56,250 nucleotides of DNA from Candidatus Nanohaloarchaea archaeon (GTDB lineage Archaea; Nanohalarchaeota; Nanosalinia; Nanosalinales; Nanosalinaceae). How positions within the stretch are numbered: position 1 is the first letter of the stretch; every line of letters starts with the position of its first letter. The translations under genes and the position numbers were made by a program. The notes beneath the pieces were generated by a model, which saw only the letters and a list, made by a program, of their open reading frames with translations, searched no databases and was not told the origin of the DNA. Location of the stretch: positions 1 to 56,250 of the forward strand of contig JBEQAY010000004.1 in NCBI GenBank assembly GCA_041640075.1. Reading direction: 5' to 3'. Shown one piece after another: positions 1 through 56,250 of the stretch.

Positions 1-283
1 CGTATCCGCGGTCAACCATGAAGTCCTCGAATAATTCCCAGGACTCGGTGTGTGTCAGTGTCTCGGTAGTCGGTGAATCGTTGATGAATGTGTATCCGTC
101 GCCGCACTCCGGTTCTCCGCAGATTTCGCGGTCGTCGTTTTTGGCCCAGAAGTAAAGGCCGCAGTTGCTGCACTGGCCTCGACTGAATCCTTTTTCTCTG
201 AGTATATCTGTTGCGAAGAACTTGTCTGGTTTGTTGCTGGCTTCTTCCTTGATCTCTTCTTTCAGCTGGTCGAGGCTTTTCAT
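1..283 (-). CDS. alaS: Alanyl-tRNA synthetase, archaeal type (5' part; runs off the window start)
   Basis: Not in the ORF track. Manual translation from ATG at 283 gives MKSLDQLKEE...GFSRGQCSNCGLYFWAKNDDREICGEPECGDGYTFI, the CxxC/CGxPxC Zn-ribbon N-terminus of archaeal AlaRS. It lies downstream of rpl12, as in many archaea. Confidence 0.9.
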   Translation of the reverse strand, partial: MKSLDQLKEEIKEEASNKPDKFFATDILREKGFSRGQCSNCGLYFWAKNDDREICGEPECGDGYTFINDSPTTETLTHTESWELFEDFMVDRGY

Positions 284-454
284 ATCGAAAGGTTTCCTAA
301 GAAATTTTTTATCATTAAACAGGTGGGGAGAGGAGAATCTAGGTGGCTGCGGAGTACCACTCTTCCAGACCCGGATCAACTTCCATGTGATCTGAAGCAT
401 CTGTCGACGCTGGGTTAAGGTATTTCAGTTCGTCAGATAGGGCTCTAATATTTT

Positions 455-482
455 GGAGAAAAAGAAAGGAGGGGAAATGTGG
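455..482 (-). terminator. Pyrimidine/T-rich tract, putative archaeal terminator
   Basis: The minus strand reads ttcccctcctttctttttctcc just after the stop of 487..1239. Confidence 0.45.
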
Positions 483-486
483 TTTT

Positions 487-1239
487 TTAGCCAAGTTCTC
501 TTGAGAACTCTTCGAGAATCTTCAGCATTACTGGTGCCAGTACTGGACCGAGCACAACTGTGATCAGTGCGCTTACTACGAATTCAGGTGCTGCCAGGGT
601 TGCAAGCCCGAATAGGATAGTTGCACCCATATAAATCAGGAAATATCCTATCAGAGACATCAGAATATTTAATCTGCTGCCTTTGGTATCCTGTATGCTC
701 TTGTCCAGTGCCTCAAACATTCTCCTGTCATCGATCGCGATGAAAGGCTGTGCGAGGATGAGCATAACTGAAACGTAGATTAGAGCTCCAAGTCCCAGTA
801 AACCACCTATACCTGCCAGTGCAAGTACTCCGGCGCTTGCTGAAGTAAGTCCTGCCAGTGAGGTGATTCCTGAAGTTGCTGCGGCCAGTAGTGCCGGGCC
901 AAGGAAGATGAATGCAACCATGTAGGCAAGTATGCCTGTTATCAGGTTGGCTCCTGCAATTCTTCCGAACGGCCATACGAGGTTCTCCCTGAAGTGTTCA
1001 AGTTTTACCTCTTCTTCTCTAAGGCTTCTAAGCCCTCCTATTGTGGCTACAACTCCCAGTAAACCTCCCAGTATGCTGATTGTTGCGCCTGCTGAGATCA
1101 TCGACATCTCCTCCATAAGGTAGGAGGATGCATAGTTCAGAAGCTGTATGACAAAGAAAATTCCAACCAGCTTCTGACCAGTCGATGATTTCAAAATCCC
1201 GAAAGAGTTCCTCAAAACGTCAACTGAACTTACTGACAT
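487..1239 (-). CDS. Multi-pass integral membrane protein (about 6 TM), function unknown
   Basis: Several long hydrophobic segments. The 'FEALDKSIQDTKG' pattern resembles that of GDPD-membrane-domain-like families. Confidence 0.75.
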   Translation of the reverse strand: MSVSSVDVLRNSFGILKSSTGQKLVGIFFVIQLLNYASSYLMEEMSMISAGATISILGGLLGVVATIGGLRSLREEEVKLEHFRENLVWPFGRIAGANLITGILAYMVAFIFLGPALLAAATSGITSLAGLTSASAGVLALAGIGGLLGLGALIYVSVMLILAQPFIAIDDRRMFEALDKSIQDTKGSRLNILMSLIGYFLIYMGATILFGLATLAAPEFVVSALITVVLGPVLAPVMLKILEEFSRELG

Positions 1240-1284
1240 AAGTTACAACTTGGTTATCCGGACTTAAAATCTATTTGGAACTCG

Positions 1285-1330
1285 CGTAAAAGAAAAATTG
1301 GAAAAGAAAAGGTGAAAAGACAGGAAATCA
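1285..1330 (-). terminator. T-rich terminator-like tract after rpl12
   Basis: The minus strand reads tcttttcaccttttcttttccaattttttctttt downstream of the rpl12 stop. Confidence 0.55.
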
Positions 1331-1340
1331 GCTTGGGACT

Positions 1341-1652
1341 TTAGAACATGTTTCCAAGTCCTTCAGCAGCTTCTTCCTCGTCAGCTTCGTCCTCATCTTC
1401 TTCCTCTTCCTCAGCTTCCTCTTCTTCGTCAGCTGAATCGTCGGAAGAACCGCCGGAAGGTGCTGCTGCGCCGCCTGCAACTGCTGTCTCCATCGCTTCC
1501 TGGATGTCGACATCTTCAAGAGCTGCGACTAGAGCTGCAATTTCGGAATCCTCAACGTCTAGACCTGCTGCGTTGACGATGTCCTGTAGGTTATCTTCTG
1601 TGATTTCCTTGTCTGCTTCTGAAAGTGTAAGTGCTGCGTAGATTAGTTCCAT
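1341..1652 (-). CDS. rpl12: 50S ribosomal stalk protein P1/L12
   Basis: MELIYAALTL N-terminus, Ala-rich hinge, acidic tail ending GLGNMF; GGTGA Shine-Dalgarno upstream. Confidence 0.97.
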   Translation of the reverse strand: MELIYAALTLSEADKEITEDNLQDIVNAAGLDVEDSEIAALVAALEDVDIQEAMETAVAGGAAAPSGGSSDDSADEEEEAEEEEEDEDEADEEEAAEGLGNMF

Positions 1653-1721
1653 AATTTATTCACCAATATCCGAGAAAGAGGAGACAACCCTTAAAAAACT
1701 CTCTTGCATAGATCACTACAG

Positions 1722-2441
1722 ATGGCTAGGATTGATTTCTCAAGGATGCCGGAAAACTTTCGCGTCAGACTTTCAGAGTCAGGAAAAAACGATCTATGGC
1801 ACCGCGTCGACGAATTCGGAGGCGTAAAAAATCTGGCAGACGCCTTCGACTACTCCCAGTCAAAAATCTACAACTGGAAAAGCAAAGATCTCGGACTTCC
1901 TGTAAACTTTGTACGTCAGATAATGGGGGAAAACAACACGGAAGAAATAATTCTACTGAAAGGACCTGGGAGCAGCGGAAAAATCGAAAATCCAAACTTT
2001 CCGCTCGAGATTTCTGAGGAACTCCTGACAAGAGTAAAGCTTTCCGTAAAGGAAAACTCCGACGGCACGCCTATCTACATCACACAGGAGAAAAGTCTGG
2101 CGGAGAGGTTTTCAGAATTGCTGGAGAAACTTGGAGAGGTAGAGTACAAAGTTTATTCACGGGACTCAAGATTCGAATTAAGATATCCCAAGTTCCTGCA
2201 TGAAGTTTTCATCAGCATAGATTTTGAGGAAAATCTTGGTGCGCTGGTAGATGAGAAAGGAAAAATTCAGGAGGGAAAAATACTACTTGACGACAGGGAA
2301 ATTCCTGTAGAAGATTTTGACGGAAAGCTTTATTCCCGCGAGAAAAGCTTCGAGCTGGCACTGGAACGTGGTGACTCAGAAAAGATCGCAGAGATGATGG
2401 CGGAGGAGTCTGAGAAAGTTAAAGGATTGATTGATAGCTGA
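1722..2441 (+). CDS. Putative DNA-binding protein: Cro/XRE-like HTH plus degenerate LAGLIDADG-like domain
   Basis: HTH-like VKNLADAFDYSQSKIYNWK; FPLEISEELL...YITQEKSLAERFSELL...FELRYPK pattern; LGALVDEKG motif. ATG at 1722 preferred over TTG at 1704. Confidence 0.55.
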   Translation: MARIDFSRMPENFRVRLSESGKNDLWHRVDEFGGVKNLADAFDYSQSKIYNWKSKDLGLPVNFVRQIMGENNTEEIILLKGPGSSGKIENPNFPLEISEELLTRVKLSVKENSDGTPIYITQEKSLAERFSELLEKLGEVEYKVYSRDSRFELRYPKFLHEVFISIDFEENLGALVDEKGKIQEGKILLDDREIPVEDFDGKLYSREKSFELALERGDSEKIAEMMAEESEKVKGLIDS

Positions 2442-2451
2442 ATTTTGTTTT

Positions 2452-2733
2452 CTAGTTTCTCCATGTTATGTATCCGAGTATAACCAGTGAGGCTGTTTCC
2501 AGGCTTCTGAGTATCAATCCTTGTTGTGCAACTTTTTCAGCGTACAGCCCCATCATCGTCCAGTTAAAGTAGAAGGCAAGTACGTTTTCCAGGAGGAGGA
2601 TTGATGCGAATATCAGCAGACCCAGTGAGAACTTCGAGTTCAGTTTCTGGTAGTTCTGGGCGTACACATATATAAGGGAAACCAGTATCAGGGCGTTGAG
2701 TCCCGAGAGAACTAGTGACGTTTCGGTAATCAT
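2452..2733 (-). CDS. Small 3-TM membrane protein co-transcribed with the wHTH regulator
   Basis: Three hydrophobic helices; starts 6 nt after the regulator's stop. Confidence 0.75.
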   Translation of the reverse strand: MITETSLVLSGLNALILVSLIYVYAQNYQKLNSKFSLGLLIFASILLLENVLAFYFNWTMMGLYAEKVAQQGLILRSLETASLVILGYITWRN

Positions 2734-2739
2734 GGTTTA

Positions 2740-3033
2740 CTAGTTGCCTCCGTTCTGTTTATCTATCTTTTCCCAGATATCATCGAAAACCTGTATTTCG
2801 TTCTCAAGCCTATCTGATATACTGTACATCTTGCCGTAGTCTTCTTCACCAGCCTCCACGAGGCCGTTGTCTTCAAGTTTTCTGAGGTGGTACGTGACGG
2901 TTTTGTAGTCTAGATTCAGGTTTTCCGAGAGCTGGTTAGGGTTGAATGGTCGTTCCCTGAGTTCGTTGATTATCTTGGCACGTGTCTCTCCTCCTTTCGT
3001 ACCCCCTATAAGGTGCCAGAGAAGAGATTTCAT
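2740..3033 (-). CDS. ArsR-like winged-helix transcriptional regulator
   Basis: GTKGGETRAKII...PFNPNQLSENLNLDYKTVTYHLRKLEDNGLV is a typical archaeal ArsR/HTH. Start at MKSLLW (3033) preferred. Confidence 0.88.
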   Translation of the reverse strand: MKSLLWHLIGGTKGGETRAKIINELRERPFNPNQLSENLNLDYKTVTYHLRKLEDNGLVEAGEEDYGKMYSISDRLENEIQVFDDIWEKIDKQNGGN

Positions 3034-3144
3034 GTCCGTGCCAAAGGTCATGTCGAAAACAGTAAGTCGCAGGATTAAAAATTATGTATTAGAGCATTAT
3101 CCTGAGAAGGCTGGTGACTGCGTTGCAATTTTTCAGTTGGAATC

Positions 3145-3165
3145 AATTTGGGAAACAATCTGGAA
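3145..3165 (+). promoter_or_regulatory. Putative operator (tandem TGG[A/G]A half-sites) upstream of the redox operon
   Basis: aatttgggaaacaatctggaa, 17/21 identical to 6614..6634; a TATA-like ctttat follows about 26 nt before the ATG at 3205. Confidence 0.55.
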
Positions 3166-3204
3166 TTGGTTAAAAACCCTTTATCGCATTAGTAATGGAT
3201 AGTT

Positions 3205-3489
3205 ATGATTGAAGAGCTTAAGAAGAACAAGTTTTTGTTGGCAGTGCTGCTAGTAGTAGGTATAGGTGGCGTAGTTTTTGCGGCTATCCAGACAGACCTG
3301 ATTGATTCAGTGACTGGAGAAGAACCACAGGATCATTCTGGCGAAGCTATGGAGGCCGGAGAGGCCATGAAAGCCCAGGATGATCTAGGTGAAGAGTCAA
3401 CAGACTCAGATTCCATGGACTCTGGAGGCTCCATGAATGACTCCGTGGATTCAAATGACTCGATGAACGATTCAATGTCGGAGCAGTGA
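3205..3489 (+). CDS. Membrane-anchored Met/Ser/Asp-rich small protein
   Basis: Basic N-terminus and one TM helix, then a low-complexity acidic tail with six Met in EAM/DSM/GSM repeats. Confidence 0.8.
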   Translation: MIEELKKNKFLLAVLLVVGIGGVVFAAIQTDLIDSVTGEEPQDHSGEAMEAGEAMKAQDDLGEESTDSDSMDSGGSMNDSVDSNDSMNDSMSEQ

Positions 3490-3496
3490 TTCAATA

Positions 3497-4201
3497 ATGG
3501 CGGCAGAACCTACCCTGGTATTTTCCTTCTTTGCAGGGCTTCTTTCCTTTTTATCGCCCTGTATGCTGCCTGTAATACCAGCATTCATCGCACACATGGC
3601 AGGAGCCAATCTTGAAGATAACTTTAACAGGAGGAAAGTGTTCCTGACTGCTCTGCTTTTCGTAACAGGGTTTTCGGTGGTCTTCGGGATACTGGGTGTC
3701 CTTCTTAACTCATTCCTCGAATCAGCGAGTACACAGATACTTCACTACCTCTCGATCTTCGCTGGAGGCCTGATAATATTCTTCGGTGCACACCTGACAG
3801 GGATAATAAGCATACCAAACCTTGACAGGGAGCACAAGCTTGGACTGGAAGACAAGCTTGGATCAGGCTATATTTCATCCTTCATACTTGGAGCAGCCTT
3901 CGCCGTAGGCTGGACACCTTGCGTGGGACCTATCCTTGGAAGCGTCTTCGCACTGGCATCTACGAGCCCTGGTTCGGCGTTCTTCCTGCTCCTGGCTTAC
4001 TCTATAGGACTTGGAGCGCCGTTCCTGTTGATAGGTGCTTTCCCTAACAGGTTCAGAGAGTACATCATGCAGAGGATGGACAAGGTTTCAAAGGTCAGGA
4101 CAGTCTTTGGTTACATAATGATCCTGATGGGGGTACTGATCGCGACACAAAATCTTTCACTGCTGGCCAGCTTCGGAATACTGAATGAGGTGCTGCTATG
4201 A
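3497..4201 (+). CDS. ccdA: CcdA/DsbD transmembrane electron transporter
   Basis: AGLLSFLSPCMLP and GWTPCVGPILG motifs; about 6 TM. Confidence 0.93.
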   Translation: MAAEPTLVFSFFAGLLSFLSPCMLPVIPAFIAHMAGANLEDNFNRRKVFLTALLFVTGFSVVFGILGVLLNSFLESASTQILHYLSIFAGGLIIFFGAHLTGIISIPNLDREHKLGLEDKLGSGYISSFILGAAFAVGWTPCVGPILGSVFALASTSPGSAFFLLLAYSIGLGAPFLLIGAFPNRFREYIMQRMDKVSKVRTVFGYIMILMGVLIATQNLSLLASFGILNEVLL

Positions 4202-5316
4202 ATATCGAGGTAGAAAAACCCTATCAGTTCGCCGTGCTAATGCTACTGGTCGCAGGAGCAATAGGATTCAGCCTGGTAAACACTCCTGAAGGAGCAAATA
4301 CTGAAGGTATAGATGTCATGAACGAGACAGAGGCTGTCGAAATGAAGCAGGAAGAGTTCCAGAGGGCGAAACCTCTGGTTAATCCTACAGGTTACATCAA
4401 CACCGACAACGTCTCGATAGAGGAGAACATCGGAGAGAAAGTTATACTGCTTGATATGTGGACCTATAGCTGTATAAACTGTCAGAGAACATTTCCACAT
4501 CTGAAAGAGTGGAACAGGAAGTATAGGGACGACGGACTGCTTATCATAGGAAACCATGGACCAGAGTTTGAATTCGAGAAGAAGAGATCCAACGTCGAGG
4601 ACGCGGTCGAAAAATACAACCTGACCTACCCCATTGTCCTCGACAACAACTACGGAACCTGGAACGCCTACAACAATCGTTACTGGCCCCAGAAATACCT
4701 GATAGGGGTTGACGGATTCATCAGATACGAGCACATTGGAGAAGGAAGATACGAGCAGACAGAGGAGAAGATAAGAGAGCTGCTCAAGGAACTGAAGATG
4801 CGGAATGGACAGGATCCAACACTGACCGATGAGATAGGTCAGAGTCCGGAGGAAGAGCAGCTTGACTCGACAGACGTGAACTCCGACATGATCAAGACAC
4901 CTGAAATATACCTGGGGACCTACAGGAATGATTACCTGGCCAACGGGCGGAACGGCACGAAAGGGACTCAGAACCTCACTGTCCCAGAAGAATTGGAAAA
5001 GAACAATCTTTATCTGGGTGGAGAATGGAACTTTGAGGAAGAATACGCTGAAAACAGTGGTTCGGGAGAGATACTGTTGAGATACGAGGCGAAGAGAGTC
5101 AACATGGTGCTGGAAGGAGATAACACAACAATCAAGGTATACCAGGACGGAGAACTGGTATCAGAATCCGCAGGAAGAAATGTGGAAAACGGAAGAGTTA
5201 AAGTCGGAGACGAACAGCTGTACAACCTGGTGGCGAACAACGAGTATGGCGAACATAGATTGAGGATCAAGGTTGAAAACGGCGCCCTGAAAGCCTATAC
5301 ATTCACATTCGGATAG
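4198..5316 (+). CDS. Membrane-anchored thioredoxin, DipZ C-terminal type
   Basis: N-terminal TM; WTYSCINC active site; HGPEFEFEK and NRYWP motifs; C-terminal TPEIYLG...AYTFTFG domain as in DipZ. Confidence 0.88.
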   Translation: MNIEVEKPYQFAVLMLLVAGAIGFSLVNTPEGANTEGIDVMNETEAVEMKQEEFQRAKPLVNPTGYINTDNVSIEENIGEKVILLDMWTYSCINCQRTFPHLKEWNRKYRDDGLLIIGNHGPEFEFEKKRSNVEDAVEKYNLTYPIVLDNNYGTWNAYNNRYWPQKYLIGVDGFIRYEHIGEGRYEQTEEKIRELLKELKMRNGQDPTLTDEIGQSPEEEQLDSTDVNSDMIKTPEIYLGTYRNDYLANGRNGTKGTQNLTVPEELEKNNLYLGGEWNFEEEYAENSGSGEILLRYEAKRVNMVLEGDNTTIKVYQDGELVSESAGRNVENGRVKVGDEQLYNLVANNEYGEHRLRIKVENGALKAYTFTFG

Positions 5317-5340
5317 AAAAGAGAAATGAGGAGATGAGAT

Positions 5341-5880
5341 ATGAAAACTAAAGATTTCGACCGAAAAACGTATATACTGGCAGGTTCAGCTCTGGCGCTG
5401 GCCATTTTCGTAGCTTTTGGAGCAACTCAAAACGCTAGAACTACAGGAGCAGTCAATTCATCGGCCTGGCAGGAAGTGGAGCTCCAGGACGTGAACTCTG
5501 GTGACTCATTCACTGTAACAGAGCTTGAGAAGCCTCTTCTTGTTGAAACGTTTGCTGTCTGGTGTCCGACCTGTACAAACCAGCAGAACGAGATAAAGAA
5601 ACTGAAAGAAGATTCCAACGTAACTTCAGTTTCTCTAGACGTCGATTCCAATGAAGACGAGCAACAGATCAGCCGACACACGGAGGAAAACGGTTTCGAC
5701 TGGCGCTACGCCATCTCGCCGCCTGAACTGACACGTATGCTGATCCAGGAGTACGGTAACTCCATCGCGAATCCTCCTTCAGCACCGGTAGTGCTTGTTT
5801 GTGAAAACAGCAGCAGAAGGCTTTCAAACGGTGTGAAAACAGCTTCCACACTCCAACAGGAGATACAGGAGGGTTGCTGA
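5341..5880 (+). CDS. Membrane-anchored thioredoxin-fold (TlpA-like) protein
   Basis: N-terminal TM; FAVWCPTC motif; two further C-terminal Cys. Confidence 0.85.
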   Translation: MKTKDFDRKTYILAGSALALAIFVAFGATQNARTTGAVNSSAWQEVELQDVNSGDSFTVTELEKPLLVETFAVWCPTCTNQQNEIKKLKEDSNVTSVSLDVDSNEDEQQISRHTEENGFDWRYAISPPELTRMLIQEYGNSIANPPSAPVVLVCENSSRRLSNGVKTASTLQQEIQEGC

Positions 5881-6555
5881 ATGGTACTCGGAGAGCTGTC
5901 AACATCGTTTCTTCTTGGACTTGCTACGCCTCTGACAGCTCTCTGCGTGATACCTCTTTATCCCAGCTTTATCTCATACCTTTCAAAACAGCTTGACGGA
6001 GATACTGATCAGAAGACGTACCTTTTCTTTGGTTTGCTGGTTGTGGCGGGAGTCATTAGCTTCATGCTGGCACTTGGACTGGTTTTCTCCACTCTGCTTC
6101 AGGCATCGCTTACAAGCGTGATCGAGATAGTTTCACCGGTAGCCTTTGCCGTCTTAGGTTTGATGGGTATCGCCATGATGCTGGACCTAGATTTCCAGAG
6201 CTACCTGCCCTCGAAGAGGACTCCGGAGTTCGAGAATCCGCTTGTGAACGCCTACGGCTTCGGTTTCTTCTTCGGCGCCATAATCATCCCCTGCAACCCT
6301 GCGTTCATCGCAACTTTCTTTGCAAGAGCGTTCCTGTTCGAAACACCTGTTACAAGCTTCCTGAACTTCATGTCGTTCGGACTCGGTATAGGCTTCCCGT
6401 TGCTGGCTTTCTCCGTGATTTCACAGTCAAAGAGCCAGGAAGTAATCAAAACACTCCAGAAACACTCATCGATAATACACAGAGGGTCAGGCCTTGTCAT
6501 GATGGTTATATCACTTTACTACCTGATCAAGGTCTTCAACGTACTGACTATCTAG
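5881..6555 (+). CDS. Second, divergent CcdA-family membrane protein
   Basis: PLTALCVIPLYP and AIIIPCNP Cys motifs; about 6 TM; GLGIGFPLL. Confidence 0.82.
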   Translation: MVLGELSTSFLLGLATPLTALCVIPLYPSFISYLSKQLDGDTDQKTYLFFGLLVVAGVISFMLALGLVFSTLLQASLTSVIEIVSPVAFAVLGLMGIAMMLDLDFQSYLPSKRTPEFENPLVNAYGFGFFFGAIIIPCNPAFIATFFARAFLFETPVTSFLNFMSFGLGIGFPLLAFSVISQSKSQEVIKTLQKHSSIIHRGSGLVMMVISLYYLIKVFNVLTI

Positions 6556-6613
6556 AATCAGGAGGTTGAAATCAACTAGATGATCAAAAACCATGACAGA
6601 TCGCAGGTTCCTG

Positions 6614-6634
6614 AATCTGGGAGAGATTCTGGAA
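6614..6634 (+). promoter_or_regulatory. Putative operator upstream of msrB-msrA
   Basis: aatctgggagagattctggaa, followed by a TATA-like ttttat at 6640; matches 3145..3165 at 17/21 positions. Confidence 0.55.
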
Positions 6635-6668
6635 AGCGGTTTTATGCAAAGACGAGGAACATAGTACT

Positions 6669-7280
6669 ATGAATTACAGGGCTAAACTGGAGGATAAACG
6701 AGTACTTGCAGTCCTCGGTTTCGTTTTTTCAGGTCTGCTCCTTGCAGCGATTTCTGTATCAATCTCCGGACAGTTCATGGCTTCAGATGATGAAAAAACC
6801 GGGGAGGTCCCGGAAAGCAAGGAAGAGTACAGCCAGGAGATCTCACAGTTAACGGAGATGGAGTACTATGTTACACAGCAGAACGGGACGGAACCGGCAT
6901 TTGAAAACCAGTACTACGATCACAAGCAGCCAGGTATCTATGTGGATGCCGTGAGCGGAGAGCCACTTTTTTCCAGCAAGCACAAGTACGACTCCGGCAC
7001 CGGTTGGCCAGCCTTCTATAAACCACTGGAGCCTGAGAATTTGATCATAAGAGAAGATAGAGGGCCGCTGGGTGTCAGAACCGAGGTGGCAAGCAAGGAC
7101 GCAAGAAGTCATCTGGGCCACATCTTCCAGGACGGACCGGAGGATAAAACCGGTTTGAGGTACTGTATAAACAGCGCAGCCCTTGAATTCATCCCTGCAG
7201 AAGACCTAGAGGAGAAGGGATACGCTGAGTACAGCTTGATGTTTGAAACCGAAAACTCGACTCAGGGTGGCGACCAGTGA
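6669..7280 (+). CDS. msrB: Peptide methionine-R-sulfoxide reductase with N-terminal membrane anchor
   Basis: GTEPAF, KYDSGTGWPAF, SHLGHIF and RYCINSAAL motifs; no Zn CxxC pairs; N-terminal TM. Confidence 0.95.
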   Translation: MNYRAKLEDKRVLAVLGFVFSGLLLAAISVSISGQFMASDDEKTGEVPESKEEYSQEISQLTEMEYYVTQQNGTEPAFENQYYDHKQPGIYVDAVSGEPLFSSKHKYDSGTGWPAFYKPLEPENLIIREDRGPLGVRTEVASKDARSHLGHIFQDGPEDKTGLRYCINSAALEFIPAEDLEEKGYAEYSLMFETENSTQGGDQ

Positions 7281-7981
7281 AGGATAGAAACTTCAGGATT
7301 GGCATGGCACTCATAGTCTTCGGATTTGCTGGTGCAGCAGTCCAATTCGGTTATCTGGAGATCCCTTTATCGGGTGTAACCTCTCAGCAACCTGTGAATA
7401 CTGATTCGGGAGTCCAGGAATCCTGGAAACAGAATATAACGAATCAGACGCCTGTAAACGCAACCTTTGCGGGAGGGTGCTTCTGGTGCATAGAGGGAGC
7501 ATACATGGGTGTTGAAGGAGTAGAGGCCGCGATCAGTGGCTACGCAGGTGGCAGAGAATCCACGGCCACGTATGACCAGGTTACCACGGGAGAGACAGAT
7601 CACAGGGAAGCAGTCAGGGTCAGGTACTATCCTTCAATCATTTCCTATCAGGAACTGCTGGAGATATATTGGAAAAGCATCGATCCTACAGATCCCGGCG
7701 GCCAGTTCTCGGACAGAGGACCACAGTACACTACAGCGATCTATCCTCACAACGATGAGCAATATAGGCTCTCAAGGGAATCCAAGCAGAATCTCTCCCA
7801 GTCAGGGAAGTTTGAGGAACCGATTGTAACGGAGATAGAGAACTACACTGCTTTCTTCCGTGCAGAAGACTACCATCAGAACTACTCGAAGAAGAACACT
7901 GCACAGTACAAGGCCTACGAAAGAGCATCCGGAAGGAAAGGATACGTGGAGAAAGTCTGGGACGACAGCCCTCTGACGTAA
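7277..7981 (+). CDS. msrA: Peptide methionine-S-sulfoxide reductase with N-terminal membrane anchor
   Basis: FAGGCFWC, GYAGG, GQFSDRGPQY and AEDYHQNY motifs; GTG start overlaps the msrB stop. Confidence 0.95.
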   Translation: MKDRNFRIGMALIVFGFAGAAVQFGYLEIPLSGVTSQQPVNTDSGVQESWKQNITNQTPVNATFAGGCFWCIEGAYMGVEGVEAAISGYAGGRESTATYDQVTTGETDHREAVRVRYYPSIISYQELLEIYWKSIDPTDPGGQFSDRGPQYTTAIYPHNDEQYRLSRESKQNLSQSGKFEEPIVTEIENYTAFFRAEDYHQNYSKKNTAQYKAYERASGRKGYVEKVWDDSPLT

Positions 7982-8000
7982 AGCTCAGAATAAGTTTTCA

Positions 8001-8390
8001 TTAAGCACTCTTCAACTCTATCTTGTACCCGAAAGGATCTCTGATGTAGACGCCGGGCCCTCTACCTGTAGCGCCGAGAGGATGCCCCTCTCTCAGGATT
8101 TCAATATTATTTTCCTCTAAAATCTCTTTCACGTCGTCAATTTTTTCGTTTAGGGTTACGCAGAAGTGATCAAAACTTTTTCCTGAAGGCCTCTGGAAAT
8201 TTTCCTTCGGCCGGATGTTGATGACTGCTTCTTCGCTTATCCTGAAGAAAAACGAGGTCCGCTCACCGTTCTGAAATTCTTCCAGCTTCATAGGTTCGAA
8301 GCCGAGAACTCGCTGGTAAAAATTTACAGCTTCATCAATTCCTTCTTCTGGTATCCTGATGTTGATGTGATCGATACCTTCCCCTTTCAT
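8001..8390 (-). CDS. VOC/glyoxalase family protein
   Basis: IDHINI, FYQRVLGF, DHFCV and YIRDPFGYKIEL motifs. Confidence 0.9.
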   Translation of the reverse strand: MKGEGIDHINIRIPEEGIDEAVNFYQRVLGFEPMKLEEFQNGERTSFFFRISEEAVINIRPKENFQRPSGKSFDHFCVTLNEKIDDVKEILEENNIEILREGHPLGATGRGPGVYIRDPFGYKIELKSA

Positions 8391-8449
8391 GAAAATTTAT
8401 GCGGCAACTGCGTGGAAAAATCTACTGGTTGAGAAATTTCTGTAAATTA

Positions 8450-8482
8450 GAAAGTAAAAGGAGAAAAGAAAAGTTGGGAAGT
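8450..8482 (-). terminator. T-rich terminator-like tract after rpl10
   Basis: The minus strand reads cttcccaacttttcttttctccttttactttct directly after the rpl10 stop. Confidence 0.55.
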
Positions 8483-8484
8483 TC

Positions 8485-9447
8485 TTATTCTTCCTCTTCT
8501 TCGGACTCGTCTTCTGAGTCTTCGTTGTCAGCTTCAGGTTCCTCAGCTGATTCCTCGTCATCTTCCTGAAGTTCTTCCTTTGCTGCTTCCAGATCGACTT
8601 CTGAGTCGACTGATTCTGCAGCTGATGCTGCGTAACTGACTGCTTCTTCGATTGTCTCTTCTTCTGGAAGTCCTTCGCTGATTGAGACGTTCTTCGCTTT
8701 CTGTGCTGCTTCGCTGATGATTGCCGGTGCTGTTGTCTCGTTGACAACTCCTGCGTTGACTGCAAGGTTGAATCCAGCTGCTGCAGCTGCTTCGATGTCT
8801 TCTCTGTATTCGTCGACGTCGATTGCGAGGTCGTCTGCTCTGAATATTTCTCCATCGCTGTATGCTACTACCAGGTCAAGTCCGATCTGGAGTGGTTCGA
8901 TTCCGATCTGGTTGAGGATTTCTGCGTCTTCCTCTGTAATCTCTTCACCTGCTTCCACGATGACTGAAGGTTCCTGTACGTGGATTGAACCGTCCTGTAC
9001 CTGGACCTGTGCTCCTGCCTGCTGGAGTTTTCCAAGCATTGGGCCTGGCCCGATTCCTGTGTCTCCTTCAGGGATTTCGATGTCGTTAGGTGCGATCTCT
9101 CCTCCGTCGGCAGCTGCACTCGTCTGGTTCTCCTGGATCAGCTGGTATAGCTGGAACGGGTCTTTCTCGGAGAAGATGAATGCTGGCTGCATCGCTTCAT
9201 CTGTATCAAGCTGGTCGATTCCTTCTTTCTCAGCGTTTCCGAGTGCGATGTTCATCAAGGTCTTCCTGGACATCTTGATGTCAGCGAACTCCTCGATCTC
9301 TGACTCGATCTCTTGAAGCTGACGTGCTGGAAGGCTCTGCATGTCAAGGATTCCGATTACATCGTAGTCCTCAAGATCTCCCCCGAATTCTTCGACCTTT
9401 GCTTCCTTCTGCTCACGTGTCAGATTCTTTGGGGTTGGCTGCACCAT
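8485..9447 (-). CDS. rpl10: 50S ribosomal protein L10/P0
   Basis: LPARQLQEI, GEIAPNDIEIPEGDTGIGPGP, acidic C-terminal tail; operon position. Confidence 0.97.
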   Translation of the reverse strand: MVQPTPKNLTREQKEAKVEEFGGDLEDYDVIGILDMQSLPARQLQEIESEIEEFADIKMSRKTLMNIALGNAEKEGIDQLDTDEAMQPAFIFSEKDPFQLYQLIQENQTSAAADGGEIAPNDIEIPEGDTGIGPGPMLGKLQQAGAQVQVQDGSIHVQEPSVIVEAGEEITEEDAEILNQIGIEPLQIGLDLVVAYSDGEIFRADDLAIDVDEYREDIEAAAAAGFNLAVNAGVVNETTAPAIISEAAQKAKNVSISEGLPEEETIEEAVSYAASAAESVDSEVDLEAAKEELQEDDEESAEEPEADNEDSEDESEEEEE

Positions 9448-10067
9448 CAGTTATCAACCTCCACTGATGGACCCATAGTGGTCTTTATCATCACGTTTTT
9501 GATGTTGTTCCGACCATCTGGAAGGTTCTCCTCTACGAAGTTGTAGACTGTGCTTGCGTTTCTTGCTACTGAATCAGCGTCGTGATCCTCCTTCCCGACC
9601 TTGATCTGGAGAAGAGGCTGTTCCTTGACTGTCAGTGAAACTGTGTTTCTCAATCCCTCGATCTCGTCTTCAAGGTCGCTTCCAGGAGGTGTTGGATCCG
9701 GCATCATGTTGCGCGGTCCGAAAACCTGTCCAAGCTGCTGTCCGATCTTAGGCATCAGTGGTGCCTCTGCGATAAGGAATGTAAACTCATCTGCAAGTTT
9801 CTTTGCCTTGTTAGGTTCATCGAACATCTCCTCAAGTTCGTCCTCGCTGATATGTCGATCAGCGTTGTCTCCGCTTAGAGAGTCTCCGATGACTGCGATC
9901 TTGATATCCTCATCTGCCTGATTCGGCAACTTGACGTCGTCGTTGATCCTGTTGTTAGGATCTGAAAGATCCAGTCCACGGAAGTTCATGATCAGATCGA
10001 TGCTTTCTGTGAAGTTCCTGTCTTCACTGTTCTCTACTGCTTCCTCTACTGCTTCTTCAAAATTCAT
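9447..10067 (-). CDS. rpl1: 50S ribosomal protein L1
   Basis: RNFTESIDL, LGQVFGPRNMMP and IKTTMGP motifs. Confidence 0.97.
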   Translation of the reverse strand: MNFEEAVEEAVENSEDRNFTESIDLIMNFRGLDLSDPNNRINDDVKLPNQADEDIKIAVIGDSLSGDNADRHISEDELEEMFDEPNKAKKLADEFTFLIAEAPLMPKIGQQLGQVFGPRNMMPDPTPPGSDLEDEIEGLRNTVSLTVKEQPLLQIKVGKEDHDADSVARNASTVYNFVEENLPDGRNNIKNVMIKTTMGPSVEVDN

Positions 10068-10079
10068 TCTTTGTCACCT

Positions 10080-10580
10080 CTAGTTGAGGCCCTCCGCGGC
10101 CTCGATTTTATCGTCGTATTTTCCTTCAGATACTTCCTGCTGGAAATCATAGGCATCTTTGCCGTCGATCTGAACTCCCATCGACTGAGCTGTACCTGCG
10201 ATTTCCTTGATTGCTCCACGCAGATCCTTCGCGACTAAGTCGGAAGCCTTCATGCGTGCAACTTTGCAGAGTTGGTCAAAGGACATGTCAGCAACCTTTT
10301 CGTTGTTAGGTTCTGCTGCTCCTGACTCGATGCCGACCTCTTCCTTGATTAGGCCTGCTGCAGGAGGTTTTCCCACTTCTACTTCGAAATCGCCTGTTTC
10401 CTCGTCTACGATGACGTCTACAGGTACTTCCTGTCCTTCAAACTCTGAAGTTTTTTCGTTGATTTTGCCGACCACTTCTCCTACGTCTGTAGGGAGTGGT
10501 CCTAGTTCTGGTCCTAGCGGAGGCCCAGCGGATGCTGATCCTCCTTCTACCAATGTGCTGATGGTAGTCTTGTCTCCCAT
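10080..10580 (-). CDS. rpl11: 50S ribosomal protein L11
   Basis: GGSASAGPPLGPELGP and GTAQSMGV motifs. Confidence 0.97.
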   Translation of the reverse strand: MGDKTTISTLVEGGSASAGPPLGPELGPLPTDVGEVVGKINEKTSEFEGQEVPVDVIVDEETGDFEVEVGKPPAAGLIKEEVGIESGAAEPNNEKVADMSFDQLCKVARMKASDLVAKDLRGAIKEIAGTAQSMGVQIDGKDAYDFQQEVSEGKYDDKIEAAEGLN

Positions 10581-10628
10581 AATATCTTTTCCTCGTGTTT
10601 GTTGATTTAAGTTAAGTTTTAGTTGGTT

Positions 10629-11066
10629 TTAGCTTTGACTTGCTTTCTTCCGCACCATGTCCGCGTCCACTGTTGTTGGGATTGGTACTGCTGCGTCGAG
10701 AAGCTCGATTGTGACTTCTCTGTTGGTTTCGTCGACTCGTGTGATCTGTGCTTCTTCGCCTTTGAAGGCTCCGCCGATGACTTCGACTTCGTCTCCTTCC
10801 TCGATCTTGATCTCTTCCTGCTCGTCGCTCAGGTATTTCTCGATTTCGTCTACTCCTACTTCCTCGTCGATGATGCCATTGATGTTTCTTACCTCTCCGA
10901 CCAGATCCTTGATGTCTGCTTCCTTTCCTTCAAGGAAGATGTATCCTTTAAGGTCGTCTGGGTGGAATACAGCTTTGATGTCTTTGTCGCTATTCTTGAT
11001 TTTACTTCTAAGCGCGTTGATGGCTGTTTTCTCTCTTCCACGTGTGGTTCGGGCGGTAAGTATCAT
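10629..11066 (-). CDS. spt5: Transcription elongation factor Spt5 (NusG)
   Basis: NGN domain (LKGYIFLE) plus KOW (GDEVEVIGGAFKGE); operon position. Confidence 0.95.
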   Translation of the reverse strand: MILTARTTRGREKTAINALRSKIKNSDKDIKAVFHPDDLKGYIFLEGKEADIKDLVGEVRNINGIIDEEVGVDEIEKYLSDEQEEIKIEEGDEVEVIGGAFKGEEAQITRVDETNREVTIELLDAAVPIPTTVDADMVRKKASQS

Positions 11067-11073
11067 TCTGTGA

Positions 11074-11298
11074 TCATCCCAGTAGTTGAGGTATTAGGTT
11101 GGATGCGAGGTAGAACAGAAAACCTATTGCTCCGATTATAACCATGCCTGCACCAGTGACCTTGGCGCTCATGGAGAATTCTTCTCTGTCAGGTTTCTCC
11201 GTAATCTTCAGGACTCTTTTGGTCTCCTTGATCCTGTCTACAAGGCCTTGTTTCTGTTCAAGTATGTATTCTTTGATGTTTTCTATGCTGAAATCCAT
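11074..11298 (-). CDS. secE: Protein translocase SecE/Sec61-gamma
   Basis: RVLKITEKPDREEF followed by a TM helix; lies upstream of spt5. Confidence 0.93.
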   Translation of the reverse strand: MDFSIENIKEYILEQKQGLVDRIKETKRVLKITEKPDREEFSMSAKVTGAGMVIIGAIGFLFYLASNLIPQLLG

Positions 11299-11477
11299 AG
11301 GTTTGAGTACACCCTCGCAATTTCTGGTTAGAAGTAGAACTAGGTGTTTATGGACCTAATTCCCTTCCACCAGAGGTGGTATTTAACGGGTTTAAGATAC
11401 GTAGTTAAGGCAATATTTATAAGCGGTTCTCTTAATGCCGACGATTCCCACGATTTGTGAGTACTCTATTAAAAAAT

Positions 11478-12347
11478 TTAAACATGGTTTCTATTGTAAA
11501 AGTGCTCGTACACAGCTTGGCTCCGGATGTGGTTTGAATCGGTTATGTATACTGTAGGGGTCTCTCCTGCTGTTTCTAAGCTGTGGTCGGACGAAAAGTC
11601 TGCATCGATTTCTCTTACTTGACCTTCTTTGTCTATAACCATGTGATTTCCAAATATCCTTTCTGTCGAAGGCGAGTTCATGTAAGTATCGAACACAACT
11701 CTCTTACCTCCGCCAGTTTCCAGAGGAAGTTGGCTAGCCAATCCCGTATCTTCTTCAGTGCCCATGTCCAGTGCTCTGGATATCATACTTAATGCGCTAT
11801 GATAGTCCAGGTCATCGAACCTGAAGAAAGCATATCTTGGTTCTGAGTCTACTAAACTCTCATTCTCTGTTCTCGCTCCGAGACCCCAGTTGCCGAGGTC
11901 GATCTCGTAGACGGTTTTTTGGTCTCTCTGATCGATATCTAACTCCTTTCCGAACTCTTCAGAAAGCCATTCAAGCTCCTTAACTGCTCTGAATCCTTCC
12001 TTAACATGTCTTCTACCCGAAAATTTCTCTGGGATACCCTCCTCTATATCCTCCCAGAACTCTGACCAAACGCTGTAGTTGTGAGGCGCCCGTCCACGGT
12101 TTTCTACCAATTTCTTCTTCTGTCGCTCAAAGTCATAGGGCTGAAGCATCTTCGATAATATGCCGGTGGTATTCTCGTAACCTCTATCTGCCCATCTCTC
12201 CAGGTCCGATTTTGAGCTTTCTAAGAGCTCCTCCTCTATATTATCTGGCCAGTCTCCTGAAAGATACCTCTCAGAGACTTCGAATACACCCATACCTCTG
12301 ATCTGCTCAACTGTTTCAGGAGCGGCTTCAATCCAGTCCTGGTTCAT
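11478..12347 (-). CDS. Hypothetical acidic protein
   Basis: 289-aa ORF with a TATA-like element upstream; no recognisable motif. Confidence 0.7.
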   Translation of the reverse strand: MNQDWIEAAPETVEQIRGMGVFEVSERYLSGDWPDNIEEELLESSKSDLERWADRGYENTTGILSKMLQPYDFERQKKKLVENRGRAPHNYSVWSEFWEDIEEGIPEKFSGRRHVKEGFRAVKELEWLSEEFGKELDIDQRDQKTVYEIDLGNWGLGARTENESLVDSEPRYAFFRFDDLDYHSALSMISRALDMGTEEDTGLASQLPLETGGGKRVVFDTYMNSPSTERIFGNHMVIDKEGQVREIDADFSSDHSLETAGETPTVYITDSNHIRSQAVYEHFYNRNHV

Positions 12348-12585
12348 ATATCATGTTGTCAGTACTCGGATTTTAAGAGTTTTTGTTATGCTTCGATGAA
12401 AAAAGCTTTCTCGAGCCATAGAAAAGTCAGAATATTTCTATTTCAGAGAACAGTCTCTGGTTGCCTCCGTCACCAGTAGGGGAGAATCCTAGCACAGCGT
12501 TGCTAACCATATCAAATCGGCAAGTGCTTCGAGAAAAATTGTAAAAATAAATAGTGAAAATAGGAGAAAAAGAGTGTAGAGCCCC

Positions 12586-13677
12586 TTAAATGAATTCCAC
12601 TCCAAGCTCTTCCTCGATCTCGTCCTCGTACTCATCTGAGTGAGTTTTCTCTGGCCCGTAGATCTGAGGTGAATCTACTCCTGTGACGATGATCATTGCC
12701 TGTAGTGAGTCATCCATGTCTTCTCTTACCTGTGCTCCCCAGATGATCTTGGCAGAGTCAGATAGCTTTCCGGAGACTGTGTTGACGACTTCCTGTGCCT
12801 CATTTAGGGAGAGGTCGGTTCCTCCATTGACGTTCACGAGCGCTCCTTTACCGCCCTCTATGTCTACGTCAAGTAATGGGTTCTGAAGTGCTTTCTGCAC
12901 TGCTTCGGTTGCACGACTGTCTGTATCTGACTGACCCATTCCGATCATTGCGATTCCTCCTTCTCCCATGACTGCTCGGATGTCTGCGAAGTCCAAGTTG
13001 ACCAGGCCAGGTTTTGTAACCAGTTCTGTTACGCCTTTGACTGCGTTTACAAGGATCTCGTCTGCAATCTTGAAAGCTGTGTTGAGTGATACGTCTGGAA
13101 CGATTTCTAGAAGCTTGTCGTTTGGTATTACGATTAGAGTATCTACTACTTCTTCTAGTCTTTCAAGTCCGTACTCTGCGTTTTCCTGTCGGCTCTGACC
13201 TTCCATCTCGAAAGGCAGTGTTACGATTCCGACAGTTAGAGCGCCCTGTTTCTTTGCTTGCTCCGCAATAACTGGGGCTGAACCTGTTCCGGTTCCTCCT
13301 CCGAGTCCACAGGTGATGAAAACCATGTCTGCTCCGTCGATAGAGCTCTTAACTTTCTGCTGGCTTTCCTTTGCTGATTCCTCTCCTACCTTTGGGTCAG
13401 CTCCTGCTCCGAGTCCGCCTGTCAGTTCCTTTCCGATCAGGACTTTTTTGTCGGCATTAGCGTATAGAAGATCCTGTGCGTCGGTGTTCATCGCGATAGT
13501 TTCGCATCCTTCAATCCCGACGTCCACGAGGCGGGATATAGTATTGTTTCCGGCTCCTCCGGTTCCTACGACCTTGATCTCGGCCTTCCTCTTCTCAATA
13601 AGGTCCTCAAGCTCGCTGTCGATGTCGTGGTTTTGGTTTCCTGATCTGCCAGCGTTGTGAGCCTCGTTCTGATTCAT
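12586..13677 (-). CDS. ftsZ: Cell division protein FtsZ (FtsZ1-like by context)
   Basis: [15 protein letters not shown] tubulin signature, NLDFAD; upstream of secE. Confidence 0.98.
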
Positions 13678-13829
13678 AATTTAGCAACCCTTGTCCTGTA
13701 GAAAGTGTTATCACCAACGTATATAAAAATGGCTAAAATCTGGTGTTGAACTGTTTTCAAAGGCCTCAGACCGGATTGAAAAACTGGAGCTCTTCTGGAA
13801 AAATTCCTGAAGGATAAGGTGGAGTAGTT

Positions 13830-14477
13830 TTACTCCTGGATTTCGACTTCTTCAAAACCAGTATTTTCCAGGATTTCCTCTCTGATTTCTTCCTTGACGT
13901 TTTCCGGTAATTGGTGGTCGTGGTCTTCAATGTCGTGATCGATTACCACGGTATTGTCTTCGAACTCTATATCTCCATGACCGAGCCTGTACTTGAAGAT
14001 CTGCCTGGCTTTTTGCTCGTCGTCCTCAACTTTTTCCAGAACCTCTACATCGTAGAGAAGGTCTTTTCCGGAGAGAGGATGGTTAAAATCAACTCTTACT
14101 CGTCCTGAGCCTTTTGAAAGAACTTTACCCTGTCTGTTTCCGACCATTATCTTGTCGCCTACTCTTACGTTGACGTCCTGTTTCTTGAACTCTCTTTCTG
14201 GGTATGTCTGGATCTGGTCGCTGTCTCTTTCCCCGTAGGCTTTTTCTGAAGGTATATCTATATCTTCTCTTGATTCTCCGACTTTCATGTCGAGCAGAGT
14301 TTCTTCAAGGCCTTCGATGACGTACCCTGATCCTAGCAGGACTGGAACTGGTTCATAGTCCATTCTCTCGCTGTAAACTCCTTCTTCTTTTGCTGTTTCC
14401 TCGTTTGAGATATCGAAGATATCCCCGTCTGAGGTCTTTCCAACGTAGTCAATTAGGATCAGGTCGCCTTCTTCCAT
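13830..14477 (-). CDS. slyD: FKBP-type peptidyl-prolyl isomerase (long archaeal SlyD-like)
   Basis: IPSEKAYGERD and VDFNHPLSGK motifs. Confidence 0.92.
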   Translation of the reverse strand: MEEGDLILIDYVGKTSDGDIFDISNEETAKEEGVYSERMDYEPVPVLLGSGYVIEGLEETLLDMKVGESREDIDIPSEKAYGERDSDQIQTYPEREFKKQDVNVRVGDKIMVGNRQGKVLSKGSGRVRVDFNHPLSGKDLLYDVEVLEKVEDDEQKARQIFKYRLGHGDIEFEDNTVVIDHDIEDHDHQLPENVKEEIREEILENTGFEEVEIQE

Positions 14478-14542
14478 AGTTTATCCACTTACAGTTACAG
14501 GAACGCGTTTAACATTTAAGAGTGCTTTACATACCGAGAGTT

Positions 14543-14812
14543 ATGGGTTGGATGGATCAATTACCGGAAAAACTCAGGATTTCACTTGAAAAAATTCTTG
14601 ACATGACCAACAGACATGAAGAGGCCTACATGAACGCTGAGAACGCTTCTGTCGGCCAGCTGTGGGTTGCGATCGCACACCTCAATCAGCAGGTAGAAGA
14701 CTTGGAGAATATTGTCAACGCCCAGAGAAAGGCACTGAACAATCTTGACCAGGATGTCAACGTAAACCAGCACCTGGACAGCAATCTTGAAGAGAGTCTG
14801 AAACGATACTGA
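14543..14812 (+). CDS. Small coiled-coil hypothetical protein
   Basis: ATG at 14543, about 27 nt after tttaa; heptad pattern LNQQVEDLENIV. Confidence 0.7.
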   Translation: MGWMDQLPEKLRISLEKILDMTNRHEEAYMNAENASVGQLWVAIAHLNQQVEDLENIVNAQRKALNNLDQDVNVNQHLDSNLEESLKRY

Positions 14813-14839
14813 AAATACTGGCTCTTCGTGATTTTTCTA

Positions 14840-15526
14840 TTAGATATAGGAAAGGTCTATGGTCTCAAGCAGCGAATCCATGATTTCCTTCTCTTCATCG
14901 AAGTTCTCAATGAATTCGTGGGGGAATCCGTCATAGTTTTCCTCTATGAAACTGTGGATTCTCTCGGCATCTCTTCTGTATCTATCTTCAGTGAGCTGTA
15001 AAGGATCTTCCTGAATGTAGTTTACAGCCTGTAAAACCTCTAGGTGTGGATCCGGATTTTCGTTGATGTATCCTGCTATCTGGTTCCATGAAGGATTTTC
15101 TCGCTCACCAAAACTTCCGAGAGTCGCTAAAAGCGCGGCATAGTCATCATAGAAAAATTTTCCAGGAACCTTCTCGTTGAAATCCGGCTCCATGTCAGGT
15201 TCACCGCCAGGATAGTCGATGAACGTAGGAGATTCATTTTCCAGCATTTCCTCCAGATCACCGTCATATAGCTTCTCCAGTTTCTCTCTTTCAGAGAGAG
15301 CGGCTCTCATGTTTTCCTGACTGAGGTCTACATGCATGTCTTCATCGTTTGAGAAGATTTCAGCGACCTCTCCTGCCTGAAGTAAAAGCAGTTCGTCCCG
15401 AATATCTTCCTCAAGTTCCTCTTCAATTGTGGAGCGAGGAACTGCCATCCTCTGACCGTTTTTGTAGAAACTCTGTCCTAGTACAGCCAGCACGCCTGAA
15501 AGTTTTCCAGGATCTACCTGGGACAT
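14840..15526 (-). CDS. Hypothetical protein with two internal wHTH-like repeats
   Basis: Abuts the leuS stop; the two halves share LAxLGxF...LQA...YDGxxxExxEN. Confidence 0.7.
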   Translation of the reverse strand: MSQVDPGKLSGVLAVLGQSFYKNGQRMAVPRSTIEEELEEDIRDELLLLQAGEVAEIFSNDEDMHVDLSQENMRAALSEREKLEKLYDGDLEEMLENESPTFIDYPGGEPDMEPDFNEKVPGKFFYDDYAALLATLGSFGERENPSWNQIAGYINENPDPHLEVLQAVNYIQEDPLQLTEDRYRRDAERIHSFIEENYDGFPHEFIENFDEEKEIMDSLLETIDLSYI

Positions 15527-18385
15527 TTAATCCATCACTATCGCAGGTTTTCCGGGTTCTGCTCTGGAAGCTTTTTCATGACCGCTTTCGCTTTCAAGCT
15601 CTATGTTTACCCAGGTATCGAACTTTTCCTCGAGGTACTTCTCGTTCTCATCCATGATTTCATTCTCTTCCTCAAGGCCGAAGACTCTTTCAGGTAGGTC
15701 CCCAGGTGAGTTGAGATAGTCCTTAAGGTATCCTTCTATCTCCTCAGGTGAACAGTCTGTCTCCTCTATAAGCTGTTCCATGGCTTCTCCAAATTCCGGT
15801 CTCTCATCCATGATCTCCTTCAGCTTTGAGAACAGTTCCCGCTTGTCTTCATCTGCCAGGATTATCGTTATCTCCTCGTAATCATCTACAAGATCCTCAA
15901 GTTCTCTGATATCTGACATTACGTCTTCAACCAGCTCTTCTGCAGCTTCAACTTCTTCGTCAACAAGTTCTTCGTCTGCTTCAGGCCATTCAGCAGCTGA
16001 GACGAACCCTTCGCCGTTAATTTCATCCCATAGCTCCTCGCAGATATGAGGTGTGAAAGGCGCCATCAGCTTGACCTGTGTCTCAATCAGCTCGTTGATG
16101 ACCTCGGTATTCAGCTCCTGGGAACGTTCCTTGTACCTGTTGATCAGGGAGTTCAGCTCGAAGAAACCATTTAATCCTGCCTTGCGGGTCTGGAACTCTT
16201 CAAGACCTTCCGTAGCCTCACTTATAATATTCTGCAATCTGGAAAGAGCGTACCTGTCTATATTGTTCTTTTCTCTTTCCACACCTGAGTCATAGAGCTC
16301 TTTACTACGGTTGTAGAAGCTTCTTATCTTGTTGAAGTACTCCTGTACATCTTCTTCCTTCCAGTCGAAGTCCTGCCATGGCTCACGTGATGCAAAGATG
16401 AAAAATCTAGTCGTGTCAGCTCCATACTCTTGGATGGCGTTGTCTGGAAGTTTAACATGTCCTTTGCTTGATGACATCTTCTCTCCCTCCAGAGTTCCGA
16501 GTCCCCAGGTTGCGATTCCCTGAGGCCAGTTCTCCTGCTCAAAAAGCGCGGTGTGATGGAAAAGCATGAACGTAAGATGGTTCTGGATAAGAGGGTATGC
16601 AGAGGTTCTCCAGTCAAGAGGATACCAGTAGTCAAACTGTTCTCTGGCCTCTTCAACTACTTCAAGGTCGATACCAGTGCTTTCAGCTACTTCCTCTGCT
16701 TCACCTTTCTCGTTGAACACGTAGTCGAAGAACTCAGGTTCAAGCTTATCTCCAGGGACGTCCTCGATGACATGGCGGATAGTGTAGAACGCCATGTAGA
16801 TAGTTGAATCCGAAAGCGGCTCCACCACAAAATCCTTGTCAAATGGAAGCTTTGTTCCGAGTCCAAAGTTTCTGATAGCTGGCCAGGACTCAAGCCAGTC
16901 GATAGTGTGCTCATAGTCCTCTCGCTTCTCTTCTGGTATAATATTCATGTCGTCCAGGTGGCTATGCACTTTGTCCTTCCAGCCTTTGTCACCGTATTCA
17001 AGGAACCATGACTCCTGCATGGAAACGATAACCTTACCTCCACATCTGCAGACGACTTCCTCGGAGAAATCGTACATTGAGTCAAAAGCACCTTTCTCCT
17101 TGAAATCCCTGATAAGCAGATCCTTCACAGAGTTCACGTTTTCAGAAGCATACTCCCCACAGGAAGCGTTCAACTTCCCGTTGTGGAACTCTTTCTCATA
17201 GACTTCGTCAGTAGCTTCTTCAAGCGCTTCTTTATCGTCCTGTGAATCTATACCATATTTTTCACAGGCTTCTTTCGCTGGTATATCTGTATAGGCGTCA
17301 GTATTGATTATCTGCTTCGGCTCGATATCCCTGACCTCGTTAGGTGAAATACCGAACTGCTTCAATGTTTTCTCAGCTTCCTTCAGATCCTGCAGCGAGA
17401 TCCAGTCGTAAGGAGCGTGAGCAGGAACAGACATCACTAATCCCGTACCTGAATCAGTATCAACAAATTCTGCAGGTAGCATAATCACCTCTTCATCTGT
17501 TACAGGGTTTCTGAAGTAGTCTCCGATCACTTCGCCACCTTTAACATCTCTAAGCTCTCTTACATCCCTGTCCTGATGTCTGATCTTCTGAACTGCTTCT
17601 TCACTCAGTAACCATTTCTCGTCGTCTACCTCTACAATCTTGTAGCTGCCTTCAGGGTCTGCATGGGTATGAGTTACTCCGAAGACTGTTTCCGGCCGCA
17701 GAGTAGCCATAGGGAGATAGATCTCATCTCCTTTGTACTCGCCCTCAAACTTAACTAGATTATACTCCTGCTTCTCTGCGTCCTCTCCTTCGAGAAGATC
17801 GTGAGTCGTGACAGGGTTCTCGTCGTTTAAACAGTATTTTGTAGGATGCATACCCTGCTTGACTAGGTCGTTCTCTCTGAGCCTCTTGTACTGCCATTCA
17901 ATAAACTTGTTGTAGTGATCATCGTTTGTAGTGAACTCTCTGCGCCAGTCCACACTGTAACCCAGGTTTTTCATGTTCGGCTTGTATGAATTTTCGATAA
18001 AGTACTCTGCATAATCCATGGGTTCTTCCATGGCTTCAAGATCTTCTTCAGGCACATTGTAGGTTTCTGTCAGCGTGTTCCACTGTTCCTCCTCCCCTTC
18101 CTTTAGTCTTTCAAGGGCTCCGATGACAGGCGTTCCTGTGACGTGCCAACCCATAGGAAAGAGTACGTTGTAGCCTTGCATTCTCTTGAAACGGGCGAAT
18201 ACATCTGGCAGCGTGTATGTTCCGACGTGTCCAATGTGCATTCCACCGCTCGGATACGGATATGCAACTGTGATATAGAACTTGTCGTCTGCGTTCGGAT
18301 CTACCTCGAAAAGTCTTTCTTCATCCCATTTTTGCTGCCATTTTGACTCAATCTGGTTCATCCTGTCCTCGAATTCTTCGCCCAT
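15527..18385 (-). CDS. leuS: Leucyl-tRNA synthetase (archaeal type)
   Basis: YPYPSGGMHIGH, ATLRPET, GTGLVMSVPAHAPYD editing domain, KMSSSKG, C-terminal AEPGKPAI. Confidence 0.97.
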   Translation of the reverse strand: MGEEFEDRMNQIESKWQQKWDEERLFEVDPNADDKFYITVAYPYPSGGMHIGHVGTYTLPDVFARFKRMQGYNVLFPMGWHVTGTPVIGALERLKEGEEEQWNTLTETYNVPEEDLEAMEEPMDYAEYFIENSYKPNMKNLGYSVDWRREFTTNDDHYNKFIEWQYKRLRENDLVKQGMHPTKYCLNDENPVTTHDLLEGEDAEKQEYNLVKFEGEYKGDEIYLPMATLRPETVFGVTHTHADPEGSYKIVEVDDEKWLLSEEAVQKIRHQDRDVRELRDVKGGEVIGDYFRNPVTDEEVIMLPAEFVDTDSGTGLVMSVPAHAPYDWISLQDLKEAEKTLKQFGISPNEVRDIEPKQIINTDAYTDIPAKEACEKYGIDSQDDKEALEEATDEVYEKEFHNGKLNASCGEYASENVNSVKDLLIRDFKEKGAFDSMYDFSEEVVCRCGGKVIVSMQESWFLEYGDKGWKDKVHSHLDDMNIIPEEKREDYEHTIDWLESWPAIRNFGLGTKLPFDKDFVVEPLSDSTIYMAFYTIRHVIEDVPGDKLEPEFFDYVFNEKGEAEEVAESTGIDLEVVEEAREQFDYWYPLDWRTSAYPLIQNHLTFMLFHHTALFEQENWPQGIATWGLGTLEGEKMSSSKGHVKLPDNAIQEYGADTTRFFIFASREPWQDFDWKEEDVQEYFNKIRSFYNRSKELYDSGVEREKNNIDRYALSRLQNIISEATEGLEEFQTRKAGLNGFFELNSLINRYKERSQELNTEVINELIETQVKLMAPFTPHICEELWDEINGEGFVSAAEWPEADEELVDEEVEAAEELVEDVMSDIRELEDLVDDYEEITIILADEDKRELFSKLKEIMDERPEFGEAMEQLIEETDCSPEEIEGYLKDYLNSPGDLPERVFGLEEENEIMDENEKYLEEKFDTWVNIELESESGHEKASRAEPGKPAIVMD

Positions 18386-18494
18386 GTAGAGGGTCTGGTA
18401 ATGAATTTATTTCAATCTGTTCGACTTCAGCTCCTTTTTTACGGTGATCGAGGTTTTCACTACTAATTTAAATGATCAAACCTGAGTCTTTGCT

Positions 18495-19262
18495 ATGACC
18501 CGATTGATATGTGTAAGCAGTGGCAAGGGAGGGGTCGGTAAAACAACAGCGACCGCAAACATCGGAGCTGCACTGACCAACTTCGGTGCAGACACGATTG
18601 TTCTGGATGCCAACCTGACAAATCCAAACCTAGGATTCCATATAGGAATACCGCTATACCCTACCACGCTCCACGACGTATTGAAGGGAGATGCACATAT
18701 CACAGAAGCAATGTACATACATGACTCCGGTCTACGTGTAGTGCCGGCAGGACTATCTGTCGACGACCTGAGAGATACTTCTCCAGACAACCTTTCCGAC
18801 GTACTTCTTGACGCAGTCGGTGAACCGGATTTCGTGCTTGTCGACTCTGCAGCAGGGCTTGGCCAGGAATCAGTTTCCGCTATAGAGGCCAGCGACGAAG
18901 TACTGGTTGTGACGAATCCGAACCTTCCAGCAGTAACAGATGCTCTGAAGACTGTAGATATCGCTGAAGAGACGGGTACAGAGGTCACAGGCGTCGTACT
19001 GAACATGGTCAAAGGCCATGAATCAGAACTTGACAAGGAAGAAGTAGAATCTATGATTGGCCATGAAGTTATAATGGAAATTCCTCACCACGAGAAGGTT
19101 GAGGAAGCGCTTTCCGTTAAGAAGCCGATCGTCCACCACGAACCGGACCATCATGTTTCTGAAAGGTTCAAGGGCGTTGCAGCGGATGTTGCCGGCATCA
19201 AGTATGAACCGGATCTACGGGAGCCAGGCTTTCTCGACAAACTTCTGGACCGTTTCACATAA
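18495..19262 (+). CDS. minD: MinD/ParA-family ATPase, paralog 1
   Basis: SGKGGVGKTT, DSAAGLG; amphipathic C-terminus GFLDKLLDRFT. Confidence 0.9.
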   Translation: MTRLICVSSGKGGVGKTTATANIGAALTNFGADTIVLDANLTNPNLGFHIGIPLYPTTLHDVLKGDAHITEAMYIHDSGLRVVPAGLSVDDLRDTSPDNLSDVLLDAVGEPDFVLVDSAAGLGQESVSAIEASDEVLVVTNPNLPAVTDALKTVDIAEETGTEVTGVVLNMVKGHESELDKEEVESMIGHEVIMEIPHHEKVEEALSVKKPIVHHEPDHHVSERFKGVAADVAGIKYEPDLREPGFLDKLLDRFT

Positions 19263-19330
19263 TTTTTCTTGTTCTATTCACTTGAAAACATAGTCAGGTT
19301 TTTAATGCGGGGAAACCAAGAAAGTATTGT

Positions 19331-20092
19331 ATGACCCGAGTTATCTCTGTCGTCTCCGGAAAAGGAGGAGTCGGAAAGACCACGATGACCTCGAATATCG
19401 GGGTTGCACTGTCCAAACACGGAGAAGACGTCGTGATAATTGACGGAAACTTTTCCGGAGCAAATATCGCACAGCACTTCGGAATGGGTTTCCAGGACGT
19501 GTCGCTTAACGACGTCCTAGAAGGTGATGCATACATCACTCAGGCTGTTGCAAAGCATCCTGAAGGAGTCTCAGTTCTACCAGCATCTATACTGGACTTC
19601 GAATCACAGGCAGAGAACCTTAAACACTCTTTAATTGATTTCCTCGGGGATAAAGATTTTGTGCTTATCGACGCAGCTGCAGGTGTAGGTGACGAAGTTG
19701 AAGCAGCTGTAGAGGCATCTGACGAAGTTCTCCTTGTCTCGAAGCCAGAGCTACCATCCCTAACTAACACACTCGGGGCAAAGAAACTTGCAGACCAGAA
19801 GGAAAGAGATGTAATAGGACTAGTACTTAACGAGGTTCGTGAGGAAGACCACGAAGTCGAACATGAAGACGTAGAAGAACTTGTCGGAGAAGACGTGATC
19901 GGTAAAGTACCTGACCATAAACATGTAAGGGAAGCAATTGCGCTCAGAAACCCGGTTGTTTCCTACAAGCCTAACTCGAGAGCTTCCCATGCTATTGAAG
20001 ATGTAGCTCATAGAGTTAGAGGCGAAGAACCGCCTGAAAGAGGTATAAGCACCAAGCTCAGGTATAAGGTAGACGAACTGGAACTGCTTTAA
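19331..20092 (+). CDS. minD: MinD/ParA-family ATPase, paralog 2
   Basis: SGKGGVGKTT and DAAAGVG motifs. Confidence 0.87.
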   Translation: MTRVISVVSGKGGVGKTTMTSNIGVALSKHGEDVVIIDGNFSGANIAQHFGMGFQDVSLNDVLEGDAYITQAVAKHPEGVSVLPASILDFESQAENLKHSLIDFLGDKDFVLIDAAAGVGDEVEAAVEASDEVLLVSKPELPSLTNTLGAKKLADQKERDVIGLVLNEVREEDHEVEHEDVEELVGEDVIGKVPDHKHVREAIALRNPVVSYKPNSRASHAIEDVAHRVRGEEPPERGISTKLRYKVDELELL

Positions 20093-20100
20093 CACTCTAA

Positions 20101-20820
20101 TTACTGTTTTTGGAACTCGGAAGTAGGTTCTGGATGATCGGCATCCATGTTTTCGATACTTCTGTCTTTGTTGTAGTTAATTTTCTCTGAGATGTATGTA
20201 GCCAGGTTGTTTCTAGGTAGGTTTGACCCCATAAGTGACAGAGAGGAGATAGTGTCATCGATCTCATCCAGTATCTTCTGTTCATCCGGGTTTTCTGACA
20301 TAACTTCCGAGTAAAGTGTTGAGGATTTAGAAGCAGGATCTAATTTACCGTATACGTTCTCAAGAATTGCTGTATGACTATCCGAGCTTCTTTCATGTTG
20401 GCGAGATATTTTTTCAGCGATTACGCTGTATTCGGGTGTATAGCCGGTGTTCTGAAAACCTGTTTCGATACTGGTAGTTATTTTTACTGCAAAAAGCGCT
20501 ATATCAGCTAGTTCGTAACCTAACTCATCTTTAAGCTGAGTGTGATCGCTTACAGAGTTTTGATCATATTCTTTGTTCTCTACAGTATAATCAAAGAAAT
20601 CTTCAAACTCTATTTCTTCGCCTTTTTCTGCTCTGTCTACTGCTTCTGCTACTTCAAGGCCCTCTCTGATCTCTGTCCATGTACGACCAGCAGCATATCT
20701 TAGCTCTTCCTTGGAGGTTGTTTCGCCTTCCTTGATGTTATCGGGGCTGTGAAGCCCGTTTTCCTGTTCCCAGCTGCTCCAGTCCTGCAGGTGTTCTTCA
20801 ATCCATTTTTTACCGTTCAT
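20101..20820 (-). CDS. MazG-like all-alpha NTP pyrophosphohydrolase (divergent)
   Basis: EIREGLEVAEA, ELGYELADIALF, and C-terminal EKINYNKDR patterns. Confidence 0.55.
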   Translation of the reverse strand: MNGKKWIEEHLQDWSSWEQENGLHSPDNIKEGETTSKEELRYAAGRTWTEIREGLEVAEAVDRAEKGEEIEFEDFFDYTVENKEYDQNSVSDHTQLKDELGYELADIALFAVKITTSIETGFQNTGYTPEYSVIAEKISRQHERSSDSHTAILENVYGKLDPASKSSTLYSEVMSENPDEQKILDEIDDTISSLSLMGSNLPRNNLATYISEKINYNKDRSIENMDADHPEPTSEFQKQ

Positions 20821-20905
20821 AAAGTGTTTTTGCTACCTATAAGTTAAAAACTATTTTCTCGGGTTTTCCCGGCAATATTAAATCTCTCAGAGTTAACTCT
20901 AACTT

Positions 20906-21424
20906 ATGACCGATCTGAAGCCCTACGAGCAGTATCTATGGAGTCCCAAAAGAAAAGAGTATGAAGGGAGTGAGATACCTGAGGACATAGACTGTATCTT
21001 CTGTGCACAGGCAGAAGACGATCAAAGAGTTACCAAGGCCGCAGTTTTCGAGGACGACTTCCTCATGGTGGAACTGAACATTTTCCCGTACAACACCGGT
21101 CATCTAATGGTGGTGCCCAAGAAGCATGTAAACTCGTTGACTGAACTCGAAGACGAAGAGAGAAACCGCCTCTTTGCTATGGTTCAGAAGGTTGAGGAGC
21201 TTCAGAGAGAAGTTGTCGAACCGGCAGGAATCGATGTCGGGATAAACCTCGGTAAGGCTGCAGGCGAATCAATACCACACCTGCACGTGCAGCTGGTTCC
21301 GATATACGAGAAGGACAGAGGATTCATGGAGACCAGCCTCGACACCAAGGTCATGAAGGAAAGTCTGGAAGACACCAGAGAAAACTACAAGGAGAGGAAA
21401 GATATTCTGGAAGACTACTGGTGA
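20906..21424 (+). CDS. HIT-family protein (HxHxQ type, Ap4A phosphorylase-like)
   Basis: CIFC, NIFPYNTGHLMVVP and PHLHVQLVP motifs. Confidence 0.88.
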   Translation: MTDLKPYEQYLWSPKRKEYEGSEIPEDIDCIFCAQAEDDQRVTKAAVFEDDFLMVELNIFPYNTGHLMVVPKKHVNSLTELEDEERNRLFAMVQKVEELQREVVEPAGIDVGINLGKAAGESIPHLHVQLVPIYEKDRGFMETSLDTKVMKESLEDTRENYKERKDILEDYW

Positions 21425-21434
21425 AAAATTGATA

Positions 21435-22766
21435 ATGACTGATTTCTTCCATGCCTATGACCTCAGAGGTACTTATCCCGATCAGATAGACGAAGAAACA
21501 GCTGAAAGGGTTGGAAAAGCCTATGGCACCTTTACAGATGCAGATGAGGTTCTTGTGGGCAGGGACGGCAGGAAGCACGGTGAAAAAATAACTGAAGCAT
21601 TCATCCAGGGAATTTTATCTACGGGAACAGATGTCTGTTCCGCAGGCATGGTTCCAACTCCTGTGGTATACTTTGGGCAGGTTGAAAACAGTTTCAAATC
21701 TGCTGCAGTTGTAACAGCATCACACAACCCGCCAGAGTACACCGGTTTCAAGTTTAACCTAGAGGGCGCGCTTGCGATGTCCCGCAGCGGAGGCATGGAA
21801 GAGATAGAAAATATATACGACTCACAGGAGTTTGAAACAGGGGAAGGAGAACTTAGGGAAACAGATCTAGTTCAGGACTACATTGAAGCAGTGAAGAATG
21901 AGATAGGGGAGATAGGTATAAGTGTCGCTATAAACTGTGGTAACGGTGTCACAGGTGTTATGGCCCGTGAAATGTTTGAAGAGCTGGGTTGCAGCGTAAA
22001 TATGATTAATGAAGATGTAGACGGTGATTTCCCGAACCATCTTGCTGACCCTGGAAGTGAAGAGGCACGAAAAGCACTTGAAGAAGGCATGAATGATGAA
22101 GACCTTGGTATAATCTTTGACGGGGATGGAGACAGAGCTGGTTTCATTTTACCAGGTCATGGTTACGTCGATGAAGACGAGGTTATAGCACTTTTCGCAG
22201 AGGAATCTCTAGAAAGAACTAAAGGAACTGTGGTCTACGATCTGCGTGCTTCAAAGCTCGTTGCTGAAAAAATCCGGGAACACGGCGGAGAGCCTGAGGA
22301 GTCGCGTGTTGGTCATACATTTATCTCGGAAAGGATCCATGAAGGTGAGGACGTGGTCTTTGCTGGAGAGTTGTCGGGCCACTTCTACTTCCCGGCCTTC
22401 GACTTTCCATGGGATGATGGTTTATTTGCAGCAGCTCTAATGGTAAGGATAAGCAGTGAAAGAGATCTTGTTCAGGAGCTAGAGGATTTCCCGGATTATC
22501 CTGTTTCACCAGAACTGCGTATAGACTGTCCTCAAGACGTCAAGAAGGAAGTTACTGAGAGATTTGCAGAGGAGTACTCTGATTACGATACATCTACAAA
22601 GGATGGCGTGAAGGTGAAGTTTGAGAACGGCTGGGCTTTGGTCAGACCATCCTCCACTGAGCCGAAGATGAGTGTTAGGTGCGAGGCGGATACGGAGGAA
22701 GAACTTGAGGAAATCTTGGAAGAAGTAGAGGGCAGGGTCAGAGAGTTGATCTCTGAGCTAAGTTAA
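21435..22766 (+). CDS. Phosphomannomutase/phosphoglucomutase
   Basis: TASHNP, FDGDGDR, GELSGH and RPSSTEP motifs. Confidence 0.95.
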   Translation: MTDFFHAYDLRGTYPDQIDEETAERVGKAYGTFTDADEVLVGRDGRKHGEKITEAFIQGILSTGTDVCSAGMVPTPVVYFGQVENSFKSAAVVTASHNPPEYTGFKFNLEGALAMSRSGGMEEIENIYDSQEFETGEGELRETDLVQDYIEAVKNEIGEIGISVAINCGNGVTGVMAREMFEELGCSVNMINEDVDGDFPNHLADPGSEEARKALEEGMNDEDLGIIFDGDGDRAGFILPGHGYVDEDEVIALFAEESLERTKGTVVYDLRASKLVAEKIREHGGEPEESRVGHTFISERIHEGEDVVFAGELSGHFYFPAFDFPWDDGLFAAALMVRISSERDLVQELEDFPDYPVSPELRIDCPQDVKKEVTERFAEEYSDYDTSTKDGVKVKFENGWALVRPSSTEPKMSVRCEADTEEELEEILEEVEGRVRELISELS

Positions 22767-24035
22767 CTACTTGAGTTCTGCCGTGAAGGCTCCAGAAGAG
22801 ATGATATCTCCCATACCCACCAATCTTTCAGGGTCTTCATGGATGAGAGTAGGAGATGCAGCTACTTTGAACTCTCCGTCACTGTAAACTCCTTCTTCAG
22901 CAAAATTTTTATCTCCAAGTTCATCGCCCAGTTTTTCAAGAGGATCAAGCCTGTGGACGTGTGTTTCGTCAAGTTCAAATCCTTGCATGTCGTCTATATC
23001 TGGTATACTTCCTTGACTGGCCATCTGGATGGCGCAGGCTTCTCCAAAGAGCAGTGATTTTTTCATACGCTCCTTGCTGACCCTGTAATCTGCTGTAGCA
23101 ATGCAAAGGTGATATCTGTACGTGTGTATATGTACGCGGGAAAGATCTTTCTCTTCGATAAGTTTTTTGCCAAGTTCAAGAGCTTTTGCTATATCTAATT
23201 CATCCGAACCGGTATCAATATCTGTGAGTGCTGCCAGCTGCAGACCTTCTGTTTCATCCATTCCCACGCTCTCGAACTCAGGTAGTATCTTCTCGAAGAT
23301 CAAACTTGACTTATCCTCTCTCATGGCGACGTATTCCAGGTGTTTCTCTGTTTCAAGAGCACTTAGTTGCTTCTTTGATTTCTGAAGCTTGGTTTCGAAG
23401 TTACCATCTGCGTTATGGTAGCCTGAGAGAATAATTCTATCCAGGTCCTTCTCAAGGGTTTCAAAATTATCTGCTATACCGGTTCTGAAGTATGGGCCGA
23501 AACCTTTCATCTTGTCTGAAATAATGAATCTACCAGTATTTTCTCCTTTAAATTCTATTATAGTGTTTTTCTTTGTCCTGTCAGTGTTCACGCATTCCTG
23601 AACCCGCTTCAGGAGAAGTTTACCGTCAATAACAGGGCTTACAACTTCTTCGTTGATAAGATCGGCTAGATCATCTGACAGGAGTGGTGTATGGAAGGCA
23701 ACGTAGTTGTTGAAGCCGGAGAGGAAGTTTGCTATTATCCCGGCCTGACCACCGATTCTTTCATCTGGTTCGGCATCTAAGTTTTGGTAAAACTCCTCTC
23801 CGTCAACTTCCTCGTTTTCACCTCTTTCAAGGCAGAACTTGAGAGAGGACTTCAGGTCGGTGATACTCTCAACAGGGTTAACCAGCTCAGGTTCTACGTC
23901 CGCTAGATCCAGGTTGAGATCTTCCAAATTGTAAAGCAGGTCTATGTTGGCGTTGAAACCTGTCAAAACATTGACTCTATCGCCGTCCAGAAGTCGGGTA
24001 ACTTTCTGGTACTCAATACGCCATTTATCTTTCAT
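22767..24035 (-). CDS. ADP-dependent glucokinase/phosphofructokinase
   Basis: GFNANID, RIGGQAGIIAN and VGMGDIISS motifs. Confidence 0.9.
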   Translation of the reverse strand: MKDKWRIEYQKVTRLLDGDRVNVLTGFNANIDLLYNLEDLNLDLADVEPELVNPVESITDLKSSLKFCLERGENEEVDGEEFYQNLDAEPDERIGGQAGIIANFLSGFNNYVAFHTPLLSDDLADLINEEVVSPVIDGKLLLKRVQECVNTDRTKKNTIIEFKGENTGRFIISDKMKGFGPYFRTGIADNFETLEKDLDRIILSGYHNADGNFETKLQKSKKQLSALETEKHLEYVAMREDKSSLIFEKILPEFESVGMDETEGLQLAALTDIDTGSDELDIAKALELGKKLIEEKDLSRVHIHTYRYHLCIATADYRVSKERMKKSLLFGEACAIQMASQGSIPDIDDMQGFELDETHVHRLDPLEKLGDELGDKNFAEEGVYSDGEFKVAASPTLIHEDPERLVGMGDIISSGAFTAELK

Positions 24036-24676
24036 AATCCCTTGCAGAGATCTTCAAGCGTTTCCTGAGGGTTTTCAGATTTAACAACTCCTGAAGCTAC
24101 GAGTATTCCCGCGCAGCCAAGTTCTTTCGCTTTCTCCACGTCTTCTCTACTCTTAATTCCTGCTCCAGCAAGGGTTTCCACTCCGTCAGCAGTTTTCTCT
24201 ACTGCATCCCTGATCATCTCAGGTCTTGCTGTGGATACTGCTGTTTCTCCTCCTATAAGCTCTGGTGGTTCTATAGAGATGTAATCGGGTTTGAACTGGG
24301 AGTATCTTTCAACTTCTTCAGGAGTTTTAGCACACAAGATGGTTTTCAAACCAAGTTCCTTGGCTTTCTCCACGGTTTTCTCAATGATCTCAGGTTCCAG
24401 ACGCCTTTCGGAATGGTCTATCATCGTACCAGTAGCTCCTGCTCTCTTTACGCCTTCAGCCATTACATGACCTGTATGACTCCCGGTATCCTTCCTGCTT
24501 ACGTGCTGTGCAACTGTTTCTACACCTGTTTCAGAGACGCGTTGAATATCCTGCGGCTGTGGACATACCACTACTTCTTTACCGGTGTTTTCTGAAGCTT
24601 TACGGCATTTTTCGGCAAGTTCCTCTGCTTTTTCTCCCATTGCCTCACTGTAACCTTTGAAATTAACAATGATCAT
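24032..24676 (-). CDS. tpiA: Triosephosphate isomerase (archaeal type)
   Basis: VNFK, HSERR, IEPPELIG and LVASGVVK motifs. Confidence 0.96.
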   Translation of the reverse strand: MIIVNFKGYSEAMGEKAEELAEKCRKASENTGKEVVVCPQPQDIQRVSETGVETVAQHVSRKDTGSHTGHVMAEGVKRAGATGTMIDHSERRLEPEIIEKTVEKAKELGLKTILCAKTPEEVERYSQFKPDYISIEPPELIGGETAVSTARPEMIRDAVEKTADGVETLAGAGIKSREDVEKAKELGCAGILVASGVVKSENPQETLEDLCKGL

Positions 24677-24683
24677 ATATTAT

Positions 24684-26462
24684 TCACTTTAATACAACTT
24701 CCATATCCGGGTTGTTAAGTACTTCTGGATCGCCATCTTCAATTTTAAGATCTATCTCATTCTCACCAACTTTTTTGCCGGTTCTGACGCCGTTAACACC
24801 TTCTTCAGGATCTACTACGATTTTGTTAGGGTTTTCAACTTCTATACCTAGCAGATGCGAGTCAACTACATGAACTACAAGTCCTGCACTCCATGCCTGT
24901 TCGCTACATCCAAGAAGTTCTCCTGTTTCGGAGTCTACTATCTCAGGTAGTGCTCCCAGCTGATTTCTATCCAGGAACTGCGTCATCTTCTCAAGAAAGT
25001 TTTTCCCTTGAGTTTTATTCCCGTATGCCAGGTTTGCGGCTGCTGCCCAACCTGTAGTAAGACCCCAGGCACTTCCTGTATGATAACCGTCTGCACTGTA
25101 TCCTGGATCCGTTACTGAGCGTGTACGGGCGCCAAACCTTGATGAAAACTCTGCGTTAATCTTTTCCAGGTAATCAGATCCTTTTTCCTGGTTGAACTGT
25201 TCGAACATCAAGGGGACTGCGGGATTGATTGTCTCAGAGTTCTTTTCTCCGAGATTGTCCTGTACGTAGTTTTCGTCCTCGAATTTTTCCAGTCCGGATC
25301 TTAGTTCCTCCTCTTCGTCTAAGCCTTCTATCTCTGCGGCTTTAAGCCAGAGGCTCTGTATATCTACTGCTTTATCTCTTTCAAGAGTATCCATCCATGT
25401 GCCATCAGGACTGTGCTTTACTACTCCGTCTTCATCTATTTCAAGCTCTGAAATAGCTTTTTCTCTTGCGTCCTCGATTTTATCGTTTGTCCGGAAATGT
25501 CGTTCAAGCTTGTCAGCGGCGATTATGAAAAGAGGATAGGTGTCCGTATCTGCAGAGTCCTTTCTGTTTTCTGAACCTATGTTTATCTTGCCTGGTAATC
25601 CCTGTTTGGCATAGTTCGTAAGTATATCCTCCGATAGCTCGAAGTAGCCGGCATCTATAAGACCCAGCAAGGTCCAGAAACCGTCTCTGGCCCAGAATGA
25701 CTGGAACCATGGGTGTCCTGCGATCACTCCAACCCCATCTCTGTCATAAACCAGGTTTCTCATACTTTCCAGACTGTAGTTGAACAGCCTGCTAACTCCT
25801 TCAAGCTCCAGGCTCTGATCCAAATCCTCTAACTCACCGAAAGTCCCGTCTGAAGTAGTGAACTCGACTTCAAGCTCTGTTATATCTTTAAGCTCTTTCC
25901 TGAAAGAGATTCTACCTGGAATCATGCATTTCTGCCGATCTCCAGGGAAGTGTTCGTTTTCGTACGGCTCACCGTCTACTTCGAAGTCTTCATCGCTGGA
26001 AATCATCAGTTTCTTTCCGTTCCTTGCCGCAGTGAGTCTGTTAGGTCCCTCCTCTATACTGTAGTCGGATTCATCCACGTCCCGGGATTTATGTCTTATA
26101 TCAACTCCTGGCTCAAGCATCGCATGCACAGCCTTCTTGTCACCCAGCTTGTTTTCGAAACTCAGGTTCACTGTTATCCCTGGAGAGGTAGGCTTGGCTT
26201 TAACGGTCTCTGTGATTCTTAAGCTGTCTGTTTCATGGTGGAAGACCATTTCTTCTCCGTATTCTGCTGCTTCCAGTGTTTCAGGGCCGAGCCAGTCTCC
26301 GTTGATCTTGAAGGCAAAATAATCAAGGTATTTGTGCGGGGGAGACCACATCCCACTCCACTTTGACTTGAAACCAGTATCCATATGACGGTTCAGGAAG
26401 CAGTGCAGGTTGGAAACAACTCCTTTCCGGTTTTCCAGGTTTTCGGTAATGCTGTACTTCAT
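24684..26462 (-). CDS. Glycogen debranching enzyme / amylo-alpha-1,6-glucosidase (GH133-like)
   Basis: AGHPWFQSFWARD, TWMD, YHTGSAW, LPEI and GCSEQAWS motifs. Confidence 0.88.
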   Translation of the reverse strand: MKYSITENLENRKGVVSNLHCFLNRHMDTGFKSKWSGMWSPPHKYLDYFAFKINGDWLGPETLEAAEYGEEMVFHHETDSLRITETVKAKPTSPGITVNLSFENKLGDKKAVHAMLEPGVDIRHKSRDVDESDYSIEEGPNRLTAARNGKKLMISSDEDFEVDGEPYENEHFPGDRQKCMIPGRISFRKELKDITELEVEFTTSDGTFGELEDLDQSLELEGVSRLFNYSLESMRNLVYDRDGVGVIAGHPWFQSFWARDGFWTLLGLIDAGYFELSEDILTNYAKQGLPGKINIGSENRKDSADTDTYPLFIIAADKLERHFRTNDKIEDAREKAISELEIDEDGVVKHSPDGTWMDTLERDKAVDIQSLWLKAAEIEGLDEEEELRSGLEKFEDENYVQDNLGEKNSETINPAVPLMFEQFNQEKGSDYLEKINAEFSSRFGARTRSVTDPGYSADGYHTGSAWGLTTGWAAAANLAYGNKTQGKNFLEKMTQFLDRNQLGALPEIVDSETGELLGCSEQAWSAGLVVHVVDSHLLGIEVENPNKIVVDPEEGVNGVRTGKKVGENEIDLKIEDGDPEVLNNPDMEVVLK

Positions 26463-26566
26463 AGGTTTCAAGTCGCCGTCAGGAGGTATAAAACCCGTAT
26501 TTTAACCTGGAAGTGGTAAACCAGTTTTTGGCTGTGTTTTAATACGAGCAGAAACAATCTTTGAAC

Positions 26567-28318
26567 ATGCAGCCGGACAACCTTATCGAAGTATCTTTTG
26601 AAGTAGCCAACAAGGTCGGAGGCATCTACCAGGTACTGAAGTCTAAATCCGGCAGGATGCAGGACTTCTACGGCGACAACTACATTACAGTAGGATACTA
26701 CGATAAGGATTCTGCGAGAGAGGACTTTGCACCACGTGAAGATCATCCGTTTGCAGAAATCTTCCAGGAACTCGAGGAAGAGACCGGCGCAACATACCAC
26801 TACGGAGTCTGGAACATCCCCAGCGCGCCAAAATGCATACTTGTAGATCCGGAAGGACTGGAAAAAGACGTGGACGATATAAAGACCTTCCTGTGGGAGG
26901 AATACGGAGTTGACTCTCTAGGAGTGGGTGAAGAGTTTGAGGAACCACTGGAATGGAGTTACGCGGTAGGCAAACTTGTAGAAAAACTTGAAAATGAGTT
27001 AGATGGACACACTGTAGTCCAGCTCCATGAATGGCTGTCTGGAACAGCTATGCATTGCTTTGAAAGCCCTGAAGTCTTCACGACACATGCAACAGTTCTT
27101 GGACGTGCGCTTTCAAACTCTGATTTCGACCTGGAGGCGGCAGTGAAACAGGGAAATGTTGATCAGAGCCTGGCAGAGGATTACGGTGTTAAACCAAAAC
27201 ACCAGGTCGAAAAAATGTCTGCACACGAGGCAGAAGTTTTCACAACTGTAAGCAAGGCTACAGGAAAGGAAGCAGAGGCTGTACTGCAGAAAAAACCTGA
27301 TAAGATACTACCAAACGGGTTCAACGTTGAACAGTACCCTAGCCTGGAAGAGCTTTCATATAACCATACTAACAAGAAGGAAGAGATGAAAAGGTTCCTT
27401 CAGGCATACTTTGAACCTTACTACGACGTTGACCTGGAAGATGATCCAAGAATACTGTTTATATCAGGACGTTACGAATTCCATAACAAAGGTGCGGACC
27501 TGTTTATAGATGCGCTTGGAGATCTGAATGACCGTGAGGGCGATGACTTCTTTGTTTTCTTCTTTATACCTGCGGGCGTTGATGGTGAGAAGCTTGAAGT
27601 GCTTGAAAATCTTTCACTTTTCGAGGAGCTGGAGGATTACATTGATACGGTTATGCCAGAGCTCAGAAAGAATCTGCTGAGTTCGATAACTTCTGGAGAG
27701 ATACCTGAACGGCAGATCTCCGAGGTTATAGACGGTAATGGAAAAGCAAGATCTCTGAAAAATAATTTCCATGCTAAACAAGGTGAAGAGCCGCCTGTAT
27801 CAGCTTACGATCTCAGCTACCCTGATGACAGCATAATGGAGGCGTTTGAAAGAAACGGGCTTACAAATTCCGAGGATGATAGAGTAAAAGTCATATTCTA
27901 TCCTTCGTATCTTTCAGTGGGAGATAAACTGCTTAACATGGATTATCAGGACGCTATAGTTGCCTCTTCTGCTGGAATATTCCCTAGTTACTATGAGCCG
28001 TGGGGTTACACCCCTGTTGAGACAGCGGCTAACGGAGCACTTTCTGTAACAACTGATATGGCAGGTTTCGGACAGTTCCTGGAGGAGAAAACCGAGCCTG
28101 GCGAGCGGAAGGGGATTAAAATACTTGAAAGAGAAGAGCAGAGTTACGAGGAAGCGCAGGAAGATCTAGCGGAGATGGTAGAGGAGATCGTAAATTATTC
28201 GAAGACAGAGATAACAGAGCGGAAACATAATGCCAGGAAACTGGCACAGCTTACCTCGTGGCAAAAACTTGGAGAAAACTACAGAGAAGCGCACAGTAAA
28301 GCGGTGACGGAAGAATGA
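26567..28318 (+). CDS. Glycogen synthase, GT3 family
   Basis: FEVANKVGGIY, FTTHATVLGR, GRYEFHNKG and PSYYEPWGYTP motifs. Confidence 0.93.
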   Translation: MQPDNLIEVSFEVANKVGGIYQVLKSKSGRMQDFYGDNYITVGYYDKDSAREDFAPREDHPFAEIFQELEEETGATYHYGVWNIPSAPKCILVDPEGLEKDVDDIKTFLWEEYGVDSLGVGEEFEEPLEWSYAVGKLVEKLENELDGHTVVQLHEWLSGTAMHCFESPEVFTTHATVLGRALSNSDFDLEAAVKQGNVDQSLAEDYGVKPKHQVEKMSAHEAEVFTTVSKATGKEAEAVLQKKPDKILPNGFNVEQYPSLEELSYNHTNKKEEMKRFLQAYFEPYYDVDLEDDPRILFISGRYEFHNKGADLFIDALGDLNDREGDDFFVFFFIPAGVDGEKLEVLENLSLFEELEDYIDTVMPELRKNLLSSITSGEIPERQISEVIDGNGKARSLKNNFHAKQGEEPPVSAYDLSYPDDSIMEAFERNGLTNSEDDRVKVIFYPSYLSVGDKLLNMDYQDAIVASSAGIFPSYYEPWGYTPVETAANGALSVTTDMAGFGQFLEEKTEPGERKGIKILEREEQSYEEAQEDLAEMVEEIVNYSKTEITERKHNARKLAQLTSWQKLGENYREAHSKAVTEE

Positions 28319-29472
28319 GTTTTGAGATCGAGATAGAAGGACTGGACGAACACGGAAAAGATATAGAGGAGATTAAACCAGATTTTGCTGATAAAAAGCC
28401 TGATTTAGAGAGCATTAAAGAAGCTGCAGAAGAGTATTCCCGTGAAAATCTAATATTGATAGGAAATGGTGGTTCTGTCACAAGTTTCCGGGCTTTACTG
28501 TATACTTTCATGCCTGAAGTCAGGGGTCATGTCAGGGTAGTCACTACGATGGAGCCAGACTACCTGAACAGGATTTCAAAGGAGTTTGAACCTGAAAATA
28601 CGGTTGTCATGCCTGTAAGCAAGTCGGGTTCGACTGTAGGTGTCATCGAATCGCTGATGTTTTTCATGGAGAGGGATTTCCCGGTTTTTGCTGTAACCTC
28701 AGACAATGAAGGTGCTTTGAGGGAGATCGTTGAAAGAGAGGATCTTCCATGGATTGAACATCCTGATGTAGGAGGCCGGTTCTCCGGAGGTACCGAGACG
28801 GCACTAACCCCGGCAGCGTTCATGGGTATGGACGTTGAGGAAATTCGTGCAGGAATTGATGAGATGTACGGAAAACTTGACGGGAAGGAGAACCCGGCAA
28901 AGCATCTTGCATCGTGTCTTTACCAGGCGGAGGAGATGGGTTACGACCAGATACTGAATCCTGTGTACTCGACACGTCTACTGGGTTTCCAGCCACTTTT
29001 AATCCAGTTGATGCATGAGACAGTATGCAAGCAGGGAGAAGGGATGACGGTCTACGGCGACCTCGGCCCCGAGTACCAGCACCACACAAATCAAAGGCTC
29101 TTCGGTGGTAAAAACGATGTGCTGCCACTTTTCATAAAGGCGGAGACTCACGAGAAGGAGACTGTGGATATACCAGGAAACCTCGAAGATATAGATCTTA
29201 GAGGCCGCAAGCTGGGGGATCTAGATGGGTTGGAACTTTCTGGATCACTTGAAGCAGAGTATAGGGGAGTCAAAAAAGCACTTGAAAGCGATGATATCCC
29301 GCATGTCACGTTAAACTTTACAGAACTGAGTTACCGGGCTGCTGGAGAGCTAATGGCTTTTATGCAGTGCCTGGCAGTTTACTCAGCCGAGCTACGGGAC
29401 GTAAACCCGTATAACCAGCCTGACGTCGAGAAAAGCAAGGAGATAGGTTTCCAGAAGAGGTTTTCAGAATGA
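28315..29472 (+). CDS. pgi: Glucose-6-phosphate isomerase (short SIS-type)
   Basis: IGNGGS, SKSGST, VGGRFS, QLMHE and NPYNQPDVEKSK motifs. Confidence 0.9.
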   Translation: MSFEIEIEGLDEHGKDIEEIKPDFADKKPDLESIKEAAEEYSRENLILIGNGGSVTSFRALLYTFMPEVRGHVRVVTTMEPDYLNRISKEFEPENTVVMPVSKSGSTVGVIESLMFFMERDFPVFAVTSDNEGALREIVEREDLPWIEHPDVGGRFSGGTETALTPAAFMGMDVEEIRAGIDEMYGKLDGKENPAKHLASCLYQAEEMGYDQILNPVYSTRLLGFQPLLIQLMHETVCKQGEGMTVYGDLGPEYQHHTNQRLFGGKNDVLPLFIKAETHEKETVDIPGNLEDIDLRGRKLGDLDGLELSGSLEAEYRGVKKALESDDIPHVTLNFTELSYRAAGELMAFMQCLAVYSAELRDVNPYNQPDVEKSKEIGFQKRFSE

Positions 29473-30074
29473 ACGTACTACTACTTTCAAAGGACTTCCA
29501 GGACGGAGAAGCGATTTCAGAGTACACAAAAAATCTGGCAGAATTTCTTGTCTCTCAGGGGCATGATGCCACCATAATTTCGTTTGACGATGGTTCATAC
29601 TACAGTGTAAGCGAGGAAGTACGGGTTGAAAGATTTCCTCTCCATTTTGAAGGTGATAATCTGTACAACTGGTCCATGATGATGAATAACGAGATGAAAG
29701 GAATAGTGACGTCTCTAATGGAGGATGAGGAGTTTGAGATAATACATGCGAACGACTGGACCACTGTACCTGGGGGAGTAGCTCTTTCAAAGCATGCAGA
29801 GATCCCTCTGGTTTTAACGTTGCACTCTACCGAGAATGAGCGAGGTTTTGGCGGAGAAGAATCTGAGGTTATATCCGAACTTGAATGGCAAGGCGTGTAC
29901 GAGGCCGACAAAGTATTTGTAAATCGTGATGAGACACGTAACTCGGCACTTTTCGACCTTGATGCCCCGGAGGAGAAAATGCAGATGGTAGATCCTTTGA
30001 GCGATGGATGGCAACAAACAGTTTTAAAGAACTATAAAAAATTACTAGATAACAAAAAAGAGGTGAAAAACTAG
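29469..30074 (+). CDS. Stand-alone GT4 N-terminal domain (no nucleotide-sugar-binding domain)
   Basis: IHANDW and LTLHSTE match the N-half of the next gene; it then jumps to a terminal helix WQQTVLKNYKKLL. Confidence 0.75.
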   Translation: MNVLLLSKDFQDGEAISEYTKNLAEFLVSQGHDATIISFDDGSYYSVSEEVRVERFPLHFEGDNLYNWSMMMNNEMKGIVTSLMEDEEFEIIHANDWTTVPGGVALSKHAEIPLVLTLHSTENERGFGGEESEVISELEWQGVYEADKVFVNRDETRNSALFDLDAPEEKMQMVDPLSDGWQQTVLKNYKKLLDNKKEVKN

Positions 30075-30125
30075 TTTGAGCCGGTCAAAAACTGTATACT
30101 ATATTTTTAGAAAGGGTGATTTCTT

Positions 30126-31268
30126 TTGAAGCCTCTTTTCGTCACATGGGAATACCCGCCGTATAAGGCTGGTGGAATAGCTGCACACTGTGAGGACCTA
30201 GCCACCACGATGGCGGATCAGGGCCATGAACCTGTAGTTCTCACATATGGAGACACGGAAGAAGTTGAGCACAGGGATGGGGTCGAGATACATAGGGTGC
30301 CTGCATCTGACACAGCCTCTAACACGCTTTCCTGGGCAATGAACTTGGGTCACCAGATGGAGAAAAAAGCTATAGAACTGGCGAAAAATAGAGACTTTGA
30401 TCTTGTCCATGCACATGACTGGATGGCGGTGCCTGGAGCGACGGGAGTAAAGAAAACACTTGACCTGCCGATGGTTTTCACTGTCCACAGTACGCAGAAA
30501 GGCCGCGATGGCATAGACTCGGACTACCAGCGGACCATCCATAACCTGGAGTGGTACGGGACATACGAAGCAGAAGAAGTCATCACAGTCGGAAGAGAGT
30601 TCTCAGAAGAAGTGAAACACACCTATGATGTCCCTGAAGAAAAAGTAAATTATATTCCGAACGGCGTCAACCTGGAAAAATTCGATAACCACTCTGAGAA
30701 CCTGAACAAGAACGACTACGCACTTGACTGGGAACAGATTGTGCTCTTTGTCGGCCGTATGTATCCGCAGAAAGGGCCAGGACATCTGATAGAAGCCATG
30801 CCGGAGATAATAGACAAAAATCCTGAGGCAAAGTTTGTAATGTGCGGTTCGGGAGCAACAGAGCACTACAAAAATATTGCAAAGTCACAGGTCGGAGATA
30901 AAGTGCATTTCCCGGGATACGTACCTGACGAAGAGCTTCTATCTCTTATGAAACGTGCAGAGATGACGGTCGCACCTTCAGTCTACGAGCCGTTCGGTAT
31001 AGTACCTCTTGAAGCCGCTGCATGTGAAACACCTACTGTAGGAAGTTATACGGGTGGTATGAAGGATACGATAATCCATGAGTATACAGGCCTTCACACA
31101 TACCCTGCTGATCCTGGTTCTATAGCTCACGAAGTCGAACGTGCGCTTAACGACCCTGGCTGGAGCGACTGGCTGGGAGAAAACGCCCGTGAACGCGTAG
31201 AAGACAACTTCCGCTGGGAACAGATTTCGGCCTGGACAACAGGAATATACCAGAACGCCCTGAAATAA
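30126..31268 (+). CDS. GT4 glycosyltransferase (glycogen-cluster type)
   Basis: WEYPP, HAHDW, FVGRMYPQKG and PSVYEPFGIVPLEA motifs; TTG start. Confidence 0.92.
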   Translation: MKPLFVTWEYPPYKAGGIAAHCEDLATTMADQGHEPVVLTYGDTEEVEHRDGVEIHRVPASDTASNTLSWAMNLGHQMEKKAIELAKNRDFDLVHAHDWMAVPGATGVKKTLDLPMVFTVHSTQKGRDGIDSDYQRTIHNLEWYGTYEAEEVITVGREFSEEVKHTYDVPEEKVNYIPNGVNLEKFDNHSENLNKNDYALDWEQIVLFVGRMYPQKGPGHLIEAMPEIIDKNPEAKFVMCGSGATEHYKNIAKSQVGDKVHFPGYVPDEELLSLMKRAEMTVAPSVYEPFGIVPLEAAACETPTVGSYTGGMKDTIIHEYTGLHTYPADPGSIAHEVERALNDPGWSDWLGENARERVEDNFRWEQISAWTTGIYQNALK

Positions 31269-31299
31269 GTTTAAAAATTTTTGTTACCAACTAGTTGTC

Positions 31300-31581
31300 A
31301 TGAAATTGTCGGACGAAACTTATGATTTAATTGAGGAAAGCTATGGTTCGGATGTAGCGAGTTATGCAAGATCTATGGTAGAAGGAGATCCTACAGACTT
31401 CCATGGTATGGCTGGAACCGATGAAGCTGGCCTTGAAGTAGGCATGGAGCAGTATCTAGACACTTTAGGAGAGGAAGGGTTGGATACAGCTCTTGAAGAG
31501 TTCGCACAGGATCTCCAGATGACTGAAAAGTTGGGTGTCCTGAGACTTCTTCAGGCTGAATCTAATAACCAAACACTCTAG
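31300..31581 (+). CDS. Small acidic hypothetical protein
   Basis: 93-aa ORF with tttaaa about 30 nt upstream. Confidence 0.6.
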   Translation: MKLSDETYDLIEESYGSDVASYARSMVEGDPTDFHGMAGTDEAGLEVGMEQYLDTLGEEGLDTALEEFAQDLQMTEKLGVLRLLQAESNNQTL

Positions 31582-32294
31582 AGGTCTCTCTTATTTATTT
31601 TATTAAGCCACCAGAACATTTCGTCCAGAAGTTTTTCTTCTGCTTCATCTGTCATAAAGTGGGTTTCCCCTTCAAACTTTCTCAGCATGACCTCTGTATC
31701 TATTTCTTTTACGGCGTCAGCGGTTCTTTCGAACTTTACAGTTGAGTCATCGCCGCCCTGGAAGATCGCAACAGGCATATCAAGTTCTTCTACAGCGTCT
31801 TCAAAGCTGTAGGTGTCGAAGTCTTCAAAGAATCTTTGATTTATGGTTTTATCGTCGAAGTGCGTGTACTCTCCTTTTTCCTTGACTACTTCACGGAACT
31901 TATCCATCTCGGAGTTCAAAAGCACTGGGGATTTGAAAATAATTCCTTCAACGTCTAGTTCTTCGGCTGCGTGTAGAACTACTTTCCCGCCGAAGCTCAT
32001 ACCGAAAAGGATGAGGTTTTTTGGCTCAAAATGTCCTATGGCTGTTTTCAGGTCTTTGATGCGTGAGCTCAGGTTCTGGTCTATGAACTCTCCGTCCGAT
32101 TTTCCGTTTCCCCGGAAAGTCAGTCTTACAGCGTTGAATCCTTCTTCAACTGCTCTTTCAGCTCTTTTCTCGTAGCTTCCCTCTTTGTCCGTTCCGTATC
32201 CATGGCAGAAAAATATCCATTCATTGGAATCTGCTTCGTGGTGCGCAAGAGAGATCTCTTCGCTGTTTTCGACTTCCAGTCTGAACTCGTCCAT
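31578..32294 (-). CDS. Alpha/beta hydrolase (esterase/peptidase)
   Basis: CHGYG, GMSFGG nucleophile elbow, QGGDDSTV (Asp), GETH (His). Confidence 0.9.
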   Translation of the reverse strand: MDEFRLEVENSEEISLAHHEADSNEWIFFCHGYGTDKEGSYEKRAERAVEEGFNAVRLTFRGNGKSDGEFIDQNLSSRIKDLKTAIGHFEPKNLILFGMSFGGKVVLHAAEELDVEGIIFKSPVLLNSEMDKFREVVKEKGEYTHFDDKTINQRFFEDFDTYSFEDAVEELDMPVAIFQGGDDSTVKFERTADAVKEIDTEVMLRKFEGETHFMTDEAEEKLLDEMFWWLNKINKRDL

Positions 32295-32407
32295 AGTGAA
32301 GAATTTCCAGAAAGTGGTTATATACTTGGCGAAAAAGCAAGGGTAATTTGTCTGAGATAGCTTGTCGCTGGTGACAAATTTTAGAGTTCCCTTTCAATCT
32401 TCAGTTA

Positions 32408-33013
32408 ATGGCAAAGAGCGATGAGGATTATGGTCGTCTTTATATCCCTCGTGATGGTGTTTGGTTTGATCCCGAGAATCCTGATCCCGAGAAAATGAGT
32501 CTGGAATCTATTGCGCAGGGTCTTTCAACAGAGTTCAGATATGGAGGACATACTGATCCGCTGGTGAATGTTGCACAGCACTCTGTAGATACTGCGAGAC
32601 TTCTCGATGAGCATGGATATGATGCCGAAATCCAGTTTTATGGTCTGCACCACGATTCAGCGGAGGCCTATCTGGGAGATGCCCAGAAACCTAATAAAGA
32701 GGTGTTGCCTGCACTTGAGGATCTGGAGGATACCTGGCAAGATGCTGTATGGGATTTTCTAGATGTTGAACCTCCTACCCCAGGACAGGCATCTACTGTT
32801 AAGGATGTTGACTACATGCTATACCTTTTCGAGGCTGACAAACTTTTTGAAGACAGAGAGCACAGTAGAGCCGCTACTGAACGAGTAGAGCTCAATGAGA
32901 GAGATAAAGGGGAGTTTGAAACAGTGGCTGAAGTAACTAACCTGGATCAGACATACCAAGAATCAAAGAAGGAGTTCATGGAGTTACATGAGGATCTAAT
33001 CACACAAATTTAG
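32408..33013 (+). CDS. HD-domain hydrolase, YfbR/5'-deoxynucleotidase-like
   Basis: RYGGH, VAQHS, LHHDSAEAYLGD and VKDVD motifs. Confidence 0.85.
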   Translation: MAKSDEDYGRLYIPRDGVWFDPENPDPEKMSLESIAQGLSTEFRYGGHTDPLVNVAQHSVDTARLLDEHGYDAEIQFYGLHHDSAEAYLGDAQKPNKEVLPALEDLEDTWQDAVWDFLDVEPPTPGQASTVKDVDYMLYLFEADKLFEDREHSRAATERVELNERDKGEFETVAEVTNLDQTYQESKKEFMELHEDLITQI

Positions 33014-34224
33014 CTTCTATATCTCTTCTCAACCTGCTGCTGGAAGTCCATGAGGTGCTCTGTGATGACCGCAAAGCCTTCATGAGGGTGGTCGAAGTAT
33101 GAGAAGTAGTTGTGTACTGATCCGTCGTCCATAGTCTTGGTAGCGATGTGGTGCAGGTGGTCAGAGGTCAGCATCTTCCTCCAGACCTCTGTAACTTCCT
33201 CATCATCTATCTTCTTGACCTTGGACTCTATCTCCTGCATTTTTCTGAAAAGCATCTTCTGCATAGGGTTTCCTAACCACGCAGAAGCATCCATCTCCTG
33301 GTCAGCCCATGAAACAGTGTTGTACTCGAAGGCGTCGAACTCGCCTACAGGATCGTTCTGGGCAACTTCACGAACTTTTGAGAACTTCAGGTTATCATGC
33401 TTCAGAACCTGGTTCGGAAGATCCTCCAGGAACCATAGAATACCTGTACCCTCCCAGTGATGCTCTCCAAAAGTCTCATAATCCATGAAAAGGTTTATCG
33501 CCTGACCTTCAGAGGCTGCAAGCCACGAAGCATATTTTTCTGCGGTGAGAGGGTACTCATTCCACCATTCTGCGCTGAAACGGTAGCCTACATCGTCTGT
33601 AAGCTTCCGGTTCCTGAGCATGATGTTGTTGCCGCTTTCAGTCACGAAATCTGGCTGTGTGTACGAGTAGTTCGGTGAACGCCAGCCCAGGACCCGTGGA
33701 ACTCCTTCTGTGAATATTCCCTCGTATCCTTCTTCGGAGGCAACTTTTCCAATCTCATTGTGGTATATGAGCTCTGTATTGGTCATGACCTGAGGTTTAG
33801 TGCCGAAAGTGTCTTCAATTATTGATCTATGCTTGTTTATCTGCCAGCGGAACTCATCCTTGTCGTGGAAAAGTCCTGCAAGGCTATGATAATGTGCCTG
33901 TCCTATGAAATCTATGCTGGAGTCCGGGAACCTGTTGAGCATATCTATGAGTTCCGGGTGATACTCCTGTGCCTGTTCGATCCAGGAGCTTGAAATCGAG
34001 AAGTTTACCTTGAACTGTCTGTCTCTACCTTCAAACTTTTTTGCAGCCCTGAGCAGTCTCTCGGTCGCCGGGAAGTAGCAGTTTTCAGCCACATCCTTGA
34101 AGAAGTGCTCGTTCATCTCATCGTCGAAGTATCTATCGTAGAGGCTGTAGGCGTCCTCGTTGACACCATCAGTCCTCAACCGGTGGGGCTGATGCACTTC
34201 GAAGCTTAGGGAAACCGGTAACAT
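33010..34224 (-). CDS. Glycoside hydrolase family 57 (alpha-amylase-like)
   Basis: FEVHQP, HYHSL, NTELIY (nucleophile), MDYETFGEH (acid/base) and TSDH motifs. Start at MLPVSL (34224) preferred. Confidence 0.92.
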   Translation of the reverse strand: MLPVSLSFEVHQPHRLRTDGVNEDAYSLYDRYFDDEMNEHFFKDVAENCYFPATERLLRAAKKFEGRDRQFKVNFSISSSWIEQAQEYHPELIDMLNRFPDSSIDFIGQAHYHSLAGLFHDKDEFRWQINKHRSIIEDTFGTKPQVMTNTELIYHNEIGKVASEEGYEGIFTEGVPRVLGWRSPNYSYTQPDFVTESGNNIMLRNRKLTDDVGYRFSAEWWNEYPLTAEKYASWLAASEGQAINLFMDYETFGEHHWEGTGILWFLEDLPNQVLKHDNLKFSKVREVAQNDPVGEFDAFEYNTVSWADQEMDASAWLGNPMQKMLFRKMQEIESKVKKIDDEEVTEVWRKMLTSDHLHHIATKTMDDGSVHNYFSYFDHPHEGFAVITEHLMDFQQQVEKRYRS

Positions 34225-34330
34225 GAAAGAAACTTCACGGCGCTGATTTAAAACACGCAGTGTTGCCACGTGAACGGGAAAACTCAGGGGCCAGGCAAGA
34301 TTAAAAACACAGCCGGCACCAATCCAATGT

Positions 34331-34561
34331 ATGGAAGCCAAAACCCGGAAACAGGGAGAAAGCTACGTGATAGAAGTCGAGACCGAACAGAAAGTTGCTC
34401 TGGTTGTGAAATCCGATTCCGGCGAGCGAATATATCTCCCAGGAGAAAAAGAAAGCTACTCGACGTACTACAATGATGATCCAACTTTCCTGCAGAAAGG
34501 AAACAGTAGCTGGGCCGTAAAACATCCTGAAGAGCCTGATGAAGTTCTTGTGATCAGCTAA
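34331..34561 (+). CDS. Small beta-rich hypothetical protein
   Basis: 76 aa; LVVKSDSGERIYLP and HPE motifs; divergent from GH57. Confidence 0.65.
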   Translation: MEAKTRKQGESYVIEVETEQKVALVVKSDSGERIYLPGEKESYSTYYNDDPTFLQKGNSSWAVKHPEEPDEVLVIS

Positions 34562-35603
34562 TCTCTCTATAAACGTTAAGTATTTCTCTAGTCATATCTT
34601 CCCATGTCCTTGAATCTTTGATATTGATAGCGTCTGATTCCAAGCCTTTTCGTATACCTTTAGCTACTGATTCGGAGTCAGGATCGATGCTGATGATTTG
34701 CTCACTACTGAGAATCTCTTCAACACCGTTACTCGTCGCAGCAACAGGAGTACCTGCTTCAAGGGCTTCAGTTATTGTAAGACCAAACGGCTCGCTGATA
34801 GAAGGAGAGACAAAGAGATCAGCGGCTTCATAGAAATCCCCAAGTTCACGATCCGGGATGAAGCCTGTGAAATGTACACTGTCCTGGAGGTCCAGTAGCT
34901 CTGTAAAATCTCTTAAAGAATCTGTCATATGTCCTTCCCCGCCTATAACAAGTTCAGCAGATCCTCCCTGATCCAGATACTTCTTGAAACCGTAGATCAG
35001 GTGTTCGATACCTTTCTGCTCTGCATGACGGCCTACAAAAAATACCATATCTTCTTCTATATCCAGTTGTTCTTTTACATCTCTACCTGAAGTTTCAGCT
35101 TTTGAAAACCCGTTATGTATAATTTCTGGATCTGCAGAGTATTCTTCCTGAATTTTGTCTGCCATTCGCTGGCTCACAGTAATTAACTGGTCGGGCTCCT
35201 CCGCTGCAAGTTTTTCAAGATCTTCTATCCCGCTTCCGTTCCGGGAACGGTCTGAGGAAATGGAGTGCAGTGTTGAAACCCATTTAACGTCCGCATATTT
35301 ATTCGCTTTAAATCCTGCTTCTGCCCCGAACCAGTCGTGTGTATGTATTATATCGTACTCGTCAGCTATACTGGCTATTTCGGAGCTCATCTTCCGGGCT
35401 TTCCAGCCCATGTCGCCTTCACCGGTCTCTACAGGGATTAAGTCTTCTTTTTCAGGTGCTCTCTCCTCTGGTAATGCAAGTTTTACCTCTAGATTATCTT
35501 TCTCTCTGAGATTCTCGAATAGCTTCTGCACATGCACATCCAGACCACCATCGATGTCGGGAGGATACCCCCAGCCTACCATCAAGATTTTCAGATCCTT
35601 CAC
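34554..35603 (-). CDS. GT4 glycosyltransferase
   Basis: GWGYPP, HTHDW, FVGRHAEQKG and PSISEPFGLTITEA motifs; GTG start. Confidence 0.9.
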   Translation of the reverse strand: MKDLKILMVGWGYPPDIDGGLDVHVQKLFENLREKDNLEVKLALPEERAPEKEDLIPVETGEGDMGWKARKMSSEIASIADEYDIIHTHDWFGAEAGFKANKYADVKWVSTLHSISSDRSRNGSGIEDLEKLAAEEPDQLITVSQRMADKIQEEYSADPEIIHNGFSKAETSGRDVKEQLDIEEDMVFFVGRHAEQKGIEHLIYGFKKYLDQGGSAELVIGGEGHMTDSLRDFTELLDLQDSVHFTGFIPDRELGDFYEAADLFVSPSISEPFGLTITEALEAGTPVAATSNGVEEILSSEQIISIDPDSESVAKGIRKGLESDAINIKDSRTWEDMTREILNVYREIS

Positions 35604-35718
35604 AGGAAAGTATCTGGTTCAGTTACTGATTAAATAATGTCCTGACTACAGAAATTTTTACCAGTGTTTGAGAGCTTTACCAATACACTTAACTGGTAAA
35701 TCAACCGATTTCCTGGTT

Positions 35719-36123
35719 ATGCTCTGCCTTCTTTCACTGCTGGTTTTCAGCTTCCTGGGAATATTCTTCGCAGGCTACCGAGAACTTGCAAAAGAATCGT
35801 TCAACTGTTTCACTCAGCGAGTAAAAACAGGAGAATGCGATGCAGACTTCGAAACAAAACTGCGCTCAACGATAATAGGAAAAGCCATGGAGAAAGACAA
35901 GAGAATTGCCAGATTCCTCAACAACTACATGGAATACATAACCTGGACACTTCTCATCCTTCTGCTCTTATCCACAGGAGTCATGGCGCTGGGAATCTAC
36001 AACTTCATTATACATGGAGACTGCAGTCCCGCCACGGAAGGAGGCTGCGCACTAACTAAGGCCTCAAACCTGAACATCACCGCCGAAATCAGGGAATCAA
36101 TCGATTTCTGGACTCCGAGATGA
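35719..36123 (+). CDS. Two-TM Cys-containing membrane protein
   Basis: MLCLLSLLVF TM, cytoplasmic C-x9-C, second TM, C-x7-C; its stop overlaps the desulfurase start (ATGA). Confidence 0.65.
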   Translation: MLCLLSLLVFSFLGIFFAGYRELAKESFNCFTQRVKTGECDADFETKLRSTIIGKAMEKDKRIARFLNNYMEYITWTLLILLLLSTGVMALGIYNFIIHGDCSPATEGGCALTKASNLNITAEIRESIDFWTPR

Positions 36124-37256
36124 GACGAGAAGATTTTCCACCCCTTAAGGAAGACCTGACATATCTGGACAGCGCCTGCATGAGTTTAAGACCTGAAAAA
36201 GTAATCAAGGCAGTCGAAAACTACTACAGAGAGTATCCAGCATGTCCAGGCAGGAGCCATCACTCCATGTCAGAGAAGGCTTCACATAAAATGGAAGAGG
36301 CAAGGAAAGAAATTGCCAAGTTCATAGGAACGTCTGAAGAACGACTGATGTTTACCTCAGGTACTACAGAAGGCATTAACACTGTTTCAAAGGGTTTTGA
36401 AACCGAAAAAGTTTTTGTATCGGATAGAGAGCATAACTCTAACCTCTTGCCGTGGCAAGAAAAAGAGGGCTGCGAGGTAGAGGTAATCGGTACAGATAAC
36501 GGGCTTGATTTCGAGAAGCTGGAGGCTGAGGTAAGTGAAGGAGATCTGGTCAGCTTGGTCCATATCTCCAATCTTGATGGTAAAGAGCTGGATGTAGGGA
36601 AGGCAGCGCAGATAGCCAGAGAAAACGAGGCATACACTCTTGTAGATGCTGCCCAGAGCGTTCCACATAGACCAGTAGATATTTCAGATCTAGAAATCGA
36701 TTTTATGGCTTTTTCAGGTCACAAGATGCTGGGTCCGTCAGGTACAGGAGGTCTTTACGTATCTGAAAGAGCTGAAGAAAAACTTGCACCACTGAAAACC
36801 GGTGGTGGGGCAGTCAGAACTTCAACTTATATGGAGGCACACAGGAAAGATTTTCCACACGGATTTGAGGCAGGACTCCCTAATATAGCAGGTATAATTG
36901 GTCTGGGTGAAGCAGCTCGGTACCTGAGCGAGATCGGTATGGAAAAAATCCATAGACATGAAAGAAAACTTACCAGGAAACTTGAAGAAAAGTTTGAGGA
37001 TTTAGAGAATGTTTCATATATTTCTGAGGGTGCAGGTGTAGTGACCTTCTGGATAGAAGGAATGGATTCGCACCAGGTAGCATTGATGCTGGATCAGGAA
37101 AATATAGCGGTAAGAAGCGGGATGCACTGTGTCCACTCTTGGTTCGACAAAGAAGGTATCGAACCGGGTGTCAGGGCTTCACTACATCTCTACAATGATG
37201 AACAAGATATAGAGAAACTGGTGGAAGAGGTTGAGAAGCTGGCCTATATCGCCTGA
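36120..37256 (+). CDS. sufS: Cysteine desulfurase (SufS/CsdA group II)
   Basis: YLDSA, EHNSN, DAAQ, FSGHKMLGP (PLP lysine) and RSGMHC motifs. Confidence 0.92.
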   Translation: MRREDFPPLKEDLTYLDSACMSLRPEKVIKAVENYYREYPACPGRSHHSMSEKASHKMEEARKEIAKFIGTSEERLMFTSGTTEGINTVSKGFETEKVFVSDREHNSNLLPWQEKEGCEVEVIGTDNGLDFEKLEAEVSEGDLVSLVHISNLDGKELDVGKAAQIARENEAYTLVDAAQSVPHRPVDISDLEIDFMAFSGHKMLGPSGTGGLYVSERAEEKLAPLKTGGGAVRTSTYMEAHRKDFPHGFEAGLPNIAGIIGLGEAARYLSEIGMEKIHRHERKLTRKLEEKFEDLENVSYISEGAGVVTFWIEGMDSHQVALMLDQENIAVRSGMHCVHSWFDKEGIEPGVRASLHLYNDEQDIEKLVEEVEKLAYIA

Positions 37257-37288
37257 TTTCTTATATTTCCATGCCTCAATTTTTCTGT

Positions 37289-38074
37289 GTGGAGAAAGCT
37301 ATCCTGTTCAGGTTTCACAAGGAAGCCGAGGTATGTGAGGAAAGAATCAAGCTCCTGAAGGAGCTGAATCCTGATACTGAGATATACGGCCTGGGAGAGG
37401 AAATTGAAGGTGTAGAGAGGTTGAAAGATGCCGGTATGAAGCATCTCCACGTGATCGAGGATAGAGCGTCTGAGTGGAAATGGATGAACGGAGATCTGGC
37501 AGTACGGGACTGGTTCCGAGAAAAGGGGAACCAAGAAGATTTTGACATGCTTCATATCGTCGAATGGGATATACTTCTGACAGCACCTCTGGAAAACATC
37601 TATGAAACTATACCTGAAGATGCACTTGGTCTCTCAGGCCTCAAGCCAATCCCAGAAGCCGAGGAATACGGGTGGCCATGGGTAACAGGAGAATACAGAG
37701 ATGAATGGCTGAAACTGAGGGAGTGGGTTAAAGAGGAGACAGGATACTCCGGAAAGTCATATGGATGTATATTCCCGGCTTGCTGTCTACCAAGAAACTT
37801 TCTAGAGGAATACACCCAGATAGATGTCCCTGCCTACTCAAACGACGAGGTACGGGTACCGTTGATCGCAAAAGCACTTGGATACAAAATTGAGAGAACA
37901 GGTCTTTACCCCGAATGGGGCAACAGCGACATAAAAAGATACTTTAACGCCACAGGCGACCTCATAAAAACCGAAGAAATCAGAAAAGAACTTGAGAAAC
38001 CAGGAGGCAAGAGAGCCTTCCATCCAGTCAGAAAGAAGATAGGAAAAGAGAAGATAATGAACTGGAAAAACTGA
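37289..38074 (+). CDS. Hypothetical protein, possible GT-A-fold glycosyltransferase
   Basis: FDMLHIVEWDILL (DxD-like position), NDE and terminal FHPV; start uncertain (GTG 37289 or ATG 37271). Confidence 0.55.
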   Translation: MEKAILFRFHKEAEVCEERIKLLKELNPDTEIYGLGEEIEGVERLKDAGMKHLHVIEDRASEWKWMNGDLAVRDWFREKGNQEDFDMLHIVEWDILLTAPLENIYETIPEDALGLSGLKPIPEAEEYGWPWVTGEYRDEWLKLREWVKEETGYSGKSYGCIFPACCLPRNFLEEYTQIDVPAYSNDEVRVPLIAKALGYKIERTGLYPEWGNSDIKRYFNATGDLIKTEEIRKELEKPGGKRAFHPVRKKIGKEKIMNWKN

Positions 38075-38075
38075 A

Positions 38076-39101
38076 CTATTCGATACCCATCGCGTCGTTA
38101 GTCTTCTCGATGCTAGTGTGCTTGTCCTCCATCTCGAACATGGATCGGATCGCATCCACGTTGTCCGGCACGACGATAGATTCCTGGTGTACCATGTGAA
38201 TCCAGTAAGCGGTTCCGTCGTCTACAGTGACTGTTTCTCGCCATACACCTGCTTCCTGCATGTCTGATCTTTTCCTGCCAAGGTCTCGCATCTGCTCGTG
38301 GACTTTGCCTGTGGAGTCGAAACCTTCTCCTGCCTCAATCAGGTTGACACGTGGCTGTTCTTCAAAGGCCTGGATTACATCCTCTTCGTTGACATCATCT
38401 TCTAGCTCGACGTTTACCATGTGTACGTGTCCGTAGGTTACTGGAACTTTCACTGCCAGGGTTTTGATATCTAGATGAGGCATCACTGCCTGGACATCCG
38501 GTCCATGGTGGCTTGGTACATCTGTAACAGGTATTGTCGAGTTGATAGGTCCTCTTCCGTCCTGTGGGATGTCGCCTCCACGTCTGACAAGGTTTGCAAC
38601 TGCTTCTTCCACTCCGAACTCTTCATCTACTGCGCTCATGGTTCTGGAGAGTGATGTTGTGTTGCAGGAGACTACTTTCACGAAGTCCTCTCCGTATGCT
38701 TCCTCGTAGTTGGCGTCGGCATTGAACTTTACCTTTGCGATGTCGTCAGGTGCACCTCCCTGGAAGATCGCCTTGATATCGTTTGGCCTGTACAGGTTTT
38801 CCTTGTTCATCTCATCGATCCCTGGCGGAGTGGCGTCAACTACTACGTCTACTTCGTCTGCATAGTCTTCAAGTAGTCCCTCGACGTGCATACCTTCTTC
38901 CTGAAGCTGTTCCAGTCCGTCTTCGTTGGATGCGTAGAGGTCTGTGCCGTGAAGCTCTCCTTCCGGTGAGAGAATGGTTCTGAGTCCTGGTCCTGCAGAC
39001 ACGTCTGACAGTCCATAAAGCTCCATATCATCCTGTTTTTCGACGGCTTCCGCCACGCGCTTACCGATTGTTCCGACTCCGTTAATTACAACTTTTACCA
39101 T
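38076..39101 (-). CDS. gap: Glyceraldehyde-3-phosphate dehydrogenase, archaeal type II
   Basis: NGVGTIGKRVA, VVSCNTT, SHHGPD and HQESIVVPDNVDAIR motifs. Confidence 0.96.
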   Translation of the reverse strand: MVKVVINGVGTIGKRVAEAVEKQDDMELYGLSDVSAGPGLRTILSPEGELHGTDLYASNEDGLEQLQEEGMHVEGLLEDYADEVDVVVDATPPGIDEMNKENLYRPNDIKAIFQGGAPDDIAKVKFNADANYEEAYGEDFVKVVSCNTTSLSRTMSAVDEEFGVEEAVANLVRRGGDIPQDGRGPINSTIPVTDVPSHHGPDVQAVMPHLDIKTLAVKVPVTYGHVHMVNVELEDDVNEEDVIQAFEEQPRVNLIEAGEGFDSTGKVHEQMRDLGRKRSDMQEAGVWRETVTVDDGTAYWIHMVHQESIVVPDNVDAIRSMFEMEDKHTSIEKTNDAMGIE

Positions 39102-39171
39102 AATATCACGTAACACGATACTTTTAGTGGAATAAAAAGCCTTCTAAGAATCCACCGACAAATTTGACTTT

Positions 39172-39957
39172 GTGAAGGATCTGATCGAAAAACTGGAGAG
39201 AAAATCCAACTCGCACAAAGGCCAGAATGGAAAAGTAGGGGTAATCGGAGGAAGCAAAGACTACTCTGGAGCACCTGCACTGAACGCTGAAGCCGCCCTC
39301 AGAACAGGATCTGATCTGGTAAATATCCTGACCTCGGAGACGGTTAGAGATGTAGTAAGGTCTTACTCTGAAAACTTCATAGTACAGGGCTTTGAATCGG
39401 ATTACTTCGGCAACGATGCTCTTGGAGCTGCTAGAGAACTTTCGGAATGGGCGGACGCAGTGGTCCTCGGCTCCGGGCTCTCAAAGCCTGAAGGAAAAGC
39501 TCTGAAAAATCTTGCAGAAAAATCTGAATCACCTCTGGTAGTTGATGCAGATGCTATAGAACCTATTGCAACTGCTGATTTTGGAAAAGCTGTTTTTACT
39601 CCTCACGAAGCAGAGGCAGAGTTTATACGGGAAAAATTTGGTTCTCTGGAAAATTTTGCTGAGGAAAAAGAGACTGTAGTCGTCTTGAAGGGAGAAGAAG
39701 ACAGAATTTACACTCCTGAAGAGAAGTTTGTAAACGATACAGGTCATCCTACGATGACTGTTGGAGGAACAGGAGATGTAATGGCAGGTATCATCGGTGC
39801 CTTAATCTCACAGGGTCTTGAAATCTCTGAAGCAGCAAGATTAGGAGCTTGGATAAACGGGAAAGCCGGAGAGAAAGCTGCAGAAGAACTTGGAAAAGGT
39901 GCGCTCACTACTGACATCGTAGAACAGATACCTGGGGTACTGACTGGAGAAGAATAA
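39172..39957 (+). CDS. nnrD: ADP/ATP-dependent NAD(P)HX dehydratase
   Basis: SHKGQNGKVGVIGGS, VDADA, TPH and GGTGDVMAG motifs. Confidence 0.92.
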   Translation: MKDLIEKLERKSNSHKGQNGKVGVIGGSKDYSGAPALNAEAALRTGSDLVNILTSETVRDVVRSYSENFIVQGFESDYFGNDALGAARELSEWADAVVLGSGLSKPEGKALKNLAEKSESPLVVDADAIEPIATADFGKAVFTPHEAEAEFIREKFGSLENFAEEKETVVVLKGEEDRIYTPEEKFVNDTGHPTMTVGGTGDVMAGIIGALISQGLEISEAARLGAWINGKAGEKAAEELGKGALTTDIVEQIPGVLTGEE

Positions 39958-39985
39958 CCAGAAATATTCCTTACTATACTGTAGA

Positions 39986-40543
39986 CTATCTATCATCTTC
40001 AGCGGTTCCGTGGTACGCGTTCTCTTTCTTCCATCCTGGTTTAAAGCTGAAGTCATGGCCTGCATCCCTGATTTTTTCTTCAAGCTCCTCAAGTCTCTCC
40101 TGAGCCTCTCTAGGTATAAGATACCTCCATTCCTCGCCTGAACGTATCCGCCTTCTTATCTCAGTGCCGGAGTAGATCTCAGGGTCGTACATGTCAGGGC
40201 TCTGCACATCCATATCCGAGTATTCGCTTACAAGCCTCTGAACAAGTTTATTACCTGATATTATTTTTTCTGCATCGGTTTTATCCTCTAACTTGGTTGC
40301 CCATTTCCTGTTTCCTTCCTCATTTTTCTCTTCGTCTTCTAGTTCCTGGATCTCTAATTCAGGGAAGCATTCCTGTATAACTTCTTTACGCTCCTCGAAG
40401 CTTAGAGGATTGTCTTTAGTTTCTTCAGCTCCTGCACTTCCTATGACAAGCGAGAAATCATCGTACTCGTCGCGATACTTTTCTACAACATTGTAGTGGC
40501 CTTTGTGGAACGGCTGAAATCTTCCCAGGAAAATAGTTTTCAT
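39986..40543 (-). CDS. nadM: Nicotinamide-nucleotide adenylyltransferase
   Basis: GRFQPFHKGH, NPLSFEER and SGTEIRRRI motifs. Confidence 0.9.
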   Translation of the reverse strand: MKTIFLGRFQPFHKGHYNVVEKYRDEYDDFSLVIGSAGAEETKDNPLSFEERKEVIQECFPELEIQELEDEEKNEEGNRKWATKLEDKTDAEKIISGNKLVQRLVSEYSDMDVQSPDMYDPEIYSGTEIRRRIRSGEEWRYLIPREAQERLEELEEKIRDAGHDFSFKPGWKKENAYHGTAEDDR

Positions 40544-41106
40544 TAGAGAAGTTCGTCACCTGCGTCACTCACGTCACTTCTCTTAAGCATGGGAAGATCC
40601 TCTAAACCATATTTTTCCAGGAGTTTCTTCCCTAGAAGCCATTTTAACTCCCATGAGAAGTCCTCCTGGAACTCTTGAGAGATATGTTTCTTCAGTTTAT
40701 CCTTTTTATCCCTCCATTCTTCTGCAGGGAACTTTTCTACATCTCTTTCCTCGACCTGGCTGAGGAACATCAATCCAAAGATGTCTGCAAGAAGCTCCTG
40801 CCATACCAGGCCCGACATCTCCATCTCCTCGTAGAACCAGGACTTACCGTACTCCTTTCGTATAACTTTCTCAAGATCTTCCTGCCAGTCTTCAACCTGC
40901 GGGTCAAAGTAGATCTGCGCGGCTTCAGCATTCACTGCGACACCTCGAGCACCGTGCTCGCCGGTTGAACCTGATGGAGCAACCCCGAGGTTCACTTCCA
41001 GCAACTTGTTTTTCTCCAGACTGTACTTGCAGCTTTCAAGCACACCTTCAACTGTTTCACGTGCCTGACGGAGTTCATGCTCTTCTGGCCGGACCCTGTA
41101 ACTCAT
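40543..41106 (-). CDS. Hypothetical protein, possible inactive zincin-like (DUF2268-like) fold
   Basis: GVAV...IYFDP..DWQEDL...KEYGK followed by ELLAD; the HExxH position is degenerate. Confidence 0.55.
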   Translation of the reverse strand: MSYRVRPEEHELRQARETVEGVLESCKYSLEKNKLLEVNLGVAPSGSTGEHGARGVAVNAEAAQIYFDPQVEDWQEDLEKVIRKEYGKSWFYEEMEMSGLVWQELLADIFGLMFLSQVEERDVEKFPAEEWRDKKDKLKKHISQEFQEDFSWELKWLLGKKLLEKYGLEDLPMLKRSDVSDAGDELL

Positions 41107-41670
41107 TCAGTCTTCACCTTTCCACTTGATACTGCAACCCTTTGAATCAGGCTGGTCTTCTGGAGGATTCTTTCTTTTCAGCATTTTTTCAATCGCATCC
41201 TCCATGTAATGCTCAGTTATCTCTCCTTCAGGACCTGTACGGTCTGTTAGCTTTCCGTGGTAGAAAACTGTGTGTCTCATGTCCAGCAGGAACGGATCTG
41301 GTGTACATACAGCTCCATAGCTTTCCGCAACCTCCTGATCAGCATCGACCAGGTAGTAGAAATTTGTCTCATCCAGCTCGAATTTTTCCATGAACTCTGG
41401 CATCTTCTCCACAGAGTCCATAGGATGCGTCTCCGCGTTCGGGTTTATCCCTACGACTGCGATCGAAGAGTACTTTTCCTCCAGCCGCTTCAGTTCCTCT
41501 GCCTGTCCCTGCACGAAAGGACAGTGGTTGCACATGAAAACCACGAGGACGCCGTCGTAGTTATCCAGATCGCTTAAAGCAACTTTTTCTCCTTCAAAGT
41601 TTTCCAGCTCAAACTCTGGTGCCTGCTCGCCGACCTGAATACTTGATTCAGAATTTTCTTCAAGAGTCAT
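41107..41670 (-). CDS. Thioredoxin/AhpC-TSA family protein
   Basis: GEQAPEFEL, FMCNHCPFV, YGAVCTPD and GCSIKW motifs. Start at MTLEEN (41670). Confidence 0.9.
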   Translation of the reverse strand: MTLEENSESSIQVGEQAPEFELENFEGEKVALSDLDNYDGVLVVFMCNHCPFVQGQAEELKRLEEKYSSIAVVGINPNAETHPMDSVEKMPEFMEKFELDETNFYYLVDADQEVAESYGAVCTPDPFLLDMRHTVFYHGKLTDRTGPEGEITEHYMEDAIEKMLKRKNPPEDQPDSKGCSIKWKGED

Positions 41671-41756
41671 GCAAAAACTTTCCCGGCAAATCTTGAAGTG
41701 GGTTTCGGACACCTGAACAGCTAGTTTTTTTGAAGTCCCTGAAAAAGTTCTGCAGT

Positions 41757-42068
41757 ATGAGAGAAAGAAGTCCAATCGCTGCAGTGATTCTTTCACTGGT
41801 GACATTCGGTCTTTACTACGTTTACTGGTTCTACGACACGAACAGGCAGTTCAAGAGCGAGCTTGACGATGACTCACATCCAGGTCTCCGAACACTGGTC
41901 CTGTTCTTCCCGCCGTTCAGCATAATCTCGATGTACAAGCAGGCGGTCTCCTCACAGGAGGCAACAGACGGCCACGACTGGCTACTGGTTCTGCTGGCGT
42001 ACATCGTGTTTGCACCACTGGGAATCTTCGTCGTACAGAAAGACATCAACGACGCGATAAACCAGTAA
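41757..42068 (+). CDS. DUF4234-like small membrane protein
   Basis: RSPIAAVILSLVTFGLYYVYWFY...QKDIN pattern. Confidence 0.75.
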   Translation: MRERSPIAAVILSLVTFGLYYVYWFYDTNRQFKSELDDDSHPGLRTLVLFFPPFSIISMYKQAVSSQEATDGHDWLLVLLAYIVFAPLGIFVVQKDINDAINQ

Positions 42069-42083
42069 CTCAAAATTTTCTCT

Positions 42084-42860
42084 TCACTTCTTTTTCTTCG
42101 CCACGAAGATCCCGCTCTGATCTCCTTCATCCAGTACCTGAATCTCCTCGAAACCTGAATCCTCCAGCATCCCCCTAATCTCTTCCTTAGTGTAGAGATA
42201 GATCTTCATGATGTCACCGGCGTAAAACTTTTCTTCAGTATCTTTATCGGTGAACTCAAAGGAGAAAACGTAGTGAGGTTTGCCGTCCTGGTATACCGTG
42301 GTTATAGGGTTCTTTACCTTGTAGTTTTCTGTTTCACGGCTCCAGATCGAGCAGTGGCCGTCCTCATGTTTCTTCACGTTCGGAGACTTGAAATCAAAGA
42401 CGAAAACACCGTCCTTGGTTAGCTGGCTATGGATTTTGTCAAAAAGTTCTTTCACCTCTTCTTTCTCCAGGTGAGGTGTGGTGCCGAAGAACGTGAACAC
42501 GTCGGCTTTCTCCTCGAGGTCAAGTATGTTCATTTCCCTGAACTCAAAGTTTCCGTGTTCGATGTTTTCACGTCCTATATCCAGCATAGCACCGTTCAGG
42601 TCGACTCCTAGAACCTCTGCATCCGGAAATCTTTCGCCAAGGATCTCAGTAAGTCCTCCGGTACCACAACCCCCATCTATAACCCAGGATACTTTGTCGG
42701 GAGCGTTTTCCTCCGCCACGTCGGCCTGTCCATCGTAGTCGTACGTGTTTCCGTATAGGAAGTGGTATATACCGGCAAGATCCTGGTAGACTTCCATCTC
42801 CTGGCTTTCTCCGTTTTCTATGCGTTCGACGATATCCTCGATCTCGTTTTCGTAGTCCAT
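42084..42860 (-). CDS. Class I SAM-dependent methyltransferase
   Basis: IDGGCGTG and GVDLNGAML motifs. Confidence 0.9.
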   Translation of the reverse strand: MDYENEIEDIVERIENGESQEMEVYQDLAGIYHFLYGNTYDYDGQADVAEENAPDKVSWVIDGGCGTGGLTEILGERFPDAEVLGVDLNGAMLDIGRENIEHGNFEFREMNILDLEEKADVFTFFGTTPHLEKEEVKELFDKIHSQLTKDGVFVFDFKSPNVKKHEDGHCSIWSRETENYKVKNPITTVYQDGKPHYVFSFEFTDKDTEEKFYAGDIMKIYLYTKEEIRGMLEDSGFEEIQVLDEGDQSGIFVAKKKK

Positions 42861-42947
42861 GTACTACGTTGTTCCAGCTGAGCTGAAAAATCTGGCGAAA
42901 CAGTTGACTCGAAAAAATAAAAACAACCAACCGTAATACTTTGTAAT

Positions 42948-43766
42948 ATGAAAGATCATACTGACTCCCCGATCTATCGAAACGGAAACTCTCTAATACT
43001 GGCCTACGACCATGGTACAGAGCACGGACCTGTTGATTTCGAGCCGATGCCGGAAAGCGCAGAACCTAGACACGTCTTCAAAGTATCACAGCACGACGCA
43101 GTAACAGCACTGGCACTTCAGAAAGGAAACGCAGAATACTACAGAAAATGGCAGGAGGAAACAGGAAACGAAGGAGCACCGCTACTTGTCAAGCTGAACG
43201 GTAACTCCAACCTGCCGAAAAGAGACGACTACTACAGCCCAAAACAGTGCAGTGTAGAGTACGCAGTAGAGGAACTTGACGCAGACGCAGTAGGATACAC
43301 CATGTACGCCGGATCAATCCACGAAGATGAGATGTGGAAAGAATTCCGGGAAGTGCAGGAAGAAGCACGGAAATACGATGTCCCTGTAGTTATGTGGAGC
43401 TATCCGCGTGGAAAAGGGATAGAGGAAAATCCTGACTACTCAGGTCAGAAAGATCCAGCTGTAGTAGCCTATGGAGCACGCCTTGGTCTCGAGCTGGGCG
43501 CTGATATGGTTAAATGCAAGTACCCAGGAACCCAGGATGCATGGCAGCAGCTTGAAGACGTCGTCGGCGATATGAAAACAGTCATGAGCGGAGGTTCAAA
43601 GAGAAGCGATAAAGACTTCCTTGAAGACGTCCACGCAACAATAGAGGTAGGAGGAAACGGCCTTGCAGTAGGCAGGAACATCTTCCAGAGGGAGGATCCG
43701 GAAGAATTGCTGAACAAGCTTGAGAAAGTCATCTTTGAAGGCAGAGACGTTAGCGAAGTAGTGTGA
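42948..43766 (+). CDS. Class I (DhnA-type) fructose-bisphosphate aldolase
   Basis: LAYDHG, WSYPRG, ELGADMVK (Schiff-base Lys), SGG and GRNIFQ motifs. Confidence 0.93.
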   Translation: MKDHTDSPIYRNGNSLILAYDHGTEHGPVDFEPMPESAEPRHVFKVSQHDAVTALALQKGNAEYYRKWQEETGNEGAPLLVKLNGNSNLPKRDDYYSPKQCSVEYAVEELDADAVGYTMYAGSIHEDEMWKEFREVQEEARKYDVPVVMWSYPRGKGIEENPDYSGQKDPAVVAYGARLGLELGADMVKCKYPGTQDAWQQLEDVVGDMKTVMSGGSKRSDKDFLEDVHATIEVGGNGLAVGRNIFQREDPEELLNKLEKVIFEGRDVSEVV

Positions 43767-43773
43767 TAGAATC

Positions 43774-44631
43774 ATGGAGCAGGAAGAAGTTGTAGAGGAG
43801 GTTATAGATAAGGTGGCGGAGGCCGCACCTCATATCTCATCCGGCATGATGCACCGTAGAGAGTACGTTGGAGAAGAGAACCCGTCGGACGAAGAAGTTA
43901 TGGAGGCAGACGTCTGGGCAAACGAGTTCCTGAAAGAAAAAATTACCTCTATCGACGGAGTAGGAGAGTTCGCGTCCGAGGAGGAACACGAGATCACTGA
44001 CTGCGGCTCAGGTTTATCCGTGGCGATAGATCCTCTGGATGGATCCTCAAACATTCCCACGAACAACCTTGTCGGGACTATAGTAGGTATCTACAGTGAA
44101 GAACTACCCTGCAGCGGTGAAAACCTTGTCTCTGCTTTCTACGTGCTCTACGGCCCTCTGACGACTTTCACTGTTGCAAGGGGTGGAGAGGTAAACGAGT
44201 ACGTCCTTGAAGAGGAGAAAGGTGACGAGGCCGGGCTACACCTTGCAAGCGAGGATATAGAGATTCAGCAGAAGAAAACCTATGGCTTCGGGGGCAACAA
44301 AGGCTGGTTCGACCACTTCAGGGAGATGGAAGACGAGATCTCCAGGAAGTACAAGCTCAGGTACGGTGGTTCGCTGGTCGGCGACTTCAACCAGATGCTG
44401 CACCACGGCGGAGTATTCGGCTACCCTGCCAAGGAAGGATACGAGAACGGGAAGTACAGGATACTATTTGAAGGCAACCCGATGGCATACATAACCGAGA
44501 CAGCAGGTGGAGAAGCCTCTACAGGAGAGCAGAGGATACTGGATGTAGAGGTAGACGAGATACACCAGAGAGTACCGTTCCTGGTCGGTCACGAGGAACT
44601 GGTGTACGAGGTTAAACAGCTGATGGAATAA
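43774..44631 (+). CDS. fbp: Fructose-1,6-bisphosphatase class I
   Basis: ASEE, IDPLDGSSN, LRYGGSLVGD and GKYRILFE motifs. Confidence 0.94.
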   Translation: MEQEEVVEEVIDKVAEAAPHISSGMMHRREYVGEENPSDEEVMEADVWANEFLKEKITSIDGVGEFASEEEHEITDCGSGLSVAIDPLDGSSNIPTNNLVGTIVGIYSEELPCSGENLVSAFYVLYGPLTTFTVARGGEVNEYVLEEEKGDEAGLHLASEDIEIQQKKTYGFGGNKGWFDHFREMEDEISRKYKLRYGGSLVGDFNQMLHHGGVFGYPAKEGYENGKYRILFEGNPMAYITETAGGEASTGEQRILDVEVDEIHQRVPFLVGHEELVYEVKQLME

Positions 44632-44711
44632 ACTTCCCTGAATTGCTCCAAATCAAATTTTTCTCTTTGTCACTCGAAACAAACAAAAAAGTTCGAACCA
44701 AATCTGTGGGT

Positions 44712-45128
44712 GTGGAAGAACATCTAGTATTTGAGGATTACTTGACTCCTCTGGGGAGTGTCCCAAGGTGGGAGTTCGACGAGTACAAGGAAATCCTTGA
44801 GGAAAAAGTTGAGGACAGACTGGATAATATACCTGAGTACACCTTTTCATTTGATTCTGGAGTTTACGGTCTCGGAAGTTTTGAAAGCCGTAATCAGGAT
44901 CTGCATGCAGTGGAGAGAAGGGTTTACAATGAGCTGCTGGATGATCTTGAGGAGATAGAATCCAAGCAGGAATTGATGGAGTACACCAAGGAGCAGGTTG
45001 AGACGTCTGAATCTTCTCTTCCGGTACCGTTCAACTTCATGCAGGAAGCTCTGGATGCGATGATTGAAGGGCCCAGAGCTGACGCATTCGAGATGATCTA
45101 CAGGGAAGCCACTGAAGAATTCATATAA
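44712..45128 (+). CDS. Acidic hypothetical protein
   Basis: Open frame with host-like acidic composition; start uncertain (GTG 44706 or 44712). Confidence 0.55.
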   Translation: MEEHLVFEDYLTPLGSVPRWEFDEYKEILEEKVEDRLDNIPEYTFSFDSGVYGLGSFESRNQDLHAVERRVYNELLDDLEEIESKQELMEYTKEQVETSESSLPVPFNFMQEALDAMIEGPRADAFEMIYREATEEFI

Positions 45129-45135
45129 CTGGAAT

Positions 45136-47538
45136 CTAGTCAAAGTAGTCTGTAACGTTTTCCCGGTCGAAAATATTCTCTTCACCGACCTGTTTCTTCA
45201 GTTTCTTGCCGGTCTTGGTTCCGATCAGTTTCTTTAACTTCTCGAAACTGACTTCTCTGATGTCCTCCTGATCCCTGATACCGTGGTCGTAGAGTTTACG
45301 TGCCCTAACACGTCCTATCTGGTCGTAGCTTATCAGGTTCAGTAGTTCCTCTTTGATTCCGTGCTGCATCCTTAGCCGCAGTTTTTCTAGGTCCTTGTCA
45401 AGTTCCCCGTTCTCATCGAGTTCCCTGGTTCTGACAAGTTCTTTTGCTCCGTAGATCAGCCAGTCCGCGTTCTGCATCTTGGCTCTGATCCCGCCCGGCG
45501 CGATACTGTACTTCTCCATTATTTTTTCTTCATCCAGCTCTGAGATCCAGGCACGCATCATCAGAGAGTTCTTCATGTCCTCTACAAAGGAGTCGTACTC
45601 CATATCCCACTCCTCAGGTACAGGCTCAAGAATATACTTCTCAGCATCCATCAAAGCCTGCTCTATCTCGGAGTACTCTTTGTCCTTCACACGTGGACTT
45701 GGCTGCATCTCTGTAGTCCTTGACAGCATGAACAGGTAGGAGATAGGTTTCGTGTCTCGGCTCTCGGATTCCTTCAGGTTCTTCGCCTTCTCCAGGCTCT
45801 CGATCATACTGTAGGCCGAGTCAGGATCGATGTAGAGCTCGGAAACTCGTTTACCGGTAGTAGTGGCCTTGAACTCGTCCTCCTCCAGGAACTCGTAGTC
45901 CCGGAGCTGCTGGATAACCTCCTTCACTTTCTGGTCAACTTCTTCCATGGTCCCGTACTGGTGAGCATAGAAAGTCTTACGGTAAAACTTCAGCAACTCC
46001 TCTTCAGTCGTACAGAACCTTGAAGCAACAAGAGAAAGAGTATGCATCCGCAAAATCGGTTCAGCCGCGAGCTTCGACTGGATCTTCTCAGGCTCACCCT
46101 GGATATATCTCTCCAGGATCTCGTTCTTCATACCAGGATTCTTGGCAAGAGTTATCGCCTCACCTCTATCATCGTATTTAGGTCTTCCGGCACGCCCTGT
46201 CATCTGCTCGTACTCCAGAACAGGTATGAAGTCCATACCGTTACCTGTATACCTCTTGACATCCCTCAAAACTACTCTGAACGCTGGAAGATTTACACCG
46301 GCTGCAAGTGTTGGTGTCGCAGAGATTGAACGGATCAAACCCTCCTTGAATGCATCTTCGACAAGCTGACGCTGTTCATTCACAAGACCGGCGTGGTGAA
46401 AAGCTGCACCCTTCCTAACGTTCTTCGCCAGCCGCTTGCACTGGGATGTAGGGTTTCCAAGCACGTTTTCGATATCGTCAGCAATCCTCTCAAGCTCCTG
46501 CTTCTCCTGCCTATCCAGATCATCTTCTGCTACCTTTGCACACCGGTCGCTTTCCTTTTCAGCTCCTTTACGTGATGAACAGAAGATTATACACTGCTTG
46601 TCCATGTCGAGAGTGTTTTCAAGTATATTTTGCGTGGATCTTCCATGTCTGTCCTCCACAAACATCTCCTCCGCGGCTTCCTCTCCTTCATCTCTGTTCT
46701 TGATCTCGTTTCCTGTCTTGAAGCCGGAAGCACCGCTACTTCCATTATCTTGTTCTTCTCCTTCTTGGCTTCCGTCACCGTCGTAGAACTCTACAGTGTT
46801 CTGCTGGTAGATACCTTCTTTCAGTTCTACGGGCCGGTAATCAGACTCCACAATCTCTGAGTCCAGCCACTCCGCAAGCTCACCAGAGTTAGAGATAGTG
46901 GCGCTCAACCCCAGTAACTGGAAATCCAGTATATCCCGTAGACGAGTCAGTGTAACCTCCAGAGTAGGTCCTCTGTCTGGGGACGTGAGGAGATGGATCT
47001 CGTCGACTACTACCAGTCCGATCTGATGGATCCAGGAAGGGCTGTGCCGGAGCATGGAGTCCAGCTTCTCAGAGGTCACGATCACGATATCCGCAGTTTC
47101 CAGATAGTCTCCGGACTCGTCCTTGTCGCCTACACTCATCATGACGTCCAGATCCTCGTACCTCTCCGAGAAATCCTGGTACTTCTCCGCTGCCAGAGCC
47201 TTCAAGGGAACGATGTAAACCGCGGTCTTACTCTGCTTAACAGCCTTGTTGACCATCGCCAGCTCTGCGATAAAAGTCTTCCCGGAAGCCGTCGGAGAAG
47301 CAACAACCATGTCCTCACCCTCCATCAAACCAGCATCAACAGCCTTCTCCTGCGGAGGATTCAACTCCGTGATACCAGAATCGATGTAATCTGCTTTGAT
47401 CCGATCCGGAAGATCCAGATCCGAAACCTTCGAGGAAGATTTCTGGTTCAAAAATCCTTCGGATTTTCCTCCTTTAGAAGACTCCACTGAGTCTTCGGTT
47501 TCAGAAGAACTTCCGTTCTTCGGGTTTTCTACTTTCAC
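45136..47538 (-). CDS. hel308: Ski2-like DNA helicase Hel308
   Basis: SPTASGKT, DEIH, FHHAGL, TPTLAAGVNLP, QMTGRAGRP and C-terminal HhH IGRVRARKL motifs. Confidence 0.95.
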   Translation of the reverse strand: MKVENPKNGSSSETEDSVESSKGGKSEGFLNQKSSSKVSDLDLPDRIKADYIDSGITELNPPQEKAVDAGLMEGEDMVVASPTASGKTFIAELAMVNKAVKQSKTAVYIVPLKALAAEKYQDFSERYEDLDVMMSVGDKDESGDYLETADIVIVTSEKLDSMLRHSPSWIHQIGLVVVDEIHLLTSPDRGPTLEVTLTRLRDILDFQLLGLSATISNSGELAEWLDSEIVESDYRPVELKEGIYQQNTVEFYDGDGSQEGEEQDNGSSGASGFKTGNEIKNRDEGEEAAEEMFVEDRHGRSTQNILENTLDMDKQCIIFCSSRKGAEKESDRCAKVAEDDLDRQEKQELERIADDIENVLGNPTSQCKRLAKNVRKGAAFHHAGLVNEQRQLVEDAFKEGLIRSISATPTLAAGVNLPAFRVVLRDVKRYTGNGMDFIPVLEYEQMTGRAGRPKYDDRGEAITLAKNPGMKNEILERYIQGEPEKIQSKLAAEPILRMHTLSLVASRFCTTEEELLKFYRKTFYAHQYGTMEEVDQKVKEVIQQLRDYEFLEEDEFKATTTGKRVSELYIDPDSAYSMIESLEKAKNLKESESRDTKPISYLFMLSRTTEMQPSPRVKDKEYSEIEQALMDAEKYILEPVPEEWDMEYDSFVEDMKNSLMMRAWISELDEEKIMEKYSIAPGGIRAKMQNADWLIYGAKELVRTRELDENGELDKDLEKLRLRMQHGIKEELLNLISYDQIGRVRARKLYDHGIRDQEDIREVSFEKLKKLIGTKTGKKLKKQVGEENIFDRENVTDYFD

Positions 47539-47569
47539 AGAAAGAGTTTTTTCAGGAATTCTTTAGAGC

Positions 47570-48085
47570 TTAACCGGAGTCCTCGTACCAGGTCTCCGAC
47601 CGCATCAGGTGTACTTCCGGATGTTCATTGCACTGATACCACATATCTCCACGATACTTCTCCTCTCCAACCTTGTAAGACTCCACCTCGTAAACATTGA
47701 AAGCAGGGAATATTCTGGGATCAACTACCTCTCCGACATCCGCTTCCAGGTTCTCCTCGACGCATTCATGACAGCTAAAATCGTTGAAGAAACCTTCGTC
47801 ACTGAACTCCTCCAGATCCTCCTCGCCGTAAAAGAAACCGTTTCTATCGGAGTAAACTCCCTCACCGCGGACAAAATTCACGACTTCATCCATGCCGTCA
47901 AAAGAACCATGAACAGGAGTATCGGACCGCACTCCCTCTTGGAAAAGATCTCCTTTCGACTCCCACCGGAAACCATTCCAGCCTCTAGCCAGGTATGTGC
48001 CGCCAGCAGCCCCGAAGACCGCGGGAGGCACTCCACCATCAAGCAATTCAAGCACCTCACTATCCGAAAACTCCCTCAAACCCAT
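47570..48085 (-). CDS. Hypothetical protein with possible Zn-binding CxxC...CxxH
   Basis: CHEC and CNEH motifs; ATG at 48085 about 27 nt after tttaa. Confidence 0.6.
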   Translation of the reverse strand: MGLREFSDSEVLELLDGGVPPAVFGAAGGTYLARGWNGFRWESKGDLFQEGVRSDTPVHGSFDGMDEVVNFVRGEGVYSDRNGFFYGEEDLEEFSDEGFFNDFSCHECVEENLEADVGEVVDPRIFPAFNVYEVESYKVGEEKYRGDMWYQCNEHPEVHLMRSETWYEDSG

Positions 48086-48329
48086 GCAACCTAAAACAAC
48101 ATTCACACAGTTAAAGTTTTTGTCACCTCTGAGAGACACCAAATCTCTCTCAGAGCCTCTCTTAACCCGGCTCTAGAACATGAAAGGAAAAACCTTCGAC
48201 CCTCTTTAAGCCTCTAAAACCGTTAAAAACCCGGAAATAATGTTGTAACTTATTACAATGATCTCAGGCGCTTATAGGCAAAGGGTTGATAAAAATAAAA
48301 CATCTAAGGGTCATCAGGAGGGGACTATC

Positions 48330-51300
48330 TTGAACGTAACCAACAAGTTCGCAATCCTGCTTACACTTTTTCTAACCCTTGGAATCACGACTGTTGCGGC
48401 TGAGACTGTTTCACTTGAACCACAGCAGGTTGAAGGAGATGTCTCACAGGAGCTTACTTTCGACATAACAAACGATGGAAGTGACGAGGTATATCGAATA
48501 AAGGTAGAAGCCACTTCATCCTACGGAGATATAGACACTAACACAATAAGTTGTCCTACAGGATGGGAAGTTAAGAGCGACGAAACAGATGCATCTCAAG
48601 TAACCTGTCTAGGAGATGCAGATCCTAGTAGCGAGGACAATCTCGATCAGGATGAGACAGGTACTGTAACTTTCTCCGCCACTACACCTACAGGAAGTGA
48701 AGAAGACTTTACATGGGATGTCTCCTCAACAGATAACGCATTCAACACGGAAACCAACTCAGTTTCAATCCTAGTTGACGATGTAGCACCAACAACAAGC
48801 ACAGATGACACAGGAACCGACTGGAGAACGTCTTCACAGACTATTACTCTAGATCCAACTGATGATGGTTCCGGCGTAGCTACGACTTACTACTGTGTCG
48901 ACCAATCAGATAGTTGTGATCCTTCTTCCGATGGTTCAACAGGCACCTCAGTTACTGTTGATTCTGAAGGAACCAATTATGTAAGATACTACTCAGAGGA
49001 CGAGGTAGGAAACGATGAAAGCGTAAATTCTGGAAAGGTCAAGATTGATACAGGAGCCCCTGATACTACAGACGACGCTCCGTCCGGATGGCAGTCATCC
49101 GACGTCACAGTAGACTTGACACCATCTGATCAGACTTCAGGTGTCGCCAACACCAGCTACTGTGAAGATAATTCACAGAGCAACGACTGTGACCCAGCAG
49201 ATGCTACTACAGAAGAAGGAGAATCAGGAGCATCGGTCACAGTTGATCAGGAAGGAACAACCTACGTCAGATATCAGTCAACAGACACAGCTGGCAACGA
49301 AGAAAGTATAGAAGAAACAACTGTCCAGGTAGATAAAACAGCTCCAAGCATCAGCAATGTGAAAGGAGACTTCACAACAGGTACAGGAGACACAGAGACT
49401 ATTACTGCAGACGTGTCTGACGATTACGCATTAGACTCAAGCACCGTAGAGATAAAGCTTGACACTGATAACGATGGCAACTTCGAAGAGACAAGTCAGA
49501 TGACAGATACGGGAGACGGCACATTCGAATATTCCTACACGGCTCCAACTGGAGACACTAACCAAGACGACTACCAAGTAGTCGCTCAGGACGAAGCAGG
49601 CAACCAGCAGACGTCAAGCACATACACGATCACAATCGATGACAACGATGCGCCGACGATAACCGACAATACAGCTGATTCAGCCACAACAGGAGAATCG
49701 CTGGAGTTCAGTGCGGACGTCAGCGACAACATACAGGTGGATACCGTAAAGGCTCACTACAAGTACGCGGGAGAGAGCAGTTACACTGAGATTTCACTGA
49801 GTGGCTCAGAAAAATACACAGACTCGATCACAGTTGATGACACTGTAAACAACATCCAGTACTACATAACAGCGACCGACACCAGCGACAACACAGCGAG
49901 AGAGCCACAGGGAGATGAAGAGTATAATGAAGTCACGGTAAATGACAACGACGATCCTACAGCGTCTTTGACTTTCACAACTCCTGTAGACGAGGACACA
50001 TCTGTAACTCTAGACGCTTCCGCATCGGAAGACAACACAGGAATAGTAGAGTACAGGTGGGACTTCACGGACGACGGTAATACGGATGAGACGACTACAG
50101 AGTCCGCTTCCACAACTCATAATTTCGAAGACCCTGGAACCTACACAGTCAGCGTCACTGTGGAAGACAAGGGAGGCAACACGGACGAAGCCACCAAGGA
50201 TATCAAGGTAGACGATACGACCTCTCCGACCGTTGATTCAATCAGCGTAGAGGAGTCAGATACTCTTTACTCGAACTACCAGACCGTGAACCTTGACATC
50301 ACGGCGAGCGACAACGACCAAGTAGACAGCGTTGTAGCTGACTTCGCTAACCTCGAGAACCAGTTCAGGTTCACAGACACTAATGAAGATGGAACACAGG
50401 ATTTGACGGCTCAATGGACAGAATATAGTGCTGATGAGGTAGTTCAAATTAACTCTGGTAATACTCAGACGACAGATTACACGAAGCTGGTCGTTCCGAC
50501 AGACTTCACGCTTCAGAGTGACACATCCCTTACCTACGAAGCTCTCTACACCTCTGACTCGGGAATAGAGGCTCCTGATGAGACCTATCTCTTCATGGAA
50601 GACGGCACAATGCTCGCAACCACAAATAACAACGGAGCACAGCAGTGTACTGAATCCGCAAACACCTGGTGTGAATGGAGCCTCTCAGCTACAGATCACA
50701 CGGTTGAATCGGCAGCGAGCTGGTACAAAGTTAACTCCGACGGAACTATCAAAGGAGTGAAGCTCTCGAATTACCACAATCAGAATGTCGTAGCTGTAGG
50801 ATTCGCGGCAGGTACCACATCAAGTCCTGGTGATATCGTAGATGTCTACCTAGACGACTTCGACCTCCCTAATAATGGCGTTGTCAGCCAAGAATCAGAT
50901 CTCCAGAGCCTATATGAGGTAACCGCCTCAGACTCTGATTCCGACTCTGCACTTGATGTGTCATACACACTTGTGAATGGGCCTGACTACGCAGACAAGG
51001 ATATACAGGTAACTGCGACAGATCCTGCAGGAAACGAGGGCAGTAGCAGCAAGACTGTCACACTAGACAACAAGAAACCAGGGATCAGCTCCGCAAAGAT
51101 TGAGGACACCTCAGACACTAACGGAGTGGTTGGTGATAGCGATCTGGTCAGGATCTCGGCAGAAGTCACGGATGACTCACCTGTAGATACTGTAACTGCG
51201 GATGCTTCCGCTTTCGGAGCAGGAAAAGTAATGCTAACTCATGATACAGGAGACACATACGATGCGACAATCACGGTCAACGAAGCGTCTGCTTACTCTG

Positions 51301-54300
51301 ATGGAAGCTACTCGGTAACTGTAGAGGCGACAGACGACGCATCCAACAAGGAGACAGCGACAACAGGTACACTAACGCTCGACACGACGAAACCTGATGT
51401 TACTGGTGCTTCGATTAGCGAAGTAAACAATCCTGATGGACTGGTGACTGAAGGAGATCAAGTAGAAGTCTCCGCCACAGTGACGGACTCAAACCTTGAC
51501 ACGGTTGAGACCGATGCTTCCGCTTTCGGAGCAGGAACAGTAACTCTAACTCCAGACAGTGGAGATACATACGATGCAACATTTGTGGCGGGTAGTCAAT
51601 CAACACCTACCGATGGAACTCATTCACTCAATGTAGATGCAACCGACCTAGCGGATAATCTAGGTAGCGATCCCACAGGAGACATAGAGGTTGACATTGA
51701 GTCGCCTGCCAATCTTCAGGTAAGCGCTCCTTCAAGCACGGTTTACAAGCAGACAGATCAGGCGCTGGATGTAGATTACTCTTACAATGAAGACAACCCT
51801 GACCAGACAACAATAATCCTTGAAGACGACAATGGAAACAGCGTATCGTACAGCTTCGACGACTCTGGATACGCAGGAGATGGAGGCACACAACAGGAAA
51901 CTCTAGATCTTTCAAGTCCGGATCAGACATCAGAAGAGGGACTTGTAGCAGGAAAAACGTACGATGTAACTCTTGAAGTCTTGGATCAGGCAGGAACATC
52001 TACGAGCTCGGTGAAAGAGACAGATAGAGTAGTTATAGACGAGACTAAACCATCTATCACTCTTAGTGAAGTTGCTGGAGGAGACGACTACATAAACATA
52101 GATGAGGCTTCTGGGGAAGGCCAGATTGTAGGAAGTTGGAGCGATGAGAATCCTGTTAAAGAACTAAGACCGTTCGCGGATGGTGACGCTAATTACGCAG
52201 AAGGAGGATATCCTGATCCTGGATCCTCAGGTTCGTTCAATTATGAGTTCGATATATCTAACTGGCAGTCTGGAACTTCGGTGGAACTAGGTGTAGAGGC
52301 AGAGGACGAGGCAGGAAATGTCAGGAGTAAAAGTGAGACCGTCACTCTGGATCTCAACAGGCCAGCAGCACCTGACGACGTTACAGCTGAGAACATCAAT
52401 ATAGATAGACAAGATGACTACAGTGTTGAAGTTTCACTTGTAGCAGGACACGAGAAAGGAACTGTCACTGCAAGGCTTTCAGATGGAAGCTCGTCTGTTA
52501 AAGCTACAAAGGAAGTCAACGCAGACGATGACTCAGGTTCGACTGTGACCGTCGACTTCGGCGACGTTTCAAATAAATTGAGTGAAGGAGGCGTCGACGT
52601 AGATGCCAAGTTTACAGACAAGGCAGGTAATGACAACACCAACGGATTCAAAGAGTTCACTACAGTCCACAAGGATACAATCAGACCTGAAGTGGTTGAG
52701 GAAGATTCCGAGGTAACGTCTTCCAATACAATCAGTGTTGCATTTACTGAAGGACTAGATGGTACCACAGTTTCACCTGAGGACTTCAGAGTGAATGGCT
52801 TCACTATAGATAAAGCTTCCGAAGTGACTGAAGGAGAAGTAGAGTTGACTCTTGTTTCCGACATGGGGACAGGAGACGCACCAAAGGTAACAGTTGAAGA
52901 TAATGACACTCTAGAGGACTCGTACCAGAACTCCTTCACAGGCGATACAATGTTCACACCGACCGACACGCTCGCTCCAACACTCTCGGAAGCAACCACG
53001 GTCGACAGCGACGGAGATGGATACATTGAAGCTGTGGACTTCAAGTTTGGAGAGGCAGTTAAGGTAGCAGATACCTCAGCTTTCGAAGTCTCAGGATACA
53101 GCGGCGAGAAAATCAGCGATGATGACTCTGACCAGACTGTCAGAGTCGAGGTAGACAAGGGCTCCAGCTACGACACGGGAGCCACTCCTGAAGTAACAGT
53201 CAACGCAGGAGCTGTAGAGGACACAGCTTCGACTCCAAACGAGTTCGCAAGCGACACGACAGTAACCTCGGACGACGGAGCAGCGCCTGTACTGCTTCAC
53301 AGCGAAATTAACAACGCTGTCAGCGACGGTTCGGCTACAAAGGTCGACCTCACGTTCACAGAGTTCGTGGACGTCTCAGGCTCTGCTACAGCACAGCTGA
53401 AAGATGAGCCTGGAGAACTCAGATTCAATAGTCAGACAGGAGAAACAGTCCAGGCAACCTACTGGGAAGACGGCAGCAAAGCAGTCCTTGAGACTGGAGA
53501 TGCACCTGAAGTCAGTAGCTTCACAGGAGTAGAAGACGTAGACCACTACAGGGAAGCTGGACACGACTTCAGTAGATACAGCTCACCAGCTACGATCGAT
53601 CAGCAGGACTTGACCCAGACGAACGTGGACCTCAGGATGACTTATGACACTTCAAGAGACGAATACAGGTTCACAGCTACAGGAGTAAGTAATTACGGAA
53701 GCGACAGTGGAGTTGTCTTCGGCTTTGATGTCGATGATGACGGTCAATATGACTTCCAAGTTGATGCAAAGTCTTCAGGGTACCAGCCAGACTACTATGA
53801 GTACGGTTCGAGCAGTGGATGGACTACTGATACCTACGACTTTAACTCCGGTAGTCAGGGAGGAGAAGGCACCTCTGAGTACGATGGAGTGTTCTTCAAA
53901 GATTCAGGAACACTGCTTGAGAACAAGAACTCCTTCACTCTGACGGTAGATCGAAGCAGACTCGGAAGTGATTTCGCAGTAAACGCTGATGATCAAGGTG
54001 GAAGCTTCACGAAGGATGGAGATAGCGGTAGAAGTGCCTCCGATGCGATTACTGTTACAGCCGGAACCTCAGAAGCAGATCTGGTGGTTGATGGAGACAG
54101 CGATGATCTCAACGAGGATTACGAGACGATCCAGAACGCTATCGACAACGCAGAAAGTGGAGACACAATTGTTGTCAAATCAGGGACTTACAAAGAAGAA
54201 GTAAGGGTGTCAAAGGAAGTGAATCTGGTTGGTAAGGGAGAACCTAAGCTAGTGACTGACTCAAGTGTTGCAGGTGACAATCACCATCCTGCATTGCAGC

Positions 54301-55394
54301 TGAAAGCTGATGGAATTGAAGTTAGGAATATGGTCATCAGTCGCAAGGTCACTAATGATCAGATTGCTGGTAATGGACATACAAAGGCGGTAGGAGTTAG
54401 CTTTGATAGAACAGGTAGTAGTCCGGCTCCTGCATCTGTAACTCTTAGTAATATCAAGACGGTCCTTGAAGATGATACAGGAAGTGAGGATTATGGAAAT
54501 GCGATTTGGATTTCAACGTTCAACGCCTATGGAGGACAGAGAGATACGATTGATGTGACTATTGAGGATGTTACAGCAGTTAATGATGGAGTTGCTCCGG
54601 ATTCCAGTGGATTTGGAGGTTCATCGCTCGCTGTTCTTGCTAAAGAGGAAGATGTAGATGTTGATGCAAATGGAATTGAATTGAGAAGTAGTGACGAGAG
54701 GTCAGTCTATGCCTATGAAGACAGTGCAAGTGCTGAAGTAACCATTGATGAGAGCAGATTGATTTCGAATAAGGGAGTGGTTAATGACGGATCCACGAGC
54801 GTGGCTGCAACTGGCAACTGGTTCGGAATGGATGGCATCCAGACAACTGGAAGCGTTGATGCTTCCTACATAAACCTGAACACTGCCAGCAACTCCTTGA
54901 ACGCTGATGTTGATACGTTCAGTAGGATATTGAATCCGGGTGCGAACAAGGTTTCGTTCCCGATCAATCAAGGCACTGTGGATGCAGGTTCGGTTACAGA
55001 TGGTTTAGAGGATCTTGAGGCTGCTTGGACTTACCAGAACGGTGAGTGGAAGGAAGTAGCTACGGGTGATAGTGATGAGTTCCGTGGAGGTCTTGGTTAC
55101 ATCTTCAACATGGATGGGCAGGAGACTTTGTCTATGAATGTTGATCATGAGTTCCAGACTGAGATCTCTGGGAATCAGCCTTCAAGTCCTGTAAGTTACA
55201 ATGCGACATCTGGCTGGAACCTGCTCGGAAGCCTGGAGGAGTACGACGAGTCGACCGGTGATGCGATGAGTAGTCTTGAGAACGCGGCCGGTGACAAGAA
55301 GTACGAGGTTCAGAAAAATCCGTCCGAGATCGAGACAGGTCATGCTTACTGGACCTTGATGAAGGAAGACGGAGTTTACGCCAACGCCGAATGA
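48330..55394 (+). CDS. Giant secreted surface protein (Ig-like, OmpL47-like, PKD, lectin-like and beta-helix modules)
   Basis: AGGAGGG SD before TTG at 48330; signal peptide ending TVAA; repeated DxAGN Ig modules; PKD YRWDF; YETIQNAIDNA...GTYKE beta-helix cap; C-terminal GWNLLG domain. Confidence 0.9.
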   Translation: MNVTNKFAILLTLFLTLGITTVAAETVSLEPQQVEGDVSQELTFDITNDGSDEVYRIKVEATSSYGDIDTNTISCPTGWEVKSDETDASQVTCLGDADPSSEDNLDQDETGTVTFSATTPTGSEEDFTWDVSSTDNAFNTETNSVSILVDDVAPTTSTDDTGTDWRTSSQTITLDPTDDGSGVATTYYCVDQSDSCDPSSDGSTGTSVTVDSEGTNYVRYYSEDEVGNDESVNSGKVKIDTGAPDTTDDAPSGWQSSDVTVDLTPSDQTSGVANTSYCEDNSQSNDCDPADATTEEGESGASVTVDQEGTTYVRYQSTDTAGNEESIEETTVQVDKTAPSISNVKGDFTTGTGDTETITADVSDDYALDSSTVEIKLDTDNDGNFEETSQMTDTGDGTFEYSYTAPTGDTNQDDYQVVAQDEAGNQQTSSTYTITIDDNDAPTITDNTADSATTGESLEFSADVSDNIQVDTVKAHYKYAGESSYTEISLSGSEKYTDSITVDDTVNNIQYYITATDTSDNTAREPQGDEEYNEVTVNDNDDPTASLTFTTPVDEDTSVTLDASASEDNTGIVEYRWDFTDDGNTDETTTESASTTHNFEDPGTYTVSVTVEDKGGNTDEATKDIKVDDTTSPTVDSISVEESDTLYSNYQTVNLDITASDNDQVDSVVADFANLENQFRFTDTNEDGTQDLTAQWTEYSADEVVQINSGNTQTTDYTKLVVPTDFTLQSDTSLTYEALYTSDSGIEAPDETYLFMEDGTMLATTNNNGAQQCTESANTWCEWSLSATDHTVESAASWYKVNSDGTIKGVKLSNYHNQNVVAVGFAAGTTSSPGDIVDVYLDDFDLPNNGVVSQESDLQSLYEVTASDSDSDSALDVSYTLVNGPDYADKDIQVTATDPAGNEGSSSKTVTLDNKKPGISSAKIEDTSDTNGVVGDSDLVRISAEVTDDSPVDTVTADASAFGAGKVMLTHDTGDTYDATITVNEASAYSDGSYSVTVEATDDASNKETATTGTLTLDTTKPDVTGASISEVNNPDGLVTEGDQVEVSATVTDSNLDTVETDASAFGAGTVTLTPDSGDTYDATFVAGSQSTPTDGTHSLNVDATDLADNLGSDPTGDIEVDIESPANLQVSAPSSTVYKQTDQALDVDYSYNEDNPDQTTIILEDDNGNSVSYSFDDSGYAGDGGTQQETLDLSSPDQTSEEGLVAGKTYDVTLEVLDQAGTSTSSVKETDRVVIDETKPSITLSEVAGGDDYINIDEASGEGQIVGSWSDENPVKELRPFADGDANYAEGGYPDPGSSGSFNYEFDISNWQSGTSVELGVEAEDEAGNVRSKSETVTLDLNRPAAPDDVTAENINIDRQDDYSVEVSLVAGHEKGTVTARLSDGSSSVKATKEVNADDDSGSTVTVDFGDVSNKLSEGGVDVDAKFTDKAGNDNTNGFKEFTTVHKDTIRPEVVEEDSEVTSSNTISVAFTEGLDGTTVSPEDFRVNGFTIDKASEVTEGEVELTLVSDMGTGDAPKVTVEDNDTLEDSYQNSFTGDTMFTPTDTLAPTLSEATTVDSDGDGYIEAVDFKFGEAVKVADTSAFEVSGYSGEKISDDDSDQTVRVEVDKGSSYDTGATPEVTVNAGAVEDTASTPNEFASDTTVTSDDGAAPVLLHSEINNAVSDGSATKVDLTFTEFVDVSGSATAQLKDEPGELRFNSQTGETVQATYWEDGSKAVLETGDAPEVSSFTGVEDVDHYREAGHDFSRYSSPATIDQQDLTQTNVDLRMTYDTSRDEYRFTATGVSNYGSDSGVVFGFDVDDDGQYDFQVDAKSSGYQPDYYEYGSSSGWTTDTYDFNSGSQGGEGTSEYDGVFFKDSGTLLENKNSFTLTVDRSRLGSDFAVNADDQGGSFTKDGDSGRSASDAITVTAGTSEADLVVDGDSDDLNEDYETIQNAIDNAESGDTIVVKSGTYKEEVRVSKEVNLVGKGEPKLVTDSSVAGDNHHPALQLKADGIEVRNMVISRKVTNDQIAGNGHTKAVGVSFDRTGSSPAPASVTLSNIKTVLEDDTGSEDYGNAIWISTFNAYGGQRDTIDVTIEDVTAVNDGVAPDSSGFGGSSLAVLAKEEDVDVDANGIELRSSDERSVYAYEDSASAEVTIDESRLISNKGVVNDGSTSVAATGNWFGMDGIQTTGSVDASYINLNTASNSLNADVDTFSRILNPGANKVSFPINQGTVDAGSVTDGLEDLEAAWTYQNGEWKEVATGDSDEFRGGLGYIFNMDGQETLSMNVDHEFQTEISGNQPSSPVSYNATSGWNLLGSLEEYDESTGDAMSSLENAAGDKKYEVQKNPSEIETGHAYWTLMKEDGVYANAE
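51201..51537 (+). repeat. Intragenic tandem Ig-domain duplication (312-nt period)
   Basis: gatgcttccgctttcggagcaggaa is identical at 51201 and 51513 (DASAFGAG). Confidence 0.85.
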
Positions 55395-55406
55395 GGTGAT
55401 TAAGTG

Positions 55407-56250
55407 ATGAAGAGACACCTTTTACCGGTTTTTCTTATCTTTATTTTTGCCTCTGTAGCTGTTGCTCAACCGAGTTCGAGTCCTTCGAAGTATCATGGTC
55501 ATGTCTTCTATGATAACGGTGATAAGGCGGAGAATATTACTGTGAAGGCAGTTGTCGATAATACTATCCGGGATTCTCAGGAGTATTCTGGCGGTGTCTA
55601 CGAGCTTGTAGTGGAGAGAGGAAACAGTGAGAATTTTACTGAGGTCAGTTTTGTAATAGATAATATTGATACAGGCAGGACAGCTTCTTTCGAGGCTTTC
55701 GGCAGTCAGCAGGTTAACTTTACGATCCCTGCTCCAGAGACAGGTGATGACTCTGATTCCACTGATGATTCGGATGATGGTTCTGGAGGGGGTGGCGGAG
55801 GTGGATTTACAGGTGCCAACTTCGCTGATGAAGAAGATAATGAAAAACCGGTTGCAGGTTTCACCTGGGATACTCCAGTGAGGCCTGGTGAATCAGTGAC
55901 AATGGATGCATCAGGGAGCTTTGATCCTGATGGCAACATCTCCGAGTACAGGTGGAGTATCGGTGCTCGGGGTGAGACAGTTGAGAATGTTTTCGGTCAG
56001 ACAGGATCTTACTCTGTAACCTTGACTGTGGAGGATGACGAGGGTGCCTCCACGGACGTAACCAAGGATGTTGTTGTGTCACGTAATCGGGTACCGAGAC
56101 CTTCGTTTGAAGTAGTGTATACTGGTTCGAATCTACTTCAGGATGTGAGGTTTAATGCGTCAGAGTCTTACGATCCTGATGGCGAAATTGTCAGGTATGA
56201 ATGGAATTTCGGTGAGGTAGGAGAAACTGCCTCACAGTCTTTCCAGGAGA
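55407..56250 (+). CDS. Secreted PKD-domain surface protein (partial, runs off the window end)
   Basis: Manual translation: MKRHLLPVFLIFIFASVAVA signal peptide, Gly/Asp linker, two PKD repeats (DASGSFDPDGNISEYRW; NASESYDPDGEIVRYEWNFG); GAGGTGA SD. Confidence 0.88.
   Translation, partial: MKRHLLPVFLIFIFASVAVAQPSSSPSKYHGHVFYDNGDKAENITVKAVVDNTIRDSQEYSGGVYELVVERGNSENFTEVSFVIDNIDTGRTASFEAFGSQQVNFTIPAPETGDDSDSTDDSDDGSGGGGGGGFTGANFADEEDNEKPVAGFTWDTPVRPGESVTMDASGSFDPDGNISEYRWSIGARGETVENVFGQTGSYSVTLTVEDDEGASTDVTKDVVVSRNRVPRPSFEVVYTGSNLLQDVRFNASESYDPDGEIVRYEWNFGEVGETASQSFQE

Follow-up and report, generated by a model that had tools for sequence, protein, structure and literature searches.

The window analysed here, a stretch of 56,250 nucleotides from a Candidatus Nanohaloarchaea archaeon genome (GCA_041640075.1, hereafter G000), contains a block of nine genes for which ORF calling and profile searches recovered every gene, position and family given in a preliminary description of the sequence. 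Two regulatory genes open the block on the minus strand, encoding a 3-TM protein that matches DUF8036 (PF26119; 2452..2733; atlas score 0.96) and a Cys-free ArsR-type winged-HTH (wHTH) regulator (2740..3051; HTH_5, E 4.5e-11). This pair is divergent from the remaining genes, as had been proposed, but its two members lie in tandem rather than diverging from each other; in a related genome, G028, the pair is co-directional with its neighbours, unlike in G000. On the plus strand, a gene for a 94-aa peptide (3205..3489) with an N-terminal hydrophobic segment and an acidic, Ser/Met-enriched tail is followed by genes for two CcdA carriers, two thioredoxins, MsrB and MsrA. Genome comparison revealed an empty site at the same position in the congeners G057 and G058, and the block is therefore a real insertion in G000.

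All six enzymes of the island retain their catalytic residues. CcdA1 (3497..4201; DsbD_TM, E 7.6e-18), a transmembrane electron carrier, contains Cys22 and Cys142 and six hydrophobic segments, and the divergent CcdA2 (5881..6555; profile match), ~18-24% identical to the CcdA1 type, contains Cys22 and Cys138. The membrane cysteines C22 and C138/C142 are invariant in all 16 aligned sequences, and the island carriers have the six TM segments and two conserved membrane cysteines expected of CcdA in the CcdA-Etrx-MsrAB extracytoplasmic reducing pathway. Both thioredoxins are TlpA/ResA-type CxxC proteins with an export segment. The first is DipZ-like (4198..5316; CINC), is encoded by a separate gene overlapping that of CcdA1 by 4 nt, and combines a ResA-like domain with a C-terminal Thioredoxin_10 domain (PF17991, E 9.4e-31 over the full profile); a full-length orthologue adjoins CcdA1 in 5 of 70 genomes. 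The second, Trx2 (5341..5880; WCPTC), was assigned to the TlpA/ResA fold by a profile match, an AlphaFold model (pLDDT 85.9) and Foldseek matches that include ResA, StoA, TlpA and DsbE/F types. Beyond the WCPTC motif, Trx2 has a further pair of invariant cysteines (C154, C179), likely structural. The intergenic gap between Trx2 and CcdA2 is 0 nt, and the two genes adjoin in 67/80 metagenomic loci.

The predicted exported or anchored reductases MsrB (6669..7280; SelR, E 5.8e-45; TIGR00357 above cut-off) and MsrA (7277..7981; PMSR, E 6.7e-56; TIGR00401 above cut-off) retain their RYC and GCFWC catalytic motifs, respectively. MsrB has one Cys (C166), with neither a zinc site nor a resolving Cys (GTGWP), and MsrA has Cys68 and Cys71 and no C-terminal Cys. 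In the MsrA tree the island clade stands apart from cytoplasmic MsrA; this anchored-type clade is found in 18/70 genomes of the phylum and anchored-type MsrB in 14/70.

Two modules make up the island, and in G028 they are unlinked. Module A, comprising the wHTH, DUF8036, peptide, CcdA1 and DipZ-like genes, was found in 3/70 phylum genomes and is not linked to Msr in G028, while module B, in which Trx2-CcdA2 is joined by MsrB/MsrA, has a wide but patchy distribution across the phylum (Trx2 orthologues in 20/70). The expectation that these genes would co-occur in other genomes was borne out by synteny: Trx2 is present in 16 of the 18 genomes with anchored-type MsrA versus 4 of the 52 without it, and an anchored Msr adjoins Trx2 or CcdA2 in 11 other genomes. 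At one locus, L245, the gene order is Trx2-CcdA2-MsrA-DUF3179-CcdA1-DipZ.

Two copies of an operator-like direct repeat (consensus AATYTGGGA-N4/5-TCTGGAA) lie on the plus strand, one before the peptide gene (3145..3165; TATA-like TTAAAAA at 3170) and one before msrB-msrA (6614..6634; TATA-like TTTTATG at 6640), each just upstream of its TATA-like box with a gap of 4-5 nt. At 0-1 mismatch these are the only two matches in the G000 genome. Copy 1 is conserved in G056 and G028, and copy 2 occupies an equal position in G056 and is the best genome-wide match when the matrix is trained with all G000 sites left out, with the qualification that the motif was initially picked by eye and that the genomes compared are related and hence non-independent. 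Close wHTH orthologues occur in G056 and G028, with paralogues of ~40-47% identity in 12 other genomes, and similar repeats are found near related wHTH/membrane-protein pairs elsewhere, Halobacteria included. PF26119 is annotated, in precomputed form, on the 3-TM protein itself and on 38/38 homologues; its orthologue is present in 3/70 phylum genomes, and a wHTH gene adjoins in 3/3 of the haloarchaeal plasmid matches. From these patterns, the wHTH likely binds the repeat and the DUF8036 protein is likely its partner or sensor. Since the same repeat precedes the TATA boxes of both modules, the wHTH likely controls both, which supports the earlier suggestion that the island has its own regulator. 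We lean slightly towards activation, because the repeat ends 4-5 nt ahead of the TATA box. The motif data for the wHTH/DUF8036 pair point to a family of archaeal envelope regulators not previously described.

Collectively, these data make it probable that the inserted two-promoter, two-module cluster is a wHTH-controlled, outward-facing reducing relay that feeds exported MsrA and MsrB. Assembled from the rare module A and the patchily widespread module B, the relay would draw electrons from a cytoplasmic thiol donor through CcdA1 and CcdA2, which would pass them to the exported DipZ-like and Trx2 thioredoxins; these would in turn recycle exported MsrA and MsrB, the predicted reductases of methionine sulfoxides in surface proteins. 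The wHTH would govern both promoters, probably gated by its DUF8036 membrane partner. Of the earlier picture of a complete, self-contained surface-repair system with its own regulator, the relay and the dedicated regulator are kept, but the island is not self-contained because its cytoplasmic electron donor must come from elsewhere. A TrxA gene lies on contig C10 of G000; TrxB was found neither in G000, which is 89% complete, nor in 4 of its 5 congeners (5/6 genomes of the genus), and the donor to CcdA would therefore be TrxA or glutaredoxin, supplied by a class-I flavoprotein disulfide reductase whose gene lies outside the island.

The peptide may serve this relay as a recyclable sink that takes up oxidant, a candidate role to which we give very nearly even weight. 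Described beforehand as Met-rich, it is indeed enriched, though moderately: internal Met make up 6 of 93 residues (6.5%) against 2.1% for the proteome, which ranks the peptide fifth among ~1066 roughly called ORFs. Orthologues were found in P0040, G056 (where the assembly copy is frameshifted) and G028, the last with 14 internal Met in 106 residues (13%); the family has no match in Pfam, NCBIfam or the atlas. The alternative that the peptide is a metal (copper) binder, or merely a structural, acidic, glycosylated tether, bears on this one protein, and we hold it to be a serious contender at somewhat less than even weight. Consistent with it are the modest Met content, the presence of only two invariant Met positions among the four orthologues (one of them the start), a His close to Met in 3/4, three NDS sequons, and the linkage of the G028 copy to CcdA1/DipZ rather than to Msr. 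Yet Met enrichment of the ectodomain persists despite sequence divergence between orthologues (6/64, p 0.002 in G000; 11/77, p 6e-7 in G028), no copper gene lies within the island, and the pattern matches that of MrpX, an unconserved, charged, Met-bearing peptide in the published account drawn on here (PMC4436054).

The neighbours of its parts bear on whether MsrA and MsrB are the main clients of the relay. Outside the phylum, DUF3179 adjoins Trx2-CcdA2 in 50/80 loci and Msr in just 3/80, one of the three being a cytoplasmic-type MsrBA; among the 28 loci of at least 6 kb the corresponding counts are 24 and 3. This preponderance of DUF3179 means that Msr may be a secondary client. The CcdA/thioredoxin pairs could thus mainly serve other envelope clients, of DUF3179 type or in disulfide isomerisation opposite DsbA/DsbB; MsrA/MsrB would then be passengers that share the regulation and are recycled by small thiols or by one pair only. 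In keeping with this, Trx2 co-occurs in 15/18 DUF3179-bearing phylum genomes, G000 encodes two DsbB genes, and CcdA1-DipZ occurs without Msr in G008, G013, G028 and L263. However, a search for DUF3179 in G000 found none, so that within the island no client other than Msr is evident; both transcription units carry the same operator-like repeat; and in L229 Trx2-CcdA2 is followed by a natural DUF3179-MsrA-MsrB fusion. We consider this alternative unlikely. Less likely still is that the relay serves chiefly as an electron sink, in which a fermenter without a respiratory chain would place NAD(P)H electrons on external sulfoxides such as free MetO, DMSO or oxidised host proteins. Nanohaloarchaea are described, in the portion of the literature relied on here, as fermenters without respiratory complexes (PMC10266531), and free MetO and DMSO are reducible by MsrA (PMC6211008), but the patchy presence of the anchored MsrA and the stress-type neighbours of module B (an HxlR/RrpB-like regulator in 5/32 regions) fit defence better.

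The outward-facing relay further requires that its catalytic domains lie outside the cell. A Kyte-Doolittle scan of the peptide and the four soluble enzymes detected a single N-terminal hydrophobic segment per protein; the preliminary description had called these TM anchors, and the segments are present but equally compatible with cleaved signal peptides. In 5/5 of these proteins the N-side of the segment is more positive than the C-side. Sequons take in 20/61 Asn (33%) of the five ectodomains, with six sequons each in MsrA and the DipZ-like protein, against 805/7442 (11%) in TM-less ORFs (Fisher p 4e-6), and 62/105 Asn of anchored MsrA against 0/17 of cytoplasmic MsrA; the Trx2 family (29/132) is not above shifted-position controls (19-20%). 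An AglB/STT3 gene is present in G000. Charge bias, sequons and paralogue controls together strongly favour the predicted outward-facing placement of the catalytic domains. As the topology is predicted from hydropathy, charge and sequons, the enzymes could conceivably be membrane-tethered yet cytoplasm-facing, but the charge bias and sequon excess speak against this, cytoplasmic MsrA and MsrB are already encoded separately on contig C6, the island enzymes are paired with CcdA, and Trx2 has its likely structural Cys pair as well as some orthologues with a lipobox (the G000 thioredoxins have none, and the N-terminal regions of the G000 proteins contain no Cys), so that we regard it as highly improbable. 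A role of the CcdA-ResA-like pairs in cytochrome c maturation, suggested by ResA being the best score of the DipZ-like domain (E 4e-16, below cut-off), has a negligible chance of being correct, as searches of G000 for cytochrome c assembly families, PF01578 included, found none and not one of its 3 CxxCH ORFs carries a hydrophobic segment for export.

A wider and doubtful, though possible, reading joins these strands. The wHTH and DUF8036 would form a hitherto undescribed regulator through which archaea sense the state of the envelope, comparable to the ECF sigma/anti-sigma pairs of bacteria. It would recognise direct repeats of 11-12 bp (GAATTTGGG units) immediately before BRE/TATA and turn on genes for exported proteins throughout Nanohaloarchaeota and Halobacteria. 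In the Nanosalina-like lineage, this regulator would have captured the surface MsrA/MsrB genes when they gained an operator, so that a DPANN symbiont would possess an MrpX-like oxidant sponge that can be induced, along with a repair relay that works without thioredoxin reductase.

Nanohaloarchaea live on aerobic hosts in brines high in chloride and light. Our literature searches found no description of a CcdA-thioredoxin-Msr relay in DPANN, and in the Nanohaloarchaea literature covered, Msr genes were listed just under general redox homeostasis, with protection of surface proteins for host attachment not treated. A CcdA-fed surface Msr relay would extend a pathway of bacterial pathogens to DPANN archaea and would fill a gap, namely how the surface proteins needed for host attachment are guarded. 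The regulator is the more testable gain, as envelope-stress signalling is poorly known in haloarchaea; the predicted operator of the wHTH/DUF8036 pair also occurs on a Haladaptatus plasmid, which opens this family to experiments in tractable haloarchaea. The apparent lack of TrxB in the genus raises a second concrete question, that of which cytoplasmic donor is used.

Parts of this arrangement have precedents. Mycobacterial DipZ unites CcdA, thioredoxin and Thioredoxin_10 domains in one chain, with CcdA N-terminal, and belongs to the SigK/RskA regulon, whose regulator has a membrane partner. The island likewise couples a thioredoxin domain to a C-terminal Thioredoxin_10 domain under a predicted regulator with a likely membrane partner, but splits CcdA1 and the thioredoxin into two genes and uses a different regulator family. 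A review has already noted archaeal homologues of MsrA/MsrB that bear TM helices or Sec/Tat signals and are predicted to be exported, and its supplement counts Msr homologues for Nanohaloarchaeota (PMC6211008); its main text has no match to CcdA, DsbD or "extracytoplasmic" and describes no relay, cluster or regulator. A sacrificial Met peptide has a bacterial precedent in MrpX of the Azospira suillum SigF/NrsF-MrpX-YedY system. As far as the available account of that system extends, its first gene, behind a regulator pair of which one member is a membrane partner, encodes a small, charged, Met-bearing peptide that is exported and poorly conserved, and a methionine sulfoxide reductase belongs to the set (PMC4436054). 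The island has a similar layout, with a peptide that is predicted to be exported and moderately enriched in Met. The Azospira reductase is the molybdoenzyme YedY/MsrP, whereas those of the island are thiol-dependent MsrA/MsrB that are predicted to be CcdA-fed; the island peptide is only 6-13% Met, and profile searches of the island found neither YedY/MsrP nor SigF/NrsF, and no ECF sigma factor, among its genes. Fusobacterium nucleatum, an anaerobe exposed to oxidants, similarly encodes Msr, thioredoxin and CcdA with a dedicated regulator pair at one locus (msrAB-trx-ccdA/ModRS; PMC9239216), although ModRS, as outlined in that source, is a two-component system and the island has a Cys-free wHTH, a DUF8036 membrane protein and a direct-repeat site.

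The closest parallels are streptococcal. Like the S. pneumoniae CcdA1/2-Etrx1/2-MsrAB2 pathway (PMC3914529) and the Streptococcus gordonii CcdA1/CcdA2-SdbB/Sgo_1177-MsrAB pathway, for which the same parts list is shown biochemically in the sections drawn on here (PMC7034828), the island has two CcdA proteins, two TlpA/ResA-type thioredoxins and MsrA and MsrB activities, the thioredoxins and reductases of the island being exported by prediction, and there are separate cytoplasmic Msr enzymes. It differs in that its two CcdAs are only remotely similar to one another and no TrxB was found; one of its thioredoxins is DipZ-like, the second carries an additional Cys pair, and neither has the lipobox of the streptococcal lipoproteins, although relatives include fused and lipobox-bearing forms. 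Finally, the host is archaeal, and its MsrA and MsrB are unfused, each with sequons and an N-terminal hydrophobic segment of its own.

The nine ORFs of the preliminary description were recovered at window positions 2452-7981, and Pfam and NCBIfam returned the families it had named: an ArsR-type wHTH regulator, two DsbD_TM/CcdA proteins (CcdA1 and CcdA2), two thioredoxins, MsrB and MsrA. Both Msr proteins lie above the TIGRFAM cut-offs in the NCBIfam search, the first thioredoxin (the DipZ-like protein) carries a C-terminal Thioredoxin_10 domain, and the 3-TM protein is DUF8036. The peptide matched no family in Pfam, NCBIfam or the atlas, and no RNA is listed for the region. The window is contig C4 of a 0.98-Mb genome, G000, that is 89% complete, and the nearest source-named proteins to its own come under the names Ca. 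Nanosalina and other nanohaloarchaea, which bears out the host proposed earlier.

The nine-gene block is located between rplP0 and rpl12. The identical nine genes occupy the identical site in the congener G056, and the site is empty in G057 and G058 and occupied by other genes in G060. "Island" is therefore the right term, and the coordinates first assigned to it coincide with the insert. A glyoxalase/VOC gene at its right edge (8001-8390) recurs in G058, where the site is empty, and so lies outside the insert. Within the rplP0-rpl12 ribosomal cluster, a gene for 245 aa without a clear family assignment (1704-2441, opposite strand) is kept in place in 5/5 scorable congeners and has a paralogue on contig C23. 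Composition does not indicate recent transfer, as the GC3 of the island, 0.48-0.59, compares with 0.48 (median) and 0.59 (95th percentile) for the genome.

We then considered the distribution of its two parts: module A (wHTH, DUF8036, peptide, CcdA1 and DipZ-like protein) and module B (Trx2, the second thioredoxin, and CcdA2 with MsrB and MsrA). Among 70 genomes of the phylum, MsrA of the anchored type, with an N-terminal hydrophobic segment, was found in 18 (E < 1e-55), Trx2 in 20, anchored-type MsrB in 14 and DUF3179 in 18. Trx2 is present in 16 of the 18 anchored-MsrA genomes versus 4 of the 52 others, in a sample of non-independent kin and many incomplete genomes. Under the preliminary description, a failure of the genes ever to co-occur elsewhere would refute the reading; Trx2 or CcdA2 adjoins an anchored Msr in 11 genomes beyond G000, with varying gene orders and in the frequent company of DUF3179 and a membrane protein with a terminal thioredoxin-like domain. 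DUF3179 was not found in G000. A DUF8036 orthologue occurs in only 3/70 genomes, the full DipZ-like protein in 5/70, and the complete nine-gene form in 2/70. In G028, a wHTH-DUF8036-peptide-CcdA1-DipZ locus lies apart from a Trx2-CcdA2-MsrA locus.

Module B has further neighbours in other nanohaloarchaea. The uncharacterised membrane protein, whose C-terminal thioredoxin-like domain contains CxxC, is encoded between CcdA2 and Msr/DUF3179 (L031:2283-3095, L033:2082-2780, L036:4563-5402, L037:422-1258, L039:10912-11751 and L071:5440-6285); the G000 island lacks it. A GH15 glycoside hydrolase gene directly adjoins module B in five genomes (L031:4300-6222, L033:4099-6036, L036:6648-8579, L039:5505-7430 and L070:3452-5377). 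L070, on contig C7 of G056, is a second, frameshifted module-B remnant of GH15, Trx2 pieces, membrane-thioredoxin protein and DUF3179; G056 also carries the full island.

Outside the phylum, neighbours of Trx2 in metagenomes, searched by alignment, were counted for the best 80 of 257 loci: CcdA2 in 67, DUF3179 in 50 and Msr in 3, or 26, 24 and 3, respectively, for the 28 of these loci of at least 6 kb. These counts argue for a conserved Trx2-CcdA2-DUF3179 core to which Msr is an added client. A single Methanolobus Trx2 as query of the metagenome scan gave no match, and Trx2 had no plasmid match. Two metagenomic loci independently connect the parts. In L229, Trx2-CcdA2 is followed by a natural fusion of DUF3179, MsrA and MsrB (8127-10151) whose N-terminus is lipobox-like, and L245 has the order Trx2-CcdA2-MsrA-DUF3179-CcdA1-DipZ; from their gene content, these loci and L263 appear DPANN-like. 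The Trx2 of L229 has an acidic, Met-rich linker. Split DUF3179 genes follow Trx2-CcdA2 in L195, L202, L203, L210, L221, L243, L252 and L255; in 8/8 checked, the gene is interrupted by an in-frame TGA where CPLC has its first Cys, and about 200 further open codons lie beyond it. The TGA would encode selenocysteine, in line with the inclusion of DUF3179 among the UxxC/T selenoprotein families listed in PMC9312934.

With regard to location, a TM anchor had been ascribed to every catalytic protein. Each soluble enzyme of the island, and the peptide, does have a single N-terminal hydrophobic segment, its N side more positive than its C side in 5/5 proteins; the segment may act as an anchor or as a cleaved signal. 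Among the orthologues examined, the segment is present in 12/13 MsrA, 11/11 MsrB, 16/16 Trx2 and 5/5 DipZ-like proteins. Separate MsrA and MsrB on contig C6 of G000 are without it. N-glycosylation sequons take up 20/61 Asn in the five island ectodomains versus 805/7442 in the genome's TM-less ORFs (p 4e-6) and 354/1319 in other single-anchor proteins, and G000 encodes an STT3/AglB protein. The same difference separates anchored MsrA (62/105 Asn) from four cytoplasmic MsrA (0/17), and anchored MsrB (38/114) from cytoplasmic MsrB (0/7). The Trx2 family, at 29/132, is not above shifted-position controls, which counts against an outward location. Trx2 has the ResA/TlpA fold and a second invariant Cys pair that probably forms a structural disulfide. 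Some orthologues have a lipobox (L082 and Methanolobus P0160), and a permissive lipobox pattern, run with no control, matched 66/80 metagenomic Trx2 orthologues. Taken together, outward-facing domains are likely for the island enzymes.

The two membrane cysteines are kept in CcdA1 and CcdA2 despite a mutual identity of only about 18-24%. In MsrA the motif is GCFWC and a C-terminal Cys is lacking. MsrB has one Cys, no zinc site, and Thr where the resolving residue usually sits; by the mechanism summarised in PMC6211008, a partner thiol would have to resolve it. For MsrA, the phylogeny proposed earlier was supplied by a tree of 60 domains: 12 anchored, 4 cytoplasmic, 3 from metagenomic loci and 41 from the 80 best named-genome loci. 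The anchored enzymes of nanohaloarchaea fall together on one side of a branch with support of 100/100, apart from the cytoplasmic copies; the sequences around them are mostly bacterial, and many of these have an N-terminal hydrophobic segment. The sister of the anchored enzymes is L245 at weak support (91/74), and we claim no donor lineage. The named-genome scan with MsrA covered 5/64 parts of the collection and is for that reason uninformative on absence from other archaea; of the 80 top loci, 79 are bacterial and 1 is from Thorarchaeota, and a CcdA or Trx2 neighbour occurs in 0/80.

Contrary to the preliminary description, the island is not self-contained, because CcdA requires a cytoplasmic donor. 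The TrxA gene lies on contig C10, and neither a family search nor a query with a relative's protein found TrxB in G000. TrxB is present in 52/70 phylum genomes and was not found in 5/6 genomes of genus g1 (G000, G056, G057, G058 and G060), comprising G000 and 4/5 congeners, among them G058, a single contig at 95% completeness. Contig C12 encodes a class-I flavoprotein disulfide reductase, which scores 631.8 bits to NF004946 (cut-off 634), beside an HxlR/RrpB-like regulator. Reductase orthologues fall inside 7/32 fetched module-B regions and HxlR-type genes inside 5/32, and we regard the reductase as a candidate donor for the relay.

Intergenic gaps of -4 to 24 nt inside each unit, and of 113 nt upstream of msrB, are consistent with two transcripts. 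Aligned upstream regions of the peptide gene contain a conserved repeat, initially spotted by eye, ahead of a TATA-like box. As AATYTGGGA-N4/5-TCTGGAA it has exactly two genome matches at 0-1 mismatch, before the peptide gene (3145-3165) and before msrB (6614-6634). When a matrix built solely from the G056 and G028 peptide sites was scored over 1,956,484 positions of G000, the msrB site came top at 29.6 bits, followed by the peptide site at 23.5; the next real site scored 21.0, and maxima in 10 shuffled genomes were 16.7-21.0. Both sites occur in G056 and only the peptide site in G028. None of 11 module-B regions in other genomes scored above 14.8 with a five-site matrix. A half-site matrix from five island sites, with 400 random windows as background, exceeded their 95th percentile in 11 of 17 non-independent loci around other wHTH genes of the family, 14 nanohaloarchaeal and 3 from Halobacteria plasmids (p 1.6e-7), and fell below threshold in L172, L174, L176, L186, L166 and L167. 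The Haladaptatus plasmid L168 has two motif sites, ahead of a ferritin-like gene and a DUF4397 gene.

The wHTH likely binds the repeat. Archaeal activators are known to bind immediately before BRE/TATA. The wHTH is without cysteine, suggesting that its signal arrives via the membrane partner. A wHTH-DUF8036 complex prediction scored zero and weighs neither way. A 129-aa membrane protein, not assumed to be homologous to DUF8036, takes the partner's place at the paralogous loci of nanohaloarchaea. No description of DUF8036 or a comparable regulator was found in a literature to which subscription papers contributed little. A sigma-70 scan, whose model is unsuited to archaea, gave 10 promoters versus 6.8 +/- 2.7 expected, near chance. 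A palindrome, TWAC-N6-8-GKTA, was seen by eye upstream of DUF3179, msrA or Trx2 in other genomes (L031, L036, L037, L039, L070-L072 and L081) and may represent ancestral control of module B; a pattern for it retrieves only some of these occurrences and matches 41 times in G000 as well. An HxlR/RrpB-like regulator with a WCP motif lies near it in several of these loci.

The peptide has 6 internal Met in 93 residues, versus 2.1% for the proteome, and ranks 5 of about 1066 crude ORFs. Its orthologues have 14 in 106 (G028) and 8 in 90 (P0040); in the G056 assembly, a frameshift puts the Met-bearing tail of that copy into a different frame. Lasting Met enrichment within a divergent acidic tail fits the concept of MrpX, the sacrificial protein of A. 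suillum described with YedY and SigF/NrsF (PMC4436054), and a role in metal binding or in structure has about the same likelihood. In G000 the ORF richest in Met (C21:12232-12762, 8.6%), with an N-terminal hydrophobic segment, adjoins a heavy-metal P-type ATPase-like gene and is probably copper-related and unlinked to the island.

As the preliminary description supposed, our search found no account of a CcdA-Msr relay in DPANN or other archaea, within a literature comprising few subscription papers and, for nanohaloarchaea, main texts only. In the passages covered, a 2018 review reports archaeal MsrA/B with TM or Sec/Tat signals and leaves CcdA and DsbD unmentioned (PMC6211008), two nanohaloarchaeal papers name Msr and Trx genes and no relay (PMC10266531, PMC7443923), and PMC3322552 and PMC13444090 add no archaeal relay. 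In S. gordonii, MsrAB is described as served by two CcdA and two thioredoxin-like lipoproteins (PMC7034828); S. pneumoniae is credited with an equal set (PMC3914529), and F. nucleatum with a dedicated two-component regulator in addition (PMC9239216). We consider it probable that the G000 locus works like this streptococcal surface methionine-repair pathway. New here are the occurrence in an archaeon, the motif and the regulator family it goes with, and the lack of a TrxB match; the type of pathway was known already. The locus joins two modules, under one predicted operator, in a fusion specific to this lineage, and differs from the strict streptococcal form, with its fused MsrAB and lipoprotein thioredoxins, of which it is not a member.

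Follow-up and report, generated by a model that had tools for sequence, protein, structure and literature searches.

Sacrificial Met-rich peptides have been documented in Proteobacteria, together with the quinone-fed MsrPQ system (PMC4436054, PMC8315932). MrpX of Azospira suillum is a small exported peptide with about 20% Met and many charged residues, encoded with YedYZ/MsrPQ (PMC4436054). BcrX of Brucella melitensis is a further Met-rich precedent (PMC8315932), and UPEC C3568 is an analogous peptide that responds to peroxide (PMC8550376). Peptides of the MrpX/BcrX type are induced and oxidized by hypochlorite and re-reduced in vivo. In some perchlorate reducers, exported MsrA/MsrB are encoded beside mrpX-type islands (PMC4623255), so the pairing of a Met peptide with thiol-dependent Msr enzymes has a bacterial precedent. 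A surface pathway built from CcdA1-Etrx1, CcdA2-Etrx2, and MsrAB2 has been described in Streptococcus pneumoniae (PMC3914529). As for archaea, nanohaloarchaea live by fermentation, lack respiratory complexes, and are attached to aerobic hosts in sunlit brine (PMC10266531); the accessible text of that study catalogues their msrA genes and mentions no such peptide. The introduction of PMC6267482 describes HOCl as common where chloride is abundant. Our literature search, largely confined to openly accessible papers, found no archaeal Met-rich sink peptide.

We analyzed a 56,250-nucleotide stretch (the window) from a Candidatus Nanohaloarchaea archaeon (contig JBEQAY010000004.1), whose genome (G000) comprises 0.98 Mb and encodes an acidic proteome. 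A small gene in this window starts with ATG and encodes a 94-residue protein (Table 1). Its translation bore out the original prediction of a Cys-free protein with six internal Met in short repeats (residues 49, 55, 71, 77, 87, and 91), and the repeats quoted there were present. The N terminus carries KKNK followed by an apolar run of 19 residues, and the 66-residue tail has a net charge of −19. Internal Met accounts for 6.5% of the protein versus 2.1% of the proteome, which ranks it 7th among 973 crudely called ORFs of the genome, 19 of which contain at least six Met within 45 residues. The Met enrichment of this single sequence is modest, barely above chance; it goes beyond chance because it is conserved in homologues, as described below. 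No Pfam or NCBIfam family was matched by the protein, a search of the ESM Atlas was uninformative (best score, 0.78), and a DNA repeat search returned short codon-level repeats only. Scanning for sigma-70 promoters and terminators, a model not apt for an archaeon, gave results at chance level. An AlphaFold model computed from a nine-row alignment was of low confidence (mean pLDDT 57.5, pTM 0.19), with helices at residues 9 to 36 and 48 to 65 and no structure after residue 65, and it is consistent with a disordered tail.

Export signals were called by composition rules. Lys/Arg immediately precede the apolar run, which is 18 to 23 residues long, in all nine aligned members. Because of these residues and of the acidity of the tail, the tail is predicted to lie outside the cell and not in the cytoplasm. 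The run ends in Ala, after which most aligned members have a small residue and then the conserved QT, and a signal-peptidase-like Ala stands at its end in 9/9. Ala followed by a small residue after an apolar run is the rule for a signal-peptidase site, and a cleavable signal peptide and a membrane anchor fit the sequence equally. Thus, of the earlier description "membrane-tethered", the apolar segment with its export-type flank stands, but the tether itself competes with cleavage. If the signal peptide were cut, the unfolded 7-kDa peptide could be lost through the S-layer.

The peptide gene was expected to head an operon, and a same-strand run does start with it, in the order peptide-ccdA1-dipZ-trx-ccdA2-msrB-msrA. 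Successive gaps from the peptide gene to ccdA2 are 7, −4, 24, and 0 nt, followed by 113 nt to msrB. The products of the run match DsbD_TM (CcdA, twice), DipZ-type thioredoxin plus PF17991, Redoxin, SelR, and PMSR. The features of a CcdA-thioredoxin-MsrA/B pathway are present: two CcdA proteins with two conserved Cys each, exported-type CxxC thioredoxins, and MsrA and MsrB with catalytic Cys. The N-terminal apolar runs of the DipZ, thioredoxin, and Msr proteins span 15 to 23 residues. MsrA and MsrB had been called adjacent to the peptide; their genes lie in the same cluster but 3.2 to 3.8 kb downstream. A second msrA and msrB, of the cytoplasmic type, are located on contig C6 of the same genome, and PF00174 (MsrP-type) genes were found neither in G000 nor in the two other genomes that carry the peptide, G003 and G008. 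Proteins of Candidatus Nanosalina (NCBI naming) show 87% identity to the product of the PF26119 gene and 44% to the peptide. The genes of the ribosomal L10-L12 pair (window 1341-1652 to 8485-9447) are separated by the redox cluster plus genes for an HTH protein (1704-2441) and a glyoxalase-family protein (8001-8390); the insertion position is the same in G003 and in the metagenome loci L083 and L086, and differs in G008, L085, and L087.

Table 1. Features of the peptide gene cluster, with coordinates in the window
Feature	Position	Strand	Support
Regulator partner: hydrophobic membrane protein, 93 aa (PF26119), divergent	2452..2733	-	
ArsR-like winged-helix regulator, Cys-free, divergent	2740..3051	-	PF01022, E 4.5e-11
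Conserved 22-nt operator-like motif, before TATA-like TTAAAAA (3170-3176)	3144..3165	+	Aligned in 7/7 upstream regions
Gene of the predicted Met-rich exported peptide, 94 aa	3205..3489	+	19 family members at E<=0.01; 17 clusters at 50% identity
Apolar segment, residues 10-28 (putative signal peptide or type II anchor), with VFAAI at its end and a conserved QT next	3232..3288	+	
Acidic repeat tail; (D/E/G)-(A/S)-M contexts for its six Met; family repeats recur every 6-7 residues	3340..3477	+	
CcdA1 transmembrane electron carrier, Cys22/Cys142 in PC motifs	3497..4201	+	
Anchored DipZ-type thioredoxin (CINC), C-terminal PF17991 domain	4198..5316	+	Best PDB match DipZ 2hyx, E 1.8e-48
Anchored TlpA-like thioredoxin (CPTC)	5341..5880	+	
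CcdA2, Cys22/Cys138	5881..6555	+	
Second copy of the motif, before msrB-msrA, then TTTTAT (6640-6645)	6613..6634	+	32.4 bits
MsrB, N-terminal apolar segment, single catalytic Cys166	6669..7280	+	
MsrA, N-terminal apolar segment, GCFWC (Cys68/Cys71)	7277..7981	+	

Syntenic loci were collected through the neighboring DipZ gene and not through the peptide. Eight of 80 metagenome loci form a close clade (66 to 89% identity), and all seven that include the upstream region carry, 7 to 12 nt before ccdA1, a small ORF with an apolar segment and 6 to 15 Met. G003 and G008 have the peptide in the same slot before ccdA1; the G003 copy is split over two frames, in an assembly where further genes are split as well, and intact near-identical copies exist in L086 and P0045. 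Merging the near-duplicates G003/L086 and L085/L098 gave eight distinct syntenic loci, the window among them. Their distal tails have Met at 72 of 488 residues (14.8%), and it constitutes 89% of the hydrophobics, with nine Ile/Leu/Val and Ile being absent altogether, so the Met enrichment is kept in homologues. As a control, 18 polar post-TM segments of G000 contain 11 Met among 218 hydrophobics (5%), and the stalks of other anchored proteins in the same operons contain 24 Met in 1100 residues (2.2%; near-duplicate loci included). The residue following [DE][AS] in the distal tails is Met 50 times versus I/L/V 3 times, compared with 142 versus 1402 in the proteome. Thus, the conserved feature appears to be the thioether rather than bulk hydrophobicity.

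A profile search returned 19 proteins; run against 1.84 billion representatives, it gave 17 clusters, and 16 of these are 72 to 118 aa long. Tail Met averages 10.6% in 18 homologues (range, 3.2 to 14.7%), a set partly Met-selected by the profile and from which the split P0055 was excluded; three homologues hold only two or three Met. Successive Met are 6 or 7 residues apart in 59 of 102 intervals, 5 apart in 9, and 1 to 3 apart in 8. Asp/Glu stands two residues before 89 of 120 Met, and Lys is rare in these tails. A defined end (SMEQ-like) and a core (GDAM..AQ.D) are kept in the family. Low-complexity matches of the single-protein search at E>1e-3, along with the G049 match (E 0.00175), were discounted as compositional in bulk rather than case by case. 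In a CcdA1 tree, all eight peptide loci fall into one clade (100/100), and they therefore represent one origin, not eight. The peptide varies from 81 to 135 aa by repeat number, while CcdA1 remains 78 to 94% identical, as would be expected of a sink in which capacity matters and shape does not.

The same data bear on whether the ORF is a relic, that is, an anchor and stalk left over when an ancestral surface thioredoxin lost its catalytic domain, and maintained only as a spacer or to couple translation to ccdA1. In this slot, other loci of DPANN and CPR do carry an anchor-stalk-thioredoxin protein, and some of the stalks (as in L208) have the same DSM hexad. Drift would be expected of a relic, and Met is one substitution away from Ile, Leu, and Val, yet these residues are nearly absent and the end and core are retained. 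Furthermore, the 17 clusters found among the 1.84 billion representatives include no thioredoxin fusion, and the argument for descent from one is an argument from position. The composition test has already weakened this explanation, which we regard as very unlikely; an origin by fusion is nevertheless compatible with a sink role.

The strongest support at the sequence level for a link between the peptide and Msr is a shared promoter motif. A matrix trained on five peptide promoters from outside G000 was used to scan its 980 kb on both strands. The msrB promoter ranked first in the genome (32.4 bits) and the peptide promoter second (23.5 bits), followed by a match at 21.0 bits; the same scan of three shuffled genomes gave maxima of 18.7 to 22.0 bits. 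The motif also precedes msrB in G003, L083, and L086, and a degenerate pattern occurred at exactly two sites, those of the peptide and msrB, in G000 and likewise in G003. In G008 the pattern marked the peptide site plus one unrelated site with two mismatches; there was no occurrence in G052 or G069, and the reversed control gave 0. The motif is absent before the cytoplasmic msrA/msrB genes and before the copper cluster, with scores of at most 8.4 bits. In L087, the anchored msrB is divergent from the peptide gene across 130 nt. The conserved 22-nt motif before both the peptide gene and msrB-msrA goes beyond the original observation; Met-rich peptide sinks that use a different recharging system are known from bacteria. 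Being common to both promoters, the motif supports an MrpX-like sink that would be fed by a thiol relay and not by MsrPQ. A look-alike in L102 lies inside an HTH coding end and was not counted. In L083, a third copy (3679-3700; 27.1 bits) and a TATA-like box precede a stand-alone response-regulator receiver gene that adjoins the cluster.

The ArsR-like regulator likely binds this motif, and the PF26119 membrane protein is possibly its sensor partner. Close PF26119 orthologues occur in the same three of 70 phylum genomes as the peptide, and the motif agrees with this distribution in the five genomes scanned. The pair stands beside ccdA, dipZ, or thioredoxin genes also in distant archaea (L102, L134, L137, L141, L194, L198, L208, and L210), which makes it a candidate archaeal envelope-redox sensor and the motif a candidate binding site for an unstudied regulator pair. 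We asked whether the peptide itself could be the signal, with the PF26119 protein reading its oxidation state and tuning the ArsR-like regulator. The regulator is Cys-free, so sensing must come from elsewhere; among 14 aligned PF26119 proteins, 11 carry Met at loop position 60-61, and this loop is predicted to be an outer one; close orthologues of the PF26119 protein share their three genomes with the peptide. On the other hand, L134, L135, L137, L141, and L142 contain the regulator pair but no Met-rich gene in the slot, and a variable repeat number suits bulk capacity more than signaling. A signaling peptide thus seems highly improbable to us.

Across the 70 genomes of the phylum, the peptide is present in 3, MsrA of the envelope clade in 18, and MsrB of the envelope clade in 14, and all three peptide genomes carry the envelope-clade MsrA. 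ccdA1-dipZ adjoin the peptide in all eight loci, while an msr gene lies in the cluster in four (both genes in three, msrB alone in one). The four others comprise three short contigs and G008. In G008, which is 98% complete, peptide-ccdA1-dipZ occupy one contig and thioredoxin-ccdA2-msrA another that lacks the motif; its sole MsrB has no anchor, an anchored one being absent. These data qualify the linkage to msr genes in the original prediction: the motif is common with msrB-msrA in G000 and three other loci, but clustering with msr (4/8) falls short of that with ccdA1-dipZ (8/8). None of 20 other envelope-Msr loci contains a comparable small exported Met-rich gene or a strong motif (best, 20.3 bits), indicating that the Msr pair works without the peptide. 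Envelope msr clusters of nanohaloarchaea (L213, L339, L341, and L351) also feature a DUF3179 gene, recognized by Pfam for G008 and by BLAST fragments elsewhere, and a membrane protein of about 280 aa with a C-terminal thioredoxin-like domain.

This distribution raises the question of whether the peptide partners CcdA1-DipZ instead of MsrA/MsrB, in which case the DipZ-type protein would reduce its Met sulfoxides or a disposable sink would simply be remade. The invariant adjacency fits such a partnership, and so do the co-occurrence of the peptide, close regulator orthologues, and motif in the same three of 70 genomes, the separation from msrA in G008, and the existence of Met-stalk thioredoxins in genomes without anchored Msr. 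The thioredoxin domain of DipZ is also related to that of SOQ1 (E 3.9e-19), a protein with reported Msr activity; however, the accessible text assigns that activity to a Cys pair of the C-terminal domain (bioRxiv 2024.11.01.621559), and this DipZ has only Cys92/Cys95. Moreover, the best copy of the motif is that of the msrB-msrA promoter, and G052 and G069 have ccdA1-dipZ but no peptide. We consider this partnership unlikely. A broader version would unite the peptide, CcdA1, DipZ, and the HTH/PF26119 pair in a self-contained archaeal unit for oxidant sensing and scavenging, in which DipZ itself reduces Met-rich peptides and stalks, the peptide is a freed thioredoxin stalk, and the same chemistry operates across DPANN and CPR organisms that have no respiratory chain for MsrPQ. 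This proposal is more speculative still, and the literature searched names no substrate for a DipZ-type protein.

Met spacing is informative on a metal-binding role, in which the tail would be a soft-metal (Cu+/Ag+) sponge protecting the surface thiol relay. Met coordinates Cu(I) where His and acidic residues are close by, and His occurs before or within the repeats in 12 of 19 homologues, leaving 7 of 19 with none. Cu(I)-binding Met motifs are of the MxM/MxxM type, but a spacing of 1 to 3 is found in only 8 of the 102 intervals, against 59 with a spacing of 6 to 7. In addition, the copper-type ATPase of the genome lies on contig C21 with no motif in its upstream region (best, 6.2 bits), and the peptide loci show no copper gene. 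A metal sponge is, in our judgment, quite unlikely.

Compared with the bacterial sinks, the archaeal peptide resembles MrpX, BcrX, and C3568 in being small, predicted to be exported, of low complexity, charged, Met-rich, and poorly conserved in sequence, and in its probable coregulation with an extracytoplasmic Met-sulfoxide reductase, which is deduced here from the shared motif. It differs from MrpX/BcrX in its archaeal host, in its acidic (D/E)(A/S)M repeats of 6 to 7 residues versus Lys-rich MXKDX pentads, in a thiol-fed MsrA/MsrB with two CcdA and two thioredoxins versus the Mo-dependent YedYZ/MsrPQ, and in its regulators, an ArsR-like HTH plus PF26119 protein versus a SigF/NrsF-type ECF pair or a two-component system. 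Tail Met is 9% in the window, 10.6% over the 18 homologues, and 14.8% in the distal tails of the eight loci, compared with 20% in MrpX. The peptide may work like MrpX/BcrX by analogy while standing outside their membership, having neither an MsrP-type gene nor an ECF pair. Like TIGR02953 proteins, it has repeats after a putative signal sequence, and in these repeats Asp stands two positions ahead of Met; the period (6 to 7 in 59/102 intervals), the rarity of Lys, and the charge are unlike the five-residue Met-X-Lys-Asp-X repeat of that family. Its HMM (cutoff, 41 bits) did not match the window protein and gave E 4.2 for one of nine aligned members and 19.9 bits, the best of any family member, for one of seven further proteins, so the peptide is not a member of the MXKDX family.

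As in the pneumococcal pathway, there are two CcdA proteins, two surface thioredoxins, and anchored MsrA/MsrB, here predicted to be outside the membrane. Unlike that pathway, MsrA and MsrB are separate proteins, one thioredoxin is of the DipZ type with a PF17991 domain, and the cluster begins with the gene of a Met-rich peptide and a divergent regulator pair; the accessible text of PMC3914529 names no dedicated Met-rich peptide for the pneumococcus.

Taken together, judged from its sequence and homologues, the peptide is real and conserved, its function as a sink is likely, and its recharging by MsrA/MsrB is likely as well. Our preferred explanation, which we hold to be probable though far from assured, is that it is a coregulated exported Met sink at the cell surface, recycled by the envelope MsrA and MsrB via two CcdA-thioredoxin pairs. 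The ArsR-like regulator and its membrane partner would switch on peptide-ccdA1-dipZ-trx-ccdA2 and msrB-msrA through the shared motif, in response to a presumed inducer. The peptide would cross the membrane with its tail outward and would then stay anchored or be cut after Ala26/27. Its exposed Met thioethers could be converted into sulfoxides by HOCl/HOBr, by peroxide-derived species, or by singlet oxygen, as suggested by Met chemistry and by MrpX; nothing in the sequence selects reactive chlorine, the oxidant originally proposed. Electrons from cytoplasmic thioredoxin would pass to the two CcdA proteins, the two surface thioredoxins, and finally MsrA (for the S form) and MsrB (for the R form), following the pneumococcal two-pathway model. 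This thiol relay would take the place of MsrPQ, which is missing from the G000 genome. Counting against the Met sink are the one-clade origin, the presence of the peptide in 3/70 genomes versus 18/70 for MsrA, the separation in G008, the 9% Met of the window tail, and the Met-rich thioredoxin stalks of other archaea without anchored Msr (only G229 of five tested genomes has an anchored MsrA). If the preferred explanation is true, the strategy extends to archaea. Since nanohaloarchaea lack respiratory complexes and live in sunlit brine, a thiol-fed sink would explain how the envelope is protected in cells without a respiratory chain. The peptide also offers a small testable substrate for the envelope MsrA/MsrB and for DipZ.

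Elsewhere in DPANN and CPR, the slot beside ccdA/dipZ often holds an anchor, a stalk, and a thioredoxin in one protein, with a Met-rich stalk in L090, L095, L096, L100, L102, L193, L194, L208, L210, and L249. Like the peptide, these Met-stalk thioredoxins have a charged Met-rich segment after an export signal; in contrast to it, the segment is fused to thioredoxin and does not stand alone, and no sequence homology was detected between them. Anchored-thioredoxin stalks outside the phylum contain 0 to 14 Met in the 14 proteins listed, with further CPR cases, and sister branches differ in whether the stalk is Met-rich or Met-free (L203/L208 and L209/L210). We found no Met-rich-stalk surface thioredoxin of CPR or other DPANN in the published literature searched. 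Among five genomes with more Met-bearing stalks, one has an anchored MsrA (G229), three have cytoplasmic-type Msr only, and G348 has no MsrA or MsrB match, its PF00174 protein having no export signal. Where stalks are Met-poor, two of five genomes have Msr of the cytoplasmic type only. We also surveyed 80 bacterial MsrA-relative loci from 5 of the 64 parts of the collection. Four of them had Met-rich segments in exported proteins: an operon with a Met-stalk thioredoxin, MsrA-MsrB linkers in two loci, and one unrelated case. A Gracilibacteria locus from this survey combines a thioredoxin with a 19-Met stalk, CcdA-DipZ, and an anchored MsrAB in one run.

L249, from Gracilibacteria, was considered as a second stand-alone peptide and discarded, as it reads as a thioredoxin fusion with translation table 25. 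The stalks in L194 and L210 (genomes G348 and G354, without anchored Msr) consist of DGTM(I/V)KP repeats with 9 to 14 Met and represent a different type of Met repeat. Exported MsrA-MsrB fusions of Desulfobacterales (L234:172-1356 and L238:5947-7119) carry a Met-rich linker between the two domains. On a high-GC bacterial contig, a 61-aa signal-bearing Met-rich ORF (L105:4137-4322) upstream of a fused ccdA-dipZ is possibly another stand-alone peptide. In G000 itself, the most Met-rich ORF encodes a secreted 176-aa protein directly before a His-rich P-type ATPase (C21:12232-14769), likely a copper module.
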